Shown here in pieces: positions 1 through 64,000 of a stretch of DNA of 64,000 nt. The stretch spans positions 5,093 to 69,092 of the forward strand of contig JACRHW010000017.1 of assembly GCA_016217555.1 (NCBI GenBank), given 5' to 3'. A model generated the notes under the pieces. It did not search any database. It was not told the origin of the DNA and worked only from the letters and a program-made list of their open reading frames with translations. Numbering within the stretch: position 1 is the stretch's first letter; each line of letters opens with the position of its first letter. Source of the stretch: Parcubacteria group bacterium. GTDB lineage: Bacteria > Patescibacteriota > Minisyncoccia > UBA6257 > JACRHW01. The translations under genes were made by a program, and so were the position numbers.

Positions 1-1279
1 CGAGTCGGGATTGTTAAAAATAAAAGCGACACGGGTGGGAAGAGACTCTACACTCGAACGAATGGCAGAGCTTTTACGGCAGGCATCGATGCATAAGTCT
101 CATAGCGAAAAGCTTGCCGATCGGTTTGCGGGAATTTTTCTTCCTTTTGTTATCGTATTGGGAATTGTTACCTATTGGATAACGCACAATGTTTTTATGG
201 TTGCCTCATTGTTTCTTGTAGCATGCGCGGATGATATGGCAGTTGCTATTCCGCTTGCGATGACGGCCTCACTTGGATATGCAGCAAAACGTGGGGTCAT
301 TATAAAAGGCGGAGAGTGGCTTGGTGTACTTGGAAAGATAAAGACACTTGTGCTCGATAAAACAGGGACGCTTACGTATGGAGTGTTCGCAATTCAAGCG
401 GTGGATATTGAAAAGCATATTTCTGAGGAGCGATTTTTGCGTTTGGTGGGTAGGGCCGAAAAGTTTTCTGATCATCCTGTTGGCAAGACTATTTTTCGGT
501 CTGCTCTTCAAAAAATAGGTTCTCTTCCTGATCCAGAAGAAGTTAAAGCATACAAGGGGGGTGGAGTTTGGGCGCGTGTTGATGGTGTTGAAGTGGTGAT
601 AGGAAATGAGGCGATTCTTGAAGAACGAGGCATTGTTCTTCCCCACGGCGTCAAAACAAAACTGGAGGTGAGTCGTGAACGTTTCGGAGATACGGTGGTT
701 CTTATTTTCTTTGATGGCGAGTTTGCTGGTATGATCGCTGTTGCAGATGAACCTCGCGATGAAGCAAAAAGAAGTCTCTTGGCACTTAGGGAGATGGGAA
801 TTAGGAGCATCATGTTTACAGGAGACAATGAGCATGTAGCTTCACGAATTACAAACGCGCTTGGTGTGGATTCTTTTAAAGCATCTCTTTTTCCAGAAGA
901 TAAGGTGAGGGAGGTAGAATCTCTTGCAAAACAGGGGGTTGTCGCGATGGTAGGAGATGGAATAAATGATGCCCCATCGCTTGCCAGGGCAGATGTGGGT
1001 ATTGCGATGGGGAGCATAGGTACCGCTATTACTGTTGAAGCGGCAGATGTTGTTCTTCTCTCAGACAATCTTTCTCATATTCCCGAGTTAGTTCGGTTGG
1101 GGAAGAGAACTTCATCGGTCATTAAAGGAGATATGATCATTTGGCTTGTAACAAACTGTTTTGGTTTTATTATGGTGTTTACTGGCATTTTTGGTCCTAC
1201 TTTTGCGGCGCTCTATAATTTTCTTACTGATTTTCTTCCTCTCATAAATTCTGCACGACTGTTTCGTGACAAAGTATGA
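1..1279 (+). CDS. P1B-like P-type ATPase, C-terminal ~420 aa (5' end outside window)
   Basis: ORF open to window edge; DKTGTLT phosphorylation site, SDHP (SEHPL-type) motif, TGDN, GDGINDAP hinge; only two TM helices after the ATP-binding domain. Confidence 0.9.
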   Translation, partial: ESGLLKIKATRVGRDSTLERMAELLRQASMHKSHSEKLADRFAGIFLPFVIVLGIVTYWITHNVFMVASLFLVACADDMAVAIPLAMTASLGYAAKRGVIIKGGEWLGVLGKIKTLVLDKTGTLTYGVFAIQAVDIEKHISEERFLRLVGRAEKFSDHPVGKTIFRSALQKIGSLPDPEEVKAYKGGGVWARVDGVEVVIGNEAILEERGIVLPHGVKTKLEVSRERFGDTVVLIFFDGEFAGMIAVADEPRDEAKRSLLALREMGIRSIMFTGDNEHVASRITNALGVDSFKASLFPEDKVREVESLAKQGVVAMVGDGINDAPSLARADVGIAMGSIGTAITVEAADVVLLSDNLSHIPELVRLGKRTSSVIKGDMIIWLVTNCFGFIMVFTGIFGPTFAALYNFLTDFLPLINSARLFRDKV

Positions 1280-1323
1280 TATACTATAGATATGATAGAT
1301 ATGAGTAATAATAAAAAATAATT

Positions 1324-1800
1324 ATGTCATTTTTTCAAAAATTATTTTTGTTTTCAACCCGTGTAATAATGGGGTGGATGTTTTTTTATGCGGGATATAC
1401 AAAACTTGTTGATCCAAAATGGTCGGCTGAGGGGTATATCAAGGGGGCAAAGACATTTCATGGGTTTTATCAGATGCTTTTGTCTCCATCCCTACTCCCT
1501 GCTATCAATTTTATGAACGAATGGGGGCTTACCCTTCTCGGTGTTTCTCTTGTGTTGGGTGTCGGAGTCCGACTTAGTTCTTATTGCGGGGTATTACTAT
1601 TGGCACTTTATTATCTGGCGATTCTTCAGTTCCCATATCCAAATCCCCACGCCTATATTGTAGATGAGCACATCATTTATATAAGCGCTCTTTTGTTGCT
1701 TGCAAGTATGAAGGCGGGAAGGGTGTGGGGGCTTGAGACGTGGTGTTCAAAACTTCCCATTTGTAGGCGGTTTCCTCGTTTACGCGAATGGCTTGGATAG
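1324..1800 (+). CDS. DoxX-family small membrane protein
   Basis: 158 aa, about 4 TM helices, N-terminal MGWMFFYAGYTKL pattern typical of DoxX. Confidence 0.65.
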   Translation: MSFFQKLFLFSTRVIMGWMFFYAGYTKLVDPKWSAEGYIKGAKTFHGFYQMLLSPSLLPAINFMNEWGLTLLGVSLVLGVGVRLSSYCGVLLLALYYLAILQFPYPNPHAYIVDEHIIYISALLLLASMKAGRVWGLETWCSKLPICRRFPRLREWLG

Positions 1801-1825
1801 GGGATATGTAGCAGGGAGTAATTTA

Positions 1826-1850
1826 AAAACCACGCGTTGCGTGGTTTTTG
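1826..1850 (+). terminator. rho-independent terminator after DoxX gene
   Basis: aaccacgc-gttg-cgtggtt hairpin followed by T run. Confidence 0.7.
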
Positions 1851-1975
1851 TGTTTTATGATTTTTTAGGTGTTATACCATCCCTAACTAACCGGTTCCCT
1901 TTCCATGTCATTCTCACTTACGTCAGGAATGACAGAGAGACAAATGGAAAGAGAATGGGTTAATTGGAAATGGTA

Positions 1976-2908
1976 TTAGTGATGGGGGAGTTTTGGAACG
2001 AGTATATACATGAAATAGATAAGCCCTCCTGTGAGGCTGAAATAGTAGACGAGCCATTTTATTCTTGTGCTTCCGGAAATGATGTGGATTGGTTTTTCTT
2101 CTTTTTTGGGTAGTGTTTCGTGTCGGGTGTACTTAAATATCATGTAAAACAGGAAGTTAAGTAAGGTGACAAGTCCAATATCAAAGTTGTTTAGCCATGT
2201 GGGTTGGTTTCCGAAGCCCATAGACATGAGAACAATCATAATACATTCGCATACTATCCCAAGGATGAGCTTTGTGCGCGGGTGTATGTTAAAATCCGAT
2301 AATACAAGGACCCAGATGAGGAGCATCGATGGTTGCTTAAGAAGAACGGTAATACCAAGAAGTGTGAGCACGCCGATCCATTTAAACCATAGACCAATAA
2401 CCTTAGTAATTCTTCCGCCGTCGAGTGGGCTGAGTGGAATAAGGTTAAAGAGGTTAAGAAAGGCGGCAACATAGCTTAGGGCGAGGAAAAAGAGGTTTGT
2501 TGTCGGATTAAGGAGATATATTCCGTATGCCCCAAGAGCGGCGAGTGACCCCAAAAGTGGGCCACCATAGCCTACGAATGCTTCATCTTCTGGATGTTCG
2601 AAGGGTGGGGTGAAGATTGCTGCACCAAGAAAGGGGATAAAAATAGGTGCCGAGGTAGGAAGTCCTTTGATTTTGAGAGCAATAACATGCCCCATTTCGT
2701 GGATAAAAAGCATAACGACGAATCCAAGCGCAAACCACCATCCCCAGATAAAAGAATAGGAAAATACTGATACTATCATCGAAAGAATAAGCCAGAGAAC
2801 CTTCGTGAACTTAAGGAATTTCAACGCCTGAAGCGCCTTGAGGAGTTTTCCACCCTTGAAGACGATTGCAATAAAGGATCCAATAGGGGATCGTTTTTCT
2901 TGCATCAT
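1976..2908 (-). CDS. M50 (site-2 protease-like) membrane metalloprotease
   Basis: HEMGH (HExxH) in a TM helix plus NLFNLIPLSPLDGG (NxxPxxxLDG) motif; polytopic. Confidence 0.8.
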   Translation of the reverse strand: MMQEKRSPIGSFIAIVFKGGKLLKALQALKFLKFTKVLWLILSMIVSVFSYSFIWGWWFALGFVVMLFIHEMGHVIALKIKGLPTSAPIFIPFLGAAIFTPPFEHPEDEAFVGYGGPLLGSLAALGAYGIYLLNPTTNLFFLALSYVAAFLNLFNLIPLSPLDGGRITKVIGLWFKWIGVLTLLGITVLLKQPSMLLIWVLVLSDFNIHPRTKLILGIVCECIMIVLMSMGFGNQPTWLNNFDIGLVTLLNFLFYMIFKYTRHETLPKKEEKPIHIISGSTRIKWLVYYFSLTGGLIYFMYILVPKLPHH

Positions 2909-3058
2909 TTTGCCTCCATTTTTGTTTTCAAGAATCTAAGATAGGTGTACATGAAATCCTATGTGTTGTCAAAAACAGGAAGTGTGTAGATTTTTCCTTG
3001 TTTCGTGTGTTTCCTTTTGGTAAGATGAAGATATTATTAACAATAAGTATAATAGTAT

Positions 3059-3832
3059 ATGGAACAAAATATTAAAAATTATTTAGGTGTTGCAGGAATC
3101 ATTGCCATTCTTGCTGTGGCATATTCTAGTTATTCATATGTTGGGTCGTATGCGAGGTCAACAGATGTGAGGAGTTTTACGGTTTCAGCTGAAGGAAAAG
3201 CGATTGTATTGCCTGACGTAGCAAAATTTTCATTTAGTGTTATTACCGAAGGCGATAAGAACGTTGCTGACCTTCAGGGAGAAAATACAAAAAAAGTGAA
3301 CGACGCAATCAATTTTGTAATAGCGAAACACGTTGATAAAAAGGATATCAAAACCACAAATTATAATGTAACTCCTCGTTATCAGTATTCAAACTGTCCG
3401 CTTATGCAAAGCTCAAAACCATGTCCACCCCCATCAATCGCTGGATATACTATTTCCCAAGACGTTGAAGTTAGGGTTCGTGATTTCAGTGCAGTAGGGG
3501 ATATTCTTTCTGGTGTCGTGAGCAAGGGGGCTAATTCCGCTTCTGGGCTCTCTTTTACCGTAGATGATCAGACAAAGTATACGAATGAAGCACGTGCCGA
3601 GGCAATCCAAAAAGCGAAAGATCAGGCGAAGAGTATTGCACAGGCGGGTGGATTTCGATTGGGTCGTTTGGTATCGATACAAGAGGCGGGAGGGCAACAA
3701 CCATATGCGTATGATTCCTATGCTCCTAGTGGAATGATGAAGAGTTTTGCGGAGGTTGCGCCATCTCCTCGTATCGAGGCTGGTTCTAATGAAATAAAAA
3801 CATCCGTAACTCTTACCTACGAGATCGAGTAA
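3059..3832 (+). CDS. SIMPL (DUF541-like) secreted/periplasmic protein
   Basis: N-terminal TM/signal anchor, then FTVSAEGKAIVLPDVAKFSFSV... and C-terminal IEAGSNEIKTSVTLTYEI pattern typical of SIMPL/BP26-like proteins. Confidence 0.7.
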   Translation: MEQNIKNYLGVAGIIAILAVAYSSYSYVGSYARSTDVRSFTVSAEGKAIVLPDVAKFSFSVITEGDKNVADLQGENTKKVNDAINFVIAKHVDKKDIKTTNYNVTPRYQYSNCPLMQSSKPCPPPSIAGYTISQDVEVRVRDFSAVGDILSGVVSKGANSASGLSFTVDDQTKYTNEARAEAIQKAKDQAKSIAQAGGFRLGRLVSIQEAGGQQPYAYDSYAPSGMMKSFAEVAPSPRIEAGSNEIKTSVTLTYEIE

Positions 3833-4052
3833 CATCTATCTATTTTACGCATAGCTTTGTCAGAAACTACGTTTTTTATTCGCTGTACTGTCTTGTACAG
3901 CTCACAAAAAGCCTCGTTTCTTTCGCGCTCTGCATCAAAATATATAGATGTTATAGTATTTCCTGAGCTCGCCTGTGGTGAGTTTATCGAATCCATCGAG
4001 GACCCACTACTATTGTCCTATAAGCTATCAGCTAACACCTAAAAGCTAAACT

Positions 4053-4493
4053 ATGTTGAAACGACTTGCATTTGGGGCCACTCAATGGGTAGGCACCCCG
4101 CTTTCCATTCTTATACACACGCTGTTTTTTGTGGGTATTTTTGGTTTACGTTTTATTGGGATTGGTATTGATAGTATTCTCCTTATTCTCACGACGCTCG
4201 TCTCTCTTGAGGCTATCTATCTCGCTATTTTTATTCAGATGACGGTTAATCGGAGCATGGAGAGTCTGGCGGAGGTAGAGGACGATATCGAGAGTATCGA
4301 GGAGGAGGTGAAAGAGCTTGGTGATGACGTCGAGGATATTTCGGAGGATGTAAAGGGGCTTGAAAAGGATATGGATAAAATCCAGGAAGATGACGATGAT
4401 GATGAGAGTGCAACAAAAATGACACTCGAAAAGATTGAGGCAGGTCTCCAAAAGCTTCTCGCCGATATTGAACATCTCAAGAGTAAGCAATAA
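4053..4493 (+). CDS. small membrane protein (DUF1003 / low-affinity iron permease-like core) with acidic coiled-coil tail
   Basis: two TM helices ending in LAIFIQMTVNR (IQxxQNR-like) followed by a D/E-rich C-terminus. Confidence 0.4.
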   Translation: MLKRLAFGATQWVGTPLSILIHTLFFVGIFGLRFIGIGIDSILLILTTLVSLEAIYLAIFIQMTVNRSMESLAEVEDDIESIEEEVKELGDDVEDISEDVKGLEKDMDKIQEDDDDDESATKMTLEKIEAGLQKLLADIEHLKSKQ

Positions 4494-4497
4494 GGAT

Positions 4498-5100
4498 ATG
4501 GACATTACGCATTTCCTTCAGACGTTTGGATATATAGGTGTCACCAGTCTCCTTATTACAGAGACTGGTTTGCTTGTTGGGTTCTTTTTGCCAGGAGACA
4601 CCTTGTTGTTTGCGATGGGGATTCTTATTTCACAACATATTTTTAATTTTCCTACTGCATTTCTCTCGATTATTGCTGGGGCACTTATTGGAGATACACT
4701 GGGATATATTATTGGTCGCGTGGCGGGGCCAATGGTATTCGCTCGCAAGGATTCTTTGTTTTTTGATCGTACGCACATTGAGGCGACACGTGAGTTTTAT
4801 AAAAAGCATGGATCACTCGCTGCGCTTATTGGCCATTTTTTTCCTATCGTACGTACTGCAGTGCCTACTTTTGCAGGGATAGGGCGTATGCATTTCCCCC
4901 GTTTCTTTCTCTGTGATTGTGTAGGAATAATAGTATGGGCATTTTCTTTTGTCTCACTTGGCTATTATTTTGGTGCAGCCATTCCTCATCTTGATAAATA
5001 TCTCGAAAAGGTGCTTCTTGGTATCTTTTTCATCTCCCTTTTGCCGGGTATTGTGCATTTTGTAATCCACAAATCAAAACTGAAGAAGACGCAACTTTGA
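4498..5100 (+). CDS. DedA-family membrane protein
   Basis: FLPGDTLLFAMGIL and G(x)IxGDxxGYxxGR motifs; ATG at 4498 preferred over the upstream overlapping start in the ORF track. Confidence 0.85.
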   Translation: MDITHFLQTFGYIGVTSLLITETGLLVGFFLPGDTLLFAMGILISQHIFNFPTAFLSIIAGALIGDTLGYIIGRVAGPMVFARKDSLFFDRTHIEATREFYKKHGSLAALIGHFFPIVRTAVPTFAGIGRMHFPRFFLCDCVGIIVWAFSFVSLGYYFGAAIPHLDKYLEKVLLGIFFISLLPGIVHFVIHKSKLKKTQL

Positions 5101-5266
5101 CACAGCGTATTCAACTAGTTTAAAATAAGGACAATATCAATTTTTACATAATTTAGAAATAAATTAATTTTTAAAATTTATAGCAGAAGCATCAAAGGGC
5201 ATAGAAAAACCAAAAGAATCTCTCGTAGAAAAGGGCTTTAGTTGGCTTCTTAAGAAATTAAAATTA

Positions 5267-7744
5267 TTGTCTGAGAGTGATCTGAAATCAGAAGAGCGTG
5301 ATAATGAAGTACGAAAAGAAGGAGTTGTTTTTCAAGAAAAATTACGCGAACGAAATGAGTATGATGAAAAGCCTGATAGGGTTTTTGTTGTTTCTCGTGG
5401 CACGTTTGGGGAGTTTGAGGGGGCTATTACCAATCCAGAAGTATCATTGAAGGTTGGCGATCCAATCTTGTTAAAGAATCAAGAGGGAACAACGGTTGAT
5501 AGGCTAGTGACAGCGGAAGATGTTGAAAAACAACGCCTGATTAATAGCAATCGAGATTATCTTGGGGCTAAGGGTGGAGATCCTTTGCTTTGGGGCAGTG
5601 TTCAGGCTGAAGCCTGTAGTAAAAGAGCAGATGACATAAGCTCTAAATTATTAGAACTCCCTTCTTACAAAGGGGCTAATGCCAAGGAGCAAGTTGAATT
5701 AAGACAGATTTTTGGAGAGACTTCATCGCATATAGATAAGATGAAAGAGGACATGAAAGCTGAAAATGTTGAGAAGATGATTTCCGAGAAAATATTTTTT
5801 GGAAATGGGTCCGAAGAGGACGTTAAGAAATATAATTCTCTTCCGGAGGATCAAAAGAAGGCATTTAGAGAAGACAAGGTTAAGGATGTATTTTCTGGAA
5901 TAGCTGCGAAAGAAGTTGGAAAAATGAAACTTTCTGAAGAAGAGGCAATCCAAAAAATGGTAATAGAAGATATGGCAAAGCAGGGGAAGAATCCTACCAA
6001 AGAGGAGGTGTTGGATATTTTGAATGCTGGTGGTGGGGCTGGGAGGGTAGAGGCATTCGCTGAATTTAAGAGGAGGCAGCTGGAAGCAACAGAAAAAGAA
6101 AATATGTTTTGTGCGAATCAAGGAGATATTAAGGCGCTTGATCAGGCCCTCAAGGATTTAAATAATCCCGAGCTCAGTAAGGATAAAATTAAAGATGTTT
6201 TGCGCAAAATTAGTGGAAATTCTTTAAATGCTGCTGTTGATATTTCTTTCGCAAGGCAGGCAAAAAGAGATGGTTTTGATCGTGTATCAACTAAAGCTGC
6301 TGACCCGGAAATAATAGTACCACCAGTTGGTACGGATGGTACTTCTTCGTCGTGGATGCCGGGTGGGTATCCTGGAGAAAGGCATACTGTATCACCACTA
6401 CCACCCGAAGGGACACCGCCTCCATCATGGACTCCTGGTGGATATCCAGGAACTCGATATGATGTAAAGCCATTACCACCAGGAGGCCCAGGCCCTGGTC
6501 CGGATGGTCCTATTGGCCCAACGGGACCCGAAACCCCCCCCATTGGACCTCGTGGGCCAGAGAGAGTGGTATTTGTGCAGGATCTAAAAAATGAATACGA
6601 CCGATTGCGCGATGTATATATTATGGATCGTCGCGCAACGCGTGGAGCTGGTTTGGAGCGTGGAATTCTTGAGAGGGATAGAGCTGATATGGAACGCGCC
6701 AAGGAGGCGTATCTTGGTGCGCAGATGAGAGCTGCCATGGAGTCGGTGAGAAGCGCTACGGCAGGGATGGAGGGTGAGGAGGCCGCAAGGGCACAGACTG
6801 AGGCGCTTACAGCAATTGGACTTGATTTGAATACGCGACTTGATGCGCAATTCCTTCAAAGTGAACGCGAGCGTGAACCAAACGGATGGTATGCAAAATT
6901 TAATCGTTTTTGGATGAGTAAGGCGGGGAGTGCCGTGAAGGTGGTTGGTGGTGTTGGTTTAACCACAATCGGAGGATTCACGGGGTTGTTGCCGCTTGTT
7001 GGTCTTGGGACCACCATGGCTGCCTCTGGAATTGGGTGGGAGGCTGGTAAGGTTTGGAGCTTGGGAAGAAAAAACTGGGGAATGAATAAAATTAGGACGC
7101 CAGAAGAAATTGAACGCATGGCGCCAGAACAGGTAGATGTGGTGCTCAATTCTCAACGTGAACTTATGCGTAGGCAGGGTCGTGTGGATCCTGAACGCGT
7201 TGCTACGATACAAGCACTTGAGGCGCGACGTGATCAAATTCTACAAGAACGCATGAGGGAGCGTGTGCAACGCATGATTCTCGAGGAGGGCGGATTGTCG
7301 TCAGAGAATATCACACGAGCAACGACAGACGCGTTAAATCTTGAAAATGGTTCATTTCTAAGAACTGGTGAGGCGACAGATGAACGTGCTAGAGCTTGGG
7401 AGATACGAAGAAGGAAGATCGCTGGTATCGCGGGTGGTATAGGTGTCGGGCTTGCAAATTTGGCGGCTCAATGGGGTGCAGCCAGCGTCAATTTTGTAAA
7501 CGATGCGGCGACGCGTACTGCGATGAGAGCCGATTATAACAAGGATGGTGTTTGGAATTGGGTGAGAAATAATGGAAAAGAATATTGGGATACTGCGAGA
7601 CAAACATGGCATTCCACTGGTGGGACTGGTGGATTCTCTGGCGCAAAAGAAGTCATTCTCAATGTTCCAAATGAGGGCTTTGCATCATACTCATACCCTA
7701 GTCATCAATACCCGGCAGGATTCACCGAGGGTGTAACATTCTAA
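5267..7744 (+). CDS. hypothetical 825-aa protein: charged N-terminal half, tandem Pro-rich repeat, two Gly-rich hydrophobic segments
   Basis: long uninterrupted ORF (TTG start uncertain); repeat W-x-PGGYPG-x-R-x-x-V-x-PLPP twice; no family recognised. Confidence 0.6.
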   Translation: MSESDLKSEERDNEVRKEGVVFQEKLRERNEYDEKPDRVFVVSRGTFGEFEGAITNPEVSLKVGDPILLKNQEGTTVDRLVTAEDVEKQRLINSNRDYLGAKGGDPLLWGSVQAEACSKRADDISSKLLELPSYKGANAKEQVELRQIFGETSSHIDKMKEDMKAENVEKMISEKIFFGNGSEEDVKKYNSLPEDQKKAFREDKVKDVFSGIAAKEVGKMKLSEEEAIQKMVIEDMAKQGKNPTKEEVLDILNAGGGAGRVEAFAEFKRRQLEATEKENMFCANQGDIKALDQALKDLNNPELSKDKIKDVLRKISGNSLNAAVDISFARQAKRDGFDRVSTKAADPEIIVPPVGTDGTSSSWMPGGYPGERHTVSPLPPEGTPPPSWTPGGYPGTRYDVKPLPPGGPGPGPDGPIGPTGPETPPIGPRGPERVVFVQDLKNEYDRLRDVYIMDRRATRGAGLERGILERDRADMERAKEAYLGAQMRAAMESVRSATAGMEGEEAARAQTEALTAIGLDLNTRLDAQFLQSEREREPNGWYAKFNRFWMSKAGSAVKVVGGVGLTTIGGFTGLLPLVGLGTTMAASGIGWEAGKVWSLGRKNWGMNKIRTPEEIERMAPEQVDVVLNSQRELMRRQGRVDPERVATIQALEARRDQILQERMRERVQRMILEEGGLSSENITRATTDALNLENGSFLRTGEATDERARAWEIRRRKIAGIAGGIGVGLANLAAQWGAASVNFVNDAATRTAMRADYNKDGVWNWVRNNGKEYWDTARQTWHSTGGTGGFSGAKEVILNVPNEGFASYSYPSHQYPAGFTEGVTF

Positions 7745-7791
7745 GATAAAAATAGTCGAATATTATTATAATTTAATTTAAACTTTTAAAT

Positions 7792-8286
7792 ATGGCACAA
7801 CTAGTATTAAAAGAACTTATTGCGCGTTATCCGGAATTAAACCAAGATTTTTTCAAGGAGCTTGAGCTTGAAAATGTTCCTGAGGAGCAGAAAACTACAC
7901 TCATGGAGGCGTATTACGAAAATGTCGGAAGTCGTTTTATGGACACGGTTCTCACAGCACACTTAACTGATGAGCAAAAGAGTACATTGAGTGAAATTTT
8001 AGATCAGGAAAATGTAGACCAGGCTCCTGTCATTGATTTCTTGAATGAAAATGTTCCTGATTGGACAGAAATTCTGCAGGTACAAATGGCGCAGGCGAAG
8101 CTTGATTTGATGAATACCACAAAGCGTATTCAGGAGATGGCAAAACAGATTGTTGAGCAGCAGGCTCCAGCACAGCCCGCAGAGGCACCAATGCCAGTAG
8201 AGCCACAGCCTGTTGCTGTAGCGCCAGAGGAACCAAAACCAGCGGCCCCAGAACAGTCAGCACAGGAGCCAACACCGCTGCAGTAA
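7792..8286 (+). CDS. hypothetical acidic protein with Pro/Ala-rich tail
   Basis: 164-aa ORF directly after the 825-aa gene; no family recognised. Confidence 0.55.
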   Translation: MAQLVLKELIARYPELNQDFFKELELENVPEEQKTTLMEAYYENVGSRFMDTVLTAHLTDEQKSTLSEILDQENVDQAPVIDFLNENVPDWTEILQVQMAQAKLDLMNTTKRIQEMAKQIVEQQAPAQPAEAPMPVEPQPVAVAPEEPKPAAPEQSAQEPTPLQ

Positions 8287-8349
8287 CATTATTTGATTTG
8301 AATAGACAACAAAGCCCTTTTTCTAGGGTTTTGTGTTTTTGAGCTTAAA

Positions 8350-8404
8350 CTATGGGAGTTGAATTTCCATAGTTTTTGAATTTTGGTAATAGTTGTGATA
8401 GCAT
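8350..8404 (+). promoter_or_regulatory. conserved hairpin + promoter module, copy 1 (-35 TTGAAT 8376-8381, TGnTAGCAT extended -10 ending 8404)
   Basis: about 40 nt nearly identical to 11770-11823; 8-bp hairpin ctatggga/tttccatag; 17-nt spacer. Confidence 0.5.
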
Positions 8405-8441
8405 ATAACAATATGACGGTAGAAGATGTACAAAAAAAATA

Positions 8442-8699
8442 GTGCCTATTCTTGAGGAACATCGTGTAACTTACGCGGCTGTTTTTGGTAGTGTTGCACG
8501 TAATGAAGATACTCCCGAGAGCGATGTTGATTTGCTTGTTTGTTTACCTAGTCTAATGGGCATGTTTTCTTATATGCGTCTTATTCATGATCTTGAAACT
8601 TGTCTTAATAGAAAGGTAGATGTGGTAACGGAACAAAGTCTTAATAAATTTGTGAAGCCATACATAAAAGCCGATCTCAAAGTAATTTATGAAGGATGA
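8442..8699 (+). CDS. MNT-type nucleotidyltransferase (antitoxin of HepT/MNT pairs)
   Basis: FGSVARNEDTPESDVDLLV = GSxxRG..x..SDxD nucleotidyltransferase motif; GTG start. The better ATG at 8413 is out of frame by one base at an A8 run. Confidence 0.8.
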   Translation: MPILEEHRVTYAAVFGSVARNEDTPESDVDLLVCLPSLMGMFSYMRLIHDLETCLNRKVDVVTEQSLNKFVKPYIKADLKVIYEG

Positions 8700-8845
8700 T
8701 AGGGTATATATTGAACAGATATTAGAGGCAGTTGGTAAGATAAGGCAGTTTACCGAAGGAATAAACATGGAAGGATATTGCTGGTTTTCGTGATCGAGCA
8801 ATCCATGATTATTATCAAATCTTCCCGTCCTCGCAGATCATTTGA
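8699..8845 (+). pseudogene. HepT (DUF86) toxin remnant with internal deletion/frameshift
   Basis: N-terminal DRVYIEQILEAVGKIRQFTEGI (frame 1) then, in another frame, DIAGFRDRAIHDYYQI (Rx4HxY active-site motif); about 70 codons between them are missing. Confidence 0.7.
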
Positions 8846-8885
8846 GTAGGCAATATTATTTTTAGTACAGGGTGTTTGGGTCAAC

Positions 8886-10061
8886 CTATTTTATATTTTT
8901 TGCGATTTCTACATCTCTTATTTTGTACATTCTTTTCATTGCAATCGATTTCATTGCGCGATTTGTGGTGTAGCCTATGATGGCGAGTGCGAGGAAATAC
9001 ATCATTCCAAATAGAGTAAATGTAGGGGGTTTTTGCGCAAATAGGCTGAGAATGCTTGCCCCTACCCCCATAGAGGTTACTACGGTGAGGCTTTGTATGG
9101 AGTTGTTCGTGCTCTGTGCTTGGAGGGTTTCAAAGAGTTTTATGGCCGAGGCAACATAATTTTTAGTCATTGTCCACAAATCCTTAATATATTCTAATGT
9201 GTCGCTCAATGCCTCATAGCGGAATTGTAAGACGTTGGCAAAATGACGAAGTGATTCTTTGTTTTTAAAGATTGTTTCGCGTGTATGAATGTAGGTACCC
9301 ATTTGGTTAATGCGCGCTTCGATAAAATTGATTGTCTTATTGTAACTCTCTATTTCATTTTTGAAGGTGCCTATATCTTTTCCGCGTATTTCACCGCGTT
9401 CTTTGACCTCTGCAATTTTTTCCCAGATAAGACGATGAAGATTTAAATAACGATGTACTTGTCCTTTGAATTCGCGTATAAATATCTGCTCATTAATAAA
9501 TTGTCCTATATTTGAAAATGGTTCTGAGAGGCTGTTAATAATATAAAGAATATCTCCTCTATAGATTTCAAACGAATCTGCTTTGATTTCAAAATACTTT
9601 TTCTGATGAAAATCCTTAAGAAGTTGTTCTATATCTTCTTTTGTCGCATTGTCGAGTACCACAAAATAAGGATAAATCGTTTTTATGTTCGCCAACTCTT
9701 TTGGTACAGGTGCTCCAAGGCTAAAAATGTAGCTTAACGCGGGGGAGAGCTTTTCTTCGTAGTAGGAGGTAAGTGCCTTAATATCTTTCTCAAGTTTTGA
9801 TTCGGGGTTCTTGTTAAGGACAATCAGGCCATCTTCATAAATAGTGATTTCAATCCCTTGTTTTTCGATGAGTTTTACATATTCAAAATCTTCTATGTTC
9901 ATCTCAAGAGAGTGGATTCCGAGCGCTTTTTGAAGGGTTTTTAGTTTTTCTTTGTCCAAATCCAAAGGCGATTCCGCATCGCGAAGAAAATCATATATTT
10001 CCGAGAGGTGTAGGGTCGTTCTCTGAAACCAACCCCTAATATATATTTTTTGTATAGTCAC
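8886..10061 (-). CDS. hypothetical protein, soluble N-terminal domain + coiled coil + two C-terminal TM helices (CorA/DUF155-like architecture, no GMN motif)
   Basis: 391-aa ORF; architecture only. Confidence 0.6.
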   Translation of the reverse strand: MTIQKIYIRGWFQRTTLHLSEIYDFLRDAESPLDLDKEKLKTLQKALGIHSLEMNIEDFEYVKLIEKQGIEITIYEDGLIVLNKNPESKLEKDIKALTSYYEEKLSPALSYIFSLGAPVPKELANIKTIYPYFVVLDNATKEDIEQLLKDFHQKKYFEIKADSFEIYRGDILYIINSLSEPFSNIGQFINEQIFIREFKGQVHRYLNLHRLIWEKIAEVKERGEIRGKDIGTFKNEIESYNKTINFIEARINQMGTYIHTRETIFKNKESLRHFANVLQFRYEALSDTLEYIKDLWTMTKNYVASAIKLFETLQAQSTNNSIQSLTVVTSMGVGASILSLFAQKPPTFTLFGMMYFLALAIIGYTTNRAMKSIAMKRMYKIRDVEIAKNIK

Positions 10062-10168
10062 ACGTGTAGAGCTTTTATTATATTTACATTATACCATACT
10101 GAAAGAATGTTAATTCACAACAAATCAAAAATCTGACGATCGTCATGAATTTGATTACATAAAGATAA

Positions 10169-10210
10169 CCAAACATGAGTGGTATGATGTATCATACCAC
10201 TCATGTTTGG
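10169..10210. repeat. perfect 42-nt palindrome (20-bp arms, 2-nt centre) in divergent promoter region
   Basis: ccaaacatgagtggtatgat gt atcataccactcatgtttgg. Confidence 0.9.
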
Positions 10211-10232
10211 AGACAGGTAGGTTTTTAAAAAT

Positions 10233-10261
10233 TTGACATCATTGTTGGGGGGGGGTATTAT
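10233..10261 (+). promoter_or_regulatory. sigma70-type promoter TTGACA-17-TATTAT with G9 tract in the spacer
   Basis: TTGACA 10233-10238, spacer tcattgtt+ggggggggg (17 nt), TATTAT 10256-10261; 22 nt upstream of ATG 10284. Confidence 0.7.
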
Positions 10262-10283
10262 AAGAAAAAAGATTTAATATTTT

Positions 10284-11264
10284 ATGAAAGAAACACCTTC
10301 TCAAGAGAAACCAATAAATGTTGTTATAGATAAAAATGGTAATGCTGTTGGTACGACCGAAGATCTAAAGAGATATACAGAGCAACGAAGAAGGGAACAA
10401 GAGGCTTCAGGATTTGCGGCGCCAGAGAACAGTAGAGAAGATAGATTGAAGGAAAAAGAAATTGCGTTCGGGGCTGGGGCAGAAAAATTTAAACAATCTG
10501 CGAGTGCGCTTTGGCGTCGCTTAAAAGGTGGTGTAAAAAGCACGTTTGATATGATTAAAAAAGTTCCTGGCAAAATATATGCACACGTAGCAGTGGGGGC
10601 AGAAGATATTGGCACGCGATGGAAAGAAGAGATGAAAACAACGCAAGATGCATGGAAACAGGATAAGGAAAATCTTGGAAAGGGGCGGAGACAAATTGGG
10701 TCATTTATAAAAAAAGATTGGGAACATACAAAGGGTGATTGGGAAAACGTGAAAACGGGTGTTGTTGAGCGAGCTAACGATGCAGGTAGATTTATGGTTG
10801 AGATAAAAGATGGTTTTGTTGATGGATATAAAAACGTGCGAGACGGTGCAATAAAAGGATGTGGACGGATTTTGGAGGGTATCCGCTCTATGGTCAGCTC
10901 AAAAGCGCTCGAAGGATTAAGCGCAACCATCGATTTTTTAAACACCAAAAGGCAGGCAATAGAAAACGCACAGGGCATATTAAAAACACAAGCTGAGAAG
11001 CAGGATTTGCCAGGTAATTTTGAGAAAATTGTGGCAATGCAGACCGTGGGGGCAGTATATGACCCAAAACAAGAGGCGTTTTTGGAAGCACTTGCAGGAG
11101 GTGATAAAAAAACGTGGGAAGATTTTCGTAATAATAAAGCCTCTCAGAGCGCCAAAGATCGTGGCGATGATAATGATGGTTTGTTTTTGGGATGGGAACA
11201 AAAAGATTTTCAGGAACTTCTTAGAAGAAAAATGCGACATATAATAGATAGTCAACGTAAGTAG
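10284..11264 (+). CDS. hypothetical K/E/D-rich protein
   Basis: 326-aa ORF behind a canonical promoter; no family recognised. Confidence 0.6.
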   Translation: MKETPSQEKPINVVIDKNGNAVGTTEDLKRYTEQRRREQEASGFAAPENSREDRLKEKEIAFGAGAEKFKQSASALWRRLKGGVKSTFDMIKKVPGKIYAHVAVGAEDIGTRWKEEMKTTQDAWKQDKENLGKGRRQIGSFIKKDWEHTKGDWENVKTGVVERANDAGRFMVEIKDGFVDGYKNVRDGAIKGCGRILEGIRSMVSSKALEGLSATIDFLNTKRQAIENAQGILKTQAEKQDLPGNFEKIVAMQTVGAVYDPKQEAFLEALAGGDKKTWEDFRNNKASQSAKDRGDDNDGLFLGWEQKDFQELLRRKMRHIIDSQRK

Positions 11265-11274
11265 ATTTTAATTT

Positions 11275-11703
11275 ATGATTTCAAAAGAAGAATTAGTACA
11301 ACTCGTTATTGAATTAAAAGCAAAGAGGGTTCTTAATGAAGAAGAGGCTGATCAATACCTTGTTTTGGCACAAGGGGACGATATTATTGGAGTGGCGATG
11401 AATCTCTCTTTATTGCTCGATGAAAAATCAGTACAGGTAGATACGGAAATTCTTGATGTTACCTCAGAATTAGTAGACACTGCGAAAAAGATTGCAGAAG
11501 AATCAAAAGACGATGCAGTGATTAGTGAAGTCAATCGCCTTGAGGATGAATTTTCCGGTGTTTTAGAACAGCTTCAAAAAGATACAAAAGAGATGAGGGA
11601 TGATTATGCAAGTCTTGCTCCTGTTTTTGCAGAGGCTGAGGAGATAATAAGGGAGGGTGCTATCGAGGAGCAACGACAGAAAATTCAAGGTTCCGGTGCA
11701 TAA
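11275..11703 (+). CDS. hypothetical acidic coiled-coil protein
   Basis: 142-aa ORF 10 nt after the previous gene. Confidence 0.55.
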   Translation: MISKEELVQLVIELKAKRVLNEEEADQYLVLAQGDDIIGVAMNLSLLLDEKSVQVDTEILDVTSELVDTAKKIAEESKDDAVISEVNRLEDEFSGVLEQLQKDTKEMRDDYASLAPVFAEAEEIIREGAIEEQRQKIQGSGA

Positions 11704-11731
11704 TAACTATATTGTCGTAACTATTCTGTTG

Positions 11732-11759
11732 CAAACCTCAACAATGAGGTTTGTTTTTT
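11732..11759 (+). terminator. rho-independent terminator
   Basis: caaacctca-acaa-tgaggtttg + T6. Confidence 0.8.
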
Positions 11760-11769
11760 GATTTCCGAA

Positions 11770-11823
11770 TTATGGGAATTCAACTTCCATAGTTTTTGAG
11801 TTTTTGGAGGAGTGTGGTAGATT
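11770..11823 (+). promoter_or_regulatory. conserved hairpin + promoter module, copy 2 (-35 TTGAGT 11796-11801, TGnTAGATT extended -10 ending 11823)
   Basis: near-identical to 8350-8404; sits 13 nt upstream of glyA ATG. Confidence 0.5.
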
Positions 11824-11836
11824 TAAAAAATAAAAT

Positions 11837-13048
11837 ATGCGAGATACACAAATAGAGAATCTAATTAAAAAGGAGACACAGCGACAAAACGAAACGTTGG
11901 ATTTAATTCCCTCTGAGAATTTTGTTTCATCAGAGGTGCTTAAGGCGCTTGGCTCAGTACTTACTAATAAATATGCTGAAGGGTATTCTGGGAAGCGGTA
12001 CTATGGTGGAAATGAGTATGTCGATCAGATAGAAACATTATGTATTGATCGCGCACTCAAGGTGTTCAAGCTCTCACCTAAAAAATGGCATGTGAACGTG
12101 CAACCCTACTCTGGTTCTCCTGCAAACTTGGCAGTGTATGCTGGTCTTGTTCCACTTGGAGAAAAGATAATGGGGATGCAACTTGATATGGGAGGGCATC
12201 TTACCCATGGGCATAAGGTAAGTTTTACGGGGAGTGCGTGGAAACAGATTCCTTATGGCGTAGATCAGAAGACTGAGGTGTTGGATTATCATGCGCTCAT
12301 GGTGCTTGCCGAAGCGGAGAAGCCAAAGCTTATTGTTGTTGGATATACGGCGTATCCCCGAAAAATAGATTTTGCAAAATTTAGAGCGATTGCAGATAAA
12401 ATTGGTGCTTATCTCATGGTGGATATGTCGCACTTCTCAGGGCTTGTTGCTGGTGGCGCACTACCGAGTCCATTTAAGTATGCAGATGTAGTAACCACTA
12501 CAACACACAAGACATTGCGTGGGCCACGAGGGGCGATGATTTTTTGTAAAGCTGATCTTGCGAGGTCTATTGATCGTGCAGTGTTCCCTGGCCTTCAGGG
12601 GGGGCCTCATGTAAATCAGATTGCGGCTACTGCAGTTGCATTACTCGAAGCTGGTCAGCCAACTTTTAAATCTTATGCAAAGCAGGTGATTCTTAACGCG
12701 AAGGCACTTTCAAATGAGCTAAAGAAAATGGGTTGGAGAATTGTTTCGGGGGGGACGGATACGCATTTATTATTAGTAGATACTTTTGCACGAGGGATCC
12801 CTGGCAAGGAGGCGAGCGACTTACTACAAGAAAATGGTATAATAGTAAATAAGAACACCATTCCCTTTGATGCACGTTCTCCTATGGATCCTTCGGGGAT
12901 TCGCTTGGGAACTCCAGCGCTTACGACGCGAGGTATGAAGGAAAAAGAGATGGTGCTTATTGCACAGATGATTCACGAGGTGCTTTTAGAGAAAAAGAAC
13001 GTGTTGGCTCAAATCAAAATTCTCTGCAGAAGATTTCCAATAAAATAA
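11837..13048 (+). CDS. glyA: serine hydroxymethyltransferase
   Basis: full-length SHMT-like sequence; GGHLTHGH and PLP-lysine motif TTTTHKTLRGPRG. Confidence 0.97.
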   Translation: MRDTQIENLIKKETQRQNETLDLIPSENFVSSEVLKALGSVLTNKYAEGYSGKRYYGGNEYVDQIETLCIDRALKVFKLSPKKWHVNVQPYSGSPANLAVYAGLVPLGEKIMGMQLDMGGHLTHGHKVSFTGSAWKQIPYGVDQKTEVLDYHALMVLAEAEKPKLIVVGYTAYPRKIDFAKFRAIADKIGAYLMVDMSHFSGLVAGGALPSPFKYADVVTTTTHKTLRGPRGAMIFCKADLARSIDRAVFPGLQGGPHVNQIAATAVALLEAGQPTFKSYAKQVILNAKALSNELKKMGWRIVSGGTDTHLLLVDTFARGIPGKEASDLLQENGIIVNKNTIPFDARSPMDPSGIRLGTPALTTRGMKEKEMVLIAQMIHEVLLEKKNVLAQIKILCRRFPIK

Positions 13049-13055
13049 TAGCTTA

Positions 13056-13172
13056 AGAAATCAAAACGCAAAACGCAAAATTACAGCTCAAAACTAAAAA
13101 CTATCTTACTATTTTTTAAGTTTTAATTTTTTTGGTTGTAGTTTTGCCTTTTGACTTTTAAGTTTTGAATTT
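13056..13172. repeat. 'caaaa-word' long palindromic intergenic element, copy A1
   Basis: arms built of caaaac/caaaat words (aaatcaaaacgcaaaacgcaaaa ... ttttgccttttgacttttaagttttga); related to 14887-14986 and 37034-37135. Confidence 0.8.
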
Positions 13173-13231
13173 CTACTGTGCTTAACTACAACTTTAATTC
13201 ACGGTTTCGTTTTGTGAAAGCGTCTACGATT

Positions 13232-14878
13232 ATGGATTTTAAAACCCAGCTTAGTTATGTCGTGCAAGGCGAAGTTGATGATACACAAGAAACGTGTGAG
13301 AAGTATAGTCACGACGCAAGCATATTCGAGGTAGTACCCCATACAATAGTATATCCAAAAGACAGTGTTGATATCACGCGTCTTGTTGCTTTTGTGAACC
13401 AATCTTCTCACGAGGCGCTTTCTTTGACTCCGCGTTCGGGGGGGACTGATATGGGGGGCGGGTCAATTAATGAGTCTATTATTATTGATATGACACGCCA
13501 TATCAATCGTTTAAAGCGAATAGAGAAAGGCATTGATGAAGGAAATGCGATTGTTGAGCCAGGAATGTTTTATCGTGATTTTGATAAGGAGACGCAGAAA
13601 CAGGATCTTTTTATGCCCTCATATCCTGCATCGCGTGAGATTTGCACGGTGGGGGGTATGGTGGCAAATAATTCAGGAGGCGAAAAGACGCTTGTGTATG
13701 GGCAGACAATTCGTTATGTGAATTCCTTGAAGGTAGTACTTCAGGATGGAAATGAATATGCCTTTCGTGCTGTAAATAAAGACGAGCTTGAGGGAAAGAT
13801 GCAGCTGCATACATTTGAGGGTAAGATCTATCGAGATGTATACGAACTTCTTAAAAAGAACGACGACATGATCAAGGCGGCTCGTCCGGCGGTTACTAAA
13901 AATTCTGCGGGGTATCAGATATGGGATGTATGGGATAAGGAGAAGGGCGTGTTTGATCTTACAAAACTTTTTGTAGGGTCTCAGGGGACGCTTGGTATTA
14001 TTACCGAGATTGGGTTTCGATTGGTGGCACCAAAGAAGCACTCGACGCTTCTTGTTATATTTTTGAAGAATCTCAACGAACTTCCAGAAATTATTAAGCG
14101 AGTGCTCGAGCATCATCCTGAAAGTTTTGAATCGTATGACGATCATACCCTTGGGCTTGCGATTAAGTTTTTTCCCGATGTGATGAAATTTTTTAAGGCA
14201 GGTATTTTTAGGATTGCGTTTCAGTTTCTCCCCGAAGCGTGGATGTTTTTGACAGGGGGCATGCCAAAGCTTGTGTTGATGGCAGAGTTTACGGGAGAAA
14301 CTTCGGAAGAGGTTCAAAGGAAAGCGGCCGAAGCGATAAAGAGTCTCAAGGGACTACATCTTAAGGCGCGTGTTACAAAATCGGAGGAGGAGGCGCAAAA
14401 ATATTGGGTAATTCGAAGAGAGAGCTTTAGTCTTTTGCGTAAACATATTCAAGGTAAGCACACTGCACCTTTTATTGATGACATGGTGGTGCATCCGAAG
14501 GATCTTCCCGAGTTTCTTCCTAAGCTTGAGGCGATTTTAAAACCTTACAACCTTACGTATACCATTGCGGGCCACGCAGGCGACGCAAATTTTCATATTA
14601 TCCCTCTCATGGATTTTTGTGATCCTCATATGCGTGAAATTGTGACCGAACTTTCAAAAAAGGTGTATGATCTTGTCTTTGCATTTAAGGGTTCTATGAC
14701 GGGGGAGCATAATGACGGCATGGTGCGTGGACCATTTTTACGCGATATGTATGGAGATCGAATTTATGCGATTTTCCAAGAAATCAAAACCATTTTTGAC
14801 CCTAAGAATATTTTTAATCCCCATAAAAAAACAGACGCCACCCTTGAATACTCGATGCAACATTTGAGGAAAGATTAA
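13232..14878 (+). CDS. FAD-linked oxidase (GlcD / D-lactate dehydrogenase family)
   Basis: FAD-binding PCMH-type N-terminal region (PRSGGTDMGGGS), C-terminal GEHNDG motif; ATG 13232 preferred over the repeat-derived upstream start. Confidence 0.85.
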   Translation: MDFKTQLSYVVQGEVDDTQETCEKYSHDASIFEVVPHTIVYPKDSVDITRLVAFVNQSSHEALSLTPRSGGTDMGGGSINESIIIDMTRHINRLKRIEKGIDEGNAIVEPGMFYRDFDKETQKQDLFMPSYPASREICTVGGMVANNSGGEKTLVYGQTIRYVNSLKVVLQDGNEYAFRAVNKDELEGKMQLHTFEGKIYRDVYELLKKNDDMIKAARPAVTKNSAGYQIWDVWDKEKGVFDLTKLFVGSQGTLGIITEIGFRLVAPKKHSTLLVIFLKNLNELPEIIKRVLEHHPESFESYDDHTLGLAIKFFPDVMKFFKAGIFRIAFQFLPEAWMFLTGGMPKLVLMAEFTGETSEEVQRKAAEAIKSLKGLHLKARVTKSEEEAQKYWVIRRESFSLLRKHIQGKHTAPFIDDMVVHPKDLPEFLPKLEAILKPYNLTYTIAGHAGDANFHIIPLMDFCDPHMREIVTELSKKVYDLVFAFKGSMTGEHNDGMVRGPFLRDMYGDRIYAIFQEIKTIFDPKNIFNPHKKTDATLEYSMQHLRKD

Positions 14879-14886
14879 CCTCGGTA

Positions 14887-14986
14887 AAATAAAAACTCAA
14901 AACGCAAAAGTCAAAACTACAACTAAAAACGTAAAACTTTTGATTTTTGAGTTGAAGTTTTGTGTTTTGACCTTTACGTTTTGAAT
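14887..14986. repeat. 'caaaa-word' palindromic element, copy A2
   Basis: aaaactcaaaacgcaaaagtcaaaactacaactaaaaac ... tttttgagttgaagttttgtgttttgac. Confidence 0.8.
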
Positions 14987-14993
14987 TTATACT

Positions 14994-15248
14994 ATGTATC
15001 GTTCCTTTAAGGACATTGCTTTAAAAAAATATGGGCGTATTCTCTCGAGAAACGTAGTAACAAAGATGTGTAATCAGCTTATTTTTGATATTGTGGGGGA
15101 TGATGCGCGTATTGAACGTCATTTTGGAAATACGGTCGTAGTAAAATGCAACAATGCTTCAGCCGCCGCGTTTTTGAGGGCACGAGAGCAGGGGATATTA
15201 GGCGCAGTAAAGAAGTTGGGAATCACAACAATACATTACAGGACGTAA
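14994..15248 (+). CDS. small protein, DUF721-like
   Basis: 84 aa; IVGDDARIERHFGNTVVVKCNNASAAAFL pattern resembles DUF721; weak. Confidence 0.4.
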   Translation: MYRSFKDIALKKYGRILSRNVVTKMCNQLIFDIVGDDARIERHFGNTVVVKCNNASAAAFLRAREQGILGAVKKLGITTIHYRT

Positions 15249-15384
15249 CATCTTATAGTATTATTCCTCACGTCCTTCTGTGCAACTCCCACCTTCGTTA
15301 TGTCGTTTATATGTATTGAGATTCTATTTGTTCACAGTGTAAAAATAAAACTCTCTGGGCGTTGCTAGAGAGTTGTTGACTTTT

Positions 15385-15636
15385 CTATTCGTTGAATGCG
15401 GCCATCATTGCGGCAGCTCCAGGGATGATGAGAACCGTCGCGGAGATAAAACCGGCAATACTTGCGCCAAAGATTTTCGCAAGTCCGATTGCAACACTCA
15501 GTGCTTCGACACCACCAGGTGCCTTGACTGCTTCGATGAGCTGTACGATTCCACCAATGAAACAAAGCCATACTCCTACATAGAGACCAAGAGCGATACC
15601 GCCCAAAAGCATAAGAAGTCCAAGCACTAGTTTCAT
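15385..15636 (-). CDS. small hydrophobic membrane protein
   Basis: 83 aa, three G/A-rich TM segments; the overlapping + strand ORFs look like mirror artefacts. Confidence 0.5.
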   Translation of the reverse strand: MKLVLGLLMLLGGIALGLYVGVWLCFIGGIVQLIEAVKAPGGVEALSVAIGLAKIFGASIAGFISATVLIIPGAAAMMAAFNE

Positions 15637-15767
15637 AACTGCACCCTCCTGTTTGTTTTTTGTCGCTGATAGGATTACTCCTACCTAAGGGTAATTTAGA
15701 ACATTATTATTATTATGTCAATAGTTCCTATTTGGTTGGTTTGGGTTATCATGTTTGAGTATTGAGT

Positions 15768-16613
15768 ATGAAAAATGCGTATCAGAACAATAAAATAGAG
15801 GGCAAAGGAATCGCGCGGGAGATTATTGAGGAGCTAAAGAAGCGTGAGGCGCCAGAGAAGTTTTTGGCTGCGTTTTTGGTGGGCGAGGATCCTGCTTCAT
15901 TGAGTTTTTTGAAGAAAAAGGAGGAGGTGGCCGATGAGCTTGGGATAGAGTTTCGTTTGTATCAATTGGTTCCTTCTGCGGGGGTGGTTCAGGTACGCGA
16001 AGAAATTATGCGCGTGCAGGAAGAGGAGGATTGTGGTGGGGTTTTGGTACAGCTTCCTCTTGCAACGCATTTAGGCGCTCATGACATTTTAAATGCAATT
16101 GATGTTACAAAAGATGTCGATGTTTTGGGGGAGTCGGCGCGTGGGCTATTTTATAACGGTGATAGTTTAATTCTCCCTCCAGCCGTGTCTGTTGTAGAAG
16201 GAATTTGCATGCGTCAAAATAGAGAACTTGCAAAAGCTCGCGTGGTGGTCTTGGGGGTTGGGTTTTTGATTGGAAAACCGATTGCAACTTGGCTTATGGG
16301 GAGGGTAAAGGAGCTTACTGTGCTTACTCGCAAAAGTGATTTGCTTGATCCTGCGTGTGGACTTCACTCAGCTGATCTGGTAATTACTGGCACAGGAAGT
16401 TCTGGTGTTATTCAACCAAGCATGCTTAAAGAAGGTGCGGGCGTCATAGATTTTGGAACAAGTTTTGTGGAGAAAAAACTTAAAGGAGATTTAGATACTT
16501 CCTATAATGAGGTTTCAAAATTATCATTTTATACTCCCACACCAGGAGGGACGGGGCCAATATTAGTCGCGAAACTTTTCGAAAACTTTTATAAGTTAAA
16601 TGAAAAATACTAA
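15768..16613 (+). CDS. folD: bifunctional methylene-THF dehydrogenase / methenyl-THF cyclohydrolase
   Basis: full-length FolD similarity, C-terminal TPTPGGTGP motif. Confidence 0.92.
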   Translation: MKNAYQNNKIEGKGIAREIIEELKKREAPEKFLAAFLVGEDPASLSFLKKKEEVADELGIEFRLYQLVPSAGVVQVREEIMRVQEEEDCGGVLVQLPLATHLGAHDILNAIDVTKDVDVLGESARGLFYNGDSLILPPAVSVVEGICMRQNRELAKARVVVLGVGFLIGKPIATWLMGRVKELTVLTRKSDLLDPACGLHSADLVITGTGSSGVIQPSMLKEGAGVIDFGTSFVEKKLKGDLDTSYNEVSKLSFYTPTPGGTGPILVAKLFENFYKLNEKY

Positions 16614-16712
16614 TATACGAATCCATACAAATGATACGAATGGTTACGAATACGTACGATATTCGTATTGATTTGTAGTATTAGTATCATTCGTATATTG
16701 GTATGGTTAATT
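16614..16712. repeat. 'tacgaat-word' palindromic intergenic element
   Basis: tatacgaatccatacaaatgatacgaatgg ... cattcgtata; fills the whole folD-tatD gap. Confidence 0.75.
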
Positions 16713-17540
16713 ATGTTGTTTGATTCTCATACTCATCTACAATTTGCGGGATATGATGAAGACCGCGATGCGGTGATTGCTCGTGCAAAAGCAGTGGGTG
16801 TTTCTATGGTTAATGTGGGGACTGATGTACAGAGCTCTCTTTTTGCTCTTGAGCTGGCGAAACAGTATAAGTTTGATGGCATGTATGCAACGCTTGGCTT
16901 TCATCCCACCAACATAGAGAGACGTCACGATATTCAGGAGAAGAAGGAGGCGTATTATGAGGAGTTTGATAAAAAGCGATTTTTTGAGCTCGCAAAAGAT
17001 GACGGATTTTCCATGATTGGGGAGTGTGGACTAGATTATTTTCACATAGAAGACGAAGCGCTACGAAACAGGGAGAAGGAGATATTTTTAGATCAATTTG
17101 AGGTTGCTGTTACCTACAAAAAACCTCTTATGATTCACTGTAGGCCTAGAGTTGGCAATGATGCTTATGATGATCTTTACAAGCTTTTAAAATTAGAGGT
17201 TGGTGGATTGCCCGCGAATCCTGGAATTCTTCATTTTTTCGTGGGGGATAATGAGATAGCTAAAAAGTTTCTTGATCTTGGATTTTATCTTAGTTTTGGT
17301 GGTGCAATTACGTTTAAGAATGCAGAAGTTAATAGGGAGCGTGTGCGGTATGTGCCCCTTGATCGTATTGTGCTTGAGACGGATGCGCCCTATGTGACTC
17401 CAGAGCCTTACCGGGGAAAGCGAAACGAGCCCTTGTATGTAAAATATGTGGCAGAGATATTAGCCGGGATTAAGGGTCTCCCGCTTTCTAAGATTGAGAC
17501 GCAGACGTTTCAGAATACTAAGACTGTTTTGGGGATTTAA
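16713..17540 (+). CDS. tatD: TatD-family metal-dependent hydrolase
   Basis: MLFDSHTHL start, GECGLDY, ETDAPY motifs. Confidence 0.9.
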   Translation: MLFDSHTHLQFAGYDEDRDAVIARAKAVGVSMVNVGTDVQSSLFALELAKQYKFDGMYATLGFHPTNIERRHDIQEKKEAYYEEFDKKRFFELAKDDGFSMIGECGLDYFHIEDEALRNREKEIFLDQFEVAVTYKKPLMIHCRPRVGNDAYDDLYKLLKLEVGGLPANPGILHFFVGDNEIAKKFLDLGFYLSFGGAITFKNAEVNRERVRYVPLDRIVLETDAPYVTPEPYRGKRNEPLYVKYVAEILAGIKGLPLSKIETQTFQNTKTVLGI

Positions 17541-17601
17541 GAAAACATTGCATATTTTTTATAGTTGTGGCATAGGATAGTTAGTATATCTTGAAAATGG
17601 G

Positions 17602-18273
17602 GTGTTTCTAGTGAAGAAGATTTCTAGGGGCGTTAGGGATGCTGTGTTTTATGGTGCGTGGATTCTTTTTATGTTTTTATTGCTTGGAAACTGGAATCTT
17701 TTTTATGGTGTGAGTAGGGCCTCATTTTTTCTCTTGAGTTATGTACGTACTGTGCATGTGGCTCGAGTGTCGTGTGGTGAACTCACCGTTGATATCTATC
17801 GCGAGAAGGATATTGGACTTCGGCACGAAGACGCGTTGCAAACCACGGTTGTGGATGCATATAATGAACTACCTCGGTATCTCAAAATCTACTATTCATA
17901 TTTTTCAGATTCGGAAGAACCAATGTTTAAACGAGTACCGAGTCGGGTTAAGATCGTTATCTTGAGTGAGGCTACGTATGCTCTTTATGATCAGACGCTT
18001 GCGATAGATGGAAAAGCACACAATGAGAAGAAGAAACACCAAAAACAAACCATTAATACAGATATAATAACTCTGGGAATGCATTCTGGACCCCTGAAGA
18101 CTATTTACGTAAGGGGTAGTGGTAATGAATTTGATGCTATCGAAATGGAAAACGAACGAACGGTGCGCCACGAACTCTTTCATCATTTTTATTATGCCTA
18201 TGATCTTGGTGCGGTGATCAATGAGTGGGACGCCTATGAATTTGGTGATGAGGCGCGGGTTGAGAGGCGTTAG
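17602..18273 (+). CDS. membrane-anchored hypothetical protein with C-terminal HExxH (paralog 1)
   Basis: N-terminal TM; TVRHELFHH motif shared with the next gene. Confidence 0.6.
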   Translation: MFLVKKISRGVRDAVFYGAWILFMFLLLGNWNLFYGVSRASFFLLSYVRTVHVARVSCGELTVDIYREKDIGLRHEDALQTTVVDAYNELPRYLKIYYSYFSDSEEPMFKRVPSRVKIVILSEATYALYDQTLAIDGKAHNEKKKHQKQTINTDIITLGMHSGPLKTIYVRGSGNEFDAIEMENERTVRHELFHHFYYAYDLGAVINEWDAYEFGDEARVERR

Positions 18274-18286
18274 CTATAAAGCGGAT

Positions 18287-18310
18287 GCTCTACACAGGTA
18301 GAGCTTTTTT
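18287..18310 (+). terminator. rho-independent terminator
   Basis: gctctac-acag-gtagagc + T6. Confidence 0.75.
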
Positions 18311-18369
18311 ATTTCTTTTTTTATGGTAGGACTAAAGAAGGAGCTTGAAAAGTGAAGAGGTGAACCGAC

Positions 18370-18975
18370 GTGGAGGATTGGGAAATGTTATTGGTGGAAT
18401 GGTTTGGGATACTTTTTGCAATTGTGTGGATTGCGTGGGTGGTACGTGAGTATCTCTATGTATATAAACTTGCTTTGGTTTTTTGGGTGCAGTATTATGC
18501 GGTTACTACGTTTGCAAGAAAACGATGTGTATATGACGAGTCTGTATTAGGAGCACGTGTTTTGATATATGTAGAGGATGGTGTCGTGCTTCGCGACCTT
18601 GAATTGTTGCCACAGTGCATTGAGGAGATATATGAAGATTTTAATTTATTTGTCGTTTTCTTTAAACTTGAGGAGTTCCTCTCTGATAAAGACCCACACG
18701 ACGTAACCGCTGTTTTTTATAAAGAAAACACGTATAATATCCTTGATCGATTGTGTCATATGAATACACGTGGATTTTATCTGCCAGCTTTAAGAAAAAT
18801 GTCGCTCAGGACAAATGCAATACTTTGTGATCTTGACGGTATGCTTGGAAAAACGGTGCGCCACGAGTTTTTTCACTACTTGGTACATGCATTTTTTGTG
18901 AAGGGTGCACTTACGTATGAACAAGAGGAGGGGTGTGCGCGTGTGTTTGAGGAGTGGCGGTCGATGGCAAAATAA
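18370..18975 (+). CDS. membrane-anchored hypothetical protein with C-terminal HExxH (paralog 2)
   Basis: N-terminal TM; TVRHEFFHY motif. Confidence 0.6.
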   Translation: MEDWEMLLVEWFGILFAIVWIAWVVREYLYVYKLALVFWVQYYAVTTFARKRCVYDESVLGARVLIYVEDGVVLRDLELLPQCIEEIYEDFNLFVVFFKLEEFLSDKDPHDVTAVFYKENTYNILDRLCHMNTRGFYLPALRKMSLRTNAILCDLDGMLGKTVRHEFFHYLVHAFFVKGALTYEQEEGCARVFEEWRSMAK

Positions 18976-19061
18976 TTTTCATTATAATGACCCCATGTAG
19001 ATGGGGCTTTGTTTTTTCTTTGGTTTTATGACATAGTTACAATAATATCTTGAATTAAGAA

Positions 19062-19203
19062 GTGTGTATTTCGAACCATTCCGCAGACGCGAAGCTGGGT
19101 GTTGTCAACCCCGAGTGGAAACGAGTTGGGTTGACAACGGAGCGTCTGCGGGTGGAGTGAGTCGCCGCGGGAGTGACGAACGCGTGAGAAACACACATTT
19201 CGT
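19062..19203. repeat. structured ~140-nt repeat, family F copy 1 (opposite orientation to copies 2 and 3)
   Basis: ccgcagacgc...gttgtcaacccc...gggttgacaac...gcgtctgcgg nested hairpin bracketed by gtgtgt/acacac. Confidence 0.85.
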
Positions 19204-19296
19204 AATTCAAGGAATAATATGTCTTCGAGTATTTTTTTATTTATCGTATTCATCTCCCTATTTTATATAGGTGTTCTTTCAATTTTTATCTAAGAT

Positions 19297-21804
19297 ATGC
19301 AGAAATATAACCATGAAAAAATAGAGAAGAAGTGGCAGAAGGAGTGGGCGAATGATAATTTTGCTGCCTGGCGTGTAGAGGAGGGGGGTAAGAAAAAAAA
19401 GAAGTATGTTCTTGATATGTTTCCGTATCCTTCGGGGGATGGGTTGCATGTAGGACATATTGAGGGATATACCGCTTCCGACATTGTGAGTCGTTTTTCT
19501 CGGATGAGAGGATACAATGTACTTCACCCTATGGGATGGGATGCTTTTGGGTTGCCTACTGAAAATTATGCTATCAAACACAAGGTGCACCCTGCGAAGG
19601 TAACTGAAAAAAATGTTAATAATTTTCGCGCTCAGTTACAGCGTATGGGGTTTAGCTATGATTGGTCGCGTGAGGTAAATACTACAGACCCCGAATATTA
19701 TAAATGGACACAATGGATTTTTTTAGAACTTTTTAAACGCGGGCTTGCTTATGAGGCGGAGGTACCAGTCAACTGGTGTCCCAGCTGCAAAACAGTGCTT
19801 GCAAATGAGGAGGTGATTGATGGAACGTGTGATAGGTGCCACTCCGAAGTTATTCATAAAAATTTAAAACAATGGATTCTTAAAATTACTGCTTATGCAG
19901 ATAGGCTTCTTTCTGACCTTGATGATCTCGATTGGCCAGAACGTATTAAGGAGATGCAGAGGAATTGGATTGGAAAATCTTATGGGGCGCTTATAAAATT
20001 TCCTCTAGCGAATTTCAAATTTCCGCTTTCAGTTTTTACGACCAGACCCGATACGTTATTTGGTGTAACCTATGTGGTTCTTGCTCCAGAACACATACTC
20101 ATACAAGAGTTAAAAGATTATATTACGAATTGGGATGAGATCGTGGAATACGTAGGTGTAGCACGAAATAGGAGCGAACGTGAGCGGCAAGAGAAGAAGG
20201 AAAAAACAGGAATTGAACTTAGGGGTATAAGTGTTATCAATCCTGCAAATCAAAAAGAAGTTCCCGTGTGGATTGCTGACTATGTACTTATGGGGTATGG
20301 CACAGGGGCGGTAATGGCAGTACCCGCGCACGATGAGCGTGATTTTGCTTTTGCTAAGAAATATAGACTTCCTATAACAACGGTTATCCAGCCACTTTCT
20401 TATGAATGGGATGTTACGGTAGCGGCATACACCGACGAGGGGAGAATGGTTAATTCGGGAGAGTTTGACGGATTAGGTTCGGAAGAGGCGAAAAGGGCAA
20501 TTGTTGTAAAACTTCGGGAGCAAGGTTTCGCAGAAAATACGGTAAAATATAAACTTCGTGATTGGGTGTTCTCGAGACAAAGATATTGGGGAGAACCCAT
20601 TCCGCTTGTATTTTGTGAGGCGTGTGCGGAAAGAGTGAGAAAACAGAAAACAGAAAACAGAAAACAGAATGTGAACTTGGGAGAGATATTAAACCCCGGA
20701 TGGATGGCGGTGTCGGAGGGAGATTTGCCGGTTACCTTACCAAACGTAAAAAATTATGAGCCGACGGGAAACGCGGAGTCACCACTTGCTGGGATAACAA
20801 CATGGGTGAAAACGACATGTCCAAGGTGTGGAGGGGTTGCGCGACGGGAGACAAACACAATGCCACAGTGGGCGGGATCAAGCTGGTACTACCTCGCTTA
20901 CGTTATGCGAGGGAATTCAAAATTCAAAATTCAAAATTCAAAATTGTTTCAGTACTGGTTGCCTGTCGATATGTATATCGGGGGAGCAGAACATGCGGTG
21001 TTGCACCTTCTCTATGCGCGTTTTTGGCACAAGGTGTTGTATGATGCAAAAATCGTTTCTACCAAGGAGCCTTTTTATGCATTACGAAATCAGGGTCTTA
21101 TTCTTGGTCCCGATGGGGTAAAAATGTCTAAATCACGTGGAAATGTGATTAACCCCGATGCGGTGGTAAGGGAGTATGGTGCTGATACTCTTCGTATGTT
21201 CGAGATGTTCATGGGCCCACTTGAGGATTCAAAACCATGGGATATACGTAGTATTGTTGGCGTGCGAAGATTCTTAGAGAGGGTTTGGGGGTTACAAATA
21301 AAAATTAAAGATCAAAAATTAAAGATCAAAAATGACGGTGAAGACATAAGGAGACTTATGCATCGGACAATAAAGAAGGTGACGAAAGATATCGAGGAGA
21401 TGCGTTTTAATACTGCAATTTCTGCGCTTATGGTATATGTAAACGCGCTTGGAGGACAGGAGGATATTTCAAGGGAATCTTACACAACACTTCTTGTTTT
21501 GCTTGCGCCATTTGCCCCACATATCACTGAAGAATTGTGGCAATTGATGGAAAACAAAAATTCAATTCACTTTGAAAAATGGCCTATCTATGATCCGAAA
21601 CGTATCATAGAGGAGTATGGTATTCTTGTGGTACAGGTAAATGGGAAAACAAGAGATTCCATTGAGGTGGCAAAAGGTGTTTCTGAGGAAAATGCTTTGG
21701 AAATTGCCACCAAAAGGGATCGTATTGCTTTTTGCCTTAAGGGGAAAGAAATTATACGTGTGGTGTATGTGCAGAACAAACTTATCAATATTGTAGTAAA
21801 ATAA
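19297..21804 (+). CDS. leuS: leucyl-tRNA synthetase
   Basis: HVGH (HIGH) and KMSKS motifs, CP1 editing domain, full-length similarity. Confidence 0.98.
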   Translation: MQKYNHEKIEKKWQKEWANDNFAAWRVEEGGKKKKKYVLDMFPYPSGDGLHVGHIEGYTASDIVSRFSRMRGYNVLHPMGWDAFGLPTENYAIKHKVHPAKVTEKNVNNFRAQLQRMGFSYDWSREVNTTDPEYYKWTQWIFLELFKRGLAYEAEVPVNWCPSCKTVLANEEVIDGTCDRCHSEVIHKNLKQWILKITAYADRLLSDLDDLDWPERIKEMQRNWIGKSYGALIKFPLANFKFPLSVFTTRPDTLFGVTYVVLAPEHILIQELKDYITNWDEIVEYVGVARNRSERERQEKKEKTGIELRGISVINPANQKEVPVWIADYVLMGYGTGAVMAVPAHDERDFAFAKKYRLPITTVIQPLSYEWDVTVAAYTDEGRMVNSGEFDGLGSEEAKRAIVVKLREQGFAENTVKYKLRDWVFSRQRYWGEPIPLVFCEACAERVRKQKTENRKQNVNLGEILNPGWMAVSEGDLPVTLPNVKNYEPTGNAESPLAGITTWVKTTCPRCGGVARRETNTMPQWAGSSWYYLAYVMRGNSKFKIQNSKLFQYWLPVDMYIGGAEHAVLHLLYARFWHKVLYDAKIVSTKEPFYALRNQGLILGPDGVKMSKSRGNVINPDAVVREYGADTLRMFEMFMGPLEDSKPWDIRSIVGVRRFLERVWGLQIKIKDQKLKIKNDGEDIRRLMHRTIKKVTKDIEEMRFNTAISALMVYVNALGGQEDISRESYTTLLVLLAPFAPHITEELWQLMENKNSIHFEKWPIYDPKRIIEEYGILVVQVNGKTRDSIEVAKGVSEENALEIATKRDRIAFCLKGKEIIRVVYVQNKLINIVVK

Positions 21805-21811
21805 TCGTAGT

Positions 21812-22339
21812 ATGTCTTTTGATGCTCGGGTTGTTGTGATGTTAAACAAGATGATTGTTTATTCACCGTGGTTTAGTTTTCTGTGGGTGTTTATAACCAG
21901 TTATTTTGGATATCTCCTCATCGTAGGTACGGTGGTATATTGGATTCTGCAGAAAAAGAGTGATCAGGAAGCCTATCGAAATCTTCTTTTTATTTTTTGT
22001 GTTATGGTACTTTCAACTCTTGTGTTTACTGAAGGGATTCGCTATTTTTGGTATCGTCCGAGACCCTTCCTTGCATTATCTGGTATCCATGTTCCCTATG
22101 TTCAGGCGGGATCATCATCCTTTCCCTCGGGACACACCGCGACATATTTTGCTCTCGCTTTCGCAATGTACTACTTCAACAAAAAGATAGGGGTTTGGTA
22201 TCTTGTTGGTGCGGGACTCATTGCGCTTTCGCGTATCATTCTCGGTGTTCATTATCCGAGCGATATTGTTGGGGGAATCGCTATTGCTTGGGTTTCACTG
22301 GTGATTATTAAGCATTTATTTACATATCGTTTTGAATAG
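21812..22339 (+). CDS. PAP2-family phosphatase (undecaprenyl-diphosphatase-like)
   Basis: RPRP ... PSGH ... SRIILGVHYPSD motifs. Confidence 0.85.
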   Translation: MSFDARVVVMLNKMIVYSPWFSFLWVFITSYFGYLLIVGTVVYWILQKKSDQEAYRNLLFIFCVMVLSTLVFTEGIRYFWYRPRPFLALSGIHVPYVQAGSSSFPSGHTATYFALAFAMYYFNKKIGVWYLVGAGLIALSRIILGVHYPSDIVGGIAIAWVSLVIIKHLFTYRFE

Positions 22340-22352
22340 ATAAAACAAAGTC

Positions 22353-22432
22353 TTTGTATCTAGTATCTTGTATCTGGTATGTGTTCATAGGGGCAGATAA
22401 ATACTAAATACAAGATACTATATACTAACTAC
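22353..22432. repeat. 'gtatct-word' palindromic element, copy C1
   Basis: tttgtatctagtatcttgtatctggtat ... atactaaatacaagatactatatac. Confidence 0.75.
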
Positions 22433-22441
22433 TAAGTAATT

Positions 22442-23152
22442 ATGATTACTTTTCATATTATTACTATCTTTCCTGAAGCACTTGAGGGATATTGTAATGC
22501 ATCTATATTGAAGCGTGCGCAGGTGAAAAAGCGTATCAAAATCATTCTTCATAACCTTCGTGATTTTTCGAAGGACAATCACAAATCTGTTGATGATCGT
22601 CCCTTCGGTGGAGGGCCCGGTATGGTACTCATGGTAGATCTTCTCGTGGGGGCGCTGAAGCATATCCTCAAAAAAGATTTCAAGTTAGATGCAGGAGGAA
22701 AACTTGTGGTGGATTCAACAAAATATCGTATTGTACTTTTCGACACCCGCGGAGAACCATTTACCCAAGAAATTGCCCGTTCATTTTTGCCCAACCCTAT
22801 AAGCCATAAGCTAAAAGCTAAAAGCTCTCACATTATTCTTATCTGCGGTCATTACGAAGGGGTCGATGAACGTATCAAGGAATTTTGTACAACGGATGTT
22901 ATTTCTATTGGTAATTATGTTCTTTCGGGAGGAGAGGTGCCTGCCATGGTGGTAGTAGATGCTGTTACACGCCTTATCCCTGGTGTTTTAGGAAATGAAG
23001 AATCTATTGAAGAGACAAGGGTAGTTAAGGGATATGCAGTATACACCCGCCCGCGCGACTATTCTCCCAAAAGGAACATTGTATGGAAGGTACCAGACCC
23101 TCTTTTTTCGGGAGACCCTAAAAAGATAGATGAGTGGAGAAGAGAGCATTGA
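22442..23152 (+). CDS. trmD: tRNA (guanine37-N1)-methyltransferase
   Basis: full-length TrmD similarity (DDRPFGGGPGMV, SIGNYVLSGGE). Confidence 0.95.
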   Translation: MITFHIITIFPEALEGYCNASILKRAQVKKRIKIILHNLRDFSKDNHKSVDDRPFGGGPGMVLMVDLLVGALKHILKKDFKLDAGGKLVVDSTKYRIVLFDTRGEPFTQEIARSFLPNPISHKLKAKSSHIILICGHYEGVDERIKEFCTTDVISIGNYVLSGGEVPAMVVVDAVTRLIPGVLGNEESIEETRVVKGYAVYTRPRDYSPKRNIVWKVPDPLFSGDPKKIDEWRREH

Positions 23153-23292
23153 TTTTGACTTATTTCCTGTTTTGGGATACGCTAGTAGTACTTAGTTCTT
23201 TGGAATTAGGGTAAAGGTCATAACTAGTTCCCAATGTAAAAAAAGAGAACCGTAGTTTCGTTTCGTTTTTTGAATATTGTGAGAACACAATA

Positions 23293-23481
23293 ATGTACTC
23301 CGATAATAATGGTGGTGGTCAATTCGGTGGTCCACGTCAGATGTATGACATCAAGTGCGCGGATTGCGGAAAGGACGCTCAAGTTCCTTTCGAGCCACGA
23401 GGAGATCGACCTGTGTACTGCAGAGATTGCTTTTCAAAGCATGCTCCTGCACGTCCTCCACGTCGTGATTTCCGAAGATAA
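23293..23481 (+). CDS. CxxC-x17-CxxC zinc-ribbon protein
   Basis: CADC-(17 aa incl. VPFEP..RPVY)-CRDC, basic tail; strong terminator follows. Confidence 0.75.
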   Translation: MYSDNNGGGQFGGPRQMYDIKCADCGKDAQVPFEPRGDRPVYCRDCFSKHAPARPPRRDFRR

Positions 23482-23482
23482 T

Positions 23483-23512
23483 ATAAAATCCCCCGAAAGG
23501 GGGATTTTATAT
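23483..23512 (+). terminator. rho-independent terminator
   Basis: aaaatccccc-gaaa-gggggatttt. Confidence 0.85.
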
Positions 23513-23543
23513 TGTAAACCATAGTATGCCCTCCAAGTGATAT

Positions 23544-23680
23544 AGCGCTGTTCGGTAACCTCATACGTATTAGTGCCTGAGCTTGTCGAAGGCCCACCTT
23601 TCTCTAAGGAAACCCTTCGACTTCCTTCGACAAGCTCAAGACAAGTCGCTCGGGGAATACCATGTTTCCGAACAGCGTCG
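23544..23680. mobile_element. MITE-like element, family H copy 1 (outer TIR agcgctgttcggtaacctc; PELVEG-type palindrome inside)
   Basis: outer inverted repeats 23544-23562 / 23664-23680; inner gcctgagcttgtcgaaggc...cccttcgacttcc. Confidence 0.7.
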
Positions 23681-23797
23681 CTAGATGTTATTGACAGATT
23701 TATTGTGCGTGGTATATAAAAATACAAGTTCGTTGTATACAGAGTTTCTGCTTTGGTGCGGCGGATAGAGGTAAGAAAGAGAAGGAGAGTAAAGAAC

Positions 23798-24304
23798 ATG
23801 GGAGTTCTTTTTGATTCGTTGGAGAAGAGTGCTGTAGAAACAGTGAGAGATCGAACGATTGCTTTTGGAGAGTCCTTTGAAAATCAGAGAAGAAATTTTG
23901 GAAAGGGCTATCAGGCCCAGAATGATCTTATTTTGACATCAAAGGTTGGAGTAGGGGCGTTGAAGTCGGGAGATGCTGTTGAAGTTGAAAGATGTAAGCA
24001 AAGGATGTTTCGACTCTGGGACGATATTGATAATATCATTGTTCCTCTTGATACGTGGTGGCAGTTCTCAGGAAATGCTGGACAGGAGTTTGTTGAATTT
24101 CTTGGTGTTGCAGCCCTTTGGCCTTATGTGAGCGGAGTAGCACAAGAGGTAGATCTGATTCCTTCAGTCGATGAATTGCACATGTGTCCTCAGACGTGGC
24201 TTCGTGGTCTTGGTGATGTGCCTGGAGAGCTTGGAAAAATGGTGTTGGATAGGCTTCTTGAGATGGATTTTTCAAAAATAGAATGGGGAGGGGGTGGGGT
24301 GTGA
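23798..24304 (+). CDS. translin-family-like protein
   Basis: AGQEFVEFLG and WLRGLGDVPGELGKMVLDRL resemble translin motifs (YxxGLxDxxGEL); ATG 23798 has a GGAG upstream. Confidence 0.45.
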   Translation: MGVLFDSLEKSAVETVRDRTIAFGESFENQRRNFGKGYQAQNDLILTSKVGVGALKSGDAVEVERCKQRMFRLWDDIDNIIVPLDTWWQFSGNAGQEFVEFLGVAALWPYVSGVAQEVDLIPSVDELHMCPQTWLRGLGDVPGELGKMVLDRLLEMDFSKIEWGGGGV

Positions 24305-24453
24305 GGAGGAGATTGTGCATCATATTCGGGATTCTTGGCATTATTTGTTTCCTAGTCAGTGTGGTTTTTGAATACCTGGGGGTTACCAACCATCATATGG
24401 TTTCTGTTCTTGCTGTTTTTTTTCTGGCTTCAGCCATGGGTATGATGGAGTAG
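24301..24453 (+). CDS. possible 50-aa two-TM micro-protein
   Basis: GTG overlapping previous stop; hydrophobic LCIIFGILGIICFLVSVVF...; below ORF-track cutoff. Confidence 0.25.
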   Translation: MRRRLCIIFGILGIICFLVSVVFEYLGVTNHHMVSVLAVFFLASAMGMME

Positions 24454-24580
24454 TGTGTAAAACGCACATTTTTAACTCGCCTCTAAAATATTTGTCGCAT
24501 GGTATCTCTGTGCGACTTTTTATTTTTTCGGGATTGTAATTTTTTGAAATATTGCATAAAATTGGTAAATACGACAAAAT

Positions 24581-24653
24581 GCGCCCATAGCTCAGCTGGT
24601 AGAGCAGCTCCCTTTTAAGGAGATGGTCGTAGGTTCGAATCCTACTGGGCGCA
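24581..24653 (+). tRNA. tRNA-Lys(UUU)
   Basis: GCGCCCA acceptor / TGGGCGC, D arm GCTC-AGCTGGTA-GAGC, anticodon loop CTTTTAA, T arm GTAGG-TTCGAAT-CCTAC. Confidence 0.95.
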
Positions 24654-24655
24654 CT

Positions 24656-25990
24656 ATGAACAAAAAAAATATTTCTTTATTTATTGTTATTTTATCAATT
24701 GCTGCACTTGCGGCATTTTATGATTATCCTATGGGGTGGGATAGGGGGGCGGATTATCTTACGGGTAAAATTCACCAAGCTCCTTTTGCGTGGGCGCAGA
24801 AGGTTGCTATTCCACATTTTTTGAACAAGCCCTATGTGTTGGGGTTGGATGTCGCAGGGGGTGCACACCTTGTGTATAAGGCGGATGTGTCGAAAGTTCC
24901 TTCTGGAGACCAGGCGTCTACTATGAGTGGGCTTCAAAACGTAATTGAGCGGAGGGTAAACATCTTTGGAGTAAGCGAGCCACGGGTGGAGACGCAAAAG
25001 GTGGGGGATTCGTGGCGTCTTGTGGTGGAGCTTGCGGGGGTTAAAGACGTGGGTGCTGCAATTGCGGCAATCGGAAGTACCCCCTATCTTGAGTTTCGCG
25101 AGGAGGGGGTGGAGCCGAGCACGGTGAGTGCCTCTGGCACTGTTGAAATAAATGGTACACAGGGTTTTAAGGCAACCAATCTTACGGGTAAATACCTTTC
25201 ACGTGCATCACTTGATTTTGATAAGACGACGTTTCAGCCAACAGTGCAGTTGCAGTTTAATAATGAGGGTGCAAAACTTTTCGAGGATATTACCGCACGC
25301 AATGTAAAGAAGCGGGTTGCAATAGCTATTGATGGGGTTATTATTTCAGCTCCTGTGGTGAATGAGAAGATTGTGGGTGGGCAGGCGGTGATTTCAGGAA
25401 ATTTTAGCCTTGATGAGGCAAAAAAGCTTGTTGCTAATCTGAACGCTGGTGCACTGCCTGTTCCCATCGATCTCATTTCCCAGCAGACTGTTGGTGCAAG
25501 TTTGGGGGAGAGTGCCCTACGGCATAGTGTGAAGGCGGGGTTTATTGGGCTCATTGTAGTCTTTCTTTTTATGGTTTTGTATTATCGTTCGCTTGGGTTT
25601 TTTGCTTCGCTTGCGTTACTTATCTATACCGCGCTTGTTCTTGCAATATTTAAGACAATTCCTGTTACCATTACTCTTGCGGGTGTCGCTGGTTTTGTAC
25701 TCTCTATCGGTATGGCGGTTGATGCGAACATTCTTATTTTTGAACGTGTTAAGGAGGAGAGAAAAAGAGGGAAGGGTGGCAAACAGGCTATTGAGGAGGG
25801 GTTCTTGCGAGCGTGGACATCTATTCGCGACTCGAATGTTTCAACTATTATTACGAGTCTTGTGTTATATACGTTTACCACGTCCATTGTGCAGGGATTT
25901 GCCCTCACCCTTCTCATCGGGGTACTTATAAGTATGTTTACAGCAATTACCGTAACAAGGACGATGTTGCGAATATTTTTAAAAGCATAA
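24656..25990 (+). CDS. secD: protein translocase subunit SecD
   Basis: N-terminal TM, periplasmic domain, C-terminal 5-TM RND-like bundle; ATG 2 nt after the tRNA-Lys 3' end. Confidence 0.92.
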   Translation: MNKKNISLFIVILSIAALAAFYDYPMGWDRGADYLTGKIHQAPFAWAQKVAIPHFLNKPYVLGLDVAGGAHLVYKADVSKVPSGDQASTMSGLQNVIERRVNIFGVSEPRVETQKVGDSWRLVVELAGVKDVGAAIAAIGSTPYLEFREEGVEPSTVSASGTVEINGTQGFKATNLTGKYLSRASLDFDKTTFQPTVQLQFNNEGAKLFEDITARNVKKRVAIAIDGVIISAPVVNEKIVGGQAVISGNFSLDEAKKLVANLNAGALPVPIDLISQQTVGASLGESALRHSVKAGFIGLIVVFLFMVLYYRSLGFFASLALLIYTALVLAIFKTIPVTITLAGVAGFVLSIGMAVDANILIFERVKEERKRGKGGKQAIEEGFLRAWTSIRDSNVSTIITSLVLYTFTTSIVQGFALTLLIGVLISMFTAITVTRTMLRIFLKA

Positions 25991-25997
25991 TACTTCT

Positions 25998-26888
25998 ATG
26001 AACATTATTGGACACAGAAAATTATATTATAGTATCTCAGGCACTGTTATTATTATCTCCCTCGTTGCGCTTGCGTTGTGGGGGTTTAGGTCGGGGATAG
26101 ATTTTACAGGAGGGTCTTCGTGGCAGGTTCGTGCAAGTGGTATCGATGTTGTTGCGGTGACAAAACTTTTTAGCGAAAATGGAATAGAGCATGTGTTTAT
26201 TGAGCAGGGGGCTGGAGGTGAACGAACGCTTCGTTTCGAGGAGGTATCTGAGGGCAAGCACCAACAGCTTTCATCTCAACTCAAAAAAGTATATCCCGAT
26301 CTTGTCGAAGAACAGTTTTCGGTAATTGGACCTACGATCTCCGGCGAGCTTCGTCAAAAGGCAATGTTTGCTATTGTCTTTGTTTTGTTTGGTATCTCTC
26401 TTTATATAGCACTTGTTTTTCGTCAGGTTTCACGCCCACTTTCTTCTTGGGTGTATGGGATAGTAACCCTATTTACATTATTTCATGACGTAGTTGTGCC
26501 TGCGGGTGTTTTTGCCATCCTCGGGCATTTTTGGGGGGTGGAGATTGATTCAAATTTTGTAGTAGCTATGCTTGTAGTAATGGGGTTTTCTGTTCACGAC
26601 ACTATCGTTGTGTTTGATCGCGTACGCGAAAATTTGAAGCGTATTACAAGCAAGGTGTCGTTTGAAGAACTAGTAAATAAAAGTATGCTTGAGACGTTTG
26701 CGCGATCGGTGAACACGTCTCTTACGGTGGTACTTGTTCTTCTTGCTTTGCTTTTCTTCGGTGAACCTAACCTTAGATATTTCATTACGACCCTTCTTAT
26801 TGGTATTCTTACGGGAACATATTCTTCCATATTTATTGCGAGTCCTATTCTCGTTGATATTGCGCTTTTGAAGGCAAAGAGAAAATAG
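25998..26888 (+). CDS. secF: protein translocase subunit SecF
   Basis: GIDFTGG motif and SecF TM bundle, adjacent to secD. Confidence 0.92.
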   Translation: MNIIGHRKLYYSISGTVIIISLVALALWGFRSGIDFTGGSSWQVRASGIDVVAVTKLFSENGIEHVFIEQGAGGERTLRFEEVSEGKHQQLSSQLKKVYPDLVEEQFSVIGPTISGELRQKAMFAIVFVLFGISLYIALVFRQVSRPLSSWVYGIVTLFTLFHDVVVPAGVFAILGHFWGVEIDSNFVVAMLVVMGFSVHDTIVVFDRVRENLKRITSKVSFEELVNKSMLETFARSVNTSLTVVLVLLALLFFGEPNLRYFITTLLIGILTGTYSSIFIASPILVDIALLKAKRK

Positions 26889-26891
26889 ACT

Positions 26892-27004
26892 GGCGCTGTT
26901 TTGAAACACAATATTCCCTGAGCGAAGTCGAAGGGTTTCCTTAGAGAAAGGCAGGCCTTCGACAAGCTCAGGCACTAGTAATTATGAGGTTACCGAACAG
27001 TGCC
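26892..27004. mobile_element. MITE-like element, family H copy 2 (inverted relative to copy 1)
   Basis: ggcgctgttttgaaac ... gaggttaccgaacagtgcc around cctgagcgaagtcgaaggg...gccttcgacaagctcaggc. Confidence 0.7.
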
Positions 27005-27016
27005 AAATAGACTTGA

Positions 27017-27116
27017 CCCCGTTAGAAGTAGACAAAATGTGTTAAAATCTTTAGGCTAAAAATGTGGTATCTAGATGTATTGAATCTTAAAAACGTTTTC
27101 GCTACTTCTAACGGGG
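27017..27116. mobile_element. 100-bp MITE, family I copy 1, TIR ccccgttagaagtag, TSD TTGA
   Basis: TIRs at both ends; TTGA at 27013-27016 and 27117-27120. Confidence 0.75.
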
Positions 27117-27190
27117 TTGACTTAAAACAAAGAATATACCATAAAGAGGTAGAAACATTTTTATGGTATGCGAGGTAGTATACAAAGGGT

Positions 27191-27219
27191 TTGACTTCAA
27201 AATCACTCTGTGTTATATT
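27191..27219 (+). promoter_or_regulatory. sigma70-type promoter TTGACT-17-TATATT
   Basis: TTGACT 27191-27196, TATATT 27214-27219, 19 nt upstream of ATG 27239. Confidence 0.6.
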
Positions 27220-27238
27220 ATCAGCATATAACCACTCT

Positions 27239-28309
27239 ATGCAAAATAAAACTCTTATACAATTAATTCATGATGCGTTGGGGATTTTAAACAAGAGGTC
27301 GAGGATTATCATCGAAAAAAGATACGGTTTGAAAACCGGTAATTTTGTAACTCTTGAGGCGATCGGGCAGGAGTATGGCATTACACGAGAGCGCGTGCGT
27401 CAAATCGAGGCGGCGGCCCTTACCAATCTTAAGAAGCATCGCATGCTTGATGGTCTAGAAGAGCCCATCCAAAAAACCAAAAACCATCTTGCACAATTGG
27501 GGGGTGTCTCTAGAGAGGATGTCCTTCTCGCTGCCGCAGCTCCTTATTTTGGTGTCGAGGATTCTAAAAAATTAAAAGCTTTTTATCCTTACTTCTATTT
27601 TGTTATGGAGCAGTCAGGATTGAAGCACTTGCCAGAAAGTGAGGAGTTTCACTCCGCATGGTATTTAGATACTGCATCGTTTCATCGCGCCAAGGATACT
27701 ATCCAGAAGTTCGAAGCATATCTTGAGGAGGTGGAGCGTCCTTTGGCTGCACATCTCGTTTCAGAACATATCAATCTGTTTTCAAAAAGTGGTACGGCAG
27801 TGAGTGATGAGTATTTGCAGAATCTTATTTCACTTTCAAAATTGTTTGGAAACAATGTCTTTGGGGAATTTGGGCTTGTCTCATGGAAGGAGATTGCGCC
27901 ACGTGGTGCAAGAGACAAGGCATTTCTCGTTCTCAAAAAGCATACAAAGCCACTTCATTTTCGACTTATCACACAACACATTAATGAGGCCAAATTTGCT
28001 CCCAAAAAGAGCCATCCGCTTACCGTCCACAATGAGCTTATTAAGGATAACCGATTCGTGCTCGTGGGGCGTGGGGTATATGCCTTGAAGGAGCGGGGGT
28101 ATGAGGCGGGAACAGTGCGCGATGTACTCAAAAGCCTTCTTCGTAAGAATGGTCCTCTTCCTCTCGCTTCACTTACACAATTGGTAAGCGATCAGCGCTT
28201 AGTTAAAGAAAACACGATCTTACTTAATCTTCAAAATCGTCAACACTTTTTAAAAAGTTCTGATGGGGTGTATACTGTGAAGGGCGATAGTTCAAACAAA
28301 ACAAAATAG
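27239..28309 (+). CDS. DNA-binding protein: sigma-70 region-4 HTH fused to two HARE-HTH-like modules
   Basis: EKRYGL...TLEAIGQEYGITRERVRQIEAAAL (sigma r4); ...FGEFGLVSW and HNELIKDNRFVLVGRGVYAL (HARE-HTH pattern D-x-RF...G-x-Y/W-x-L). Confidence 0.65.
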   Translation: MQNKTLIQLIHDALGILNKRSRIIIEKRYGLKTGNFVTLEAIGQEYGITRERVRQIEAAALTNLKKHRMLDGLEEPIQKTKNHLAQLGGVSREDVLLAAAAPYFGVEDSKKLKAFYPYFYFVMEQSGLKHLPESEEFHSAWYLDTASFHRAKDTIQKFEAYLEEVERPLAAHLVSEHINLFSKSGTAVSDEYLQNLISLSKLFGNNVFGEFGLVSWKEIAPRGARDKAFLVLKKHTKPLHFRLITQHINEAKFAPKKSHPLTVHNELIKDNRFVLVGRGVYALKERGYEAGTVRDVLKSLLRKNGPLPLASLTQLVSDQRLVKENTILLNLQNRQHFLKSSDGVYTVKGDSSNKTK

Positions 28310-28452
28310 GATTTACGCGTTTGGCGCATTTTTTCGTCAGAAACTCCGGTACAGAACGCAGTATATTTTTAATATTGCTTATTCTGATGAATGAAACGAA
28401 TAGTTTCGTTCATCGTTTTCTCCTCGAACTGCATCCAAACGCGTAAATCCTA
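28307..28452. mobile_element. 146-bp MITE-like element (family J) with 18-nt perfect TIR
   Basis: taggatttacgcgtttgg ... ccaaacgcgtaaatccta; internal hairpin gatgaatgaaacga/tcgtttcgttcatc. Confidence 0.7.
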
Positions 28453-28461
28453 CAAAGATTA

Positions 28462-29715
28462 ATGCTTGAGGGAATTTGGTATAGCATACTTATTGTATGG
28501 GGATATGTATGGTGGCTGGCAACGCCACTCATACTTTTTTATGTTTTTTCTGATTTGTGGATGATGTATGTGGGGTTGGAGTATTTTAAGAGTATCGAAT
28601 GGGTTACTCTTGAGGTACGTATTCCTCGTGAAATTTTAAAGACTCCAAAGTCAATGGAGCAGATTTTTAGTGGAATGCATGCCATTCAGGCTTATATTTC
28701 AAACCTAGATAAGATTTTGAAGGGTAAGTTTCAGGAGTGGGTAAGTTTTGAGATAGCAGGGACGGGGGGAGGGGTAAATTTTTATATGCACACTCCTGTT
28801 CAGTTTAGGAATCTTATTGAATCACAAATTTATGCTCAGTATCCTGATGCCGAAGTGATGCCAGTTGATGATTATACACATCTCATTTCCCACAGTATTC
28901 CAAACGAAGAGTACGATATGTGGGGGGTTGATTATGTATTTACAAAACCTAGCCCTTATCCTATCAAAACATATCCACTTTTTGAGGATATAAAAGATGA
29001 GCGTCGTGTCGACCCTCTTTCAAGCGTGATTGAAACAATGAGCCAACTCAAAAGCAATGAGATGATGTGGATTCAGTTGCTTATTAAACCCGCCCCAAAG
29101 GAGTTTAAAGAGGAATCAGATGCAATTATTGATAAGCTTGTGGGTAAGGTGCCAAAGCCCAAGAAGGGTTCCTTTACGGCGTTCGTAGATGGGCTTCTCG
29201 AGTTTACATGGAATCTTGCAAAAGGGCTTGTTGAGTATCCAGAGTGGAAATCTCAGGCTGAGGCGCCAAAAGATGCTGATGCCGCAAAACTTACTCCGGG
29301 TAAAAAAGAAGTACTCGAGGCAGTAGAACACAAGGCATCTCACTTGGCATTTCAGACGGGGCTTCGATTGATCTATATCGATAAGAGGGATAGTTTTACG
29401 CGTGTGAATGTTGCGGCTTTGAGTGGAGGGTTTAAGATTTTTAATACTTCAAATATGAATTCCTTTATGCCAGATTTAATCACTATGCCAAATTCTCGAG
29501 GATGGTTTTGGTTGTTCAAGAAGCAGAAAGAATATATGATGAAGAGGAGTATTGTCGAAGCGTATCGATTGCGCTTGTTTCCCAAGGGAAGCATGGTAAT
29601 GTCGAGTGAAGAGCTTGCAACGATATATCATTATCCTAACTTAAACGTGGCCGCTCCATTTTTACGACGGCTTGAAACAAAGAAGGGGCAACCGCCACCT
29701 AATTTACCCATCTAA
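28462..29715 (+). CDS. hypothetical membrane protein (2 N-terminal TM) upstream of T4CP-like ATPase
   Basis: 417-aa ORF; no family recognised; same strand, 207 nt upstream of the ATPase gene. Confidence 0.65.
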   Translation: MLEGIWYSILIVWGYVWWLATPLILFYVFSDLWMMYVGLEYFKSIEWVTLEVRIPREILKTPKSMEQIFSGMHAIQAYISNLDKILKGKFQEWVSFEIAGTGGGVNFYMHTPVQFRNLIESQIYAQYPDAEVMPVDDYTHLISHSIPNEEYDMWGVDYVFTKPSPYPIKTYPLFEDIKDERRVDPLSSVIETMSQLKSNEMMWIQLLIKPAPKEFKEESDAIIDKLVGKVPKPKKGSFTAFVDGLLEFTWNLAKGLVEYPEWKSQAEAPKDADAAKLTPGKKEVLEAVEHKASHLAFQTGLRLIYIDKRDSFTRVNVAALSGGFKIFNTSNMNSFMPDLITMPNSRGWFWLFKKQKEYMMKRSIVEAYRLRLFPKGSMVMSSEELATIYHYPNLNVAAPFLRRLETKKGQPPPNLPI

Positions 29716-29922
29716 CGAGGGGTTAGGTTTTAGTGTGTTAGGTTCCAAGGGCTAGAAATATCATGATCGTGCCTCGTTTCCTAATAAATCCCGTTAAAGG
29801 TAGAAAAAATAGTTAGTATATATTATTATTCATGTGTTAAAAACTATGCAACTATCTAAAACAGTCGTTTGTACCTACCCCTAACGGGATAAACTAATTC
29901 CTAAAAGCTAGAAGCTAATACA

Positions 29923-31884
29923 ATGTCTGACGCACAATTTGATCTCGCTATTGGGGAGACGAACTTTCGCAACCAACGCGTGAGATTTGGTATTCGCCAA
30001 GACGATCGTAGGCGTCATACATATGTAATAGGTAAAAGCGGTATGGGAAAGAGCGTACTCCTTGAAAATATGGCCATCCAGGATATGGAGGCGGGGCGTG
30101 GTCTCGCATTTATTGATCCTCATGGAGATACCGCTGAGAAGCTTTTGGATTTTGTCCCAAAGTCTCGTATTAACGACGTTATTTACTTTGATCCTTCGGT
30201 GCTTGATCATGCAATCGCCCTTAACCCCATGGAAAATGTATCTATTGATCGGCGTCATCTTGTGGCATCGGGGCTTATGAGCGTGTTTAAGAAAATATGG
30301 CCTGATGTGTGGTCTGCGAGAATGGAATATATTTTGAATAATTGCCTCATGGCGCTTCTTGAGATTCCCGATGCAACACTTCTTGGTGTCATGCGTCTTC
30401 TAAACGACAAGGATTATAGAAAATATGTTATCGATCAGCTTACTGATCCTCTCGTGCGAGATTTTTGGACGAAGGAGTTTGCGCGTTATAAAGACCAGTT
30501 TCAGACGGAGGCAATTGCGCCTATTCAAAATAAGATTGGTCAGCTTACCATGAATCCTCTTATCCGTAATATTATTGGACAACCCAAATCGACCATTGAT
30601 ATTCGAAAAATAATGGATGAAGGAAAGATTTTTTTGGTAAATCTCTCTCGTGGGAGAATTGGAGAGGATAATAGCAGCATCCTTGGTTCTTTGCTCGCCA
30701 CAAAACTTCAGCTCGCAGCTATGAGTAGGATTGATATTCCACGCGAGGAGGACAGAAGAGATTTTTATTTGTATATTGATGAGTTTCAACATTTTGCGAC
30801 GCCGTCATTTGCTGCCATTCTTGCCGAGGCGCGCAAGTTTCATCTCAATCTCATCGTAGCTAATCAATACATGACTCAGATGGATGAGACGGTGCGAGAC
30901 GCCATAGTAGGAAACGTAGGGACTATGATGGTGTTTCGCATTGGTGCAGACGACGCCGAGTTTTTTGAAAAGGAGATGTTCCCTGTATTTCTTATGACTG
31001 ATTTGGTAAATCTTCCTCGTGCCCAAGTTATTATGAAGCTTATGATTGACGGGGCAACTTCTCCGCCTTTTTCCGCAGTGACACTTCCTCCGGCATCAAA
31101 ACCAGAGGTCAGTTTTCGTGATGAGATTTTGAAGGTTACCTACTCCACTTATTCTATTGCTCGTGAACGCGTAGATGAGATTATAAATGAATGGTTGAGT
31201 ACTAATTTTGTTTCTGACAAAGATGGTGGTGTCGATGGCGTCATTCCAGGAGGTGTAGCTCCCCGCGAAGGTGTTGGGGCAAGTCAAGACGTGGGTGTAC
31301 AACCTCAGCGTGAGATGTTTAACGCGGTGTGTTGGAATTGTACCGCAGAGACGCAGATTCCTTTTCAGCCCGATCCAAAGTGTGCAGTATATTGCAAAAA
31401 CTGTCTTAAACTTATTCAAGCCGGGAAGATTCTTCCACCGACGCGTCCAAGAGGTGGAGCACCTCTTCCGTCACAAGTACAACAGCAAAGCGCACCTCCT
31501 ATGCCGCCGTCACCACTACAAGCACAACAACCCGTCGTGAAACGGCAAGATGTTTCGTCTGTTCGCCAAGAAACTCCAATAGTAAAGGAATCACAGCAAG
31601 CACCTCGCCCACAATATGTTTCCGGGCAACATATGTCTTCCCAACCTCAAGCGCCGCAGTCTTCTGGGTCATCAGAGCAACCACCTATGCAACAATCGCA
31701 ACAAAACATTTCTTCGAGGTCACAACCTCTACAGGTACAACATTCATCTGCGACATCGTATCTCGACACTATGCTTAAGCAAGCTCCACCTCGCGAGGCG
31801 CGCAAGTTTGCTCCCCCAAAAAAGGAGGTAAATCTCGACGAGCTCAAAAAAGCGATTGAGGAATCTTTGAAGTCTGTGAAGTGA
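29923..31884 (+). CDS. VirD4/TraD (type IV coupling protein)-like P-loop ATPase fused to CxxC-x17-CxxC zinc ribbon and Q/P/S-rich tail
   Basis: Walker A GKSGMGKS, Walker B FYLYIDEFQHF, FIDPHGD; C-terminal CWNC-x17-CKNC; no TM segment. Confidence 0.8.
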   Translation: MSDAQFDLAIGETNFRNQRVRFGIRQDDRRRHTYVIGKSGMGKSVLLENMAIQDMEAGRGLAFIDPHGDTAEKLLDFVPKSRINDVIYFDPSVLDHAIALNPMENVSIDRRHLVASGLMSVFKKIWPDVWSARMEYILNNCLMALLEIPDATLLGVMRLLNDKDYRKYVIDQLTDPLVRDFWTKEFARYKDQFQTEAIAPIQNKIGQLTMNPLIRNIIGQPKSTIDIRKIMDEGKIFLVNLSRGRIGEDNSSILGSLLATKLQLAAMSRIDIPREEDRRDFYLYIDEFQHFATPSFAAILAEARKFHLNLIVANQYMTQMDETVRDAIVGNVGTMMVFRIGADDAEFFEKEMFPVFLMTDLVNLPRAQVIMKLMIDGATSPPFSAVTLPPASKPEVSFRDEILKVTYSTYSIARERVDEIINEWLSTNFVSDKDGGVDGVIPGGVAPREGVGASQDVGVQPQREMFNAVCWNCTAETQIPFQPDPKCAVYCKNCLKLIQAGKILPPTRPRGGAPLPSQVQQQSAPPMPPSPLQAQQPVVKRQDVSSVRQETPIVKESQQAPRPQYVSGQHMSSQPQAPQSSGSSEQPPMQQSQQNISSRSQPLQVQHSSATSYLDTMLKQAPPREARKFAPPKKEVNLDELKKAIEESLKSVK

Positions 31885-31885
31885 C

Positions 31886-31957
31886 CTTGTATTTAGTATA
31901 TCGTATCTTGTATAGTGTATGAATCCGCCGCAGGCGGATTATATCAGATACTATATG
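31886..31957. repeat. 'gtatct-word' element copy C2 with central aatccgcc/ggcggatt hairpin
   Basis: ccttgtatttagtatatcgtatcttgtatagtgtat gaatccgccgcaggcggatt atatcagatactata. Confidence 0.6.
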
Positions 31958-32524
31958 TTAACTATCAACGATCTTGAACCAAAATTAGTTGTGTCAATCG
32001 AGGGTGATCCCTATCAAATTCTCGAGGTGTCTCATCAGCACATTGGTCGCGGAGGATCAAACGTGCAGACGCGCATTAAAAACTTGAGAACAGGTGCTGT
32101 TTTGAGTAGAAATTTTAAACCTGCCGATAAATTCGAAGAGGTAGAAGTAGAGAAAAAACCAGTGAAGTTTTTGTATATGAATAAGGGGGAGTACTGGTTT
32201 TGTGAGGAGGATAAGCCTGCCAACCGATTTACCTTAGCGTCGGAGGCGTTGGGGGAGAGTGCTATTTTTTTAAAACCGAATACTCCAGTCGAGGCCATTA
32301 TGGCGGACGAGAAGCTTCTTAACATTGAACTTCCTGTCAAGATGGATCTTAAGGTTGTTGAAGCTCCACCAAGTATCCGTGGCAATACTGCTCAGGGGGG
32401 GACAAAAATCGTAAAACTCGAAACAGGGGCCGAGGTAGCCGTACCTCTTTTTATCAACGAGGGAGACACTGTGCGTGTAAATACGCAAACGAAACTCTAC
32501 GTAGAAAGAGTCGAGAAATTCTAA
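31955..32524 (+). CDS. efp: elongation factor P
   Basis: full-length EF-P fold pattern; ATG 31955 preferred (the upstream 12 codons are repeat-derived). Confidence 0.9.
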   Translation: MLTINDLEPKLVVSIEGDPYQILEVSHQHIGRGGSNVQTRIKNLRTGAVLSRNFKPADKFEEVEVEKKPVKFLYMNKGEYWFCEEDKPANRFTLASEALGESAIFLKPNTPVEAIMADEKLLNIELPVKMDLKVVEAPPSIRGNTAQGGTKIVKLETGAEVAVPLFINEGDTVRVNTQTKLYVERVEKF

Positions 32525-32564
32525 TATTCCTTGAGCGAGGTCGAAGGGCTATTATACTTGTTTG

Positions 32565-32592
32565 TCATTCCCGCGCAGGCGGGAATCCAGTG
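32565..32592. repeat. VIPAQAGIQ-type palindrome (family G)
   Basis: gtcattcccgcgcaggcgggaatccag. Confidence 0.7.
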
Positions 32593-32616
32593 TAAATAAA
32601 TCGCATCCTATATATT

Positions 32617-32748
32617 TCTCACCCATTCGCCACTCCAGCGTGCGGCTCACTCATCCACAGACGCTTCGTTGTCAACCCAACTCATTCTGATTCGGAGTTG
32701 ACAACACCCTGCTCCGCGTCTGCGGAATGGTTCGAAATACATGTGTTG
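32617..32748. repeat. structured repeat family F copy 2
   Basis: ccacagacgcttcgttgtcaaccc...ggagttgacaacaccctgctccgcgtctgcggaatggttcgaaatac. Confidence 0.85.
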
Positions 32749-32767
32749 TGATTCAGAAAATTTTATA

Positions 32768-32902
32768 CGTATCAGCTCACAAGACTGAGTGGAAAAATAA
32801 GATAGTGCCTGAGCTTGTCGAAGGCCTACCATAAGGAAACCCTTCGACTTCGCTCAGGGACTATAGATAAAGACTAACTTACTCAGAGTTGTGAGCTGAT
32901 AC
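32768..32902. mobile_element. nested palindromic element: outer TIR gtatcagctcacaagactgagt, inner PELVEG-type hairpin
   Basis: atcagctcacaagactgagt ... actcagagttgtgagctgat flanking gcctgagcttgtcgaaggc...cccttcgacttcgctcagg. Confidence 0.65.
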
Positions 32903-32975
32903 TTTTACACCTATTGACTAAACTACACCGTTTGTGGTATTTTTGTTTTAGCACATAGAAAAAGGAGGTAGTGAG

Positions 32976-33752
32976 ATGAAAACACGGCAGCGTGTATTTT
33001 GTGGGGAGATGCGCAGTAAAGCGCGGTTGGAGCATGGTCTTATTGAGATTCTTGAAAGTTATCAGGGAGAATTAGGGCACGTATCTGTCTTTTGTGTTCC
33101 GGTGAGGGTTAATCGAAGAGGCGTTGACATTGCCACGTGTATTTCAGGTCAAAGGGGGATAACCCCAAAGGATCTTGAGATATGTCTTGTTTCCGAAGAG
33201 GAAGATGATTTTATCGTTAATGGACAAAAAATTACGAAACCGGAAGGCTGGGGGCTTGTGGGTGGTGGTGTGGACATTGTCGATATTTTGAATGATGGTG
33301 GTGAAAAGGAACGCCCGCTTCCAAAAGAAAAGAAAAATGCCATTGTTCGTGAACTACTGAACAAAGCTACCACCGACGAACTTCTTGTGATTATTGAAAG
33401 TGCACTCTATCGAGAAGTTCGTGAAGAGGCTGGTCTCACTGTTGATCCTTTCTGGGGATTGTTCAAGATTGATCCGAAGGAAAATGATGATGGAACGGTG
33501 AATATTGTTGTTACTGTGCTTTGCGAAGTACTTAGTATGTCTGACGAGAGGGATGAGGAGGAGATTCGGGAAAAGCGTTTTTTCCTCACGGAACATATTG
33601 TTGAGGCAATCAAGACCGCACCGATTGTTCCAGGAAAACCGCGCTGGATGTATACTTCGCATGCAAGACGGCTTAGAAAGATTTTAACTTTTTTCGGAAG
33701 GGATTTTGAGGGTGTAATAACCGCCCTTCAACACATGTTTGGTAAATATTAA
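32976..33752 (+). CDS. Nudix-like hydrolase with a long insertion in the Nudix box
   Basis: REVREEAGL (REUxEExGU) present; upstream G/E spacing atypical. Confidence 0.5.
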   Translation: MKTRQRVFCGEMRSKARLEHGLIEILESYQGELGHVSVFCVPVRVNRRGVDIATCISGQRGITPKDLEICLVSEEEDDFIVNGQKITKPEGWGLVGGGVDIVDILNDGGEKERPLPKEKKNAIVRELLNKATTDELLVIIESALYREVREEAGLTVDPFWGLFKIDPKENDDGTVNIVVTVLCEVLSMSDERDEEEIREKRFFLTEHIVEAIKTAPIVPGKPRWMYTSHARRLRKILTFFGRDFEGVITALQHMFGKY

Positions 33753-33756
33753 CATA

Positions 33757-33790
33757 AAAAATACCCCCACCGATTGGGGGATTTTATTTA
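33757..33790 (+). terminator. rho-independent terminator
   Basis: ccccc-accgatt-ggggg + T run. Confidence 0.7.
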
Positions 33791-34185
33791 AGTGGGGATT
33801 TATAAGATTGAATGTATTGTACAATTTATGGACAAAGAGAACTCCGTGTGCTATTTTTACTTCAGCTCATTTTCGGAACACAAACGTACTCAACTTCCCG
33901 AAGAGGTGAATACCTTTTTCCGGTGAGGGAAGATCTCTCCAATTATTGCCTTGTTTTTGAAAGAGGAAAATGCTCGTGAGTGTTTCGACGCAAATGATCT
34001 TAAGCCTTGTGACGCGCGCTGGAAATTGCAGACACAGGAAGTCTTAGAAACAATTGGTTCCGATCACTCGGTCTTCATTCCTGCCAAGCCCCCCTTCGCA
34101 ATTTCATTTTAATATAATTTGTCGCCAAACCAATGGCGGCTTTTTCTTACTCCACGGACTCCTGCCCGCAGTTTTCGAGGGGTAA

Positions 34186-34211
34186 TAAAAAACCGCCCTA
34201 TGGCGATTTTC
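34186..34211 (-). terminator. terminator for the minus-strand Ntn-hydrolase gene (bidirectional hairpin)
   Basis: aaaaaaccgcc-ctat-ggcgatttt. Confidence 0.65.
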
Positions 34212-34215
34212 TGTG

Positions 34216-34779
34216 TTAACTCCCAAGTTTCACAAAAACAAATGGTTTTCGAACCCCAGTAGAAAACCTTTGTGCGGCCTCAAGTGCAATGTGTACCCTC
34301 CTTTTTAAATTTCTATCTTTCTGGGATGTATACAAAGAACCTTTGGCCGCGTCGGATCCGCAACCCACTGCACCGAATGGATCCATTGGTTCCTCGACCT
34401 GATAATCATTATAAATAACAAAAATCCTTCCAAGAAGTCCTATAATAAATGTACCTCCGCTTTCCCGTCCTTTTTCTCGTTCAGCCCAACCACCTTTTTT
34501 AAAACATTTTCTTAAACTAAAAATAAACTTCTTAACCATGAATCCGTAAAGATCTTTTCTCGCCCTTGCATCAACCTTTGGAAGCGTTAGTTCATACTGA
34601 ATTAATTCACCCATTCTAAAACTTGTCGTAAAGCCAAAGACCCATTTTGTTTTATCCAAACCAGTTCTCTGAAAAACTTTTCTATCTTTTCGAATTGTTA
34701 AATCGGAACCTCCGACACCTGCAGAATCTCCCCCCATCACAATATTTTCTCCGTCTGTCGCTATCGCAATGCATGTCAT
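34216..34779 (-). CDS. HslV/proteasome-beta-like N-terminal-nucleophile threonine peptidase (orphan)
   Basis: after Met removal Thr1, Asp17 (GGDSA) and Lys33 (RKDRKVF) fall exactly at HslV catalytic positions; AVGCGSD matches the GSG loop; strong SD. Confidence 0.75.
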   Translation of the reverse strand: MTCIAIATDGENIVMGGDSAGVGGSDLTIRKDRKVFQRTGLDKTKWVFGFTTSFRMGELIQYELTLPKVDARARKDLYGFMVKKFIFSLRKCFKKGGWAEREKGRESGGTFIIGLLGRIFVIYNDYQVEEPMDPFGAVGCGSDAAKGSLYTSQKDRNLKRRVHIALEAAQRFSTGVRKPFVFVKLGS

Positions 34780-34927
34780 TTGTCCGAACCTCCTAATGGA
34801 TTTTAAACGAACTATACATAAATTAACATGGATAGTTTGTATTGTCTACAAAACTCGGTTCGAACCATTCAAATCGCTAGTGTATTCAAGACAAAAGAGG
34901 CATTTCTGCCTCTTGAGTCTGCCAGAG

Positions 34928-35000
34928 TGGACCGGAGCGGACTCGAACCGCTTACCTCGTCATTGCAAATGACGCGTTCTACCAGGTGAACTACCGGCCC
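34928..35000 (-). tRNA. tRNA-Ala(UGC)
   Basis: GGGCCGG/CCGGTCC acceptor with G3:U70, anticodon loop TTTGCAA, T arm AGCGG-TTCGAGT-CCGCT. Confidence 0.95.
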
Positions 35001-35144
35001 GATTGTCTCTTATTAGATTATAGTATATCCGACATTTTTGAAATACGCTAGAGTGTGCGGAGTGTGAGGACAAGATAGACGTAATTCGATCAATCTGTTT
35101 AACTGAGGATAGGATATTGATAATGTAATAAAGGAGGTGATCGT

Positions 35145-35648
35145 GTGGTATTTTTAAAACGACTTGGCTATATCTTTTTTCTTGGAATTGCAACGTTTGT
35201 GCTTATTGGCGCATCGGTTGGGTTTATGACGTTTGCTTTGCGAACACCACTCATGCTTCTTGAGCTTGTAAGTCCCATCAAAAATGGTATGTTTCTTGTG
35301 TTTCTGGCTCTTGTCGTTCTTTTTTTGGCAGGCATGGGGATGGACTTAGCATTTCGGCACGGGTTTTCGTTTGGAAACAAGAGCATGCTTAACCAAACTC
35401 CTGCTTTGACTTCAGATGGAAGTGTCGTATTTGTGATGGGCGAGGAGGTTGCTTCGGATGGTCGGGTGTATGTAAAGGTACTGATGCCCATTGCGCACCC
35501 TATTCCGGGATTTCTCAAGATCATCCCAAGAGAGAAGATTATGTTACTTAATAATCCACCCACAGAAATGATTAAGGTAATTATGTCGAATGGTGTTATT
35601 CAACTTGGTGGGCTTGAGATCAAGGAAGTTGAAAAAAAAGAAGAATAG
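35145..35648 (+). CDS. DUF502-like membrane protein
   Basis: GTG start with AAGGAGGTG SD; two TM helices; MPIAHPIPGFLKIIPREKI resembles the DUF502 P-x-P-x-x-G motif. Confidence 0.5.
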   Translation: MVFLKRLGYIFFLGIATFVLIGASVGFMTFALRTPLMLLELVSPIKNGMFLVFLALVVLFLAGMGMDLAFRHGFSFGNKSMLNQTPALTSDGSVVFVMGEEVASDGRVYVKVLMPIAHPIPGFLKIIPREKIMLLNNPPTEMIKVIMSNGVIQLGGLEIKEVEKKEE

Positions 35649-35732
35649 TGTAACAAAAACAGCTTATCATAGCTGTTTTTTATATTGTGGAAGGGACGTT
35701 TTTTTTATATACTCAAGACATAATGTAAACAT

Positions 35733-37034
35733 ATGGTTAAAAAATCAATTTTGTTTTTATTAGGTTTTATTATCATATTTTTAGTAGTGTTTGGTGTCGT
35801 AAAGAAATATCATATTTTTTCACGGTTTGTATCTCTACGTGGTTCGTCGTTGTCTGAACTGTCTTTTGAGGATGCATTAAAACAGGGTTTTCAGAAGAAA
35901 ATTCAGAGAGAGGTCCTCCTTGCCACAACATCAGACAAAATAACACTAGAAAGGAAGGAGGAATATGTTGCCGTAGTAGACTACGAACAGAGAGTAATTC
36001 GTGCCATAGAGAAGTCGTCGCCTGCGGTAGTGAGTGTGATTATCTCTAAAGATGTGCCAGTACTCGAGCAGTATTACGCAACCCCTCTTAATAACGATCC
36101 ACTTTTCCAAGATTTTTTTGGGGGACAAGTACAGATTCCTCAGGTGCGTCAAGGGGGGGTAGAGCGTAAGGAGGTGGGAGGGGGCTCGGGGTTTATTATT
36201 TCTTCCGATGGTCTTATCGTGACTAATAAACACGTTGTTTCTGATCCGAATGCTTCGTATATTATATTGCTTAATGATGGGAAGAGATTTCCTGCAAAGG
36301 TGCTTGCGAAAGATGCACAGCAGGATATGGCAGTTCTTAAAATAGAGGCAAGTGGGCTTCCTACTCTTTCGTTGGGAGATTCTGATACGGTGAGAATCGG
36401 GCAAACGGCAATTGCAATCGGAAATTCATTGGGTGAATTCCGGAATACTGCTTCTACCGGAATAATTTCCGGATTGGCGCGTACTATTACCGCAGGAGGG
36501 GGTGGTATCGTGGAGACACTTCAGGGAGTTATTCAGACTGATGCGGCAATCAATCAGGGGAATTCGGGTGGGCCACTTCTTAATCTTCGTGGTGAGGTAA
36601 TTGGTGTTAATGCGGCAATAGCTCAGGGTGCTCAGAGTGTTGGATTTGCCATTCCTATCAACAAAGTAAAACGTGCTATTGAGGATGTGAAAGCTACCGG
36701 AAAGATCTCCGCTCCCTACCTTGGAATACGGTATGTTATTCTTGATGAGATAGTACAAAAAAAAGAGGGGCTAGGTGTTTCTTATGGTGCTTTCGTCCGT
36801 AGTGGTGAGAAGGGTGGCGTAGCCATTGTTCCCAATTCTCCTGCAAAGAAGGCGGGTATTAAAGAAAGGGATATTATACTCGAGGTTAATGGCAAGAAAG
36901 TGACCAAGGACGTTCCCTTGACCGATATAGTAAGCCAGTATAAGGTAGGGGATACGTTGACGCTTAAGGTCTTGCGTGGGAGCGAGACGATTGAAGTTAA
37001 AATAACCCTAGAACAAAGACCAACAAATCTTTAA
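35733..37034 (+). CDS. HtrA/DegP-family serine protease with PDZ domain
   Basis: catalytic triad context TNKHVV / DMAVLKI / GNSGGPLLN; C-terminal PDZ. Confidence 0.92.
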   Translation: MVKKSILFLLGFIIIFLVVFGVVKKYHIFSRFVSLRGSSLSELSFEDALKQGFQKKIQREVLLATTSDKITLERKEEYVAVVDYEQRVIRAIEKSSPAVVSVIISKDVPVLEQYYATPLNNDPLFQDFFGGQVQIPQVRQGGVERKEVGGGSGFIISSDGLIVTNKHVVSDPNASYIILLNDGKRFPAKVLAKDAQQDMAVLKIEASGLPTLSLGDSDTVRIGQTAIAIGNSLGEFRNTASTGIISGLARTITAGGGGIVETLQGVIQTDAAINQGNSGGPLLNLRGEVIGVNAAIAQGAQSVGFAIPINKVKRAIEDVKATGKISAPYLGIRYVILDEIVQKKEGLGVSYGAFVRSGEKGGVAIVPNSPAKKAGIKERDIILEVNGKKVTKDVPLTDIVSQYKVGDTLTLKVLRGSETIEVKITLEQRPTNL

Positions 37035-37135
37035 CTCAAAAATCAAAATGCAAAACTACAACTAAAAACTGAACGAACCAGCAAAAAAGTTTTATGGTTT
37101 TTAGTTGAAGTTTTGACTTTTGATTTTTAATTTTT
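37034..37135. repeat. 'caaaa-word' palindromic element, copy A3
   Basis: ctcaaaaatcaaaatgcaaaactacaactaaaaac ... gtttttagttgaagttttgacttttgattttt. Confidence 0.8.
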
Positions 37136-37141
37136 TACACC

Positions 37142-39754
37142 ATGTTTGCCCCATTTAATCGTTTTACATTGAAGGCTCAGGAGGCGATTCAGGCGGCGCA
37201 GGATCTTGCTCTTGAGCGGAATAATGCTGAGCTTAAATCACTCCATCTTTTGGTTGCCCTCCTTGATCAGGAGGAGTCTTTGGTATTTGTTGGGCTTGCA
37301 AAGTTGGGGGTAAATTTGAATTCATTGCGTGCCGCAGTTGAAGTCGAACTCAATCGCCTTCCTCGCGTCGCAGGAGGTGCGCAAAAGGCCCAGCTTTATA
37401 TTTCACAGGAGATGATGCAGATCCTCGAGATTGCGTCTCGAGAGGCGGCTAAAATGAAAGATGAGTTTATCTCGTGTGAACATCTCTTTCTTGGTGTGCT
37501 TGAGGTCGCATCAAGGAGTCGTGAGGTGTTGAAGAATTTTGGAATAAATTATGCAGAGTTTGTAAAAACCCTCCTTGATGTAAGGGGGGGTATGCAGGTG
37601 AACGACGAAACACCAGAGACGAAGTTTAAGACACTTGAAAAATACGCAATCAATCTTACTCAGCTTGCGCGTGAGGGGAAACTTGATCCCACTATTGGGA
37701 GGGACAATGAGCTGAGGCGATTAATACAAATTCTTTCGCGCAGGACAAAGAACAATCCTATTTTAATTGGTGAGCCAGGGGTGGGAAAGACGGCGATTGT
37801 TGAGGGGTTAGCGCAGCGCATTATATCGCAGGATGTACCTGATTTGCTTCAGGGAAAGGAGGTGATTTCACTTGATCTGGGGGCGCTTATTGCTGGTACT
37901 AAGTTTAGAGGTGAGTTTGAGGACCGTCTGAAGGCGTTTATCAAAGAACTTCAAAAGCAGCAGGGGAGGTACATTCTTTTTATCGATGAAATTCATATGA
38001 TTGTAGGGGCTGGTGCTGCAGAGGGGGCGGTTGATGCAGCAAATCTATTAAAATCTCCCCTTGCACGAGGAGAGCTACGTGCCATTGGAGCGACAACGCT
38101 CAAGGAGTATCAGCGACATATCGAGAAAGATGCGGCGCTCGAGCGTAGATTTCAACCTATTCTTGTGGAGGAGCCAAGTATCGAGGATAGTATCGCTATC
38201 CTCCGCGGTCTTAAAATTAAATATGAAATGCATCATGGTGTCAAAATTTCTGATGGTGCTATTGTCGCGGCGGTAAATTTAGGAAGTCGTTATATTTCTA
38301 ATCGCTTTTTGCCCGACAAGGCGGTTGATCTTATAGACGAAGCTTCATCAAGTGTAAAGATTGAGATGGGGTCTATGCCAGTAGAACTTGAGAAGGGTTC
38401 TCGCCTTATTACTCGGCTCGAGATAGAAAAAGAATCGCTTAAGAAAGAGTTGTCGATGGTAAGTAAGAAGCGTCTTCACGAGATAGAGATCGAGCTTACA
38501 AAACTCCATGGAGAAAAGGATGGCTTGATGGGGCAATGGAAAAGCGAAAAAGATGCAATAGAAAAGGTGAACGTATTGCACCGCTCTATTGACGAATTTA
38601 AGCAAGATGCCGAGCGCTACGAACGGGAGGGTGATCTTGAAAAGGTTGCCGAGCTTGTGTATGGAAAAATTCCGCATGCAGAGAAAACACTGACGAATCT
38701 CGAAAGAAAAACAGCAAAAGCACAGCAAAGTTTCCAATTTGTAAAGGAAAAAGTTACCGAGGAGGAGATCGCAAAGGTGGTTTCGCGATGGACGGGCATC
38801 CCTGTTCACAAAATGCTTGAGGGCGAATCTGAAAAACTAAGAACGATGGAGGAGGTGCTGCATAGGCGGGTGGTGGGGCAGGAGGAGGCGGTTACCGCCG
38901 TTTCCCGGGCTATTAAGAGAAGTCGTCTTGGACTTTCTGACGAAAATAAACCGATCGGCTCCTTCTTGTTTTTGGGGCCTACAGGAGTGGGAAAGACAGA
39001 GCTTGCAAAAACGCTTGCTGATTTTATGTTTAATGATGAAAATGCAATTATTCGTCTTGATATGTCTGAGTATATGGAACAGCATTCTATTGCGAAGCTT
39101 ATCGGTTCTCCTCCGGGATATGTCGGATATGATGAGGCGGGGCAACTTACTGAAATCGTAAAACACAGGCCATACTCTCTTATTCTTTTTGATGAAATCG
39201 AAAAGGCACATCCCGAGGTCTTTCATATTCTTCTTCAGGTTCTCGATAATGGGCGCCTTACCGATTCGAAAGGGAGAATGGTGAATTTCAAGAATACGAT
39301 TATTATTATGACCTCAAATATTGGAGGGGAGTTTATCCAGGAGGGAAATCTTGGATTTGCAATGGGAGATAGGTCGGTGGGAGAGGTAAATACCAAAATT
39401 AGAATTCAAGATGCGCTTAAGGGCTATTTCCGCCCCGAATTTCTTAATAGAATCGACGAAATTGTGATTTTTAATGCTTTGCGTGAAGAGGATTTGGAAA
39501 AAATTATTGATCTACAATTAACACAAGTGAGAGAGCGTCTTGCTAAAAAGAATATCGTTTTAAAGATAGACGAAAAAGCACGGAAATATCTTGTCGAGCA
39601 TGGCTATGATCGCGATTTTGGAGCGCGCCCCCTGAAGCGTCTTATACAAAAGCTTGTCGTAGATGCTGTTGCTCAAAAGCTTATTTCCGGAGAACTTAAG
39701 GAGGGCAGGGTGAATGTATCGATGAGGGGACAGGAACTTGTCTTTAGCCGGTAA
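37142..39754 (+). CDS. clpB: ATP-dependent chaperone ClpB
   Basis: Clp N domain, two AAA+ modules ([16 protein letters not shown]), long middle coiled coil. Confidence 0.97.
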
Positions 39755-39822
39755 CATTCATCATCGCCTTGTCATTCTGAAGCGTCATCCGTCAACTGGT
39801 GGAGAAGAATCTCCCGATATCT

Positions 39823-39936
39823 TACCCCACCCGAGACCAAAGCTCATCTCCAAAGGGGAGACCGTTACAACCCCCCTATTATAGCGATAACACCTGACTC
39901 CCCCTTGAGGATGATCATTTGGTCTCGGGTGGGGTA
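39823..39936. mobile_element. 114-bp MITE-like element (family K) with 19-nt perfect TIR
   Basis: taccccacccgagaccaaa ... tttggtctcgggtggggta. Confidence 0.7.
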
Positions 39937-39964
39937 CTTGAATGAGGCTTTATGAATTATTTAT

Positions 39965-40747
39965 ATGAAATTTCTTAGACGATATTACAATGAGCTTTTT
40001 TCTTTGTGCGTTTTTTCCCCCCTGGTGATACTTGGGATGCGGTCTGGTGTGGTTGGGGGGATAGGTATTGCGGGTTTTCTTACGTTTTTTGCGGCAATAA
40101 TATTCCGGAATAACTATATTACCGCTTTTTCCGTGTTGTTGCTCATACCCTTTTTGGTATTTGGAGATGTGAGTTCTTTTTTTGGAATCGGACCGACAGC
40201 CTTCGGCTCCCTTATTTCTTTAGTATTTTACCTCTTTTGTTCCTCTTTTTTACACAAAAAAAATTGGATATGGATGTGGTATATTCCGGTATGGCTTTTT
40301 GGTTTTGAGCTCTTAGGTAGTATTTCGTTTGATATATTGAAAGATAGTACTATTTTTGTTGCATTTTTCAGTCTCACACACCTTTTTCTTGCTTTATCTG
40401 TTCCGCGAATCCGTCAGCCGGCGGAGGGAATCCAGAAAACATCGATGTTACCACTGGATCCCCACCTTCGTGGGGATGACACCATTACTGTGGATAAGCC
40501 CGTCCTACTTCGTTTTTTTGCTTTTCTTTTTTCCACACTTTTGTTTGAGCTTTTTTGGGTCATACGGGTACTTCCTTTAGGAGTTTTTTTGGGTTCTCTG
40601 TTTATTGTGGTTTTCTTTTATTTCATTACCCACCTCTATCGTGGTTATATTTTAGAAAAGCCCATTCAGTATTATATTCGTCCTAGCGCGTTTACTTTTC
40701 TTTTATTGCTTGCTATCCTGATAACTGCAATTAAAACTCCTTTTTAA
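39965..40747 (+). CDS. polytopic membrane protein with a repeat element translated in frame
   Basis: 260-aa hydrophobic ORF; residues VPRIRQPAEGIQKTSMLPLDPHLRGDD are encoded by a family-G palindromic repeat. Confidence 0.6.
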   Translation: MKFLRRYYNELFSLCVFSPLVILGMRSGVVGGIGIAGFLTFFAAIIFRNNYITAFSVLLLIPFLVFGDVSSFFGIGPTAFGSLISLVFYLFCSSFLHKKNWIWMWYIPVWLFGFELLGSISFDILKDSTIFVAFFSLTHLFLALSVPRIRQPAEGIQKTSMLPLDPHLRGDDTITVDKPVLLRFFAFLFSTLLFELFWVIRVLPLGVFLGSLFIVVFFYFITHLYRGYILEKPIQYYIRPSAFTFLLLLAILITAIKTPF

Positions 40748-40751
40748 TAGT

Positions 40752-42728
40752 ATGCGTACACTTGTAAAAATCTTTCTTTTTCTTTCTATTTTTTCTTTAA
40801 TAATTTTTTCTACCGATTTATTTTTTCCCTATATTACGGGTAAGATTTTTGCATTTCGTTTTTTCATTGAATTTGCTTTTATCGCATGGATTCTTGATCT
40901 TTTTTTGCGAAAAACGTTACGGTTCCGTTTTTCCGAGCCAATAGTGAAGGCTCTTCTCATTTTTTCCGGCTCCCTAATTGTTTCTGCCTTTTTTGGAGTA
41001 AATCCTTCGTTTAGTTTTTGGTCTGATTTTGAACGTAGCGAGGGACTATTCTCCTTTTTTCATTATCTCGCGTTCTTTATTATGCTTCTTGATGTGTTTG
41101 TCATGGATGATTACTATCGTTTAATTAAAGCATTTCTTATTATTTCTCCTTTTATTGCCTATTATCAGTTTTCTAATTATGTAAATATTGAAAAACATGC
41201 TTTTGGAAGAATTAATGGACTTCTTGGAAATCCTTCCTATGTGGCAACATTTCTTCTTTTTGTTTTTGGTCTTGGTTTTTATCTTGTTCTTAAAAATAGA
41301 GAACTGTTTCGCTCAACAAAAGACGTCTTTGTGTTGTTTGAGAACTGGCTTTGGTGTTTAATTTTATTGATTGACATTCCTGCCTTTTTCTTTACACAAA
41401 CACGTGGAGCATATGTGGGCGTTTTTGTGGCATTGGTTGTTTATCTTATTATGCTTGGGCGATATGGGGTGGCAAAGGAAAAAAAGATGGCCCGGTACAG
41501 TCTTCTTTTTCTGAGCATTTTTATCGTTTTGGGCAGTGTGCTTATCTTAAAAACAAATGTACTCCCATCGAATTTAAAAGATCCGGGAAGTTTGGTTTCT
41601 CGTTTTTCTACATGGAAGGCCGCTTTGCGTGGATTTCTTGATCGTCCTTTGCTCGGATATGGTCCCGAAAATTTTAACATTGCTTTTGATAGACACTATG
41701 ACCCAGTCCATTCGGGACTAGAGACGTGGTTTGATCATGCACACAATCTTCCCGTTGAGCTTCTTGCGGTGACAGGCGTTGTCGGTTTTCTTGCGTATTT
41801 ATATATTTTTTATATTTTTTTTCGCTATTACTTCTCGATTATCCTTAAAAAACGTCCTATCTATGAAGCGGCTCTTTTCCTTGCAATCCCTGTAGCATAT
41901 TTCATTCAAAATCTTGCCCTATTTGATTCTCTTACCTCTTATGTTTTATTTTTTACATTTCTCGCCTTGGCACGCACCATCGTACTAAGGGAAACCAATA
42001 CATATAGTACCAATATAGTGTATTTTGGACGACCATTATTTATTGGGTTGTGTTGCATCATTCTTTTTTTTGCCCCCCTTTTTGGGATATATTCAAACAT
42101 ATTTGCACTACAAAAAAACATGCGCCTTCTCGCCACATTTTTACCACCACAACAATCGTTTTCTCCGAGCGCAAAAGTAAATGTATATAAGCAACTGTTT
42201 GATTTGCCGGGTTTTGTGGGGAGACGTGAGATTTCTACCGCTCTTGCAAAAGATATATTCGATTGGTCTTCTTCTCGTAATCTTAGTAAGTTTTCCAGAG
42301 AAGATTTTGATGCTTTGAATGAAGGAATAAATATGAGTGAAGAATATCTAACACATGACCCTTCTCATATTCGCAATTATTATTTGTTGGGATATGCTTA
42401 TTCATCAATTGGGGGTTATTTTAAAGACAGAAAGGCTCTGATTCGCGGAGAGGATATCCTCAAAAGAGCAGATAAGTTGAGTCCTGGTAGAATAGAATTT
42501 CTTGAAGTTCTGATTAAAAATCTTGGCGCGCAGAAGAAATATGACGAAGCTCTTAAGTATTCTTTAGAAATTATACGATTGCGCCCCGATATGGAGGCGG
42601 GTCACCGATTCGCCGGAGTCTTTTATCAAAAGATAGGAGAGACAAAGAAGGGGAAAGAAGAGCTTGGCAAAGCATTATTGATTAATCCATCTTCAACCGC
42701 ATCCATATTTTTAGAAGAGAACAAGTAG
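40752..42728 (+). CDS. O-antigen-ligase-like (Wzy_C-type) polytopic membrane protein with C-terminal TPR repeats, paralog 1
   Basis: FFFTQTRGAYVG loop motif, >10 TM, TPR-like tail; 658 aa. Confidence 0.75.
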   Translation: MRTLVKIFLFLSIFSLIIFSTDLFFPYITGKIFAFRFFIEFAFIAWILDLFLRKTLRFRFSEPIVKALLIFSGSLIVSAFFGVNPSFSFWSDFERSEGLFSFFHYLAFFIMLLDVFVMDDYYRLIKAFLIISPFIAYYQFSNYVNIEKHAFGRINGLLGNPSYVATFLLFVFGLGFYLVLKNRELFRSTKDVFVLFENWLWCLILLIDIPAFFFTQTRGAYVGVFVALVVYLIMLGRYGVAKEKKMARYSLLFLSIFIVLGSVLILKTNVLPSNLKDPGSLVSRFSTWKAALRGFLDRPLLGYGPENFNIAFDRHYDPVHSGLETWFDHAHNLPVELLAVTGVVGFLAYLYIFYIFFRYYFSIILKKRPIYEAALFLAIPVAYFIQNLALFDSLTSYVLFFTFLALARTIVLRETNTYSTNIVYFGRPLFIGLCCIILFFAPLFGIYSNIFALQKNMRLLATFLPPQQSFSPSAKVNVYKQLFDLPGFVGRREISTALAKDIFDWSSSRNLSKFSREDFDALNEGINMSEEYLTHDPSHIRNYYLLGYAYSSIGGYFKDRKALIRGEDILKRADKLSPGRIEFLEVLIKNLGAQKKYDEALKYSLEIIRLRPDMEAGHRFAGVFYQKIGETKKGKEELGKALLINPSSTASIFLEENK

Positions 42729-42776
42729 CGTGTTCAGGAGGCCAATAATTACAATCAAAACTTTTTTTAAAATTCC

Positions 42777-44753
42777 ATGCGTGTTCTTGTAAAAATCTTT
42801 CTTTTTCTTTCTATTTTTTCTTTAACGTTTTTTTTAGCTGACTATTATTTCCCCTATATTGTCAGCAAGGTATTTCCTTTTCGATTGTTTATCGAGCTTG
42901 CGACAATCTCGTGGCTCATCAATCTCTATTGGTTTCGTATAATACGTTTTAAGTTTTCTGAACCTATTGTAAAGGCTGTTCTTGTTTTTTCTGGGGCACT
43001 TCTTGCCTCCACTCTTTTTGGGGTGAACCCACTCTTTAGTTTTTGGTCTAATTTTGAACGGAGCGAGGGGCTTTTTTCTTTCTTGCATTATTTAGCATTT
43101 TTCATCCTCCTCATTGATGTATTTTCTGAAGATGACTACTATCGTCTTATTAAGTTTCTTCTTCTCCTCTCCCCGCTTATTTCTTATTATGGGTTTTCGA
43201 GTTTTCGGGATGCTAATACTTATCAGTATGGAAGAGTGTTTGGGGTTTTTGGAAATCCCTCATACCTTGCGGCATTTCTTATTTTTGTGTTTGGGTTTGG
43301 TGTGTTGTTGATTTTGAGAAATATAGAATTTGCTAAAGTTTTGAAGGATCCCTTGTTGATTGTCGAAAATATACTTTGGATAGTTCTTTTGTTGGGAGAT
43401 GTTCCAGCATTCATTCTTACACAGACAAGAGGTGCTTACATTGGACTTTTGGTTGGCGTGCTTGTTTTTCTTATCTTTCTTTTGCGGCAGGGAAAGGGGG
43501 TTCAGAAAAAATATGCTGTCGGAGGTCTCATTGTACTTCTTTCTCTTGTTGCGCTTGCGGGGTTTGTCATTTTAAAAACCAAAATAGCTCCGGCGAATCT
43601 TAAGGATCCATCCACACTTGTCTTTCGTTTTGCTACGTGGGGTTCAGCATGGAAATCATTTCTCGACCATCCTCTTTTCGGGTATGGTATGGAAAATTTT
43701 TCAGTTGGATTTGATAAGCACTATAACCCAATCCATTCGGGTGTTGAAGTCTGGTTTGATCACGCCCACAGTGTGATATTTGATGCACTTGCAAGCACGG
43801 GTCTCTTGGGACTTATTTCCTATATTGCTATTTTTGTAGTACTATTTCGTTTCTATCTTCCCGTGATCACAAAACGACGCCCGGTGTTGGAGGCTGGTGT
43901 ATTCTTTGCCCTTCCTATTGCATATTTTGTCCAAAACCTTGTTTTGTTTGATACCCTTTCTTCCTATATCCTTTTCTTTCTCTTTCTTGGTGTGGTGCGT
44001 TCAGTGTTTTTGAAGGAGACAAGCAAGAATAAAGAGAAAACTTTTTTTGCGGCACACCCCATACTACTAAGTTTTGTAGTGGTGATGCTTGTTATTGCTG
44101 TAGTTTTTGGTATTTATGCGAACTTTGTTGCTTATCAAAAAAATAGGGAGTTAAGGACCGCCTACACTCTTTCTCGCCAATCCCAACTTCCTCGTGGAGT
44201 GGAGGAGTATCGAGGATTACTTGATATGCCAGGATATTTAGGAAGAAGGGAGGTGATTAAGGATTTTGCCGCTTATTTGTATGAGTGGTCCGCAAAATCT
44301 GATTTGCGGTCTCTTTCCAAAGAGGATGGTGGTGCCCTGGGTGGGGGCTTGAGGACAGTAAACGATTTTCTTGACAAGGAAGATCCTCAATACCTTAATG
44401 GATATTATCTTTTTGCGAATACCTATAACGTGATTGCATTTAAATTGGGTGATGCTACCGTGTTTCAAAAGACGGAATCTACCCTAAAAGAAATGAATAC
44501 AAAGAGCCCAAATCGCATAGAAATAATCAATTTGCTTGCAGATAATCTTATTGCACAGAGAAAGTATGACGAGGCGCTTAGTTATGCGCTTCAAATTACA
44601 ACACTGCGTCCTGACATGGAGGTGGGGCATAGGCTTGTTGGGTTTGTATACAATAAGATAGGGAGGCGTGACGAAGCTAAAAAAAAGGGGGAGGAGGCTT
44701 TACGTATCAATCCAAGCTCTACCGCCGCAGAATATCTTAAAAAAATACGTTAA
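42777..44753 (+). CDS. O-antigen-ligase-like membrane protein with TPR repeats, paralog 2
   Basis: same architecture and same length (658 aa) as the upstream gene. Confidence 0.75.
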   Translation: MRVLVKIFLFLSIFSLTFFLADYYFPYIVSKVFPFRLFIELATISWLINLYWFRIIRFKFSEPIVKAVLVFSGALLASTLFGVNPLFSFWSNFERSEGLFSFLHYLAFFILLIDVFSEDDYYRLIKFLLLLSPLISYYGFSSFRDANTYQYGRVFGVFGNPSYLAAFLIFVFGFGVLLILRNIEFAKVLKDPLLIVENILWIVLLLGDVPAFILTQTRGAYIGLLVGVLVFLIFLLRQGKGVQKKYAVGGLIVLLSLVALAGFVILKTKIAPANLKDPSTLVFRFATWGSAWKSFLDHPLFGYGMENFSVGFDKHYNPIHSGVEVWFDHAHSVIFDALASTGLLGLISYIAIFVVLFRFYLPVITKRRPVLEAGVFFALPIAYFVQNLVLFDTLSSYILFFLFLGVVRSVFLKETSKNKEKTFFAAHPILLSFVVVMLVIAVVFGIYANFVAYQKNRELRTAYTLSRQSQLPRGVEEYRGLLDMPGYLGRREVIKDFAAYLYEWSAKSDLRSLSKEDGGALGGGLRTVNDFLDKEDPQYLNGYYLFANTYNVIAFKLGDATVFQKTESTLKEMNTKSPNRIEIINLLADNLIAQRKYDEALSYALQITTLRPDMEVGHRLVGFVYNKIGRRDEAKKKGEEALRINPSSTAAEYLKKIR

Positions 44754-44791
44754 TTATAGTATTGCCTGAGCTTGTCGAAGGCTTACCATTT

Positions 44792-45445
44792 ATGGAAGAT
44801 TTTTCTCAGATATTTCAGACTATCGTTCGTGCGCTTTACATGGTTGCAGGGGGTATTTCTGATGTTTCTTATAAGGAACATTTTAAGTCTGAAATTTTTC
44901 TTTTTGTAGAGGCATATTTTAGACGCGATGTGGAATTGTTTAAAGAACGTGGTTTTATTCTCGATTTCTTTTTGAAGACGGCTATGGATTTGCAGTTTAC
45001 GGCAGAAGAAAATTATATTGTTTTGCACAGGGAAATAAAATCCTTTACAGACAAGTTTGTGGCACATGCAAACGACAAACTTCTTGTTTCCGGTATTCTC
45101 GATTTCCGGAAACTGTTTCCGGAAAAACCAATGCCTGAAGGAGGAGAGGCGGAAGGGGTGGGAAGCCGTTTTGGGATCAATCTCCCTATCCGTGCACCAA
45201 AGATGCGATCGTTTTCTGGTAACAGGATTGTCGGGCTTACGGAACGTCAGCAGTCTATTCTGGAACTTCTCTGTGAAAAAGAAAGTATTCCGCTTATGGA
45301 TGTCCTTGCTCGTTTTCCGGAAATGAATGAGAAGACTATTCGGAATGATCTTCGACTATTGTGTGAGAAGGGGTATGTAAACCATATAGGAAGTGGCGGG
45401 CGGGGAAGTAGATACCAGTTTGTACGTGAAGTATCTAGTATTTAG
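44792..45445 (+). CDS. putative winged-helix transcriptional regulator
   Basis: C-terminal LTERQQSILELL...MNEKTIRNDLRLLCEKGYV (DeoR/MarR-like wHTH); ATG 44792 chosen because the upstream MPELVEGLPF is repeat-derived. Confidence 0.5.
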   Translation: MEDFSQIFQTIVRALYMVAGGISDVSYKEHFKSEIFLFVEAYFRRDVELFKERGFILDFFLKTAMDLQFTAEENYIVLHREIKSFTDKFVAHANDKLLVSGILDFRKLFPEKPMPEGGEAEGVGSRFGINLPIRAPKMRSFSGNRIVGLTERQQSILELLCEKESIPLMDVLARFPEMNEKTIRNDLRLLCEKGYVNHIGSGGRGSRYQFVREVSSI

Positions 45446-45553
45446 TATCGTGTATCTGGTATGACCAACCAATAAGAAAGAATTAATAGTAAGGAAAATC
45501 AAAGAATGTGCTTGTGGGGTATACTAACTACAAGATACTGGATACAAAATACA
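45431..45553. repeat. 'gtatct-word' palindromic element, copy C3
   Basis: gtatctagtatttagtatcgtgtatctggtat ... ggtatactaactacaagatactggatac. Confidence 0.7.
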
Positions 45554-46088
45554 CATTCTGTAACGTAATTTCTTATCGATTCGTTATAATTAACAAGGAA
45601 CACAGTGTTTTTTATTAGTTTTCCACAGTGAGATCTATTGCAAGGGGGTTGCTTTTTTTGCTAAAATAGAGTATACTAAGCAGGACTCAAGGAATGTAGG
45701 AAAACACTAGGTTTTTTCGCCAAACGGGCGGGCTTTTAGGGAGCGTTTTTCTTTTCACACCTGTTTTATCGCAATGTTGTGATACAATAGGTGTGAAAAG
45801 AAAAGGGACGTAACGATTGCAGTAGATAGACAGGAGGTGATGGACTGTTATTTGAAAACTGAATAAGGGCTAGATAAAAAATGGTAGCGCCTGAGCTTGT
45901 CGAAGGCTTACCAAATTAATTCTTTTTTTCTCGATGTAATGAGTCGTAATCAAGGTCGGTGATTCGTTTAACACGAATCATGCTCTCGGCTCTTCTAGAA
46001 ATGTGTATGTAAACAAATAATTAAGCGATTTGTTTTGTGGCGTCGAACCACAAAGGAATCGCGTAACAAAAATTAAATACAAAAAATT

Positions 46089-49000
46089 ATGGGTAATTCC
46101 AAATTTAAAAAAGTTGCGACGAAAGTTGTTGCAGTAAGCCTTTCGCTTACTACCGCAATTTGGCTTTCTGGCGCGGCTATGGCGCTTCCTTTGGCAGCGA
46201 AAGCGGCCACTGTTGATGAGCTCATGGCACAAATCACTGCACTTCAAGCGCAGGTTGCTAGTATGCAGGCTCCAGTAGCTTCAAGTGCGTATTCTTACAC
46301 ACGCAATCTTACGGTGGGATCGCGTGGAGCTGACGTAACAGCTCTTCAGGATACATTAATCTCTGGTGGATATCTCAAAGTATCTGCAACAGGATACTTT
46401 GGTGCTTTGACTAAGGTAGCTGTAAAGGCGTGGCAGGCAGCAGCCGGACTTCCTTCAACAGGATATTTCGGTCCTATGTCTCGCGCAAAGGTAGCAACCG
46501 TTGGTGGAACACCTACCTCAGGTACAACACCAACACCAGGCATAACACCTACCCCAGGTACAACACCAGTTCCAACTGGCACTGGCTTGGCCGTAGCAGT
46601 TGACGCATCAAATCCGGCAGCGGGTAGTTTTCCAGCTGGTGGAAGTCAGATTCCATTCTTGAAATTGAAGTTCACAGCAGGTTCAGCGGATACAACCGTA
46701 ACTGCAATGAATGTATATCGTGGAGGACTCTCTAGCGATAACGATATCTCGAATGTTTATTTGATGGATGGTTCATCGGTTTTGGCAACCAATCTTGGTT
46801 TGTCGAGCGGAAAAGCTTATTTCTCTCTCGCAACTGGATTATTTACAGTTAAGGCGGGAACAAGCAGGGTTGTTACTGTTGCTGCAGATATTTCTGCAAC
46901 AAACACAGCATCTCATGCTTATACATTTGGTGTAAATTCAGCAGCTGATATTACTCCATCTGCGGGTGTTACAGGTACATTCCCAATGACGGGTAATACC
47001 ATGACAGCCGTTTCAGTAACAAATCCGGGACTTGCAACACTTACAGTTGCCAGCGTTTCAACAGGTGGTTCTGTAAACGCAGGAACAACTGGTTTCTTAG
47101 CTGGCCAATTCTCTCTACAGTCCGCAAATAGTGCAGTAAGTGTAAAATCTGTTAAGTTGACAGATGTAGGAACCAATACTCATTCATCAGATATCTCAAA
47201 CATCAAATTGATGAACGGAGGAACACAGGTGGGTGCAACCATTGTGAATGCAAATTCAGATGGTACGGTTGTGTTTAATCTTTCAAGCAATCCTCTACGG
47301 GTTGCATCAGGTCAGACAATTAACCTTTCTGTATATGCTGATGTTGTAGGAGGTGTTAATCGAACACTTCGCTTCACAGTTCAGCACTCTTATGATGTTA
47401 CCGCTACCGACATGACATATAATGTTGGTGCTGGTCTTCTTGGAACATATCCAGTACAGGCTTCTTCTGTAAGTATCAGCTCTGGCTCTTTGGTGGTTAG
47501 CAAGAACGCAGCTTCTCCAACAAACTATATTGCTCGTGGTGCAACCAATGCAACATTGGCAAAGTTTGACTTTAATGCTTCTGGTGAAGCAGTGAGGATT
47601 ACTGCTATTACCTATCAGGTTGGTACTTATAGTGCTAATCAAGAAAATGCAGTATGGAATAACTTGAAGCTCGTTGATGATCAGGGTGTTCAAATTGGAA
47701 CAACCGCTACAGCCGTTTCTTCTGATAGCGTTTCCACAACACAACACTCAACGGCCCTTACTGGCTTGAACTACATTATTCCTGCAAATACAACTCGTTC
47801 GCTTTCTATTGTTCTTGATACTGTATCAACATACGCAGGAAGCATGACAGGAAGTATTACTTCAATAACAGCTCAGGGTTACACCTCGCTTACAGCTATT
47901 CCAAATCCTGGTCCAGATACTTCAACACACGCAGGGAATGCTCTTAGCGCATCTTCAAATCCATTCGTTGCTTCACTTAACAATGGTGTAGGTGCAATTA
48001 GTAGTGTTTCTGGTGCACAAGGTATCAAAATAGGATCTTTTGCCTTGGCAGCAGGTGCAGCAGAAGGAGTAAATGTTACAAGTCTTACCGTGAAAACCGG
48101 TTCGGCCGTTTCATCTCAATATCGTAACTTGAAAGTTATGGTGGGCAGTACTCAGCTAGGTAATACGAACTCAACGCTTACTGATAGTACTGAGTATTCA
48201 GTTTCAGCTTCTAATATCATGATCCCAGTAGGTGGACAGATTGTTGTAGATGTCTATGCTGACACCGTTTCTGGTGCAACATCGTCAGCTGCAGCCGTTC
48301 TTCTTTCTGGTGGTTCAGCAAATGGTGCTTCAACCAACACAACGAGGACTCTTACTAATTCTAGCGGCACAAAGCTTACGAGCTCTGTTACTGTAACTGG
48401 TCAGGTTGATACTATAACAGCATCAGGGAATCTTACAGACGCGTTAGCTCCCTCACCTGTAGTGTCCCAACAAGTTGCTATGGGTGTAACAGGCGTGGTT
48501 CTTGGAACGTTCAAACTTTCTGAGACAACCAATAGCGAGTCAATTGATGTTACGAGCATTGTTGTAAATTCAACTTCAACATCTGCCAACGACATCAAGA
48601 ACCTTAGGCTTATGAATGGAACAACTCCAGTTGGTTCATCTGTGGCAGGTCTTCCTGGTTCAGGTGCACAAGCAACTACCTTTACGATACCTATCGATCC
48701 TGTCACTGGTCACTCTGTCTTTATTGTTCCTCAGAATAACTATGTAACTTTGAGTGTTGTTGCTGATACTAATGATGCAACAGGTGGTGCCGCTTCTAAT
48801 GACACCATAACAGTTGGTCTTGGTGCAGTTACTGGTCAAGGACATTCCTCGGCAGCACCTGCAAATGCAACACCTACAAGCGTAGACAGTTCCGCAACCT
48901 TTACTCTTCATCGCGCAACAATGAGTGTTGCCGTTGCTTCCGGAAGTTATGTGGATAACAGCATTACGGACAACAAGATCGTGGCAAAGTTTAGCTTTAC

Positions 49001-49379
49001 TAATTCAGGGAATTATGATGCTACTATCGCTACATCTTCTATCCAACAGGTTGGTGCAGCGGTAACATCGACTGGTGTTACCTTCACCTTCTTTGATGGA
49101 GACACGAATGCTTCAATCGCAACAACTGGTGCAGTTACAGCAAGCACTTCTGCTGCTGTAGTAACATTTAGTACTGCGGTAACGGTTGCGAAGAATACAA
49201 CGAAGACTATTATAGTGAAAGCGAATCTTTCTACTGCAAGTTATACCTATAGCAATCCAGCTAAGTCATATGCAGTCAATCTTACGGGTTTTGCCTGGGG
49301 AGATGGCTCAGTGACAGGTATTTCTCCTGACACAAGCAAGATTACTTTCCCAATTTCTGGTCCTTCAATGTCCCTGTAA
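46089..49379 (+). CDS. large cell-surface protein: signal peptide, peptidoglycan-binding (PG_binding_1-like) domain, TP-rich linker, at least 6 S/T/A/G/V-rich beta-type repeats
   Basis: LTVGSRGADVTALQ...GYFGALT...AWQ...GLPSTGYFG pattern; repeated ...V.V.S+.L......D+.N+KLM.G.T.+G blocks. Confidence 0.8.
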   Translation: MGNSKFKKVATKVVAVSLSLTTAIWLSGAAMALPLAAKAATVDELMAQITALQAQVASMQAPVASSAYSYTRNLTVGSRGADVTALQDTLISGGYLKVSATGYFGALTKVAVKAWQAAAGLPSTGYFGPMSRAKVATVGGTPTSGTTPTPGITPTPGTTPVPTGTGLAVAVDASNPAAGSFPAGGSQIPFLKLKFTAGSADTTVTAMNVYRGGLSSDNDISNVYLMDGSSVLATNLGLSSGKAYFSLATGLFTVKAGTSRVVTVAADISATNTASHAYTFGVNSAADITPSAGVTGTFPMTGNTMTAVSVTNPGLATLTVASVSTGGSVNAGTTGFLAGQFSLQSANSAVSVKSVKLTDVGTNTHSSDISNIKLMNGGTQVGATIVNANSDGTVVFNLSSNPLRVASGQTINLSVYADVVGGVNRTLRFTVQHSYDVTATDMTYNVGAGLLGTYPVQASSVSISSGSLVVSKNAASPTNYIARGATNATLAKFDFNASGEAVRITAITYQVGTYSANQENAVWNNLKLVDDQGVQIGTTATAVSSDSVSTTQHSTALTGLNYIIPANTTRSLSIVLDTVSTYAGSMTGSITSITAQGYTSLTAIPNPGPDTSTHAGNALSASSNPFVASLNNGVGAISSVSGAQGIKIGSFALAAGAAEGVNVTSLTVKTGSAVSSQYRNLKVMVGSTQLGNTNSTLTDSTEYSVSASNIMIPVGGQIVVDVYADTVSGATSSAAAVLLSGGSANGASTNTTRTLTNSSGTKLTSSVTVTGQVDTITASGNLTDALAPSPVVSQQVAMGVTGVVLGTFKLSETTNSESIDVTSIVVNSTSTSANDIKNLRLMNGTTPVGSSVAGLPGSGAQATTFTIPIDPVTGHSVFIVPQNNYVTLSVVADTNDATGGAASNDTITVGLGAVTGQGHSSAAPANATPTSVDSSATFTLHRATMSVAVASGSYVDNSITDNKIVAKFSFTNSGNYDATIATSSIQQVGAAVTSTGVTFTFFDGDTNASIATTGAVTASTSAAVVTFSTAVTVAKNTTKTIIVKANLSTASYTYSNPAKSYAVNLTGFAWGDGSVTGISPDTSKITFPISGPSMSL

Positions 49380-49406
49380 TCAGTTTCTCGATAGCACACA
49401 ATCGTT

Positions 49407-49435
49407 TAAAAACCCCTCTTTTTGAGGGGTTTTTA
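49407..49435 (+). terminator. rho-independent terminator
   Basis: aaaaacccctc-ttttt-gaggggttttt. Confidence 0.85.
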
Positions 49436-49502
49436 ATTTTGTCTTCTTCCGTGTCATAAAAAAGTTGCGTAGGAAAATGTTTTATGTTAGTATCTCTACT
49501 AT

Positions 49503-49736
49503 ATGAAAAAGACTATTCACCCAGAGTATTTTGAGGCACATGTCTCTTGTGCGTGTGGAAACACATTTACGGTAGGTTCTACGCAGAAGGAGATACGTAC
49601 CGAAATTTGTGATAAATGCCATCCTTTTTATATTGGAAAGGAGCGCTTGCTTGATGTCGCAGGACAGGTTGAGAAATTTAAATCAAGGGCGGGGAAGGCG
49701 GTAACGAGAAAAAAGAAAACAGTAAGTAGAAAATAG
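49503..49736 (+). CDS. rpmE: 50S ribosomal protein L31 (Cys-containing form)
   Basis: MKKTIHPEY...CACGN...[11 protein letters not shown]. Confidence 0.95.
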
Positions 49737-49739
49737 AAC

Positions 49740-50498
49740 ATGAACAACACAAATACAACAATACCAACACCATCTGTTCCCGTTTCTGGGGAGGGGGTTT
49801 TAGATGTCCATACACGAGAGATGATGAAGGCGGGGGTGCATTATGGACATCGTACTTCACGAACACATCCCAAAATGAAGCCTTTTGTCGCTGGCGTCAA
49901 AAACAACATTGAGATTATTGATCTCGAGGCGACGCGTGATCAGCTAGAGAAGGCAATGACCTTTTTAAAAAGTTTGCCTAAGGATGCGCTTATTCTTTTT
50001 GTAGGGACCCTTCCTCCCTCTCAATCAATTGTACGTGAAATTGCTACGGAGCTTGGATGTCTTTCGGTGACAGAGCGTTGGCTGGGCGGGCTTCTTACCA
50101 ATTTCAAAATGGTATCAGGAAGAATCAAGAATATGATCGATCTCAAAAAGAAAAGATTGGCAGGAGAGTTTGAAAAATATACTAAAAAGGAACAACAGGG
50201 TATCAATCATGAAATTCAACGCGCAGAACGAGTTTTTAGTGGACATGACGCACTTATTCGTATTCCTGATGCATTAATCGTGGTAGGTGTAACCCCCCAC
50301 ATGACAGCTATTAACGAAGCGCGTATTAAAAATGTTCCTATTATTGCTCTTGTTGACACCGATGCAAGTCCTGTTCTTATCGATTATCCTATCGCAGCAA
50401 ACGACAATGCTCGTTCAAGTATTGCATACATCTTATCTCGACTTGCTACTGCTATCAAGGAAACACGTGGTACTACTACGCAGGAAGTATCTTCATAA
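49740..50498 (+). CDS. rpsB: 30S ribosomal protein S2
   Basis: MMKAGVHYGHRTSRTHPKM and full-length S2 similarity; about 25-aa N-terminal extension. Confidence 0.95.
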   Translation: MNNTNTTIPTPSVPVSGEGVLDVHTREMMKAGVHYGHRTSRTHPKMKPFVAGVKNNIEIIDLEATRDQLEKAMTFLKSLPKDALILFVGTLPPSQSIVREIATELGCLSVTERWLGGLLTNFKMVSGRIKNMIDLKKKRLAGEFEKYTKKEQQGINHEIQRAERVFSGHDALIRIPDALIVVGVTPHMTAINEARIKNVPIIALVDTDASPVLIDYPIAANDNARSSIAYILSRLATAIKETRGTTTQEVSS

Positions 50499-50529
50499 TC
50501 TGGTATAATCAGACTATAAAATTTAATTC

Positions 50530-51114
50530 ATGGAAAACTACGATCTTATTAAAAAACTTCGTGAGGCAACAGGCGTCTCTCTTATGGAGTGCAAAAATGC
50601 ACTTGAGGAAATGGGGGGTGATTTTGATAAAGCATTCGAGTTGATGAGAAAGAAGGGGATTGCCAAAGCAGAGAAGAAGGCAGAGCGAGCCACAGGGGTA
50701 GGAAGAATAGAGGCGTATGTTCACGCAGGTAATCGTGTGGGAGTGCTTCTTGATATTCGTTGTGAGACAGATTTTGTCGCTCGAAATGAAGTATTTATAG
50801 AGTTGGCGCACGAGGTTGCCATGCAGATAGCAGCACTTTCTCCAAGGTACGTGAATAGTGATGAGGTTCCTGCGGAGGTTATTGCAAGTGAGCGCGCTAT
50901 ATTTGAGGCAAGTATGGCAGACCAAAAGAAACCAAAAGAAATGCTCGATAAAATTATCGATGGTAAACTTGCAAAACGTTTTGAGGAGATGTGTCTTTTA
51001 GATCAGCCTTTTATTAAGGATCAGACGATGAAGGTGCGCGATATTATTAAAAATTATATTTCAAAGTTGGGTGAAAATATCGTGGTGGCACGCTTCACCC
51101 GTTTTGAGGCATAA
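50530..51114 (+). CDS. tsf: elongation factor Ts (short form)
   Basis: UBA-like N terminus LIKKLREATGVSLMECKNAL; follows rpsB. Confidence 0.92.
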   Translation: MENYDLIKKLREATGVSLMECKNALEEMGGDFDKAFELMRKKGIAKAEKKAERATGVGRIEAYVHAGNRVGVLLDIRCETDFVARNEVFIELAHEVAMQIAALSPRYVNSDEVPAEVIASERAIFEASMADQKKPKEMLDKIIDGKLAKRFEEMCLLDQPFIKDQTMKVRDIIKNYISKLGENIVVARFTRFEA

Positions 51115-51119
51115 TCTTC

Positions 51120-51476
51120 ATGTACGCGTTTTTCCCTTATTTCGGTATTTTCCTTGGGTTGGGTTTGGTGCTTTACGTAGTGATTAAAAATATCCCTGCA
51201 ACAGGAGACGAAGAGCTGATGCTTCTTTATGAGCGGTTTTCTATTCGGCGCTATGTTTCACATGCTACTATAGAGAAAATAGATGGATATGCTGCAGTGT
51301 ATTCAGAGAAGGTGTTAAGAAAGACGAGGGTATTTCTTCTTAAGGCAGAACGTTCTGTTTCAGGCGCTCTTCACCACATGAAAGAAATTGCCCACAGAAC
51401 TTCTCATGCAAAGAAGAATAGTATCGTAAGTTCGGTTGCAGAAGAGAAGAAAGAAGACGAGAAGTCTGCCAAGTAG
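51120..51476 (+). CDS. hypothetical protein with one N-terminal TM
   Basis: 118-aa ORF, stop 1 nt before the tRNA cluster. Confidence 0.45.
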   Translation: MYAFFPYFGIFLGLGLVLYVVIKNIPATGDEELMLLYERFSIRRYVSHATIEKIDGYAAVYSEKVLRKTRVFLLKAERSVSGALHHMKEIAHRTSHAKKNSIVSSVAEEKKEDEKSAK

Positions 51477-51512
51477 TGCCACCTTAGCTCAGCTGGCAGA
51501 GCAACACTTTTG

Positions 51513-51678
51513 CTCCGATATTGTATAAAATCATAAATTTTGTACAATATCGAGAGTCCTCGATTTTATAAAAAAAATTTGCCAGAGTAGCTCAGCTGGC
51601 AGAGCAACACTTTTGTAAAGTGAAGGTCGCGAGTTCGAATCTCGCCTCTGGCTCACGCAAATTTTTATAAAATCGGGA
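51513..51678 (+). mobile_element. 166-bp structured insert in the outer tRNA anticodon, carrying the inner tRNA-Thr
   Basis: 15-bp hairpin 51516-51552; 17-bp AT helix 51561-51580/51659-51675 enclosing the tRNA; short terminal inverted repeat tccgat/atcggga. Confidence 0.6.
51581..51653 (+). tRNA. tRNA-Thr(UGU) (inner, intact)
   Basis: GCCAGAG/CTCTGGC acceptor, anticodon loop TTTGTAA, T arm GCGAG-TTCGAAT-CTCGC. Confidence 0.93.
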
Positions 51679-51687
51679 TAAAGTGAA

Positions 51688-51786
51688 CCCCGTTAGAAGT
51701 AGGTAAAAACATTTGTTGTTCGTCTCGTGTATATCATAGATGGTACAATAATGTAGAAAAATTGTTTTTGTATACTTCTAACGGGG
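51688..51786. mobile_element. 99-bp MITE, family I copy 2, inserted in the outer tRNA-Thr 3' half; TSD TGAA
   Basis: TIR ccccgttagaagta / tacttctaacgggg; TGAA at 51684-51687 and 51787-51790. Confidence 0.75.
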
Positions 51787-51827
51787 TGAAGGTCCTCGGT
51801 TCGAATCCGAGAGGTGGCTCAGGTATT

Positions 51828-51910
51828 GGGTGCGTCGCATAGCGGCAATTGCATGTGGCTGTAAACCACACGTCCTCGTGACTACGGGGGTTCGAGTCCC
51901 TCCGCACCCA
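51828..51910 (+). tRNA. tRNA-Tyr(GUA), class II with long variable arm
   Basis: GGGTGCG/CGCACCC acceptor, anticodon loop CTGTAAA, variable arm cGTCctcgtGACtac, T arm GGGGG-TTCGAGT-CCCTC. Confidence 0.9.
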
Positions 51911-51926
51911 CTTAATGGTGTATAAG

Positions 51927-51956
51927 AAAAGCGCCATTGTGTGGGCGCTTTTTGTT
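51927..51956. terminator. bidirectional terminator between tRNA cluster and patatin-like gene
   Basis: aaaagcgcc-attgtgtg-ggcgcttttt. Confidence 0.75.
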
Positions 51957-51957
51957 T

Positions 51958-52821
51958 TTAGATTTGTTGGAGGGCTTGAATGGTGAGTTTGTATCCTTGA
52001 TCGATAGAGTCTGAAATCTCTCCTTTTGAGAAATTGACGACGGTAAGATTCTGATACGTCTTGATCGGCTTAATGATGAGGATTTTCTTTCTGCCCACGA
52101 TCATTTCAAGCATGCGTAAACTTTTCTTTAGATTGTCAAAATAGATATAGTTGGATCCCCCCAGAGACTTCCAGCTTCCGGCAGGCATAAGGATGGGCCT
52201 TAATGCAGGCGTAAAGGGGTCTATTTGATGTTCTGGGTCAATTACAATGATGAGGTCAAGCATCTTTTTTATATCTTCTAGGGCTTCGGGGATCCATACA
52301 AAACCATCACAATAATCCATACCATTTATATGAACAGGAGGCATAATACCCGGAATACTTGCAGAAGCAAGAATTAATTTAATCAGGTACTTTTCGTTAT
52401 TACCTTGTGTCTTTAAACTTTTTGAAGAGAATAATTCTGCTTCATTGGTATTAAGATTTCGGGCTATTATGTCTAGGCGGGCATGAGAGGCAATGATTTT
52501 TCCTGCATCTATTTTTTTGATCAGTTCTTCAACGCGTTTATTGGGTTTATTTCTTCCTGCCTGGTTTAAGATAATGGTAAGTAAATCAAATAACTGACCA
52601 ACCCCCATCCGTTCTACATCTTGCCAAACACGTATTAGGGGATCGGCTGTAAAGTCATCTGAAATAAATTTTGCACCGTTGAATGTTCCTCCTGATACGA
52701 CTTGTAGGTAGGGGATATTTTCCTTTGGAATGTATTCTGTGATTGCTTTAAGGGCACCCGCCTGGAAGGCACATTTACAACCTCCGCTGGGCAGTATAAT
52801 TCCGACTTTTTGATGTTTCAT
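51958..52821 (-). CDS. patatin-like phospholipase
   Basis: SGGCKCAFQAG (GGxK oxyanion-like), VVSGG (degenerate GxSxG), CDGF (DG dyad). Confidence 0.5.
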   Translation of the reverse strand: MKHQKVGIILPSGGCKCAFQAGALKAITEYIPKENIPYLQVVSGGTFNGAKFISDDFTADPLIRVWQDVERMGVGQLFDLLTIILNQAGRNKPNKRVEELIKKIDAGKIIASHARLDIIARNLNTNEAELFSSKSLKTQGNNEKYLIKLILASASIPGIMPPVHINGMDYCDGFVWIPEALEDIKKMLDLIIVIDPEHQIDPFTPALRPILMPAGSWKSLGGSNYIYFDNLKKSLRMLEMIVGRKKILIIKPIKTYQNLTVVNFSKGEISDSIDQGYKLTIQALQQI

Positions 52822-52957
52822 AGTTTTTCCTCCTTATTGTGTCAAAGTGCACACCTTACTACTATCTAGCGCGAATGAGCCTTTCTGTAAACCCATACAC
52901 TCTACTCTTCTCTTTTTTCTAAAACTTTGATAAAGTAAGTCTTAGTGTATAGATATC

Positions 52958-53029
52958 GCCGGACTAGCTCATTGGTAGAGCGCATCCCTGAAGAGGATGG
53001 CGTACCCAGTTCGATTCTGGGGTCCGGCA
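52958..53029 (+). tRNA. tRNA-Phe(GAA)
   Basis: GCCGGAC/GTCCGGC acceptor, anticodon loop CTGAAGA, T arm CCCAG-TTCGATT-CTGGG. Confidence 0.93.
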
Positions 53030-53094
53030 CAATAGAGCTCTATCTTCTAAAGAATAAGCTTTGCTACGGGCTTATTTTTTGTTATCATGAAAAT

Positions 53095-53679
53095 ATGATT
53101 AATAAAGAAAAGCTTTTTGAATTATATACGCATGAAGGTAAATCAATGCAAGAAATTGCAATACTTTTGGGTTGCTCTGTTCACACTGTGGTTTATTGGA
53201 TGCAAAAGTATGATATTAAAAGGCGTTCTATAAGTGAGGCGGTATATAGAAAATGTAATCCAGGCGGAGATCCTTTTGAATTTGTTTTTCCAACCAATCA
53301 AGAAGAAGCACAATTATTTGGTTTAGGGATTGGTCTTTATTGGGGAGAGGGAACAAAAGCAAACGAGAGTTCTGTCCGTTTAGCCAATACCAATCCCGAG
53401 CTAATTAAGAAATTTATAGAGTTTCTTATTACATTTTTTAATATTAAAAAAGGTGATCTTAGGTTTGGCTTACAGATTTTTACAGATATTGATCCTAAAA
53501 AAGCTATGGACTTTTGGATAAAAAAGCTTACAATAAACAGGGATCAATTTTATAAGACGATTATTACGAAATCTGGTTCACTGGGTACTTATAGAAAGAA
53601 AAGTGAATACGGAGTGATTAGTGTTATGTATCACAATACTAAGATGAGAAATGTGTTAGTTGGTCTTTTGCCAATGTAG
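53095..53679 (+). CDS. HTH + LAGLIDADG-like (homing-endonuclease-type) protein
   Basis: N-terminal HTH (SMQEIAILLGCSVHTVVYWMQKY); LFGLGIGLYWGEGTK resembles a LAGLIDADG motif; sits between two tRNA genes; last 10 nt overlap tRNA-Thr(GGU). Confidence 0.5.
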   Translation: MINKEKLFELYTHEGKSMQEIAILLGCSVHTVVYWMQKYDIKRRSISEAVYRKCNPGGDPFEFVFPTNQEEAQLFGLGIGLYWGEGTKANESSVRLANTNPELIKKFIEFLITFFNIKKGDLRFGLQIFTDIDPKKAMDFWIKKLTINRDQFYKTIITKSGSLGTYRKKSEYGVISVMYHNTKMRNVLVGLLPM

Positions 53680-53742
53680 CTCAGCTGGTAGAGCAACTCC
53701 ATGGTAAGGAGTAGGTCCGCGGTCCGAATCCGCGCATTGGCT
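53670..53742 (+). tRNA. tRNA-Thr(GGU)
   Basis: GCCAATG/CATTGGC acceptor, anticodon loop ATGGTAA, T arm CGCGG-TCCGAAT-CCGCG (C at position 55). Confidence 0.88.
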
Positions 53743-53813
53743 CTGGTCTGGTTTTCTTGAAAAGCTTGTTACTTTTTTGGAAGTGTGATATATATGTTTA
53801 TTACCTTATAATT

Positions 53814-53984
53814 ATGGCAACATCAAAATTTACTGCGAATTTGTTACGTCTTAAATGTACCGGCTGTGCCCGGATGAATTATTATACCCGCAAGAACAAA
53901 AAGACTGTTGAGCGCAAGCTTGATCTCAAAAAATATTGCAAGTGGTGTAAGATGAGGAAGTCTCACAAAGAAGTAAAGAAGTAA
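53814..53984 (+). CDS. rpmG: 50S ribosomal protein L33 (Cys-containing form)
   Basis: LKCTGC...NYYTRKNKK...KLDLKKYCKWCKMRKSHKE. Confidence 0.92.
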   Translation: MATSKFTANLLRLKCTGCARMNYYTRKNKKTVERKLDLKKYCKWCKMRKSHKEVKK

Positions 53985-54063
53985 TAGGATAGTTTTTCTT
54001 GAATTTCGGATACAATAAGTTACAATTGAAACACATCCCAAGAGATGTGTTTCTTTTAATAAT

Positions 54064-54134
54064 GGGGCTATAGTTCAATGGTAGAATGTTGGTCTCCAAA
54101 ACCAATGATCAAGGTTCGAATCCTTGTGGCCCCG
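54064..54134 (+). tRNA. tRNA-Trp(CCA)
   Basis: GGGGCTA/TGGCCCC acceptor, anticodon loop CTCCAAA, T arm CAAGG-TTCGAAT-CCTTG. Confidence 0.92.
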
Positions 54135-54300
54135 CAGTGAACGAAGTGAGCAAGGGGCCAAGCACGCCAACTGCTTGGCGTGCGTCAAGGATTCGAAAGC
54201 CGGAGCATGTCCCGAGTTTGTTGAGGGACGCGAGGCGGGGTCGACGGGCTTCCGAAGGAAGAACCGGTGACCGCATCTTTGTGGCGACTGAGTATATAAA
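54135..54300 (+). other. GC-rich, hairpin-dense segment after tRNA-Trp (candidate structured RNA, or N-terminal extension of the next CDS)
   Basis: much more G+C than surrounding intergenic DNA; hairpins gcacgcc/ggcgtgc, gtccc/gggac, cttcc-gaa-ggaag. Confidence 0.3.
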
Positions 54301-54307
54301 AAATATT

Positions 54308-54868
54308 ATGGATGAAATACAGCAGAGAAATATAATCCTCTACGGAGTTCCCGGTTCTGGTAAAACATCTCTTGGGCAGGCGCTAAGTGAAGAGCTAAAA
54401 CTTTTTTATATAGAGGCGGATGAAATAAGAAAAATTGGTAAACAAAATCGGTCTTTAGAAACCGATCCGTTTTTCTTTTTGCCTACCACAGAAGCGTATC
54501 AGGCTATTGGAGAATGTACTGGTGAAAATATAATAAAAGGGTTGTTTGGTGTGCGCGGTGCTTATAGGGATTTGGTTCATCGAGAGGTTATTTCGCATGA
54601 AGAACCATGTATTATTGAGGCTGCTTTCCTTGATCCCATCTTCTTAAAAAACGAGGGGTTAGAAATATTGGTTGTTGTATCTTCGGAGGAAAAACATCGA
54701 CAGCAGTTTTTTACACATCGCACAGAAGATGCTCTCACCGAGAGGCAGTTTAAGAACGCAAGAATTATTCAAGATTTTTTAATCAGGGAAGCAGGGCAAG
54801 TAGATACCACTATTCTCGAAAATGACGGTGATATAAAATCCTTGGTTGAAAAATTAAAAAAGTTGTGA
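54308..54868 (+). CDS. P-loop NTPase / small-molecule-kinase-like protein
   Basis: Walker A YGVPGSGKTS at the N terminus; 186 aa. Confidence 0.5.
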   Translation: MDEIQQRNIILYGVPGSGKTSLGQALSEELKLFYIEADEIRKIGKQNRSLETDPFFFLPTTEAYQAIGECTGENIIKGLFGVRGAYRDLVHREVISHEEPCIIEAAFLDPIFLKNEGLEILVVVSSEEKHRQQFFTHRTEDALTERQFKNARIIQDFLIREAGQVDTTILENDGDIKSLVEKLKKL

Positions 54869-54910
54869 CCGCATTTGGGTGGACTTGGAAAAGTTTAAAT
54901 ATTTTAGTTT

Positions 54911-55516
54911 ATGATAACGGCAATTATTTTTGATTTTTGGGAAACCCTTGGCACCAAGAATGTCGGTATTTCAAAGTCGCTACAGCAGCAATTTGATATT
55001 CCTAAGGGTGACGATTTTTCTGAAAAATATGAAAAGGCGGTGCAGTTGCACCCATGGGAAAATGAGGAACAAATGGCGAGGAATTTTCTTCTTGAATTTG
55101 GTGTAGACCAGATTGGAGAAAATATACAATTTGTAACTGAACTTTTCAAAAAAGGGGTGGATAATGCAAGTCTATTTGATGGCATTAAGGACCTTCTCGT
55201 TTCTTTGAAGGAAAAAGGTTTTAGATTAGGACTTCTTTCCAATACCACTATTTTTGAATCCACAGTTCTTAAAAACCTACAGATTGCTGATTTATTTGAT
55301 GCAGTTGTATTTTCTTGGCATAAAGGAAACCTGAAGCCGTCATTGGAATCTTTTGAGCATATTCTTTCTGAACTCAAGCTGTCAAAAGACCAGGTGATTT
55401 TTATTGATGATACCAAAAAGAATATCTCTGCTGCTGAACAGTATGGAATACGGTCCATTAGGTTCGAATCGGTTTTACAGCTTTTGGAAGAGTTGAAAAA
55501 AATAGGGATTTTATAA
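54911..55516 (+). CDS. HAD-superfamily hydrolase (motif I variant DFWET)
   Basis: IIFDFWETLG, LLSNT, K...FIDD motifs. Confidence 0.7.
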   Translation: MITAIIFDFWETLGTKNVGISKSLQQQFDIPKGDDFSEKYEKAVQLHPWENEEQMARNFLLEFGVDQIGENIQFVTELFKKGVDNASLFDGIKDLLVSLKEKGFRLGLLSNTTIFESTVLKNLQIADLFDAVVFSWHKGNLKPSLESFEHILSELKLSKDQVIFIDDTKKNISAAEQYGIRSIRFESVLQLLEELKKIGIL

Positions 55517-55540
55517 TATCTAAACAAAGGAATTATTAAT

Positions 55541-55562
55541 AAAACCCCTGTGTGGGGTTTTT
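55541..55562. terminator. bidirectional terminator
   Basis: aaaacccc-tgtg-tggggtttt between convergent genes. Confidence 0.75.
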
Positions 55563-55569
55563 GGTTTAA

Positions 55570-55821
55570 TTATCGGCATCCTTGGTGGTTTTCGCCATGT
55601 TCTTTGAGAAAGTCTTGGCGGAACTGTTCTATTACGCCGGGGCGTAGCTTTTTTGTTACTATATAAAGGTCTTCTAGTGTTTTCCAATCATCTTGACCTG
55701 AAGGAACAAGTTCTCCTTTTTCATCGATTGTGTCGGTTGTGTATTTCTTAAGGGCTTCGAGCACTTCTTCATCGGGAATAGTTTCATTTTCAATGAGCTT
55801 TTTGATATCTTGAACTTTCAT
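55570..55821 (-). CDS. hypothetical small acidic protein
   Basis: 83-aa ORF with terminator downstream. Confidence 0.5.
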   Translation of the reverse strand: MKVQDIKKLIENETIPDEEVLEALKKYTTDTIDEKGELVPSGQDDWKTLEDLYIVTKKLRPGVIEQFRQDFLKEHGENHQGCR

Positions 55822-55943
55822 TTTTTATCCCCCTATTAGTAGACAGTGTATTTATACAGTATCCATGAAGTTGATATTTGTCAAAGAAGGAAGCTTGAGA
55901 GTTCTTTGTTTTTTTGAATCTGTTACTATATAGCTATAAATAT

Positions 55944-57029
55944 ATGAACAGAGAAGGATTACAAAAAATAAATAATAAAGTTGTTTCTTCTGGTGATGTT
56001 GTGCCCGACAACGATGGGAGGGATTTTTTGTGGAATAATGTAGATTCTACTTTCAGCGAAAGAATTCGAGAGGTAAGAACATTTGATGAACTTATTGCTG
56101 CAATAGTAGAATCTCGCTTCTCGGTTAAAAATGAACACAAGGGAAATGATCACCCAGAGCATTTGATAAAACGTATTGAAATGGCGCGATTGTTTCATTA
56201 TGTAGAGATTATCCCTCCTGGCCTTGAATTACGAAAAAAAGTTGCAACGTGGATGAAGCAGGATGGTATTGTACTCGAGGATCATGTTTCGCTCGACGCA
56301 TATAAAAATTATCTCGCGCATAAACTATCTATTCTCACCACTGCCCTAAGTGATGAGGAGCTTGGAACTATTGCACAAAAAATTTCACCTGATATTTTTG
56401 CAACAATTGATACGCCCCTTGAGCGCACCATGCTTCTTTTGAATGCTCTTGCTGGGGTACAGACAAGATTTTCTTGTGCGGGACACGTTAGGGATTTGAA
56501 GAGTGACCTCGGTCTTTACTCTGGTTATATTTCGATTAATGGAATGCCCGATGAATTAGTGAAGCAAATTAAAGCCATTTTTTCTGATAAGAATTTTTTT
56601 GTTGAATGGGAGTCTGGTAATGTTTTGCGTTTTTATCAAATTCCTAATGAAACATATTGTAAAGAAAAGGGCTACCCATCTACAGAGGAAGTTTTACTTT
56701 TGGGAAAACACAAGATTGAGGCATTATTTGGTGGGGAAGTATTTTCATGGTGGCCTCTAAATGCTCAAGAACTCTTTTCATCTCATTATAGCTTTCGTGT
56801 TGAGCTACAAAAGATGTTACAACATTTTATGGAGACGAAAAAAATTGCTCAGAGTGAATACAAGGCTCTTTTTGATGTCACTGATGATTTGGAGCCAGGA
56901 AAGTTAATAAGAGGGGTTTATGGGGATTATTTTCATAGTCATGAAGCAGAAGCGGCAAGGGACAGATATATTAAAAAGCTTGAGGAGGTGCTTATACGTT
57001 ATCGTGAAAGTCTTACAAATGCTTTATAG
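55944..57029 (+). CDS. hypothetical protein
   Basis: about 361-aa ORF (ATG 55944; TTG 55914 alternative); no family recognised. Confidence 0.55.
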   Translation: MNREGLQKINNKVVSSGDVVPDNDGRDFLWNNVDSTFSERIREVRTFDELIAAIVESRFSVKNEHKGNDHPEHLIKRIEMARLFHYVEIIPPGLELRKKVATWMKQDGIVLEDHVSLDAYKNYLAHKLSILTTALSDEELGTIAQKISPDIFATIDTPLERTMLLLNALAGVQTRFSCAGHVRDLKSDLGLYSGYISINGMPDELVKQIKAIFSDKNFFVEWESGNVLRFYQIPNETYCKEKGYPSTEEVLLLGKHKIEALFGGEVFSWWPLNAQELFSSHYSFRVELQKMLQHFMETKKIAQSEYKALFDVTDDLEPGKLIRGVYGDYFHSHEAEAARDRYIKKLEEVLIRYRESLTNAL

Positions 57030-57120
57030 CATTATCCCCAGTATTTACTCGCAATATTGTATTATTGGGTTGGGGGAGGTATCGTAGGAAATACAGTACC
57101 TTGAAAAGGAGGGGATAAGA

Positions 57121-57522
57121 ATGCCGACGGGAGAGTTTCTGTTTTCTGACTTTTTGAAACACTTTTTGGAATATGCAGGAGATGAGAATGGGGTAATAAG
57201 TTTTTCGCCTCCCAACGCACGTCCTTGGCATCTATTTTTGTGGCATACGCGTTCTCTTTTTCTTGATGCGCATCTTCCTTATGGTTATTTCGGTGGTTTT
57301 TCTTTTGATAAGGGTACTCCTGAATCGATGGATGTTATGAGGGCAATGGAGGCGTTACGGTGGGTATTCCATGTGCGTCATCCCGATTGGCGAATTGTTC
57401 TTTATCCAAAGATGTACCGAGAACCTATCTCATCTCATTTTCCTAAGGACCCTACGCTTACTCGTTCTCTCGAGATTGCTTATGCGGTCGCAATAAGAAC
57501 AGATGGATTTCTTGAGCTTTAG
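57121..57522 (+). CDS. hypothetical protein
   Basis: 133-aa ORF with AAGGAGG SD. Confidence 0.55.
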   Translation: MPTGEFLFSDFLKHFLEYAGDENGVISFSPPNARPWHLFLWHTRSLFLDAHLPYGYFGGFSFDKGTPESMDVMRAMEALRWVFHVRHPDWRIVLYPKMYREPISSHFPKDPTLTRSLEIAYAVAIRTDGFLEL

Positions 57523-57574
57523 AAATATAATAATCAACGACTCACACGAGTCGTTTGCTTTTATTCTTACTATG

Positions 57575-57583
57575 TGATATAAT
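57575..57583 (+). promoter_or_regulatory. extended -10 promoter element TGaTATAAT
   Basis: perfect TGnTATAAT about 50 nt upstream of the 57634 gene, just after a terminator hairpin (caacgactc/gagtcgttg). Confidence 0.5.
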
Positions 57584-57633
57584 GTACAGTGATCGGAATA
57601 GATCATTGAAAATAGAGAAAGAGGTGATAATGA

Positions 57634-58251
57634 GTGCATAGGATCAAGTGTGTTTTATTTGATTGGGACGGGACACTACAGCGTGGTTCTCTCGTAAAGT
57701 ATTACGGATATTTAGTGCTTGGTGTTTTTTTGAGCAGGAGGATGAAGCAATTTGTTTTCGAATGTATCGAGCTTGTCGATTCTTTTTTTGCGCGACCACA
57801 TCTTGTTCTGTCTGAATTTGAGTTGTGGAAGTTAAAGAAGAAGTATCACATTGGTATTGTGACCAATAGAAGCAAGATGTTTATGGAGACGATGCTGAAA
57901 CGAGCTGAAATTAAAGAAGGTTTTTTTGAGGTGATTGGTGCAACGCGTGGGCTTTGGAACACGTGGGATAATGCTTCTCGAGGGTGGATTTTAATCGATC
58001 CAAAGCCTTCATTGTTTTTGTCTCAATTTCCTTTTCTCGCTTTTTTGAAGAAGCATAAGATAGATTTGTCAGAAATTCTTTTTGTGGGGGATGATGTGAG
58101 TGACTATCTGTCTGTGAAGGGAACGCAGGTTTATTTCGCAGGGATCGCCTGTACCGAGGCACAAAAGAAAAGTTTTCTTAATGCAGGACTTTCTCAGGAA
58201 TACATTTTCGAAAATCTTAAGGACGCACTTTCCTATTTTGGTATTTGTTAG
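57634..58251 (+). CDS. HAD-superfamily phosphatase
   Basis: LFDWDGTL (DxDGT), VTNR, VGDDVSD motifs; GTG start. Confidence 0.7.
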   Translation: MHRIKCVLFDWDGTLQRGSLVKYYGYLVLGVFLSRRMKQFVFECIELVDSFFARPHLVLSEFELWKLKKKYHIGIVTNRSKMFMETMLKRAEIKEGFFEVIGATRGLWNTWDNASRGWILIDPKPSLFLSQFPFLAFLKKHKIDLSEILFVGDDVSDYLSVKGTQVYFAGIACTEAQKKSFLNAGLSQEYIFENLKDALSYFGIC

Positions 58252-58259
58252 GTAACAAT

Positions 58260-58290
58260 AAAAACCGCTTGCATGGGCGGTCTTTTTTTT
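58260..58290. terminator. bidirectional terminator
   Basis: aaaaccgc-ttgcatg-ggcggt + T8. Confidence 0.75.
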
Positions 58291-58299
58291 ATCATGTCC

Positions 58300-58686
58300 T
58301 TATGCTAAGAAGAATCTTTTTAGAAAGGATACCTTTGGTGCAAAGATAAGCCATGCGATGACAAAGCTTCCAAGGGCAGCGATGAGCACGATGCCTGCCA
58401 TGAGGTCTTTGATGGCACCTACTTTATCATTATCTTCGGGGTAGAGGAGGTCAAGGAGGCGTTCTACAATACTATTAATAAGTTCAAGGACAAGTACGGA
58501 GAAAATCATGACCCATACCACCGCGCGTTCCGTACGAGAAAGGGGAAAGAAGGACATCGCAATGACACTTAAGACTGCAGCAAAGCCAATGATGCGAAAT
58601 GAAATCTCTTCCCGGAGAGCGATACCCAGGCCTTTAATAGATGCCTTAAGATTTTTTTGTATACTTCTTTTGTGGTTTGCGTGCAT
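58300..58686 (-). CDS. dgkA: diacylglycerol/undecaprenol kinase (DgkA family)
   Basis: three TM helices, LELINSIVERLLD (E-x-x-NS-x-x-E motif). Confidence 0.8.
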   Translation of the reverse strand: MHANHKRSIQKNLKASIKGLGIALREEISFRIIGFAAVLSVIAMSFFPLSRTERAVVWVMIFSVLVLELINSIVERLLDLLYPEDNDKVGAIKDLMAGIVLIAALGSFVIAWLIFAPKVSFLKRFFLA

Positions 58687-58738
58687 ATATAAAGAAGGTT
58701 AGAATATCTGTGGTTATTATACTTCAATTATTTTGATT

Positions 58739-60169
58739 ATGAAAGATCCTCTTATTGCATTAAGCTACGACGATGTGCTTCTTGTGCCTCGTTTTTCGCG
58801 TATTCGTTCGAGAAGAGAGCCGGTACTTAAAACACGATTTACAAAAAACATTGCACTTAATATCCCTATTGTGAGCGCTAATATGGATACCGTGACAGAG
58901 TCAAAGATGGCGATTGCGCTGGCGAGGTTTGGAGGCATTGGCGTAATACATCGTTTTCTCTCCATTGAGCGTGAAGTAGAAGAGGTTTCAAGAGTAAAGC
59001 GTGCAGAGGCATATGTGATCGATGACCCCTATACTGTTTCTTCTGAGATACTTCTCAAGGATGCAAAGCAGAGGATGTATACATTAGGAGCTGCGTTGTT
59101 GGTAATTGATGAGCATAGAAAACTTATTGGTATTCTTACTCACAGAGACGTAGAGTTTGTTGATAGTACTACCTTGCGTGTATCTGATGTAATGACGAAG
59201 GAGTTAATTACTGCATCACCTAAGATTTCTTTGGATGGGGCTAAAGAAGTATTTATGAAACAAAAAATAGAAAAACTCCCTCTTGTTGATGCGAAGGGAA
59301 TTTTGAAAGGGCTTATTACCAAAAAGGACATTCTTGCACGTATTCGGTATCCAGAAGCTGCAAAGGATAAGAAGGGAAGATTGCTTGTGGGTGCTGCTGT
59401 GGGGGTTGTGGGGGATTATAAAGAACGTACCAAGGCGCTCATCGAGGCTGGTGTAGACGTAATTGTAATCGATATCGCACATGGGCATTCGATCATGATG
59501 AAGGAAGCGATGGCGAGCATTAAAAAAATAACAGGAGAACACGTTGATATTATTGCGGGAAATGTTGCGACGAGAGATGGGATGCGCGACTTGGTGAGGT
59601 GGGGCGCTGATGCGGTAAAGGTGGGGATTGGCCCTGGGGCGGCATGTACTACACGTATTATGACGGGTGTTGGAGTACCTCAGTTTTCTGCGGTATATGA
59701 GTGTGCAGGAGAAGCTAAGAAACTTCGTGTCCCTGTAATTGCAGATGGGGGGGTTAAAAATTCTGGTGATGTGACGAAAGCGCTTGCCGCAGGTGCCGAG
59801 ACGGTGATGATAGGAAGTATGTTTGCCGGTACGGATGAAAGTCCGGGGCAGGAGATCGTAAAAAACGGGGCGCGGTATAAACTCTATCGTGGCATGGCAT
59901 CGATTGGTGCAAACGTCGCCAAAACAAATATCTCCGGATTACAAAAAGGTGTTAACTATGAACGTATTACACCAGAGGGGGTGGAGGCAGTAGTGCCCTA
60001 TAAGGGTAAGATTGACGCGACCATTTCGTTGCTTCTTGGGGGGCTTCGGTCGGGGATGAGTTACTTGGGTGCAAAGACTATTCCCGAGATGTCAAAGAAT
60101 GCTGAATTTATACAAATTACACAGGCGGGACTTAGAGAGAGTAATAGCCATGATATTGATGTGAAATAA
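58739..60169 (+). CDS. guaB: IMP dehydrogenase
   Basis: [10 protein letters not shown] start, CBS pair, catalytic [19 protein letters not shown]. Confidence 0.96.
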
Positions 60170-60189
60170 TTATTTTTGTAAATTATGAT

Positions 60190-60361
60190 TTACGAAACCT
60201 CTCTTCCTCACACGTTCGGATACCTAGCGGTATCCTCACTCATCCGCAAGCGCTTCGTTGTCAACCCAACTCTCCGCCATCCGCCAACTGGCTGAGGCGG
60301 ATCGGGGTTGACAACACCCTGCTTCTCACTTGCGGAATGGTTTGGAAGAGATGTTTCGTAA
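60190..60361. repeat. structured repeat family F copy 3 (with extra apical hairpin)
   Basis: tacgaaacctctcttcc ... ccgcaagcgcttcgttgtcaaccc ... ggggttgacaac ... cacttgcggaatgg ... ggaagagatgtttcgta. Confidence 0.85.
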
Positions 60362-60441
60362 GTCATCACTATAAAAGTACAATATACTTTTTAAGTCAAG
60401 TTCACTAATTATATAAAAGAGGTACACTGGGGCTAGTTACT

Positions 60442-62607
60442 TTGAAAAAAGAAAAAGGGAGTGTGACTGTCATGGAAAAGAAGAGGAAGGTTATTCCGAA
60501 GAAAGTTCCATTGAAGAAAAAGGTACAAGAAATCGAGAGTGATGTGCAGGTGAAACACGTTGATACTACCTATGAGTGGAGATTTGCTGCTATTTCTCAG
60601 CTCAATTTTCCCGAACTGAGTCGTGACTATTTGCCAGCCTTGCTTAAGGAAGTCGTTGTTGAGAGAAAGGTACAAACAGTGATTCTTGCGGGTGGTGTTC
60701 TTTCGGGGAGATTTTTGGAGAATCTTTTGAAGAGTGAGATTGCAGAAAATGGAATTAAGGGAAGCGAAGAGAAGGCAGAATATCGTGCAGAGTTTGCTGA
60801 TTATTGGGCGAGACAGTTGAGCGCCTTTTTGCCTGTACTTGGCGATGGTATTAACTACCATGTTATTACTTCTCCAACGATTGCTTATGATACAACGAAT
60901 GAGAAAGGTATTGGAAGGCAAATCCTTTCGCGTTTGTATGAAATTAGAGATGAAAAAGAAAAAGACATTCGGTTGTATCTTGATGACGCGGAACCGCGTG
61001 TGCCCGTTCAGTGGCCAAAGCCTACGGAGATTCGTGTTCTTGTTCCCCAGCATAAGCCTTGGTATTCGAAACTTGTGTCCAACCTCCTTCAGCGTCTCGT
61101 AAATCCATTTGTGGCACGAACATTTTCTGATCGACCCGCATTGATTCTTGCTGGATGCACAGGGTCGGGTGTTAACATTCCTGCCTACAAGGGTATTCCT
61201 GCTATTTCAGTTCCTGCGTTTTATAAGATTAACAAGGTACGTTCGACGGAGAGTATGGTGGGATGTATTGTTGTTACAATGCGTCAAAAGAAGGGGCGCA
61301 CTACGTATAATGTAGACACGTTTGATTTTCGTCCCTTTGTGGGTGCTGAGCGTCAGTCACTTATTCCCGAGGATATGCCTCCGGAAAAAAAGCGTGTGTT
61401 GTGGCATTTGAGCCAAAACAGCCAGGGGTTCGATACTCTTCATAGTCGTTTGTATGGGTTTCGTGCTGATACAAAGACGCCAGAGAAGATTGCTGAGGAG
61501 AAGGCTCAACTGCAAAAACACCTTGATGCACTTATTGCCAGAAATTATGTAGTGTTCAAGCCGGAGATTAATCGCTATGAGCTCTCCAAGAATCTCAAAT
61601 ATGATGTGAAGGGTAGCCTCGCAACTTCATTGGAACGAGCCAAGCGTATTCGTGTGGTAGCATATGCCTGTCTCCATGTGGGGGCACTTAAGACCTTGTA
61701 TGCGACGTTTGAGCATGATATTCCCACCGTTGCTGAAGATGCAGATGCACTTGTTGATTGTGGTGACACTATTCAGGGGCTTGCTCACAACTTTGAATAT
61801 AATGGTGAATTGGTTCCCACGCTTAATACGTATGATAAGCAGAGTTTGAAGGCGGCACAAATCCATGCAAATGTTCTCCTTCAAATTTTTGACAGAAGGT
61901 TTGCAAAATATGCATCCGAGAAAAAAAATCTTGAAGAATACGTTGAGAAATGCTTGATCAAATTCATTTATTGTCTTGGTAATCACGATACGTGGTTGCA
62001 TTACAGTAAGTTGGGGTTGCCACTGTGGGATTTTCATCGAGAGATAGCATCGCTTCTTATTGCTGGTGTTATGCAACGTGTTCCTGAAATGCCCTACGAG
62101 GTATTGAGCCGTCTCGTTAATGAGAAGATTGTGCGTGTTGGTGAGAAGGAGCTTGTTGAAATTAATGGCGTTGGTATTGGTGTTACTCATCCTCACAAGG
62201 GCGGAGCAGAGACAAAAAGTGCACGTATTCAGCAGGTCATTGAGAGTCACGTTGCGAAGAAACATCCTCTTGAGGTTGTGCTTGAGCTTGTAGGAAATTT
62301 CCATACTGCCGCAGCAATCCACTGTACGTTGTTCAATAAAACATACGTTGGTGTTATGCTCGGTGCCATGCTTTCTGATACTCAATTTGAACACAAGATC
62401 AACAAGGTTGTTGACCATGGCCCTGTTGTAGTAACAGTATGGGTTGATCCACGAACGGGTCACCTGTTGCGCGATGAAATAGAGTTCTTTGACGATATGG
62501 TTCATCCCATTGACCGGCGCGTTGTTGAGGCCGATAAGCTTACTGAATCAACTGTTGTGGATATCGCAAAGCGTCTTACTCGCTATGGTGTCATTCCCTT
62601 GAGATAA
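60442..62607 (+). CDS. large hypothetical protein with C-terminal calcineurin-like metallophosphoesterase domain
   Basis: DCGDTIQG (GD), CLGNHDTW (GNHD), THPHKGG, GNFH; motif I reads ACLH instead of DxH; start TTG 60442 or ATG 60472. Confidence 0.65.
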   Translation: MKKEKGSVTVMEKKRKVIPKKVPLKKKVQEIESDVQVKHVDTTYEWRFAAISQLNFPELSRDYLPALLKEVVVERKVQTVILAGGVLSGRFLENLLKSEIAENGIKGSEEKAEYRAEFADYWARQLSAFLPVLGDGINYHVITSPTIAYDTTNEKGIGRQILSRLYEIRDEKEKDIRLYLDDAEPRVPVQWPKPTEIRVLVPQHKPWYSKLVSNLLQRLVNPFVARTFSDRPALILAGCTGSGVNIPAYKGIPAISVPAFYKINKVRSTESMVGCIVVTMRQKKGRTTYNVDTFDFRPFVGAERQSLIPEDMPPEKKRVLWHLSQNSQGFDTLHSRLYGFRADTKTPEKIAEEKAQLQKHLDALIARNYVVFKPEINRYELSKNLKYDVKGSLATSLERAKRIRVVAYACLHVGALKTLYATFEHDIPTVAEDADALVDCGDTIQGLAHNFEYNGELVPTLNTYDKQSLKAAQIHANVLLQIFDRRFAKYASEKKNLEEYVEKCLIKFIYCLGNHDTWLHYSKLGLPLWDFHREIASLLIAGVMQRVPEMPYEVLSRLVNEKIVRVGEKELVEINGVGIGVTHPHKGGAETKSARIQQVIESHVAKKHPLEVVLELVGNFHTAAAIHCTLFNKTYVGVMLGAMLSDTQFEHKINKVVDHGPVVVTVWVDPRTGHLLRDEIEFFDDMVHPIDRRVVEADKLTESTVVDIAKRLTRYGVIPLR

Positions 62608-62620
62608 AATAGTATAGTTG

Positions 62621-62645
62621 CCCGCCCTCGTGCGGGTTTTTCTTT
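62621..62645 (+). terminator. rho-independent terminator
   Basis: cccgc-cctcgt-gcggg + T run. Confidence 0.7.
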
Positions 62646-62713
62646 TCTCGACTTTGTATGTGTTTTCTGTTATTTTTAACACAGTTCATTGTTAATATGA
62701 GGGGGAGAATGGT

Positions 62714-63568
62714 ATGCGACTAGATAGTTTTGAGAGTAAGTTAAAGAGTTTGGGAGAAAATCCTGAAAAAAGTTTGTTGATGGAGATCGCTTCTGATATT
62801 GGAGATGAATTACCTCGAAATAGGTGGGAAGTAGTACGAGAGGCGAGGTCTTTAATGGCGGCGTGTAGGGAGCATCTTGGTGATAGTGAGGAGGCATGGC
62901 TTGCTAGGGGATATTTGATGGCGTTGTGTAATGTATGTGCTTCTTTTGAGGCTTATGAAAGAGATCAAAAAGTGATTAAGACATACAAGCCGATTCTCTT
63001 CGTCGATTTTGACGGCACCTTGTGCCACGACAGATTTTGGAGGAGCATGCCTCCAAACGAGCAGAATGCAATTCAGAAATGGCTATTTCAGGAAAACAAA
63101 GATTTGGTTCGCATGTGGATGGTTGGTGGTTGTACAAGCGAAGAGATAAATCATTGTATTGCTGATCAGCTCAACATTCCTTTTGAGAGACTTTGGGAGG
63201 TGTTTGTGCGAGATTGTAAAAGTATGGTTGTCTCTTCTTCTGTTCTCGAAAATCTTGTACTACTGAGGTCACGATTTGAGCTCGTACTCCTTACTGATAA
63301 TATGGATTGTTTTACCCGGTTTGCAGTACCAGCCCTTAATTTGTGGAAGTATTTTGATAGGATTATAAATTCGTATAACGAAAGGATGTCAAAACGAGAA
63401 CTACTTCTTTGTCTTATTCCCGAGTCTTTAAGAAAATTAAGTATCATCATCGATGATTCCCACGGTATATGTGAGTTATTTGAACAATTGGGTGGCGTAT
63501 CTTGTTTGGTTACAGCTGGACAAGACATCGATTATCATATCGACATATTATTGCGTAGGGATAGGTAA
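62714..63568 (+). CDS. HAD-like hydrolase with about 90-aa N-terminal extension
   Basis: LFVDFDGTLCHD (DxDGT), LLTDN, IIIDDSHG. Confidence 0.6.
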   Translation: MRLDSFESKLKSLGENPEKSLLMEIASDIGDELPRNRWEVVREARSLMAACREHLGDSEEAWLARGYLMALCNVCASFEAYERDQKVIKTYKPILFVDFDGTLCHDRFWRSMPPNEQNAIQKWLFQENKDLVRMWMVGGCTSEEINHCIADQLNIPFERLWEVFVRDCKSMVVSSSVLENLVLLRSRFELVLLTDNMDCFTRFAVPALNLWKYFDRIINSYNERMSKRELLLCLIPESLRKLSIIIDDSHGICELFEQLGGVSCLVTAGQDIDYHIDILLRRDR

Positions 63569-63614
63569 AAATACAGAAGGGAGCTTAGCGGCTCTCTTTT
63601 TTTGCATTGCATCT

Positions 63615-63735
63615 AGCGCTGTTCGATAACCTCGCATTTGTCATTCCCGCGTAGGCGAGAATCCAGGTTTTTTCATACTCTGGATCCCCGGGTCAAGCCC
63701 GAGGATGACAGAATTGTGGAGTTATCAAACAGCGC
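63615..63735. mobile_element. MITE-like element, family H copy 3 (same outer TIR, family-G palindrome inside)
   Basis: agcgctgttcgataacctc ... ggagttatcaaacagcgc around gtcattcccgcgtaggcgagaatccag...ctggatccccgggtcaagcccgaggatgac. Confidence 0.7.
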
Positions 63736-63846
63736 CCGCCCTTAAGTATTGACAAATCCACAAAAACTGGTATTCTCAACCCAGTACACGATGCTAGTTT
63801 CTATTAATGAAAAAGCATCAAAAAACAAGAAAAAGGAGAACCAACA

Positions 63847-64000
63847 ATGAGTAACGAACGGTTGATGCTCGATGTTGGACAAGCCAATGAGTTGAAACTC
63901 GCCTTTCGGCGAGGCAACTGGACAAACAAGGAGATCAAGGTTCTTTTGGAAGGCGATATGCTTACTCGAGTGCGAGAGGTAATACTTGGTCGTTCAGAAA
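63847..64000 (+). CDS. hypothetical protein, 5' part (runs off window)
   Basis: ATG with AAAGGAG SD, TTGACA-type promoter about 90 nt upstream; open to window end. Confidence 0.5.
   Translation, partial: MSNERLMLDVGQANELKLAFRRGNWTNKEIKVLLEGDMLTRVREVILGRSE

Follow-up and report, generated by a model that had tools for sequence, protein, structure and literature searches.

Does a run of nine guanines (G9) lodged between the -35 and -10 boxes of a near-consensus promoter in a Parcubacteria genome act as a slipped-strand switch of gene expression, or is it an incidental run in an ordinary promoter, and to what does that promoter belong? An earlier note on this DNA had drawn attention to the tract and to the possibility that expression of the two genes downstream is phase-variable. 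We have examined the tract within the window, that is, the whole 64-kb stretch of DNA that was analysed, and have compared the window with related loci. The delimitation of the cassette to which the promoter belongs is the main new result of this work.

Anatomy of the promoter and its counterparts in the clade

A promoter of canonical sequence does stand before the gene that starts at 10284. Direct reading of the sequence and a consensus scan recovered both hexamers, the 17-nt spacer with the G9 run inside it, and the distance of 22 nt between the -10 box and the ATG of a 326-codon ORF, all as the earlier note had described them (Table 1). An in-frame TAA at 10275-10277, just upstream of this ATG, means that the ORF cannot begin any farther upstream. 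From standard sigma-70 geometry, the transcription start site is expected at about 10267-10269, which would leave a leader of some 15 nt without a Shine-Dalgarno sequence. As the -10 box is preceded by GGG, it lacks the TG of an extended -10 element; the promoter should thus depend on its -35 box, and hence on the spacing between the two boxes.

Table 1. Positions of the promoter elements, genes and boundaries discussed in the text (window coordinates)
Feature	Position	Strand	Basis or remark
Second near-consensus promoter, TTGACA-N18-TAAAAT	5097-5126		140 nt upstream of the 825-aa ORF
Left D1 copy, 46-nt direct repeat (hairpin + glyA-type promoter)	8348-8393	+	islet boundary
Divergent 391-aa gene, C-terminal hydrophobic segments	8886-10061	-	conserved
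Promoter of the 391-aa gene, TGGTATAAT	10088-10096	-	-10 box conserved in L005 and L007
Perfect 42-nt palindrome, 20-bp arms, 2-nt centre	10169-10210	.	22 nt upstream of the -35 box; unique in the window
Strain-specific cassette, ~1.58 kb (promoter, two genes, terminator, hairpin)	~10211-11792	+	insertion relative to L005
-35 hexamer TTGACA, 6/6	10233-10238	+	sequence reading and consensus scan
17-nt spacer, TCATTGTT + G9	10239-10255	+	sequence reading
G9 homopolymer	10247-10255	+	abuts the -10 box directly; covers -21 to -13
-10 hexamer TATTAT, 5/6	10256-10261	+	preceded by GGG
First cassette gene (orf326), 326 aa, charged, predicted all-helical	10284-11264	+	ORF and codon score
Second cassette gene (orf142), 142 aa, acidic, helical	11275-11703	+	ORF and codon score
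Intrinsic terminator-like hairpin + T run	11731-11754	+	10 pairs, then TTTTTTGATTT; closes the two-gene unit
Right D1 copy (hairpin + glyA promoter), 80% identical to the left copy	11768-11813	+	islet boundary

With 11 of the 12 consensus positions matched and a spacer of 17 nt, the G9 promoter has the top score between 8000 and 13500. The whole window holds two sites at 11/12, this one and the second near-consensus promoter of Table 1, and both are intergenic and point at the gene downstream. The probability that a given 9-nt run falls inside the spacer of a match of at least 11/12 is ~3e-4 to 9e-4, so the hexamers around G9 are not a chance frame.

Promoters of this kind are conserved among the related genomes, where TTGACA/TAnAAT-type elements with spacers of 16-18 nt recur. 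At the second near-consensus promoter of the window both hexamers are identical in the related locus L003 and the 18-nt spacer has diverged; the invariance of the hexamers indicates that a TTGACA/TAnAAT-type promoter is used in the clade. The glyA promoter, TTGAGT-N16/17-(GTGTGG)TAnAnT, is conserved in the window, L003, L005 and L007, and takes the form TTGAGT-N16-TAGATT in the window, within the right D1 copy. On account of these two phylogenetic footprints of -35/-10 promoters, we consider it probable, over all the readings that make use of it, that the G9 element is a working promoter. The 825-aa ORF behind the second near-consensus promoter is itself unevenly conserved, with 35% identity to its L003 orthologue over the N-terminal 350 residues and 78% over the C-terminal part.

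A two-gene cassette in a variable locus upstream of glyA

Relatives of the locus were gathered via glyA and via the divergent 391-aa gene, a gene conserved, at 38-89% identity, across 28 metagenome loci. In L005, where the 391-aa protein is 91% identical and the SHMT encoded by glyA 88% identical, the sequence between the divergent genes follows that of the window closely up to ~10210-10213, and the match resumes at 11793 (TTTTTGAG...). The intergenic DNA of L005 keeps the TGGTATAAT promoter and both palindromes found in this part of the window, and then, after the large palindrome, runs into the glyA promoter. Everything between the two junctions in the window, namely the G9 promoter, the two genes, the terminator and a hairpin, is missing there. 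The cassette is also absent from L003, L007, L008 and L009, and from three further glyA loci (P0006-P0008). Its left junction leaves ~22 nt before the -35 box starts.

The cassette lies within a larger variable unit. In L003, which is collinear and has an SHMT 90% identical to that of the window, the gene for a DUF5663 protein is directly followed by glyA, with a single D1 copy between them, and in L004 the DUF5663 gene is likewise found beside glyA. Relative to L003, the window has an extra islet of 3,420 bp bounded by two D1 copies, which comprises an MNT-type nucleotidyltransferase gene, a weak HepT/HEPN remnant, the two-gene unit and, on the minus strand, the 391-aa gene. The 391-aa proteins of L007, L008 and L009 are 87-89% identical, and their genes are directly divergent to glyA, with ~70-95 bp of intergenic DNA; L007 has other gene content in the same place, and L007-L009 carry other genes together with the 391-aa gene. 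Presence or absence with sharp junctions in collinear DNA is therefore seen both for the cassette (against L005) and for the islet (the 3,420-bp indel against L003). Judged from these alignments, the region upstream of glyA (8287-11836) is an indel hot spot in the clade, and the promoter, genes and terminator are a nested cassette inside a 3.4-kb variable islet.

No integrase or transposase gene was found in 8287-11836, and the cassette has no convincing terminal repeats, inverted pairs being at the level expected by chance. One candidate terminal inverted repeat, I5 (24 nt, 75% complementary), was set aside as a chance pair, since 14 such pairs occur in 4.3 kb. At 8442-8885 the islet encodes an 85-aa MNT-type nucleotidyltransferase (Pfam Polbeta/NTP_transf_2; PADLOC PDC-S09), followed by fragments in two frames that, when spliced, give a weak HepT-like/DUF86 match at E 3.7e-4, which does not reach the Pfam cut-off. 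The arrangement is probably what remains of a HEPN-MNT toxin-antitoxin pair after decay and loss of the toxin.

The neighbouring genes fit a genome of the Candidate Phyla Radiation (CPR), with a DUF5663 protein, SHMT (glyA), an FAD-linked oxidase, LeuRS, ClpB and SecD; the large genes of the window include none for mismatch repair. Elsewhere in the window (40752-44753), a pair of 658-aa paralogues, both with a Wzy_C (O-antigen ligase-like) domain, lie in tandem in a block of lower GC content (0.37-0.38) with strongly negative AT skew. A 653-aa protein at 29923-31884 combines a TrwB/type-IV coupling-protein DNA-binding domain with a treble-clef zinc finger, and a role in a DNA-uptake or conjugation-like system is possible for it. 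Short repeated words (tacgaat..., gtatcttgtat..., agttttgactttt...) recur in intergenic DNA at about 16600-16667, 22350-22441, 31885-31918, 13090-13177 and 37050-37141, and these regions may represent a lineage-specific repeat class or terminator/promoter modules.

Both cassette genes have the coding signature of real genes, with native-like codons. In-frame codon scores are 0.19 for orf326 and 0.31 for orf142, as compared with a genome mean of 0.21 +/- 0.07, and all other frames score negative. The second gene begins 10 nt after the end of the first, a gap that makes co-transcription probable, and the two probably share one transcript. Their description in the earlier note as uncharacterised charged proteins proved apt, and both turned out to be near-orphans. 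A word-index search among 5.8 billion proteins returned only the two proteins themselves, and the sole named database match of orf326 is its own entry ('MAG: hypothetical protein HZA35_02855 [Parcubacteria group bacterium]'). A full HMMER search of 1.84 billion representatives gave orf326 one marginal match (E 3.5e-4), which falls on the helical portion of a tape-measure-like protein of phage. Neither protein belongs to a family in Pfam, NCBIfam, PADLOC or the PDB. The AF2 single-sequence model of orf326 is all-helical, with an unreliable pLDDT of 45. By eye, no signal peptide or transmembrane segment is seen in either protein, and the products look cytoplasmic. A phage, plasmid or defence origin was considered and dropped: the three uncharacterised genes have no PADLOC match and weak PHROG matches only, and no relatives of the cassette were found in phage genomes or in the IMG/VR collection.

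One relative of the pair was nevertheless recovered, in the more distant L006 (SRR5011273; SHMT 80% identical). A tblastn search identified there, immediately before glyA, a full-length homologue of orf142 (135 aa, 30% identity, E 1e-17); it is preceded by the end of an ORF, FLEKWEDKKFN*, that resembles the stretch LFLGWEQKDFQ near the C-terminus of orf326. The contig ends inside this first gene, before any promoter. The pair thus occurs in at least two lineages, in the same place, and evolves fast.

The resident DNA just outside the left junction offers a possible alternative or additional source of transcription. The 42-nt palindrome bears TGGTATGAT, an extended -10-like motif, on both strands, one of them at 10180-10188, 95 nt upstream of the ATG. 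If the hexamers around G9 were no functional promoter and the cassette were read from elsewhere, for example from this motif, then G9 would sit in a 5' leader of ~90 nt and its length would be irrelevant to promoter spacing. This would be in keeping with the promoter-like signals of the window at large, in which many upstream regions have TGGTAnAAT-like extended -10 motifs or TTGAC-type -35 boxes and the TGGTAnnnT-type extended -10 is the commonest such signal before genes; sigma-70 consensus matches of at least 10/12 show no excess either (15 in the window, 19.4 +/- 4.6 in simulations). However, the palindrome is, to judge from L005, resident DNA outside the cassette, since its counterpart there (~1190-1228, imperfect, with the centre changed from GT to AC) lies directly before the glyA promoter. 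TTGACA-17-TATTAT, on the other hand, is part of the cassette and stands as far from the first cassette gene as promoters typically do; such hexamers would frame the run by chance with a probability below 1e-3, and the same promoter type is footprinted at 5097-5126. The intergenic region gave neither an Rfam family nor a leader structure, its weak matches all being driven by the palindrome. Altogether, we regard transcription of the cassette from another promoter as quite improbable.

The palindrome itself could be an operator, an alternative or bidirectional promoter, a hairpin or a cruciform. A 12-nt palindrome, TGACGATCGTCA, lies at 10134-10145 in the same divergent intergenic region (TAACGATCGTCA in L005), and a stretch of ~110 bp with both palindromes is missing in L007-L009. 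In L005, ~200 nt of extra, structured-looking leader (1275-1473), absent from the window, separate the glyA promoter from its ATG. The idea that this leader is a THF (folate-type) riboswitch was abandoned, as it gave no Rfam match.

Homopolymers are error-prone and the genome is metagenome-assembled, so the tract length, or even the whole junction, might be an artefact of assembly or sequencing. Against this, the Logan contig L001 (SRR12113407, a run of a groundwater project), the product of a second assembler although perhaps of the same reads, is 100% identical to window positions 10093-12190 over 2,098 bp. It spans the tract and both junctions unbroken, and the arrangement is therefore not a single-assembler chimera. 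A 9-nt run is also within the reliable range of Illumina sequencing. An artefact seems to us very improbable indeed.

The G9 tract: an incidental run or a switch

The earlier note had called the 9-nt G run conspicuous in AT-rich DNA. No other G or C run of the window is indeed as long, one C8 and seven G7 runs coming next, but the DNA is AT-rich in a relative sense only (~42% GC in the window and ~38% at the locus), and a run of this length is no rarity. Under an iid model, 0.13 G runs of at least 9 nt are expected per window; for G and C together the expectation is 0.32, and at least one such run occurs in 26% of windows simulated with a second-order Markov model, so that G9 alone is unremarkable. 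Its place in the promoter is another matter. A long run in the spacer of a real promoter is expected in ~0.0016 of windows, or ~0.025 times per 1-Mb genome, by a rough and post hoc Markov estimate that is too low because the spacers of the clade are G-rich. Even so, figures of this order do not make pure coincidence comfortable.

An excess of long G/C runs, a sign of contingency loci, is not seen in the 64-kb window, which has one run of at least 9 nt against 0.32 expected. Intergenic DNA of the window is not enriched in G/C runs, and it has no second run of at least 8 nt, the sole other run of that length being the coding C8. In ~180 kb of related loci there are two G/C runs of at least 8 nt, both C9 and both in the GC-richer L023, a distant relative. 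One of them is coding; the other (L023 6642-6650), the sole other intergenic run of at least 9 nt in these loci, lies after a ychF-like gene in a weak 9/12 match, TTGCAA-N18-TATGAT, and was judged near chance. Spacer G/C runs as a theme among the relatives were accordingly discarded, the pair in L023 being about what chance would give.

The G7 runs of the window fall in housekeeping genes, among them those at 12598-12604 and 12748-12754 inside glyA, and the C8 (6534-6541) sits in a proline-rich part of the 825-aa ORF. The C8 and both glyA runs are unbroken here and interrupted in most relatives (CCTCCACCA, GGGTGGG and GGGAGGG) by synonymous or near-synonymous changes. It follows that such runs build up in this strain and are tolerated there, essential genes included. 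The pattern suggests neutral run-filling, and there may be a strain-level tendency to fill G/C runs.

The glyA promoters show how short the way to such a tract might be. Towards its 3' end, the glyA spacer reads GGAGGAGTGTGG-TAGATT or GAGAGTGTGG in the clade, a few substitutions short of a G run. Like these promoters, the G9 element has G at -16, -14 and -13; unlike them, it has G in place of T at -15 and -17, and this makes the run uninterrupted. We also considered that the G9 promoter might be a diverged copy of the glyA promoter, since an aligner pairs TTGT-GAGAGTGTGG-TAGATT with TTGT-TGGGGGGGGG-TATTAT. This was dropped, as identity falls from ~90% in the flank to ~60% with gaps; we take the resemblance as one of function and not of homology.

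Repeats in promoters are known to act as switches in other bacteria, including the poly-C tract of Bordetella fim, the poly-A tract of Mycoplasma hyorhinis vlp and the TA repeats of Haemophilus hifA/B. In these systems a repeat in or beside the core promoter alters the spacing of polymerase or activator contacts, as G9 might in the window; unlike the element studied here, they have other repeat types and regulators, all serve surface structures and all have been validated experimentally. Closer parallels are porA of Neisseria meningitidis, with a poly-G tract of ~9-11 nt in a sigma-70 spacer and expression highest at 17 nt, and tp0126 of Treponema pallidum, with a poly-G tract between -35 and -10 and an optimum of 17 nt (PMC7864442). 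That PorA phase variation works through the promoter poly-G is also described in PMC3639595. The likeness to known slipped-strand promoters that the earlier note had asserted is thus well founded as far as the geometry goes: the window element has the layout of porA and is currently in the 17-nt state, and in type, length and position its tract is similar to those of tp0126 and the tpr promoters. In tprL the tract is mostly G9 and ranges from 7 to 11 within isolates (PMC7864442), although in tprE, G, J and L it lies just upstream of the start site and not in the spacer as in the window.

The settings differ. The porA gene encodes a major surface antigen of a host-adapted pathogen with dozens of repeat-controlled loci, and its switching has been measured, whereas the G9 element has one tract, in which no variation has been seen, and precedes genes for near-orphan, apparently cytoplasmic proteins in an environmental CPR bacterium. 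Many poly-G tracts of T. pallidum are shared among strains, vary as shown by fragment analysis and control outer-membrane proteins.

By analogy with these systems, G9 could make the promoter a contingency, or 'volume-control', element, in which slipped-strand mispairing reversibly changes the -35/-10 spacing. G9, with 17 nt, would be the ON or high state; G8 and G10 would be lower, and G7 or G11 off, so that a clonal population would always mix cells that express the cassette with cells that silence it, as at porA and tp0126. Much in the sequence suits such a mechanism. The spacer of a near-consensus promoter, now at its optimal 17 nt, takes in the entire tract, exactly where the proven switches have theirs (PMC7864442), and the lack of a TG extended -10 means that spacing should matter. 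G9 is a homopolymer of at least ~8 nt between the -35 and -10 boxes and reaches the length usually taken in silico to mark a hypermutable tract, and the expectation of ~0.025 such spacer runs per Mb of genome speaks on the same side. The cassette is accessory and strain-specific, in a hypervariable locus where contingency behaviour makes biological sense. Mismatch repair is moreover missing in at least some CPR lineages, some groups (Saccharibacteria) having neither MutS nor MutL (PMC8406219).

The tract lengths at hand do not show the variation that a switch would produce. The two assemblies that have the locus, the MAG and the Logan contig, which possibly derive from the same reads, both read G9 with the tract unbroken, and no length variant was seen. 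Searches with the pattern TTGACATCATTGTT-N4-16-TATTATAAGAA returned no match in metagenome contigs and, in genome contigs, one chance match in Treponema with the spacer TTTCC. Exact-protein look-ups with orf326, orf142, orf391 and SHMT led to the Logan G9 contig or to nothing, and the closest relatives have no orthologous tract, the whole cassette being absent from them. To this are added the points made above, that the tract stands single in 64 kb without enrichment of G/C runs and that essential genes of this strain put up with G7 and C8 runs. Since spacers of 16 nt serve the native promoters of glyA, a tract longer or shorter by one base may do no more than tune expression, or may hardly matter. 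The cassette products lack surface or restriction-modification features and fall in none of the typical contingency classes (surface, restriction-modification, phage receptor, defence), which counts weakly. In a literature search, we found no paper that links simple-repeat phase variation with Patescibacteria.

Circumstantial evidence thus leans against G9 as an evolved switch, and we think it rather doubtful that the promoter is a contingency element of the porA kind. That G9 is a true slipped-strand switch which gates the near-orphan two-gene cassette in the insertion hot spot upstream of glyA is, taken as a whole, unlikely.

Working model and meaning for the lineage

The reading that we favour, by a modest degree of belief, is that TTGACA and TATTAT form a functional promoter of a strain-specific orphan cassette and that the G9 run in its spacer is incidental, though slippage-prone in principle. 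A sigma-70-type RNA polymerase would recognise the two hexamers, whose 17-nt spacing is optimal, and begin transcription near 10268; the transcript would cover the 326-aa and 142-aa genes and end at the terminator. G9 would be a homopolymer that happens to fill the 3' half of the spacer, the promoter's least constrained part. As a G9 tract is intrinsically prone to slippage, rare G8 and G10 variants must arise; replication slippage would make the spacer 16 or 18 nt long and, given the native 16-nt spacers at glyA, would probably tune expression rather than abolish it.

On this leading view, the locus holds an ordinary promoter and offers a clean example of a self-contained cassette nested beside glyA in a Parcubacteria lineage. 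If G9 were a switch after all, the cassette might provide an episymbiont with an accessory function, related for example to host interaction or phage, that is kept bistable in the population. To judge from our literature search, phase variation of a promoter by a simple repeat would then be described for the first time in the Candidate Phyla Radiation (Patescibacteria/Parcubacteria). The orphan cassette would also stand out as a function that is worth maintaining in a heterogeneous state, which for genes without homologues is a rare handle, and contingency-locus logic would reach past host-adapted pathogens to CPR bacteria that are ultra-small and uncultured.

Follow-up and report, generated by a model that had tools for sequence, protein, structure and literature searches.

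The window, by which we mean the whole 64-kb stretch of DNA analysed here, contains three copies of a hairpin-rich element, family F. They lie where the initial annotation had placed them, and alignment showed them to be homologous to each other. As had also been noted, all copies are intergenic: copy 1 lies before leuS, between a 201-aa ORF (with its terminator) and leuS, copy 2 starts 70 nt past the stop of efp, and copy 3 is found 14 nt past the stop of the IMP dehydrogenase gene guaB. Element boundaries were set from the inverted-repeat arms, the duplication register and the covariance-model matches. The coordinates given at first for the copies captured the core correctly but not the full extent of the elements, which is listed below. 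The strand reading 5'-..TTTCGAACCATTCC.. is hereafter referred to as the A strand.

19049..19212 (164 nt), + strand: copy 1, complete element; model match 19057-19205, 146 bits; limits from the empty-site alignment
32594..32757, - strand (A strand = -): copy 2; model match 32601-32749, 148.8 bits
60183..60367 (185 nt), - strand (A strand = -): copy 3; model match 60190-60359, 143 bits

Copies of family F are 164-185 nt long. Terminal inverted repeats of about 23-28 bp (detected arms 23-31 nt, 81-91% complementary) enclose a core of 110-130 nt, and no ORF of ≥80 aa was found inside the copies. The three window copies score 143-149 bits with the covariance model (E about 1e-31 to 1e-33), and a filter-free search with this model yielded no fourth copy in the 64-kb window. 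Each copy contains the 16-mer core GTTGTCAACCCAACTC exactly once, and the rest of the window does not contain it; 1.47 loose matches would be expected by chance. The same holds for the 12-mer TGCGGAATGGTT, previously described as a conserved tail, which is identical in 3/3 copies, once in each, and absent from the rest of the window. We also recovered in the family F copies the nested hairpin that had been proposed, with an outer stem CCGCAGACGC/GCGTCTGCGG and an inner stem GTTGTCAAC/GTTGACAAC. Alignment and folds confirmed the compensated swap of GA/TC to AG/CT in the outer stem of copy 3 as well as the extra apical hairpin of this copy, and the terminal stems are indeed divergent yet complementary (GTGTGT/ACACAC in copy 1, CTCTCTTCC/GGAAGAG in copy 3). 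Compared with shuffled sequence, the window copies have fold z-scores of -2.4 to -10. Copy 1 folds with -64.9 kcal/mol (z -5.5), its better-folding A strand being the + strand, and copy 3, with an inverted repeat that is 91% complementary, with -92 kcal/mol (z -10).

Regarding the neighboring genes, guaB (58733-60169) encodes a protein with 74-89% identity to GuaB of close-clade Parcubacteria. Beyond the close clade the listed homologs that carry a source name are thaumarchaeal/Thermoproteota (Nitrosotenuis, Nitrososphaera; 55-56% identity), while most listed matches at 54-58% carry no source name; this hints at a possible archaeal-type IMP dehydrogenase in this lineage. Within the leuS coding region a short tandem repeat with three 7-nt units TTGAATT is present on the - strand (20914-20941).

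Insertion sites and distribution of family F

In L091 and L092 the region upstream of leuS reads ...GTTACAGTG|TTATGCACCC... without interruption, whereas the window reads ...GTTACAATAATAT[C-TTGAATTAAG...CGTAATTCAA-GG]AATAATATGTCTTCG... at copy 1. Comparison of the unbroken site with the window sequence thus shows that copy 1 was inserted and that the 8 bp on its two sides are an exact duplication. The duplications of copy 1 and their degraded counterparts at copy 3 are the following:

19041..19048, no strand: left 8-bp target-site duplication AATAATAT of copy 1; single uninterrupted site in L091 and L092
19213..19220, no strand: right 8-bp target-site duplication AATAATAT of copy 1; register test 8/8
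60175..60182, no strand: degraded duplication partner, 8-mer TTTGTAAA; 5/8 identical to 60368-60375; one TTTTGTTA-type site in L097
60368..60375, no strand: degraded duplication partner, 8-mer ACTATAAA; register test, L097 empty site

Relatives with 82-89% identical LeuS or GuaB are without the element at the corresponding sites, as determined by model searches and alignments. Empty sites were found upstream of leuS in L091, L092 and L093 and downstream of guaB in L097 and L099. In L097 (88% identical GuaB) and L099 the intergenic regions downstream of guaB are short and can be aligned on both sides of copy 3, and none of the relatives examined carries a copy after guaB. A model search of four contigs with LeuS orthologs (71-83% identity) likewise revealed no family F copy. 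Family F is a mobile insertion that targets AT-rich intergenic DNA, where the cut is staggered by 8 bp. The suggestion that the element was a structured RNA or a MITE is hereby settled for its second half: the MITE is shown by the empty sites, the 8-bp target-site duplication, the inverted repeats and the dispersed copies.

We applied the register of copy 1 to the flanks of 20 copies, an inspection for target-site duplications that had been recommended with the first description. Agreement was 8/8 at copy 1, 7/8 at L002 (TTTAATAT/CTTAATAT) and 5/8 at copy 3; among mismatched flank pairs (n=380) none reached 8/8 and two reached 7/8. In 17 of the 20 copies the duplication is at chance level, and the mean over all 20 is 2.9/8 compared with a null of 2.6/8. 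That a duplication is visible in just 2-3 of 20 copies counts against reading family F as a MITE with a maintained fold. The element ends are (C)TTGAATTACGAAA-type inverted repeats with TTGAATTACG-like tips. They form the stem P1, which is present in all 18 aligned copies, and their tips are the least conserved part of the element (P1 identity 0.48 over all copy pairs), which is unusual for a transposase substrate.

The fixed 8-bp duplication together with the inverted repeats points to a DDE-type transposase acting in trans as the probable mobilising enzyme, and the duplication argues against the IS200/IS605, REPIN, IS110 and attC mechanisms, all of which proceed without one. No transposase, RT or HUH enzyme was detected by Pfam in essentially all window ORFs and in the neighbors of copies in other loci, and a search of the window and the other loci with the tip TTGAATTACGAAAT returned F copies and chance matches, with no longer element that has matching ends. 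Two further possibilities were discarded. P1 is not derived from pre-existing palindromes of the target, as the duplication lies outside P1 and the young copies c1, L067 and L059 share P1. At L079:1321-2796 two inverted F copies bracket recA in the manner of a composite transposon, one of them 140 nt downstream and the other overlapping the recA start region, but the gene between them is an ordinary recA.

To survey the distribution, one exact-pattern scan was run over 185,579 species-representative genomes with a pattern that required the P3 sequence. True members were found in two CPR MAGs only, namely Parcubacteria NC_groundwater_1788 (L002, L036, L039, L042) and a MAG labelled Saccharibacteria (L021, L028, L045, L048), while the remaining 41 loci were chance palindromes or unrelated repeats. 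One exact-pattern scan of metagenomes added L056, L059, L060, L067, L071 and L079 from a few groundwater and lake samples. Since the genome and the metagenome pattern both demanded P3, the invariance of P3 and the narrow distribution are in part ascertainment effects. A covariance model built from 18 distinct copies recovered 25 strong matches with 128-167 bits and none scoring between 26 and 128 bits; two new copies with altered P3 were found by the model only (L039:3540-3695 and L079:1321-1470). In total there are about 20 distinct copies, from the window and 14 loci of related genomes and metagenomes. No copies were present near the 71-78% identical LeuS or GuaB of relatives in the 24 kb and 21 kb examined. 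Because intermediate model scores are absent and the more distant LeuS and GuaB relatives have no copies nearby, we regard family F as a tight family restricted to a narrow Parcubacteria/CPR clade, with the caveat that both scans required P3. BLAST against phage and plasmid collections gave no family F match, and a candidate on a viral contig (L095) was dismissed as a chance match that has no covariance-model support.

Copy 2 and the copy in L071 are orthologs, L071 being syntenic with the window from 24.6 to 33.8 kb at 77-82% nucleotide identity, and L021 and L042 contain a second orthologous pair. The other copies occupy non-orthologous places between housekeeping genes (recA, ftsK, nusA, lepA, mnmA, ychF, pnp). 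In the L021/L042 pair (L021:3673-3836 and L042:5053-5216) the F element fills the entire gap from the upstream stop codon to the start of a polynucleotide-phosphorylase-like gene and in A orientation would be the 5' leader of this gene.

Fold, covariation and strand asymmetry

RNAalifold predicted for the 18 copies a stem P1 of at least 22 pairs that closes a three-way junction, from which a P2-P3 arm (P2 of 11 bp and P3 of 12 bp, with a 9-nt bulge) and a P4 hairpin of 5-8 bp emerge. Tandem motifs of the G.A type (CGAAC/GUGAG) are located at the top of P1 and at the base of P4. The parts of the fold in copy 1, and the additional hairpin of copy 3, are:

19050..19072, + strand: P1 5' arm = left terminal inverted repeat TTGAATTAAGAAGTGTGTATTTC; inverted-repeat call
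19081..19090, + strand: P2 5' strand CCGCAGACGC, pairs with 19142-19151; fold, consensus
19100..19139, + strand: P3 hairpin, 12-bp stem UGUUGUCAACCC/GGGUUGACAACG with 16-nt loop; fold, consensus
19142..19151, + strand: P2 3' strand GCGTCTGCGG; fold, consensus
19157..19181, + strand: P4 hairpin with tandem G.A base (GUGAG...CGAAC) and conserved CGCUGG-type loop; fold, consensus
19188..19210, + strand: P1 3' arm = right terminal inverted repeat GAAACACACATTTCGTAATTCAA; inverted repeat, fold
60272..60303, - strand: extra apical hairpin in the P3 loop of copy 3; also in copy L039:6896-7066

The gathering of more copies into a covariance model, which the initial annotation had proposed, revealed strong covariation. 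Compensatory (double) changes were found in 33 of 53 pairs, comprising 20 of the 22 consensus pairs of P1, 7/11 in P2 and 6/8 in P4, and they amount to 154 cells compared with 47 in shuffles. 93.3% of cells are paired, against 78% in shuffles and 34-46% with slid partners, and none of 500 shuffles reached any of the five observed covariation measures. In P3 the model-only copies show one change from C-G to U-A and one from G-C to G-U. P1 has a constant length of 28-30 nt from tip to junction; in copy 2 it is partly decayed, with 15 Watson-Crick pairs, 2 G-U pairs and 5 unpaired positions. Some resemblances to known motifs were examined by eye and rejected: GAUGAG...GAA is not hammerhead-like, as the conserved bases GAGUGAG are not stem-adjacent and the equivalent of A15.1 is C, and a K-turn is excluded by the absence of the 3-nt bulge. 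With regard to a guide function of the P1 arms, no matches of ≥16 nt were found elsewhere in the window and the collected loci.

The two strands of the element are not equivalent. In P1, P2 and P4 the ratio of G-U to A-C on the A strand is 54:16, a count that overstates the independent events given the shared descent of the copies; counted per column, G-U prevails in 12 and A-C in 2. In 17 of 18 distinct copies the A strand forms a more stable fold than the B strand, by ~12 kcal/mol on average. The bias persists in both orientations, the G-U:A-C ratio being 9:3 where A is sense to the neighboring genes and 26:6 where it is antisense. Regarding orientation, the A strand is antisense to both neighbors in ~10 copies and sense in ~4, a distribution that is not significantly non-random; with a mostly antisense A strand, ordinary read-through would yield the weaker B-strand RNA. 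Promoter and terminator scans of the copies revealed no such signal tied to the element. A search of the whole window against Rfam at gathering thresholds returned only tRNAs, and at E up to 10 the copy 1 region gave spurious miRNA/sRNA matches. The strong covariation and the strand-specific G-U excess support the structured half of the original proposal, and taken with the insertion data they support a view in which structured RNA and MITE are not alternatives, family F being a MITE with a maintained single-strand fold.

P1 is 90% paired even though most duplications have eroded to chance level. That it still pairs after the duplications have decayed indicates that pairing is actively maintained rather than left over from a recent insertion. 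Flanking genes in the two orthologous pairs have a third-codon identity of 0.52-0.58, and identity within the element is 0.50-0.77 for the stems P1/P2/P4, 0.72-0.85 for the unpaired core, 0.81-0.88 for the P3 loop and 0.96 for P3, the unpaired junctions being more conserved than synonymous sites. Over all copy pairs the unpaired core has an identity of 0.80, against the low value for P1 given above. The stems therefore drift at about the neutral rate yet stay paired, while junction and loop bases are conserved. Conserved junctions combined with freely covarying stems look like the pattern of a structured RNA and the reverse of a typical MITE with best-conserved tips. The strand-specific three-way-junction fold outlives the insertion scars.

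Three stem types, I, II and III, can be distinguished: P2 GCAAGCGC with P4 GATACC, P2 GCAGAYRC with P4 GCCAC, and P2 TCCGGCGC or GAAGGCGC with P4 GATACC. They are common to non-orthologous copies and differ between orthologs. As the distribution of the types is at odds with orthology, copies undergo ectopic conversion or replacement, and ectopic gene conversion may explain some of the core conservation with no need for a host function.

Other hairpin elements in the window

Hairpin repeats abound in the intergenic DNA of this small genome. At 32769-32902, close to copy 2, lies a second hairpin element, which is unrelated to family F and has inverted repeats GTATCAGCTCACAAGACTGAGT; the orthologous intergenic region of L071 lacks it. 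Its flanks (32761-32768 and 32903-32910) read TTTTATAC/TTTTACAC and agree at 7/8 positions, which suggests a further MITE that duplicates 8 bp. The inner part of this element (~32803-32864) recurs in the window at 23544-23624 and 26890-27004 and also in L036, L042 and L028. The 70 nt directly after the efp stop (32530-32599) are absent from L071 as well; they include a hairpin CATTCCCGCGCAGGCGGGAATC and possibly represent a further small insertion.

A hairpin of 114 nt, whose 19-bp inverted repeats TACCCCACCCGAGACCAAA are perfect, lies at 39823-39936. Stretches 93% identical to it are present in L048, L057 and L079, and stretches with 75-81% identity in L021 and L045; in L048 and L057 such a stretch adjoins an F copy, and a related sequence follows guaB in L096. 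An Rfam match of this hairpin to plant/animal miRNA precursors is spurious. Two adjoining paralogous 658-aa genes with O-antigen-ligase (Wzy_C) domains lie at 40752-44753. A third family of ~100 nt, with common inverted repeats ACCCCGTTAGAAGTAG...CTACTTCTAACGGGGT, is represented at 27016-27117, 51687-51787 and 29788-29890. Additional inverted-repeat elements or palindromes, with arms of 17-37 nt, lie between genes at 28307-28452, 3830-3953, 37033-37133 and 14894-14953, 45747-45804, and 10169-10210, the last being a perfect 20-bp palindrome.

Interpretation and comparison with known systems

We interpret family F as a new non-autonomous MITE family of Parcubacteria with a fold that is maintained on one strand, probably as RNA, and that is analogous to bcr1; we assign this reading a probability of roughly 0.72. 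Several results weigh against it: no transposase or longer element with matching ends turned up in the window and the loci examined, the tips vary most, neither promoter nor terminator accompanies the copies, the A strand is mostly antisense to its neighbors, and P1 of copy 2 is partly decayed. The fold would be maintained by selection acting on the A strand in single-stranded form. This form would most likely be RNA, arising from read-through or antisense transcripts in which the element may fold into a hairpin that binds protein or is of the RNase III type, as has been suggested for bcr1, Correia and ERIC, and old copies would be retained structured modules rather than decaying junk. Two stronger versions are conceivable and in our estimation rather unlikely: family F may be a mobile structured-RNA module, its junction and P3 bound by a host or element factor and its old copies selected as RNAs, or the A-strand fold may serve as a mobilisation signal, in which case transposition would be structure-dependent instead of tip-sequence-dependent.

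Several observations would also be expected of a MITE with a hairpin kept at the DNA level only and no RNA function, the arms staying alike through the need of one transposase or quasi-palindrome template switching and the core staying uniform through gene conversion. Covariation is symmetric and cannot separate DNA from RNA, stem types that cross non-orthologous copies and differ between orthologs fit conversion or replacement, the promoter and terminator scans found no expression signals, copy 2 is decaying, and the window holds many other inverted-repeat hairpin elements. A double-stranded constraint, however, does not lead one to expect the 54:16 excess of G-U on one strand, which moreover appears to run counter to the bias that deamination would produce on the exposed sense strand in most copies. 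Tandem G.A motifs are formed on strand A only, with pyrimidine mismatches on B, and the internal stems P2 and P4 covary though they are not transposase ends. We consider an exclusively DNA-level maintenance of the fold unlikely.

Two other explanations were considered. Conserved junctions and loops combined with covarying stems are the classic pattern of an RNA gene, and the strand bias, an apical loop that tolerates an extra hairpin and orthologous copies kept across ~80% coding identity would all suit independently transcribed genes for a structured, trans-acting small RNA (protein-binding or scaffold RNA), dispersal being a side issue. Such genes are hard to reconcile with the lack of a conserved promoter or terminator, with flanks that are unrelated between copies and copies that abut the stop codons of neighboring genes, and with several divergent copies per genome, some of them decayed. 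There is no Rfam match, and target duplication and empty sites show spread by transposition, so that this explanation is improbable. About as improbable, in our view, is a single-stranded intermediate recognised by its fold, either ssDNA of the REPIN/RAYT or IS200/IS605 type or a reverse-transcribed RNA resembling a bacterial SINE. It would explain a strand-specific fold irrespective of local gene orientation, a conserved core in place of conserved tips, and the constant 28-30 nt from tip to junction in P1. But HUH-type transposition works without target duplication and needs no inverted repeats, whereas family F has both; neither reverse transcriptase nor Y1 transposase nor RAYT lies near the copies examined, an A-tail is absent, and Rfam yielded no matches (window at gathering thresholds, copy 1 at E up to 10). 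The 8-bp duplication at the second, unrelated window element furthermore fits an ordinary DDE enzyme.

CPR/Parcubacteria have tiny genomes that are commonly called streamlined, yet this 64-kb stretch holds several hairpin insertion families, and our literature search found no description of MITEs in CPR/Patescibacteria. Family F offers a clean example in its empty sites and exact duplication, to which an RNA-gene-like conservation pattern is added. It could mark recent transposition in uncultured episymbionts, and it could be used to test whether MITE hairpins become co-opted RNA elements. It also carries a warning for annotation, as repeats of this kind score as 'structured RNA' by covariation though they spread as DNA.

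Hallmarks of MITEs are a size below 200-400 bp, terminal inverted repeats, target duplications, absence of a transposase and long stem-loops at the RNA level (PMC3184786). The closest parallel is bcr1 of the Bacillus cereus group, an interspersed repeat of ~155 bp that is flanked by direct repeats, is not conserved in its distribution, is transcribed and has a 'cruciform-like' fold with two independent stem-loops kept by compensatory changes and a stability that varies between copies (PMC3184786). Family F resembles bcr1 in size class, direct-repeat flanks, patchy distribution, a closing stem plus two stem-loops with compensatory changes, and variable stability. The two share no sequence similarity and belong to different phyla, the duplication is 5 bp in bcr1 and 8 bp in family F, and the terminal stems of family F are much longer (22-28 bp). 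Transcription is established for bcr1 and putative for family F.

The Correia (NEMIS) elements of Neisseria and the ERIC/IRU elements of enterobacteria are similar to family F as intergenic MITEs of 100-170 bp with ~25-bp inverted repeats, present in both orientations and forming long RNA hairpins (PMC3184786). Sequence similarity to family F is lacking in both. Correia elements are defined by a TA duplication and the Correia inverted-repeat sequence and have conserved tips with promoter-like boxes; family F has the 8-bp duplication AATAATAT, variable TTGAATTACG-like tips and a branched conserved core. Within mRNAs, Correia and ERIC hairpins can be processed, with roles involving RNase III and mRNA stability.

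REP/REPIN sequences mobilised by RAYT are likewise intergenic hairpin repeats with maintained pairing that possibly act as single strands. REPs are units of 20-40 nt or doublets with GTAG/CGTC heads and have neither such inverted repeats nor a target duplication (PMC3733652). Family F differs from them by its 8-bp duplication and its branched fold of 164-185 nt, and the inverted repeats and 8-bp duplication also set it apart from IS200/IS605-derived elements (PATE, omega-RNA, HEARO), which have neither and whose end hairpins a Y1/HUH enzyme recognises. Integron attC sites share with family F a variable sequence, a conserved single-strand hairpin and strand selectivity. They occur in same-orientation arrays behind cassettes beside an integrase, and their recombination proceeds without target duplication. 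The copies of family F, in contrast, are single, lie in both orientations among housekeeping genes and have a duplication. Family F is therefore not bcr1, Correia, ERIC, REP/REPIN, an IS200/IS605-derived RNA or attC; it is a bcr1-like structured MITE and constitutes a new family, not a new class.

Follow-up and report, generated by a model that had tools for sequence, protein, structure and literature searches.

Short patches of the leucyl-tRNA synthetase (LeuRS) of this Parcubacteria group bacterium, an ultra-small member of the CPR, appear to be rewritten repeatedly by repeat-making mutation while the gene remains unbroken. The leuS gene in the window, which is the whole 64,000-nucleotide stretch of DNA that was analyzed, contains three perfect tandem arrays with units of 7 or 14 nt, and the corresponding patches of related leuS genes carry arrays of other units or decayed tracts. 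Our leading explanation, held with confidence only a little better than even, is that the blocks are translated heptanucleotide microsatellites that are turned over by slippage or template switching and filtered by selection. All coordinates below refer to the window, and all features lie on its forward (+) strand.

The host gene (19297-21804) is an intact leuS, as judged from its ORF of 835 codons, its motifs, its Pfam domains and its structure match. Both catalytic motifs of the 835-residue product are intact in the translation (HVGH at 51-54 and KMSKS at 609-613) and occupy positions that are invariant or nearly so across the LeuRS alignment. The Pfam domains PF00133, PF13603 and PF08264 represent the catalytic, editing and anticodon-binding domains, with the CP1 editing domain PF13603 at 222-405 (E = 2.2e-65) and PF08264 at E = 2.5e-23. 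These results bear out the statement in an earlier note on this DNA that the reading frame and the catalytic motifs are preserved. The LeuRS of T. thermophilus (1H3N) matches the protein with E = 2.7e-228, and comparison with 1H3N reveals that the window enzyme is devoid of the leucine-specific domain (about 583-636 in T. thermophilus). One Parcubacteria MAG encodes a LeuRS that is 100% identical to that of the window, and the gene neighborhood FolD-TatD-leuS-PAP2-trmD is conserved. The structural descriptions below are based on an AF2 model built on 98 sequences (pLDDT 88.9); an earlier AlphaFold model built on 14 sequences (pLDDT 64.7) was not used.

Tandem Repeats Finder locates three arrays in leuS, each within 2 nt of the coordinates at which the earlier note had reported in-frame repeat blocks. 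All three are 100% matches with zero indels and lie in frame within the ORF. Block 1 (20638-20669) is a perfect 32-nt (AGAAAAC)x4.6 array that encodes R448-N458, and block 2 (20914-20945) is a perfect 32-nt (AATTCAA)x4.6 array that encodes N540-L550. Block 3 (21300-21333) is a perfect 34-nt array that encodes I668-N679 and consists of 2.4 copies of the 14-nt unit AAAAATTAAAGATC, which is a compound of two heptamers (AAAAATT and AAAGATC). The translated peptides RKQKTENRKQN, NSKFKIQNSKL and, over I668-K678, IKIKDQKLKIK are exactly those that had been described.

The three peptides had been assigned to variable surface loops, and the AF2 model and the alignments uphold this assignment for blocks 1 and 3 and contradict it for block 2. 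The block 1 peptide begins five residues past the second cysteine of the C440-x2-C443 knuckle and is predicted to form the end of helix 441-453 plus a coil. It falls within an insertion of ~24 aa that is found in 39 of 120 homologues, and this region is four codons longer in the window than in loci L001-L004. The block 3 peptide is predicted to form a coil (670-681) that links helices 650-669 and 682-700 where the anticodon-binding domain begins. This coil has the lowest pLDDT (59) of the whole model, and the array stops exactly where a further periodic codon would read TAA. Block 2 stands between WYYL and WLPVD (pLDDT 75-81) and overwrites the near-universal segment LRYxDPxN...D..KEKY at a nearly constant length (21 versus 20 aa). 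This native segment is also found in T. thermophilus LeuRS, and E. coli LeuRS presumably has a recognizable form of it. A faint candidate for a fourth, decayed array (period-7 score 0.61) lies at 19996-20028 and encodes K234-L244 (KFPLANFKFPL); AAATTTCC recurs there with 21-nt spacing in a beta-hairpin ahead of VFTTRPDT. At this site, P0054 and P0074 have perfect arrays (KFQISNFKFQI), whereas the perfect run of L087 is shorter and the array of L085 is degenerate.

Do the arrays switch leuS on and off? The earlier note held that a copy-number change would frameshift the gene. Computed changes of one or two copies in either direction indeed shift the frame and truncate the product to 456-679 aa, but a change of three copies leaves the frame intact at blocks 1 and 2. 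Non-triplet units whose single-copy gain or loss truncates the protein are typical of phase-variable genes, and the arrays could in principle form a contingency locus in which slippage toggles LeuRS or yields truncated isoforms. However, the host is not a dispensable surface or restriction-modification gene but a single essential housekeeping gene, and its neighborhood is conserved. Moreover, numerous short arrays (4.6 copies) lie within the gene, switching it off would kill the cell, and all 34 array-bearing LeuRS homologues that we identified (see below) are in frame. A contingency locus is thus highly improbable, and the arrays are not an on/off switch. An assembly or sequencing artifact is scarcely credible: the contig comes from a metagenome-assembled genome, which is nothing specific, and the same phenomenon occurs in independent NCBI, ENA, JGI and Logan assemblies, always in frame and with a length of 32 nt that is far below read length.

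The arrays are restricted to one period. The window has four perfect arrays with 2.5 or more copies, all of period 7, compared with 0.00-0.02 per period in block-wise mononucleotide shuffles. When the threshold is relaxed to at least 80% identity, the window contains seven arrays at period 7, three at period 14 and 0-1 at each other period (shuffles, at most 0.1). These shuffled controls rule out a chance origin. Period 7 is likewise the sole array-forming period across 965 kb of related contigs, where 25 arrays of at least 3.5 copies have period 7 and each other period within 4-12 accounts for 0-3. The lengths of the perfect arrays in these contigs have a narrow second mode at 30-35 nt, and lengths of 27-29 nt or more than 35 nt do not occur. 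Among perfect arrays of at least 22 nt, 25 of 26 lie in the sense orientation within long ORFs, a share that comes from a biased sample because the loci are centered on leuS. Near-perfect arrays are also ~7-fold denser in leuS than in flanking DNA; for this test, leuS in the metagenome loci was located by tblastn, as motif-based detection missed most loci. Thus, the arrays are not predominantly intergenic, and the intergenic period-7 tracts are degenerate hairpin arms. AT-rich arrays are found in GC-rich genomes as well.

Comparison with relatives indicates that the arrays recur at fixed places. Peptides that back-translate to perfect heptamer arrays are present in 34 of 120 Parcubacteria LeuRS homologues and are restricted to eight hot spots, three of which correspond to blocks 1-3. 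In nine leuS genes, each 35-nt stretch with a period-7 match of at least 0.68 falls in a hot spot, and periods 5, 6, 8 and 9 reach a maximum match of 0.64. At four hot spots, the segment has the same or nearly the same length with and without an array (16/16, 18/18, 21/20 and 21/21 aa), and the native peptide is therefore overwritten there. Block 2 is one of these length-neutral sites, at which the change is zero or +1 aa; at the block 1 and 3 sites, array-bearing segments are longer than array-free ones. The unit at block 2 differs in every copy. Over the same codons as the AATTCAA array of the window, perfect arrays read AGATTCC in L001, where the array is (GATTCCA)x4.7, AATTTCC in L085, AAATTCG in L086, AATTGGG in L087 and AATTCCC in L088, and L002 retains a decayed version of the same length. 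The block 1 site contains degenerate period-7 tracts in L001 (score 0.75) and L088 (0.86), and the block 3 site contains (AAAATCC)x4.4-4.7 in L085 and L087. L086 and L088 differ by the same A/G substitution in both copies of a 14-mer. The proposal that the blocks are lineage-specific insertions is rejected by the alignment with relatives, given that the sites are old hot spots common to relatives, with other units or decayed tracts and with conserved lengths.

The perfect arrays are far younger than the species splits, as shown by the divergence at four-fold sites. Identity at these sites is 0.49-0.51 with the closest relatives and falls to about 0.25 with others. With roughly half of the sites differing even from the nearest relatives, no neutral tract of 32 nt could have remained free of changes, and the perfect arrays must have been rewritten recently rather than inherited from an ancestor. 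The earlier view that the tracts are either very recent or constrained was therefore right in spirit, with recent rewriting as the part that follows from the four-fold sites. Among the matches listed, no relative exceeded 83-84% LeuRS protein identity. A scan of a genome collection returned relatives at 49-57% identity among the matches listed, and a metagenome scan with a lineage-specific C-terminal peptide gave a best match of 74% identity over a 94-residue fragment. We infer that these tracts are long-lived and are re-homogenized again and again, in a form of concerted evolution. A rough steady-state estimate suggests that re-homogenization need only be a few times faster than substitution per nucleotide.

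Stepwise slippage cannot operate in leuS because changes of ±7 and ±14 nt truncate LeuRS. This exclusion means that the microsatellite model needs rarer, putative multi-unit or net-zero events. Likely events would include rare multi-unit or net-zero slippage, template switching inside the tract, transient misalignment and out-of-register conversion. Selection would then keep those outcomes that preserve the reading frame and the segment length, whose units are stop-free in all three phases, and whose peptides fit the local structure. Units that are A-rich and G-poor on the sense strand would also be retained, as they yield hydrophilic K/N/Q/S peptides in loops, and a count of bases over the units on this strand gives A 158, T 85, C 71 and G 29. 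Three units amount to 21 nt or seven residues, a period that would suit amphipathic helices and hairpins. Further observations sit uneasily with this model. The 30-35 nt mode of array length is not predicted by simple slippage, near-perfect arrays are concentrated in leuS, AT-rich arrays occur in GC-rich genomes, arrays of several lineages share the junction described below, and block 2 in its array-bearing form has a polyphyletic distribution and sharp boundaries.

In an alternative explanation, the arrays are selfish or laterally exchanged AT-rich mini-cassettes of ~32 nt that spread by short-fragment recombination or a transposition-like process and survive only in frame in tolerant segments, similar to Rickettsia palindromic elements. 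Type-A block-2 segments are scattered on the LeuRS tree, with an identity of 0.674 for A-A pairs versus 0.666 for A-N pairs, and 12 type-A proteins have a type-N nearest neighbor. The best type-A/type-N pair in the initial loci reached 69%, and a closer pair was obtained from the P0100 and P0102 loci. L180 (type A) and L181 (type N) share 85.6% protein identity and DNA flanks of 0.88 and 0.80 identity, and the L180 segment is wholly replaced relative to L181, with a GC content of 0.10 within a gene of GC 0.53. At least five lineages share a GG|AATT junction, which looks more like a transferable cassette. Furthermore, L091 carries a 30-nt GC-rich double hairpin as an in-frame insertion at the block-2 site, the block 2 and 3 words resemble the arms of dispersed palindromic elements, and both a GC-rich Verrucomicrobia MAG and IMG/VR contigs contain 7-nt units matching those of leuS arrays.

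However, no unit is common to two arrays within one genome, as judged from L085 and L087, the loci with several long perfect arrays, and blocks 1-3 have no second copy in the window at up to three mismatches, apart from loose matches to hairpin arms. Net length gain is lacking at four hot spots. We saw neither terminal repeats, inverted ones included, nor target-site duplications that convince (the candidate CGGAAT direct repeat in L180 does not), and no transposase, reverse transcriptase or integrase was detected among the 11 proteins scanned (LeuRS and 10 ORFs, 15.8-26.9 kb). The decayed period-7 tracts at the same places in relatives point to long residence. A shared pool of preferred units also loses weight as evidence of mobility. 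The 49 arrays use 31 units, and the requirement for stop-free, AT-rich units with A at least equal to T leaves just 84 of 2340 unit classes, so the recurrence of units needs no shared source. On balance, we consider mobile cassettes unlikely.

Heptamer arrays also occur outside leuS. A trmD loop (22796-22828) contains a degenerate array (CCTATAAG CCATAAG CTAAAAG CTAAAAG) and is a second orthologous hot spot, with a perfect (CAAAATA)x4.3 array in L002 and a degenerate GATyCAA tract in L003. In this respect, trmD behaves like leuS. Four intergenic hairpins in the window have period-7 arms composed of CAAAAnn-type words. Three belong to a dispersed palindromic family (13049-13177, z = -5.3; 14879-14993, z = -3.8; 37028-37141, z = -6.2), and the fourth lies between PAP2 and trmD (22340-22441, z = -4.6) with (GTATCTA)n/(TAGATAC)n arms. 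The earlier observation that the leuS blocks are made of words akin to those of the intergenic palindromes holds for blocks 2 and 3, which differ from hairpin arms by 2-3 mismatches per 20-21 nt; the 3' arm of the 37028-37141 hairpin and the block 3 word agree in 18 of 20 nt.

The PAP2-trmD hairpin shows just a few differences from its L002 copy outside the loop, despite 50% four-fold divergence. Such conservation, far above that of neutral sites, would be expected if the arrays were nucleotide-level elements that bind a protein covering ~7 nt per monomer, such as a cold-shock-domain protein, or that modulate leuS transcription, translation or mRNA decay. The enrichment of near-perfect arrays in leuS and their uniform length of about 32 nt fit this idea, and CspB is reported to bind heptamer direct repeats with one protein per heptamer (PMC4679880). 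However, no sequence-specific reader fits, because the units are unrelated between arrays and between orthologues. In addition, the strand present in the mRNA is A-rich, whereas Csp prefers T-rich sequences; the arrays, the hairpins and the leuS leader match no Rfam family; and the tracts are decayed or absent in many relatives. A nucleotide-level function is thus very doubtful.

Selection on the peptides is a further alternative, in which K/R/N/Q-rich or 7-residue-periodic segments would have been selected because they serve tRNA binding, solubility or interaction surfaces, with the periodicity of the DNA as a side effect. The conserved segment lengths agree with this view, as do the basic character of block 1, the retention of N-x-x-F-x-I across block-2 units and the mimicry of local structure (a beta-hairpin for KFQISNFKFQI and helices for ISNLKSQISNLK and LEIGNWKLVIKLL). 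Peptide selection nonetheless does not require nucleotide-perfect repeats, and synonymous positions should drift. Moreover, close relatives differ radically in peptide at one site, and intergenic DNA undergoes the same process. We therefore regard peptide adaptation as rather improbable.

How do the arrays compare with known repeat systems? In cyanobacteria, Vioque (1997) reportedly described STRR arrays within the gene for RNase P RNA, which is essential. Like the arrays in this study, STRR arrays are said to consist of heptamers, to form intergenic hairpins as well and to be possible in a variable part of an essential gene; they reportedly use a few fixed unit sequences per genome, whereas each array here has its own unit. 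The TTGGTCA unit in P0022 (a CPR LeuRS, encoding SLVIGHW) and in IMG/VR contig L175 is one that we take to be the STRR2 unit. Frame and stop-codon constraints apply here, unlike in RNase P RNA, because the host gene is protein-coding. The intragenic repeat units of Borg elements are reportedly multiples of three and add sequence. The units in this study, at 7 and 14 nt, differ from that pattern in that they are not divisible by three, and each 7-nt unit is consequently read in all three phases. Otherwise, Borg tandem repeats are similar in being rapidly evolving, recent and perfect and in creating low-complexity peptides within ORFs, and they give rise to disordered protein regions (PMC9879509). 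Rickettsia palindromic elements also form in-frame repeats at structurally tolerant places in the housekeeping genes of a reduced-genome, host-dependent bacterium, but these elements are palindromic, about 150 bp long, grouped in conserved sequence families and length-adding (PMC10969869). The leuS arrays are instead 32-nt direct repeats with unique units, and at four hot spots they bring no net gain in length.

Heptamers are the most abundant class of long SSRs in prokaryotes according to Mrazek et al. (2007), as cited in two later papers, and polymerase-linked slippage, in which the stretch held by the DNA polymerase is involved, has been proposed to cause this excess (PMC4679880; PMC4692102). 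The leuS arrays resemble these SSRs in their head-to-tail 7-nt units and in the prominence of period 7 over other periods. As summarized in those papers, however, surveys place long non-triplet SSRs mostly outside genes, whereas 25 of the 26 arrays considered above lie inside ORFs, with an essential gene among the hosts, and the leuS arrays differ from the surveyed SSRs in replacing native sequence at constant length at four hot spots. GGGAATC and GGGGAYT arrays of Xanthomonas and Nostoc are kept at the same position in a sister species in 83% of cases (Rehm et al. 2015, PMC4692102). They are rich in G, lie mostly between genes and have been explained by the formation of G-quadruplexes (PMC4692102); the arrays described here cannot form quadruplexes, yet they cap at ~4.5 units as well. 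TAACTGA arrays of Beggiatoaceae, cyanobacteria and Bacteroidetes (MacGregor 2015, PMC4679880) are likewise heptameric and phylogenetically patchy, and they are occasionally translated, as LSVISYQ (compare QLSIINY in P0013). However, they have one dominant unit located mostly just upstream of start codons, and their intragenic copies lie at protein termini (PMC4679880), whereas the leuS arrays occupy internal segments of conserved length. Our literature searches turned up no report of heptamer arrays in CPR genes.

One would expect coding sequence, and essential genes in particular, to be cleared of non-triplet microsatellites, and their tolerance in leuS provides a natural experiment on the origin of heptamer arrays, the most over-represented and least understood class of prokaryotic SSRs. 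The reading-frame constraint rules out ordinary stepwise slippage, which leaves creation and homogenization by multi-unit or net-zero steps. More speculatively, a length-neutral "periodic rewriting" might operate in CPR and other groundwater bacteria, through one-step templated repair or a template switch or through the exchange of ~32-nt AT-rich cassettes, and overwrite patches of ~4.5 heptamers in essential genes, preferentially leuS. This broader proposal is a long shot, but if it is true, the preference of bacterial heptamer arrays for four units would reflect the mechanism itself and not G-quadruplexes, the explanation that the present arrays challenge. In practical terms, the tracts are lineage markers and may derail the alignment, annotation and phylogeny of CPR housekeeping genes. 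For the organism itself, fixed patches of a universal enzyme appear to be repeatedly rewritten by non-triplet repeats, which would offer a route for mutation alone to supply new 7-residue-periodic peptides that replace helices, hairpins and loops.

The leucyl-tRNA synthetase gene leuS (19297-21804, forward strand, 835-codon ORF) contains three in-frame heptamer-type arrays on its coding strand: block 1 (20638-20669, AGAAAAC x4.6), block 2 (20914-20945, AATTCAA x4.6) and block 3 (21300-21333, AAAAATTAAAGATC x2.4), each reported by Tandem Repeats Finder with 100% matches and no indels. The leuS translation confirms the peptides that the earlier note had read from these blocks (RKQKTENRKQN, NSKFKIQNSKL and IKIKDQKLKIK, respectively), and the motifs HVGH and KMSKS are present, in line with its statement that the catalytic motifs are intact. 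Pfam detects the catalytic, editing and anticodon-binding domains, and Thermus thermophilus LeuRS (1H3N) matches the window LeuRS with E = 2.7e-228. The window comes from a contig of a metagenome-assembled Parcubacteria (CPR) genome. Its LeuRS matches an NCBI 'Parcubacteria group bacterium' protein at 100% identity, and the next relatives stand at 83%, 82%, 82% and 71%. This LeuRS lacks the leucine-specific domain that is inserted in the T. thermophilus enzyme (residues 607-609 versus 1H3N 583-636); other Parcubacteria LeuRS proteins, including P0010, P0014, P0029 and P0044, carry fused domains, such as NUDIX (PF00293), or larger insertions (945-1122 aa). The neighbourhood is unremarkable, with a gene order syntenic with relatives (FolD-TatD-two unknowns-leuS-PAP2-trmD-zinc finger...tRNA-Lys-SecD-SecF). 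The arrays lie far above chance expectation. Four perfect arrays in the window reach 2.5 copies or more, all of them of period 7, versus 0.00-0.02 per period in shuffles; at 80% identity or more, the window holds seven arrays of period 7, three of period 14 and 0-1 of any other period. We consider it extremely improbable that the arrays are an artefact.

The same sites bear arrays in relatives. In a codon alignment of the window leuS with those of four syntenic relatives (L001-L004), block 2 of L001 is a perfect (GATTCCA)x4.7 array that occupies the same codons at the same length, its unit differing from that of the window at two positions in every copy. L004 carries a degenerate (TAAAAAC)x4, and in L002 an equally long tract is not repetitive and encodes NNTYQAP|NARDF, a decayed form of DSRFQIP|DSRF in L001. 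When 120 Parcubacteria LeuRS proteins were scanned for peptides, 8 aa or longer, that can be back-translated to a perfect heptamer array, 49 arrays were obtained in 34 proteins, all confined to eight hot spots (window residues ~29-36, 234-244, 269-280, 364-373, 448-457, 539-552, 666-685 and 717-744). Block 1 corresponds to 448-457, block 2 to 539-552 (13-14 proteins) and block 3 to 666-685 (12 proteins). DNA from four further relatives (L085-L088) verified perfect arrays, with the block-2 units AATTTCC, AAATTCG, AATTGGG and AATTCCC, and the leuS of L087 alone contains five arrays. Across nine leuS genes, all 35-nt stretches that score 0.68 or higher for a period-7 match fall within hot spots, and periods 5, 6, 8 and 9 reach at most 0.64. 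Relatives without a perfect array often retain a degenerate period-7 tract at the same hot spot, as at block 1 (scores of 0.75 in L001 and 0.86 in L088) and block 3 (0.82 in L086 and 0.75 in L088).

Do the arrays add sequence to LeuRS or replace it? Between conserved anchors, proteins with and without an array have the same median segment length at site 234 (16 aa), site 269 (18 aa) and site 717 (21 aa), and differ by one residue at block 2 (21 aa with an array, 20 aa without). In these four hot spots, arrays overwrite native sequence at constant length. Array-free block 2 is a near-universal LRYxDPxN...D..KEKY segment (type N), found in 80 of the 120 homologues and in T. thermophilus and also recognisable in E. 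coli LeuRS; this segment is lost in type A proteins, which have LAY... followed by an array or its remains. Block 1 lies inside a ~24-aa insertion after the second zinc-knuckle CxxC (C440-x2-C443) that is present in only 39 of the 120 homologues, and block 3 lies in a linker of 20-48 aa, with one outlier of 79. The arrays noticed in the earlier note are real and its reading is partly right. Lineage-specific insertion, for which it proposed a check, is rejected, since relatives share the sites and four hot spots keep their length. At the block-2 site of L091 (~9080-9140), a 30-nt GC-rich double hairpin, TTTCCGCTAAGAGCGGATCCGCCTTTGGCGGAA (peptide FPLRADPPLAE), forms an in-frame insertion relative to L090 and L003 at an array hot spot.

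An AlphaFold model of the window LeuRS (98 sequences, pLDDT 88.9, pTM 0.83) places block 1 at the end of helix 441-453 and the following coil (pLDDT 81-92), block 2 in a small hairpin or loop (pLDDT 75-81) and block 3 in coil 670-681 (pLDDT 59, the protein minimum). Elsewhere in LeuRS, the array peptide KFQISNFKFQI takes the place of a β-hairpin, and ISNLKSQISNLK and LEIGNWKLVIKLL take the place of helices. Three heptamer units span 21 nt, or seven residues, which is a natural amphipathic period. That the array peptides are themselves adaptive is unlikely.

At four-fold degenerate sites, the window shows identities of 0.49-0.51 to L001-L003 and of ~0.25, i.e. saturation, to L085-L088. By our Jukes-Cantor estimate, each lineage has accumulated roughly 0.4 substitutions per neutral site, a span over which a 32-nt tract could not remain perfect, and therefore every perfect array must be recent. 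The arrays share a start position and an AATT core across lineages with saturated neutral sites, and a single A/G change between L086 and L088 is found in both copies of a 14-mer. The simplest reading is that the tracts are long-lived and repeatedly re-homogenised by concerted evolution. By rough estimates, about one-fifth of site-genome combinations are perfect and a perfect 32-nt array persists for ~0.03 substitutions per site until its first mutation, so that rewriting at a few-fold the single-nucleotide substitution frequency would sustain the observed perfect fraction.

Gaining or losing 7 or 14 nt cuts LeuRS short at 456-679 aa; this excludes ordinary stepwise slippage and leaves only multi-unit or net-zero events as survivors. 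A gain or loss of 21 nt stays in frame for blocks 1 and 2. Phase variation, in which copy-number changes would switch the gene, is very unlikely. Because every heptamer nucleotide falls in three codon phases, a unit must be stop-free in each. This holds for 1608 of 2340 unit classes, and only 84 also have at least 5/7 A+T with A ≥ T. With 31 units among the 49 arrays and only 84 eligible classes, there is no need to invoke a shared origin for the repeated appearance of AATTTCC, AAAATCC and AAATTTC. On the sense strand, the units are rich in A and poor in G (A 158, T 85, C 71, G 29). The block-3 14-mer ends at the very point where continuing the period would produce a TAA codon. We somewhat favour a mechanism in which slippage or template-switch turnover of heptamer tracts would be followed by filtering through selection.

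Period-7 repeats are a habit of this genome rather than a peculiarity of leuS. Four intergenic hairpins with degenerate-heptamer arms lie between co-directional genes (13049-13177, 14879-14993, 22340-22441 between PAP2 and trmD, and 37028-37141), with period-7 self-matches of 0.53-0.57 and folding z-scores of -3.8 to -6.2. Block-2 and block-3 words differ from the hairpin arms by 2-3 mismatches per 20-21 nt, and the earlier remark that leuS and the intergenic palindromes use the same kind of words therefore stands. An Rfam search of these repeats and hairpins gave no match. The first, second and fourth hairpins are homologous copies of one ~110-nt palindromic element, whose core AAAACTACAACTAAAAAC is absent from all 179 compared loci. 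The PAP2-trmD hairpin differs little outside its loop from L002 10140-10242, unlike four-fold sites, which are ~50% identical between the two; it is absent in L003 and different in L004, and is either constrained or recently acquired. A nucleotide-level function for the leuS arrays is quite improbable. A single trmD loop behaves like the leuS hot spots, being a degenerate array in the window, a perfect (CAAAATA)x4.3 in L002 and a degenerate tract in L003. The leuS upstream spacer contains a GC-rich, strongly structured insert of ~140 nt (19062-19197; MFE -65 kcal/mol and z = -3.9 for 19060-19230), which has no Rfam match even at E ≤ 1 and is missing from the matching spacers of L001, L002 and L004. 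The window's only notable non-heptamer tandem array is an 18-nt repeat, AACACCTACCCCAGGTAC x3.3 (78% matches, 46508-46567), inside a 1096-aa ORF (46089-49379).

Four features fit poorly with simple slippage and leave room for a cassette or mobile process, a possible but rather doubtful alternative. First, perfect period-7 lengths in 965 kb of related contigs are bimodal (35 of 16-20 nt, 7 of 22-26 nt and 19 of 30-35 nt), with none of 27-29 nt or above 35 nt. Second, in 79 loci picked regardless of array content, near-perfect arrays are denser in leuS (8 in 146 kb) than in flanking DNA (5 in 616 kb; p = 9e-4), and the window alone gives a similar enrichment (p about 1e-3). Third, type A is polyphyletic on the LeuRS tree (A-A identity 0.674, A-N identity 0.666). 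L180 (type A) and L181 (type N) share 85.6% protein identity and flanking DNA identities of 0.88 and 0.80, but their segments from WYYL to W.PVD are wholly different, that of L180 being a degenerate, AT-rich array (GC 0.10, against 0.53 for the gene). Fourth, the same AT-rich units occur in GC-rich DNA. L020, a Verrucomicrobia MAG (GC 0.62), carries units of CPR LeuRS arrays at protein termini: a 359-aa ORF has (AAATCCA)x2.7 at its N-terminus (18495-18540), and a 132-aa ORF has the 32-nt array (AATCCAA)x4.6 at its C-terminus (21111-21142). The IMG/VR contigs L173, L175 and L177 (GC 0.67-0.68) contain heptamer arrays at densities of up to 10 per 11 kb, many within long ORFs, with the AT-rich units AATTTCC, AATCCGC and GATTTCG. 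The cyanobacterial STRR2 unit TTGGTCA is present in these contigs too, and at 6088-6131 of L175 it is part of the inverted pair (CCAATGA)n/(TTGGTCA)n. Quadruplexes are impossible for the CPR arrays.

Among the long SSRs of prokaryotes, heptanucleotide repeats form the most abundant class, and polymerase-linked slippage has been proposed as their origin (Mrazek 2007, as cited in PMC4679880 and PMC4692102). The closest relatives of the leuS arrays are the cyanobacterial STRR, the Xanthomonas/Nostoc GGGAATC-type and the Beggiatoaceae TAACTGA arrays, which are mainly intergenic, with rare intragenic copies at protein termini. [quoted passage not shown] Rickettsia palindromic elements come closest as regards in-frame repeats in housekeeping proteins; these are 150-bp palindromes that add length (PMC10969869). 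We found no description of heptamer arrays in CPR genes in the literature. As heptanucleotide microsatellites, the leuS arrays belong to a general class that is already known; what is unusual is their setting, inside an essential gene and limited to fixed hot spots. The parts worth following are the mechanism of length-neutral rewriting, the ~32-nt ceiling and the bias toward leuS.

Follow-up and report, generated by a model that had tools for sequence, protein, structure and literature searches.

The 64-kb stretch of DNA that was analysed (the window) carries on its minus strand, at positions 34216-34779, an open reading frame of 187 codons plus stop. Its product, which begins with MTCIAIATDGENIVMGGDSAGVGGSDLTIRKDRKVF, has the same sequence as MBI5421253.1, annotated 'hypothetical protein HZA35_02970' in a MAG of a Parcubacteria group bacterium, and is described here as a proteasome-like N-terminal-threonine peptidase, very likely of the AAH type (phrog_1040). 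A preliminary description of this DNA had given the same frame and sequence, and both were found exactly there. The ATG at 34777-34779 is the earliest start codon past the in-frame upstream stop and therefore an N-terminal extension or propeptide is impossible, as had also been claimed. A Shine-Dalgarno sequence (AGGAGG, 34789-34794, minus strand) is located 9 nt before the ATG. A hairpin, AGAAAAUCGCC-AUAG-GGCGGUUUUUU (34187-34212, minus strand), begins 4 nt past the stop codon of the peptidase gene. It is built of an A-tract, a GC stem and a U-tract, and the 76-nt region folds with z = -3.47. This hairpin is a plausible intrinsic terminator, absent from the output of a simple terminator scan. 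The upstream neighbour on the same strand, given here as context only, is a tRNA-Ala(UGC) gene (34927-35000), and a terminator-like hairpin lies between the two genes (34895-34914, minus strand) which suggests that the tRNA and the peptidase gene are transcribed as separate units. Thus, the monocistronic arrangement downstream of tRNA-Ala, with its own Shine-Dalgarno sequence and a terminator, agrees with the preliminary description, the terminator at the strength just given.

On the other side a convergently oriented gene encoding a NUDIX-domain protein (32976-33752) adjoins the peptidase gene. The 460-bp gap between the two (33753-34215) holds no convincing gene. Its plus strand contains a promoter-like site (33829-33857) and a terminator-like hairpin (34121-34140). 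A small RNA in this gap was rejected, as there was no credible Rfam match and the fold was no better than that of shuffled sequences (z 0.03). The other neighbours in the window encode EF-P, a small membrane protein and an HtrA-type PDZ serine protease. Moreover, positions 29923-31884 encode a TrwB/TraD-like coupling ATPase of 653 aa with a treble-clef zinc finger (residues 463-495) and a long Q/P/S-rich C-terminal tail. ClpB (37142-39754, plus strand) is the only Clp-type ATPase in the window. Together the HtrA-type protease and ClpB (35733-39754) form a loose protein-quality-control neighbourhood on the opposite strand, 1-2.4 kb from the peptidase gene, and one Saccharibacteria locus (L071 8595-9647) likewise has an HtrA-like gene at a distance of about 2 kb from the peptidase homolog. 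The proximity of HtrA and ClpB to the peptidase gene may well be due to chance.

Conservation of the predicted active site was analysed in an alignment of 45 homologs with 46-67% identity. T2, G16, G17, D18, D32, K34, G49, S53, R55, G139 and G141 were invariant in all of them. Thr2 (codon 34774-34776, minus strand, as are all codons given here) is the predicted nucleophile and becomes Thr1 once the Met is removed. Asp18 (34726-34728), the mature Asp17, lies inside the invariant GGD motif, and Lys34 (34678-34680), the mature Lys33, is a member of the catalytic triad. Gly49 (34633-34635) is the equivalent of the oxyanion-hole Gly (Gly47 in the proteasome, Gly45 in HslV) and opens the family signature GFT[TS]SFRMG. 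The residues G139-C140-G141 (34357-34365) are the equivalent of the G-S-G loop of proteasome and HslV, with the Ser replaced by Cys in the window protein and in most family members. Besides the catalytic set, D32, S53, R55 and Q127 as well as the motifs GFTTSFRMG, DYQV and RxPF are family-specific invariants. A Met-Thr start was present in 35 of 35 diverse members including four phage copies, and methionine aminopeptidase prefers a small second residue. As the catalytic residues are invariant across the 45 homologs, the motif match is not a matter of chance.

Alignment with HslV led to the same assignment. HMMER aligned the N-terminal part without gaps to HslV of H. influenzae (1g3i), so that Thr1, Asp17 and Lys33 coincide with Thr1, Asp17 and Lys33 of HslV. 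In the hhalign alignment AVGCGSDAAKGS is paired with AIGSGGPYAQAA of HslV; here, one 3-residue gap in the N-terminal segment is set differently from HMMER, and family conservation favours the ungapped register. Gly49 is paired by hhalign with the oxyanion-hole Gly of HslV ('AGFAG' segment) and AVGCG with AIGSG of HslV. Therefore, the position-for-position match of Thr1, Asp17 and Lys33 with HslV, which the preliminary description had proposed, was borne out by the ungapped alignment and by the invariance in the homologs. The likeness of AVGCGSDAAKG to the GSG loop was borne out by hhalign, with Cys in place of Ser.

The only library match of the window protein was phrog_1040, 'peptidase HslV family' (E 3.6e-18, 67 bits, residues 1-185), which is also the product name of the RefSeq phage homologs. 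No Pfam or NCBIfam model, including PF00227 and the HslV models, matched even at E up to 10, and PF00227 matched only 9 of the 45 relatives, and those weakly. Similarly, a PDB sequence search with the single protein gave no match at E up to 10. A profile of the family reached HslV at 9e-5 and BPH (beta-proteobacterial proteasome homolog; PDB 5ovs, 5ovu) at 5e-4, and hhalign against HslV of E. coli gave a probability of 87% (E 4e-6, about 20% identity). When HslV of E. coli was used in tblastn, the peptidase gene remained unmatched in the window and in all loci compared, and the five matches found elsewhere in five loci were at chance level (E above 6).

The predicted model showed a confident proteasome-like fold with helices H1-H4, a terminal beta strand (residues 180-185) and no S12/H5; BPH and HslV were the top structural matches. 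An Ntn alpha-beta-beta-alpha fold together with Thr1, Asp17, Lys33 and the oxyanion Gly places the protein in the proteasome-like Ntn hydrolase superfamily (MEROPS T1-like). According to DSSP of the model, helix H2 ends at residue 95 and the next core strand comprises residues 111-115. The 15 residues connecting them (96-110, GGWAEREKGRESGGT, 34450-34494, minus strand) take up the 'pore loop' position and contain a small beta hairpin. With three basic and three acidic residues, this loop has a net charge of 0. In the hhalign comparison with HslV of E. coli a gap of about 18 residues falls at the same position, where HslV has 'merely a short linker' (PMC5777263). In the partnerless BPH the pore loop is long and highly acidic, and it is thought to regulate access (PMC5777263, PMC8665760). 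A 5-residue insertion in the S3/S4 hairpin (residues 41-45, LDKTK, 34645-34659, minus strand) is shared by the window protein and its closest aligned relatives (about 50-67% identity), three of which come from named Parcubacteria or 'bacterium' MAGs, and is absent in other members. By positional homology with proteasome residues 31, 35, 45, 49 and 53 the S1 pocket would be lined by the invariant D32, F36, V47, T51 and the invariant R55. This assignment is speculative; D32 and R55 at these positions would suggest a defined polar specificity.

These comparisons set the protein apart from the characterized groups. With HslV (ClpQ) it shares the positions of Thr1, Asp17 and Lys33, the oxyanion Gly, a GxG loop, a similar size and the predicted exposure of Thr1 by Met removal. 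It differs from HslV in the Cys for Ser in the GSG loop, in the long 15-residue H2-S7 loop, in leaving the HslV models unmatched and in lacking an hslU gene within the 64-kb window. An HslV orthologue was therefore rejected, given the missing Pfam and NCBIfam matches, the hhalign probability of 87% and a 15-residue H2-S7 loop in place of a short linker. Identity with BPH is only 17-18% and the profile E-value only 5e-4. Moreover, the BPH loop is highly acidic whereas that of the window protein is long but charge-neutral, and the two families differ in their taxonomic distribution. For BPH a tetradecameric assembly of heptameric double rings has been demonstrated. In contrast to Anbu, it has no C-terminal H5 helix or coiled coil and comprises 187 aa instead of about 230-240 aa. 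In contrast to 20S beta subunits, it has neither a propeptide nor an alpha-subunit partner, and there is one copy per locus without a paralogue. The relationship drawn in the preliminary description was thus confirmed as far as a proteasome-like Ntn fold with BPH and HslV as nearest relatives is concerned, while HslV itself was reached with only 87% in hhalign. The proposed Anbu/BPH type has to be given up, as the window protein is neither of the two and belongs to a separate branch of the group I proteasome homologs.

The family is large. A word-indexed search yielded 581 clusters at 90% identity, and an exhaustive search yielded 4,549 clusters at 50% identity with E <= 1e-3 (2,794 at 1e-10 and 198 at 1e-30). 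Nearly all family clusters have a length of 180-200 aa and are aligned from residue 1. The proteins P0130, P0171, P0175, P0213 and P0236 are aligned only from their own residue 29-100 onwards and thus have N-terminal extensions. Either their starts were miscalled, or they possess genuine propeptides or additional domains, which would be unusual for the family. A pattern search with the signature GFT[TS]SFRMG found relatives in 325 GTDB species. The best 80 of these 325 loci belong mainly to Micromonosporaceae (Dactylosporangium, Actinoplanes, Asanoa) and to Rhizobiaceae/Mesorhizobium, and also to scattered Parcubacteria, Saccharibacteria, Firmicutes, Phycisphaerae, Dehalococcoidia and Coxiellaceae; among these 80, occurrence in CPR is sporadic. 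In addition, the family was present in 205 phage records, mostly of large or jumbo phages of Salmonella, Escherichia, Vibrio and Aeromonas, as well as in Geobacillus virus E3, a Moorella phage and a Tenacibaculum phage. No actinophage was found among the phage hosts listed for the 205 records. The names in public databases are inconsistent: members are called 'hypothetical protein' at NCBI and 'ATP-dependent protease HslVU (ClpYQ) peptidase subunit' at JGI and in UniRef, and one Mesorhizobium UniRef entry of the family bears the name '20S proteasome A and B subunits'. The peptidase frame is broken into two ORFs (70 and 131 aa), probably pseudogenes, in Rhizobium lusitanum, R. leucaenae and R. 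freirei (L036, L041, L043 and L044, about 5905-6546).

Fuchs, Alva and Lupas described 22 new proteasome homologs in 2021 (PMC8665760). One of them, AAH (representative WP_035979212, KEGG OC.661151), is a compact group I homolog closest to BPH and HslV, with H1-H4, no insertions, no propeptide and no C-terminal S12/H5, for which 240 nr90 sequences were available at that time (PMC8665760). Its members are most numerous in Actinobacteria and are carried by many phages, though not by actinophages, and phage-mediated spread into Firmicutes and Bacteroidetes has been reported (PMC8665760). The family found here is likewise centred on Actinobacteria and alpha-proteobacteria and scattered elsewhere, as judged from the best 80 of 325 loci. 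Its phage records likewise show no actinophage among the hosts listed, and its architecture is compact, with H1-H4, no S12/H5 and no propeptide, and nearest to BPH and HslV. The window protein resembles AAH in its compact group I form of about 180 aa, its orphan gene context and its carriage by phages infecting Firmicutes and Bacteroidetes and by proteobacterial phages. It differs in that the window copy belongs to a CPR clade (Parcubacteria/Saccharibacteria) which was not singled out in PMC8665760, and in its 5-residue S3/S4 insertion. The numbers differ as well, with 240 nr90 sequences in 2021 against the present 4,549 clusters at 50% identity (E <= 1e-3). The window protein is most probably an AAH, a label that is derived from distribution and architecture. 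Two other homologs fit less well, namely PPH with about 140 aa and a missing H2, and CPH with 27 sequences of cyanobacterial origin. The preliminary description had considered a stand-alone homolog in a reduced genome notable. With thousands of bacterial and phage members in the family it is less remarkable.

To look for a partner, we compared 86 related loci, 80 of them from the GTDB genome scan, with flanks of 6 kb (87 loci including the window). No hslU or other Clp-type ATPase gene was found within 6 kb in the 86 loci or in four phage loci, and no hslU was detected in the 64-kb window with HslU of E. coli as a probe. This probe only picked up the AAA domain of an FtsH (L003-5, one Parcubacteria locus, about 5.4 kb off) and the ClpB of the window. 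Similarly, a ClpB probe (E <= 1e-6) found the window's own ClpB and none in the 86 loci. All-against-all clustering of the flanking ORFs revealed no conserved neighbour; what is shared, in at most 14 of 87 loci, reflects synteny within a genus. The CPR loci have nothing in common besides the peptidase, except for an HtrA-like gene in two of them; their immediate neighbours encode LeuRS, GlmS, RNase Y, a Rieske oxygenase, a BamB-like propeller and an M14 carboxypeptidase. A hidden ATPase in the operon-like Saccharibacteria loci (L009/L071) was rejected, as the neighbours there are the BamB-like propeller, the Rieske oxygenase, LeuRS and GlmS. Loci that seemed to carry several copies turned out to be artefacts of long spurious ORFs in high-GC DNA, and tblastn gave one copy per locus. 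Anbu operons contain ATP-grasp or transglutaminase-like genes; such domains were not found among the annotated neighbours of the peptidase genes. In the four phage loci, genes for thymidylate synthase, DHFR, thymidine kinase, peptide deformylase, Sir2-like and NUDIX proteins and hypothetical proteins are located nearby, and the small ORFs beside the four phage copies show no similarity to each other or to the bacterial loci. In the Escherichia jumbo phage fEgEco12 (L090 5827-7127) Sir2-like and NUDIX hydrolase genes lie directly downstream of the homolog. The statement that no AAA+ gene is adjacent, with ClpB as the only Clp-type ATPase nearby and on the other strand, is thus correct for the window, and the absence of hslU extends to the 6-kb flanks of the 86 loci.

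In a rough neighbour-joining tree that carries no support values, the window protein groups with two Parcubacteria, one unclassified 'bacterium' MAG and one Saccharibacteria. This group sits inside the bacterial radiation, a second Saccharibacteria copy is placed elsewhere, and the gammaproteobacterial phage copies are the most divergent. The phylogenetic placement recommended in the preliminary description was thereby obtained in part: most CPR copies form one clade, on a tree of the rough kind just described. Of 7 distinct CPR loci, 4 have a tRNA gene at 0.15-1.2 kb on the upstream side of the peptidase gene (window 34927-35000, L003 7613-7686, L008 5630-5704, L007 4787-4858), and the four tRNAs all differ (Ala, Phe, Asn, Gly). 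Such a position could result from insertion next to tRNA genes, or simply from how densely small genomes are packed with them. In Parcubacteria GW2011_GWB1_40_14 (L003 9414-12594; the same region is L010 7414-10594) an array of seven tRNA genes with duplicated tRNA-Ile(UAU) and tRNA-Val(UAC) lies directly downstream of the peptidase gene. It is followed by genes for a thymidine kinase and an NT5C nucleotidase, a combination which resembles phage nucleotide-metabolism regions.

Taken together, the window gene likely encodes a catalytically competent, partnerless group I Ntn threonine peptidase of the proteasome/HslV superfamily, whose activity, oligomeric state and substrates we infer as follows. 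Methionine aminopeptidase would remove the initiator Met and thereby free Thr1, whose alpha-amino group and hydroxyl would act as the nucleophile. The conserved Asp17 and Lys33, the oxyanion hole at Gly49 and the G-C-G loop would assist catalysis. Like its closest structural relatives BPH and HslV, the protein would probably assemble into stacks of rings with the active sites inside. Substrate access would then be gated not by an unfoldase but by the H2-S7 'pore loop', which is long and conserved, as has been proposed for BPH. The absence of a linked AAA+ unfoldase and the long pore loop point to ATP-free cleavage, for which peptides, unfolded proteins or a restricted range of specific substrates would be the targets. 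BPH sets a precedent as a ring protease without a partner; its pore loop is long and its Thr1 reacts with epoxomicin, and proteolysis of model substrates could not be demonstrated in vitro (PMC5777263). By analogy, the label 'general peptidase' may be wrong for the whole group. The Cys in the G-S-G loop and the position of ClpB and the HtrA-type protease 1-2.4 kb away also weigh against the proposed reading.

The main rival of this reading would be a sequence-specific processing enzyme or a connectase-like transpeptidase or ligase which acts on one or a few substrates and may do so as a monomer or in an open assembly. Connectase is a transpeptidase/ligase within the same superfamily. The additional invariants D32, S53, R55 and Q127 and the motifs GFTTSFRMG, DYQV and RxPF may indicate a defined binding site, and carriage by many large phages would fit a targeted role in infection. 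Moreover, BPH, the closest solved relative, showed no bulk proteolysis in vitro (PMC5777263), and new quaternary structures and functions are expected among the proteasome homologs (PMC8665760). We nevertheless regard such an enzyme as unlikely. A true but divergent HslV that pairs with a distant hslU in a standard ATP-dependent HslUV appears highly improbable. The catalytic residues do match HslV position for position, many members bear the name 'ATP-dependent protease HslVU peptidase subunit' at JGI and in UniRef, and our view of this genome spans 64 kb. However, the models of NCBIfam and Pfam remain unmatched up to an E of 10, and the protein reaches HslV in hhalign with only 87% and about 20% identity, with a long loop for the short pore linker. 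The gene stands apart from hslU in the window and within 6 kb in the 86 loci, and phages carry it without hslU (four phage loci). Besides, HslV is absent from Actinobacteria (PMC8665760, Table 1) where the present family is most abundant, which argues at the family level against a dependence on HslU. Ntn hydrolases also include penicillin acylases, ceramidases and NAAA, and as these enzymes are among the distant fold matches of the model, an amidohydrolase acting on a non-protein amide (a lipid, an antibiotic or a metabolite) can be envisaged; we consider this very unlikely.

Another explanation concerns the origin of the CPR copy and not its chemistry. It might have come from a phage as a passenger gene, inserted close to a tRNA gene as a moron or left there by a prophage, and might either be of no use to host physiology or matter only in phage-host conflict. 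The 205 phage records, the phage-mediated spread of AAH into Firmicutes and Bacteroidetes (PMC8665760), the sporadic occurrence in CPR, the upstream tRNA gene in four of the seven CPR loci and the tRNA array with thymidine kinase and NT5C next to the gene in GW2011_GWB1_40_14 would all fit such an origin. Nevertheless, we hold it to be improbable. The gene has a GC content of about 0.40, within the local range of roughly 0.33-0.50, and its neighbours in the window (EF-P, NUDIX, HtrA, ClpB) are of cellular type, as are those of other CPR loci (LeuRS, GlmS, RNase Y). The annotated neighbours include no integrase or phage structural gene. In the rough tree, most CPR copies (all but one Saccharibacteria copy) form their own clade with the 5-residue insertion and are not nested among phage sequences. 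A recent island or prophage in the window was rejected because of the normal GC content and the cellular-type neighbours. PADLOC gave no match to a defence system, only a spurious one to SduA (E 0.053), and a defence-system component was thus rejected as well.

The peptidase encoded in the window is real and probably active, has no partner gene within the window and adds to an already catalogued family for which no experimental study, either of AAH or of the phage HslV-like peptidases, was found in the literature; it is no one-off. A more far-reaching view would see in the family either a self-gated, ATPase-independent proteasome-like machine or a specific processing or ligating enzyme, with a quaternary structure and a substrate logic unlike those of HslV, BPH and 20S, which large phages use against host proteins and which some lineages with reduced genomes have domesticated. 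We regard this view as tentative and rather unlikely to be correct. The family is much larger now than at its first description, with thousands of clusters at 50% identity, 325 GTDB species and more than 200 phage genomes. The window copy is an added CPR representative and introduces no new principle. A partnerless homolog which large phages share with Actinobacteria, rhizobia and the CPR bacteria with their small genomes lends itself to studies of how a ring protease may be gated without an unfoldase and how phages may use it.
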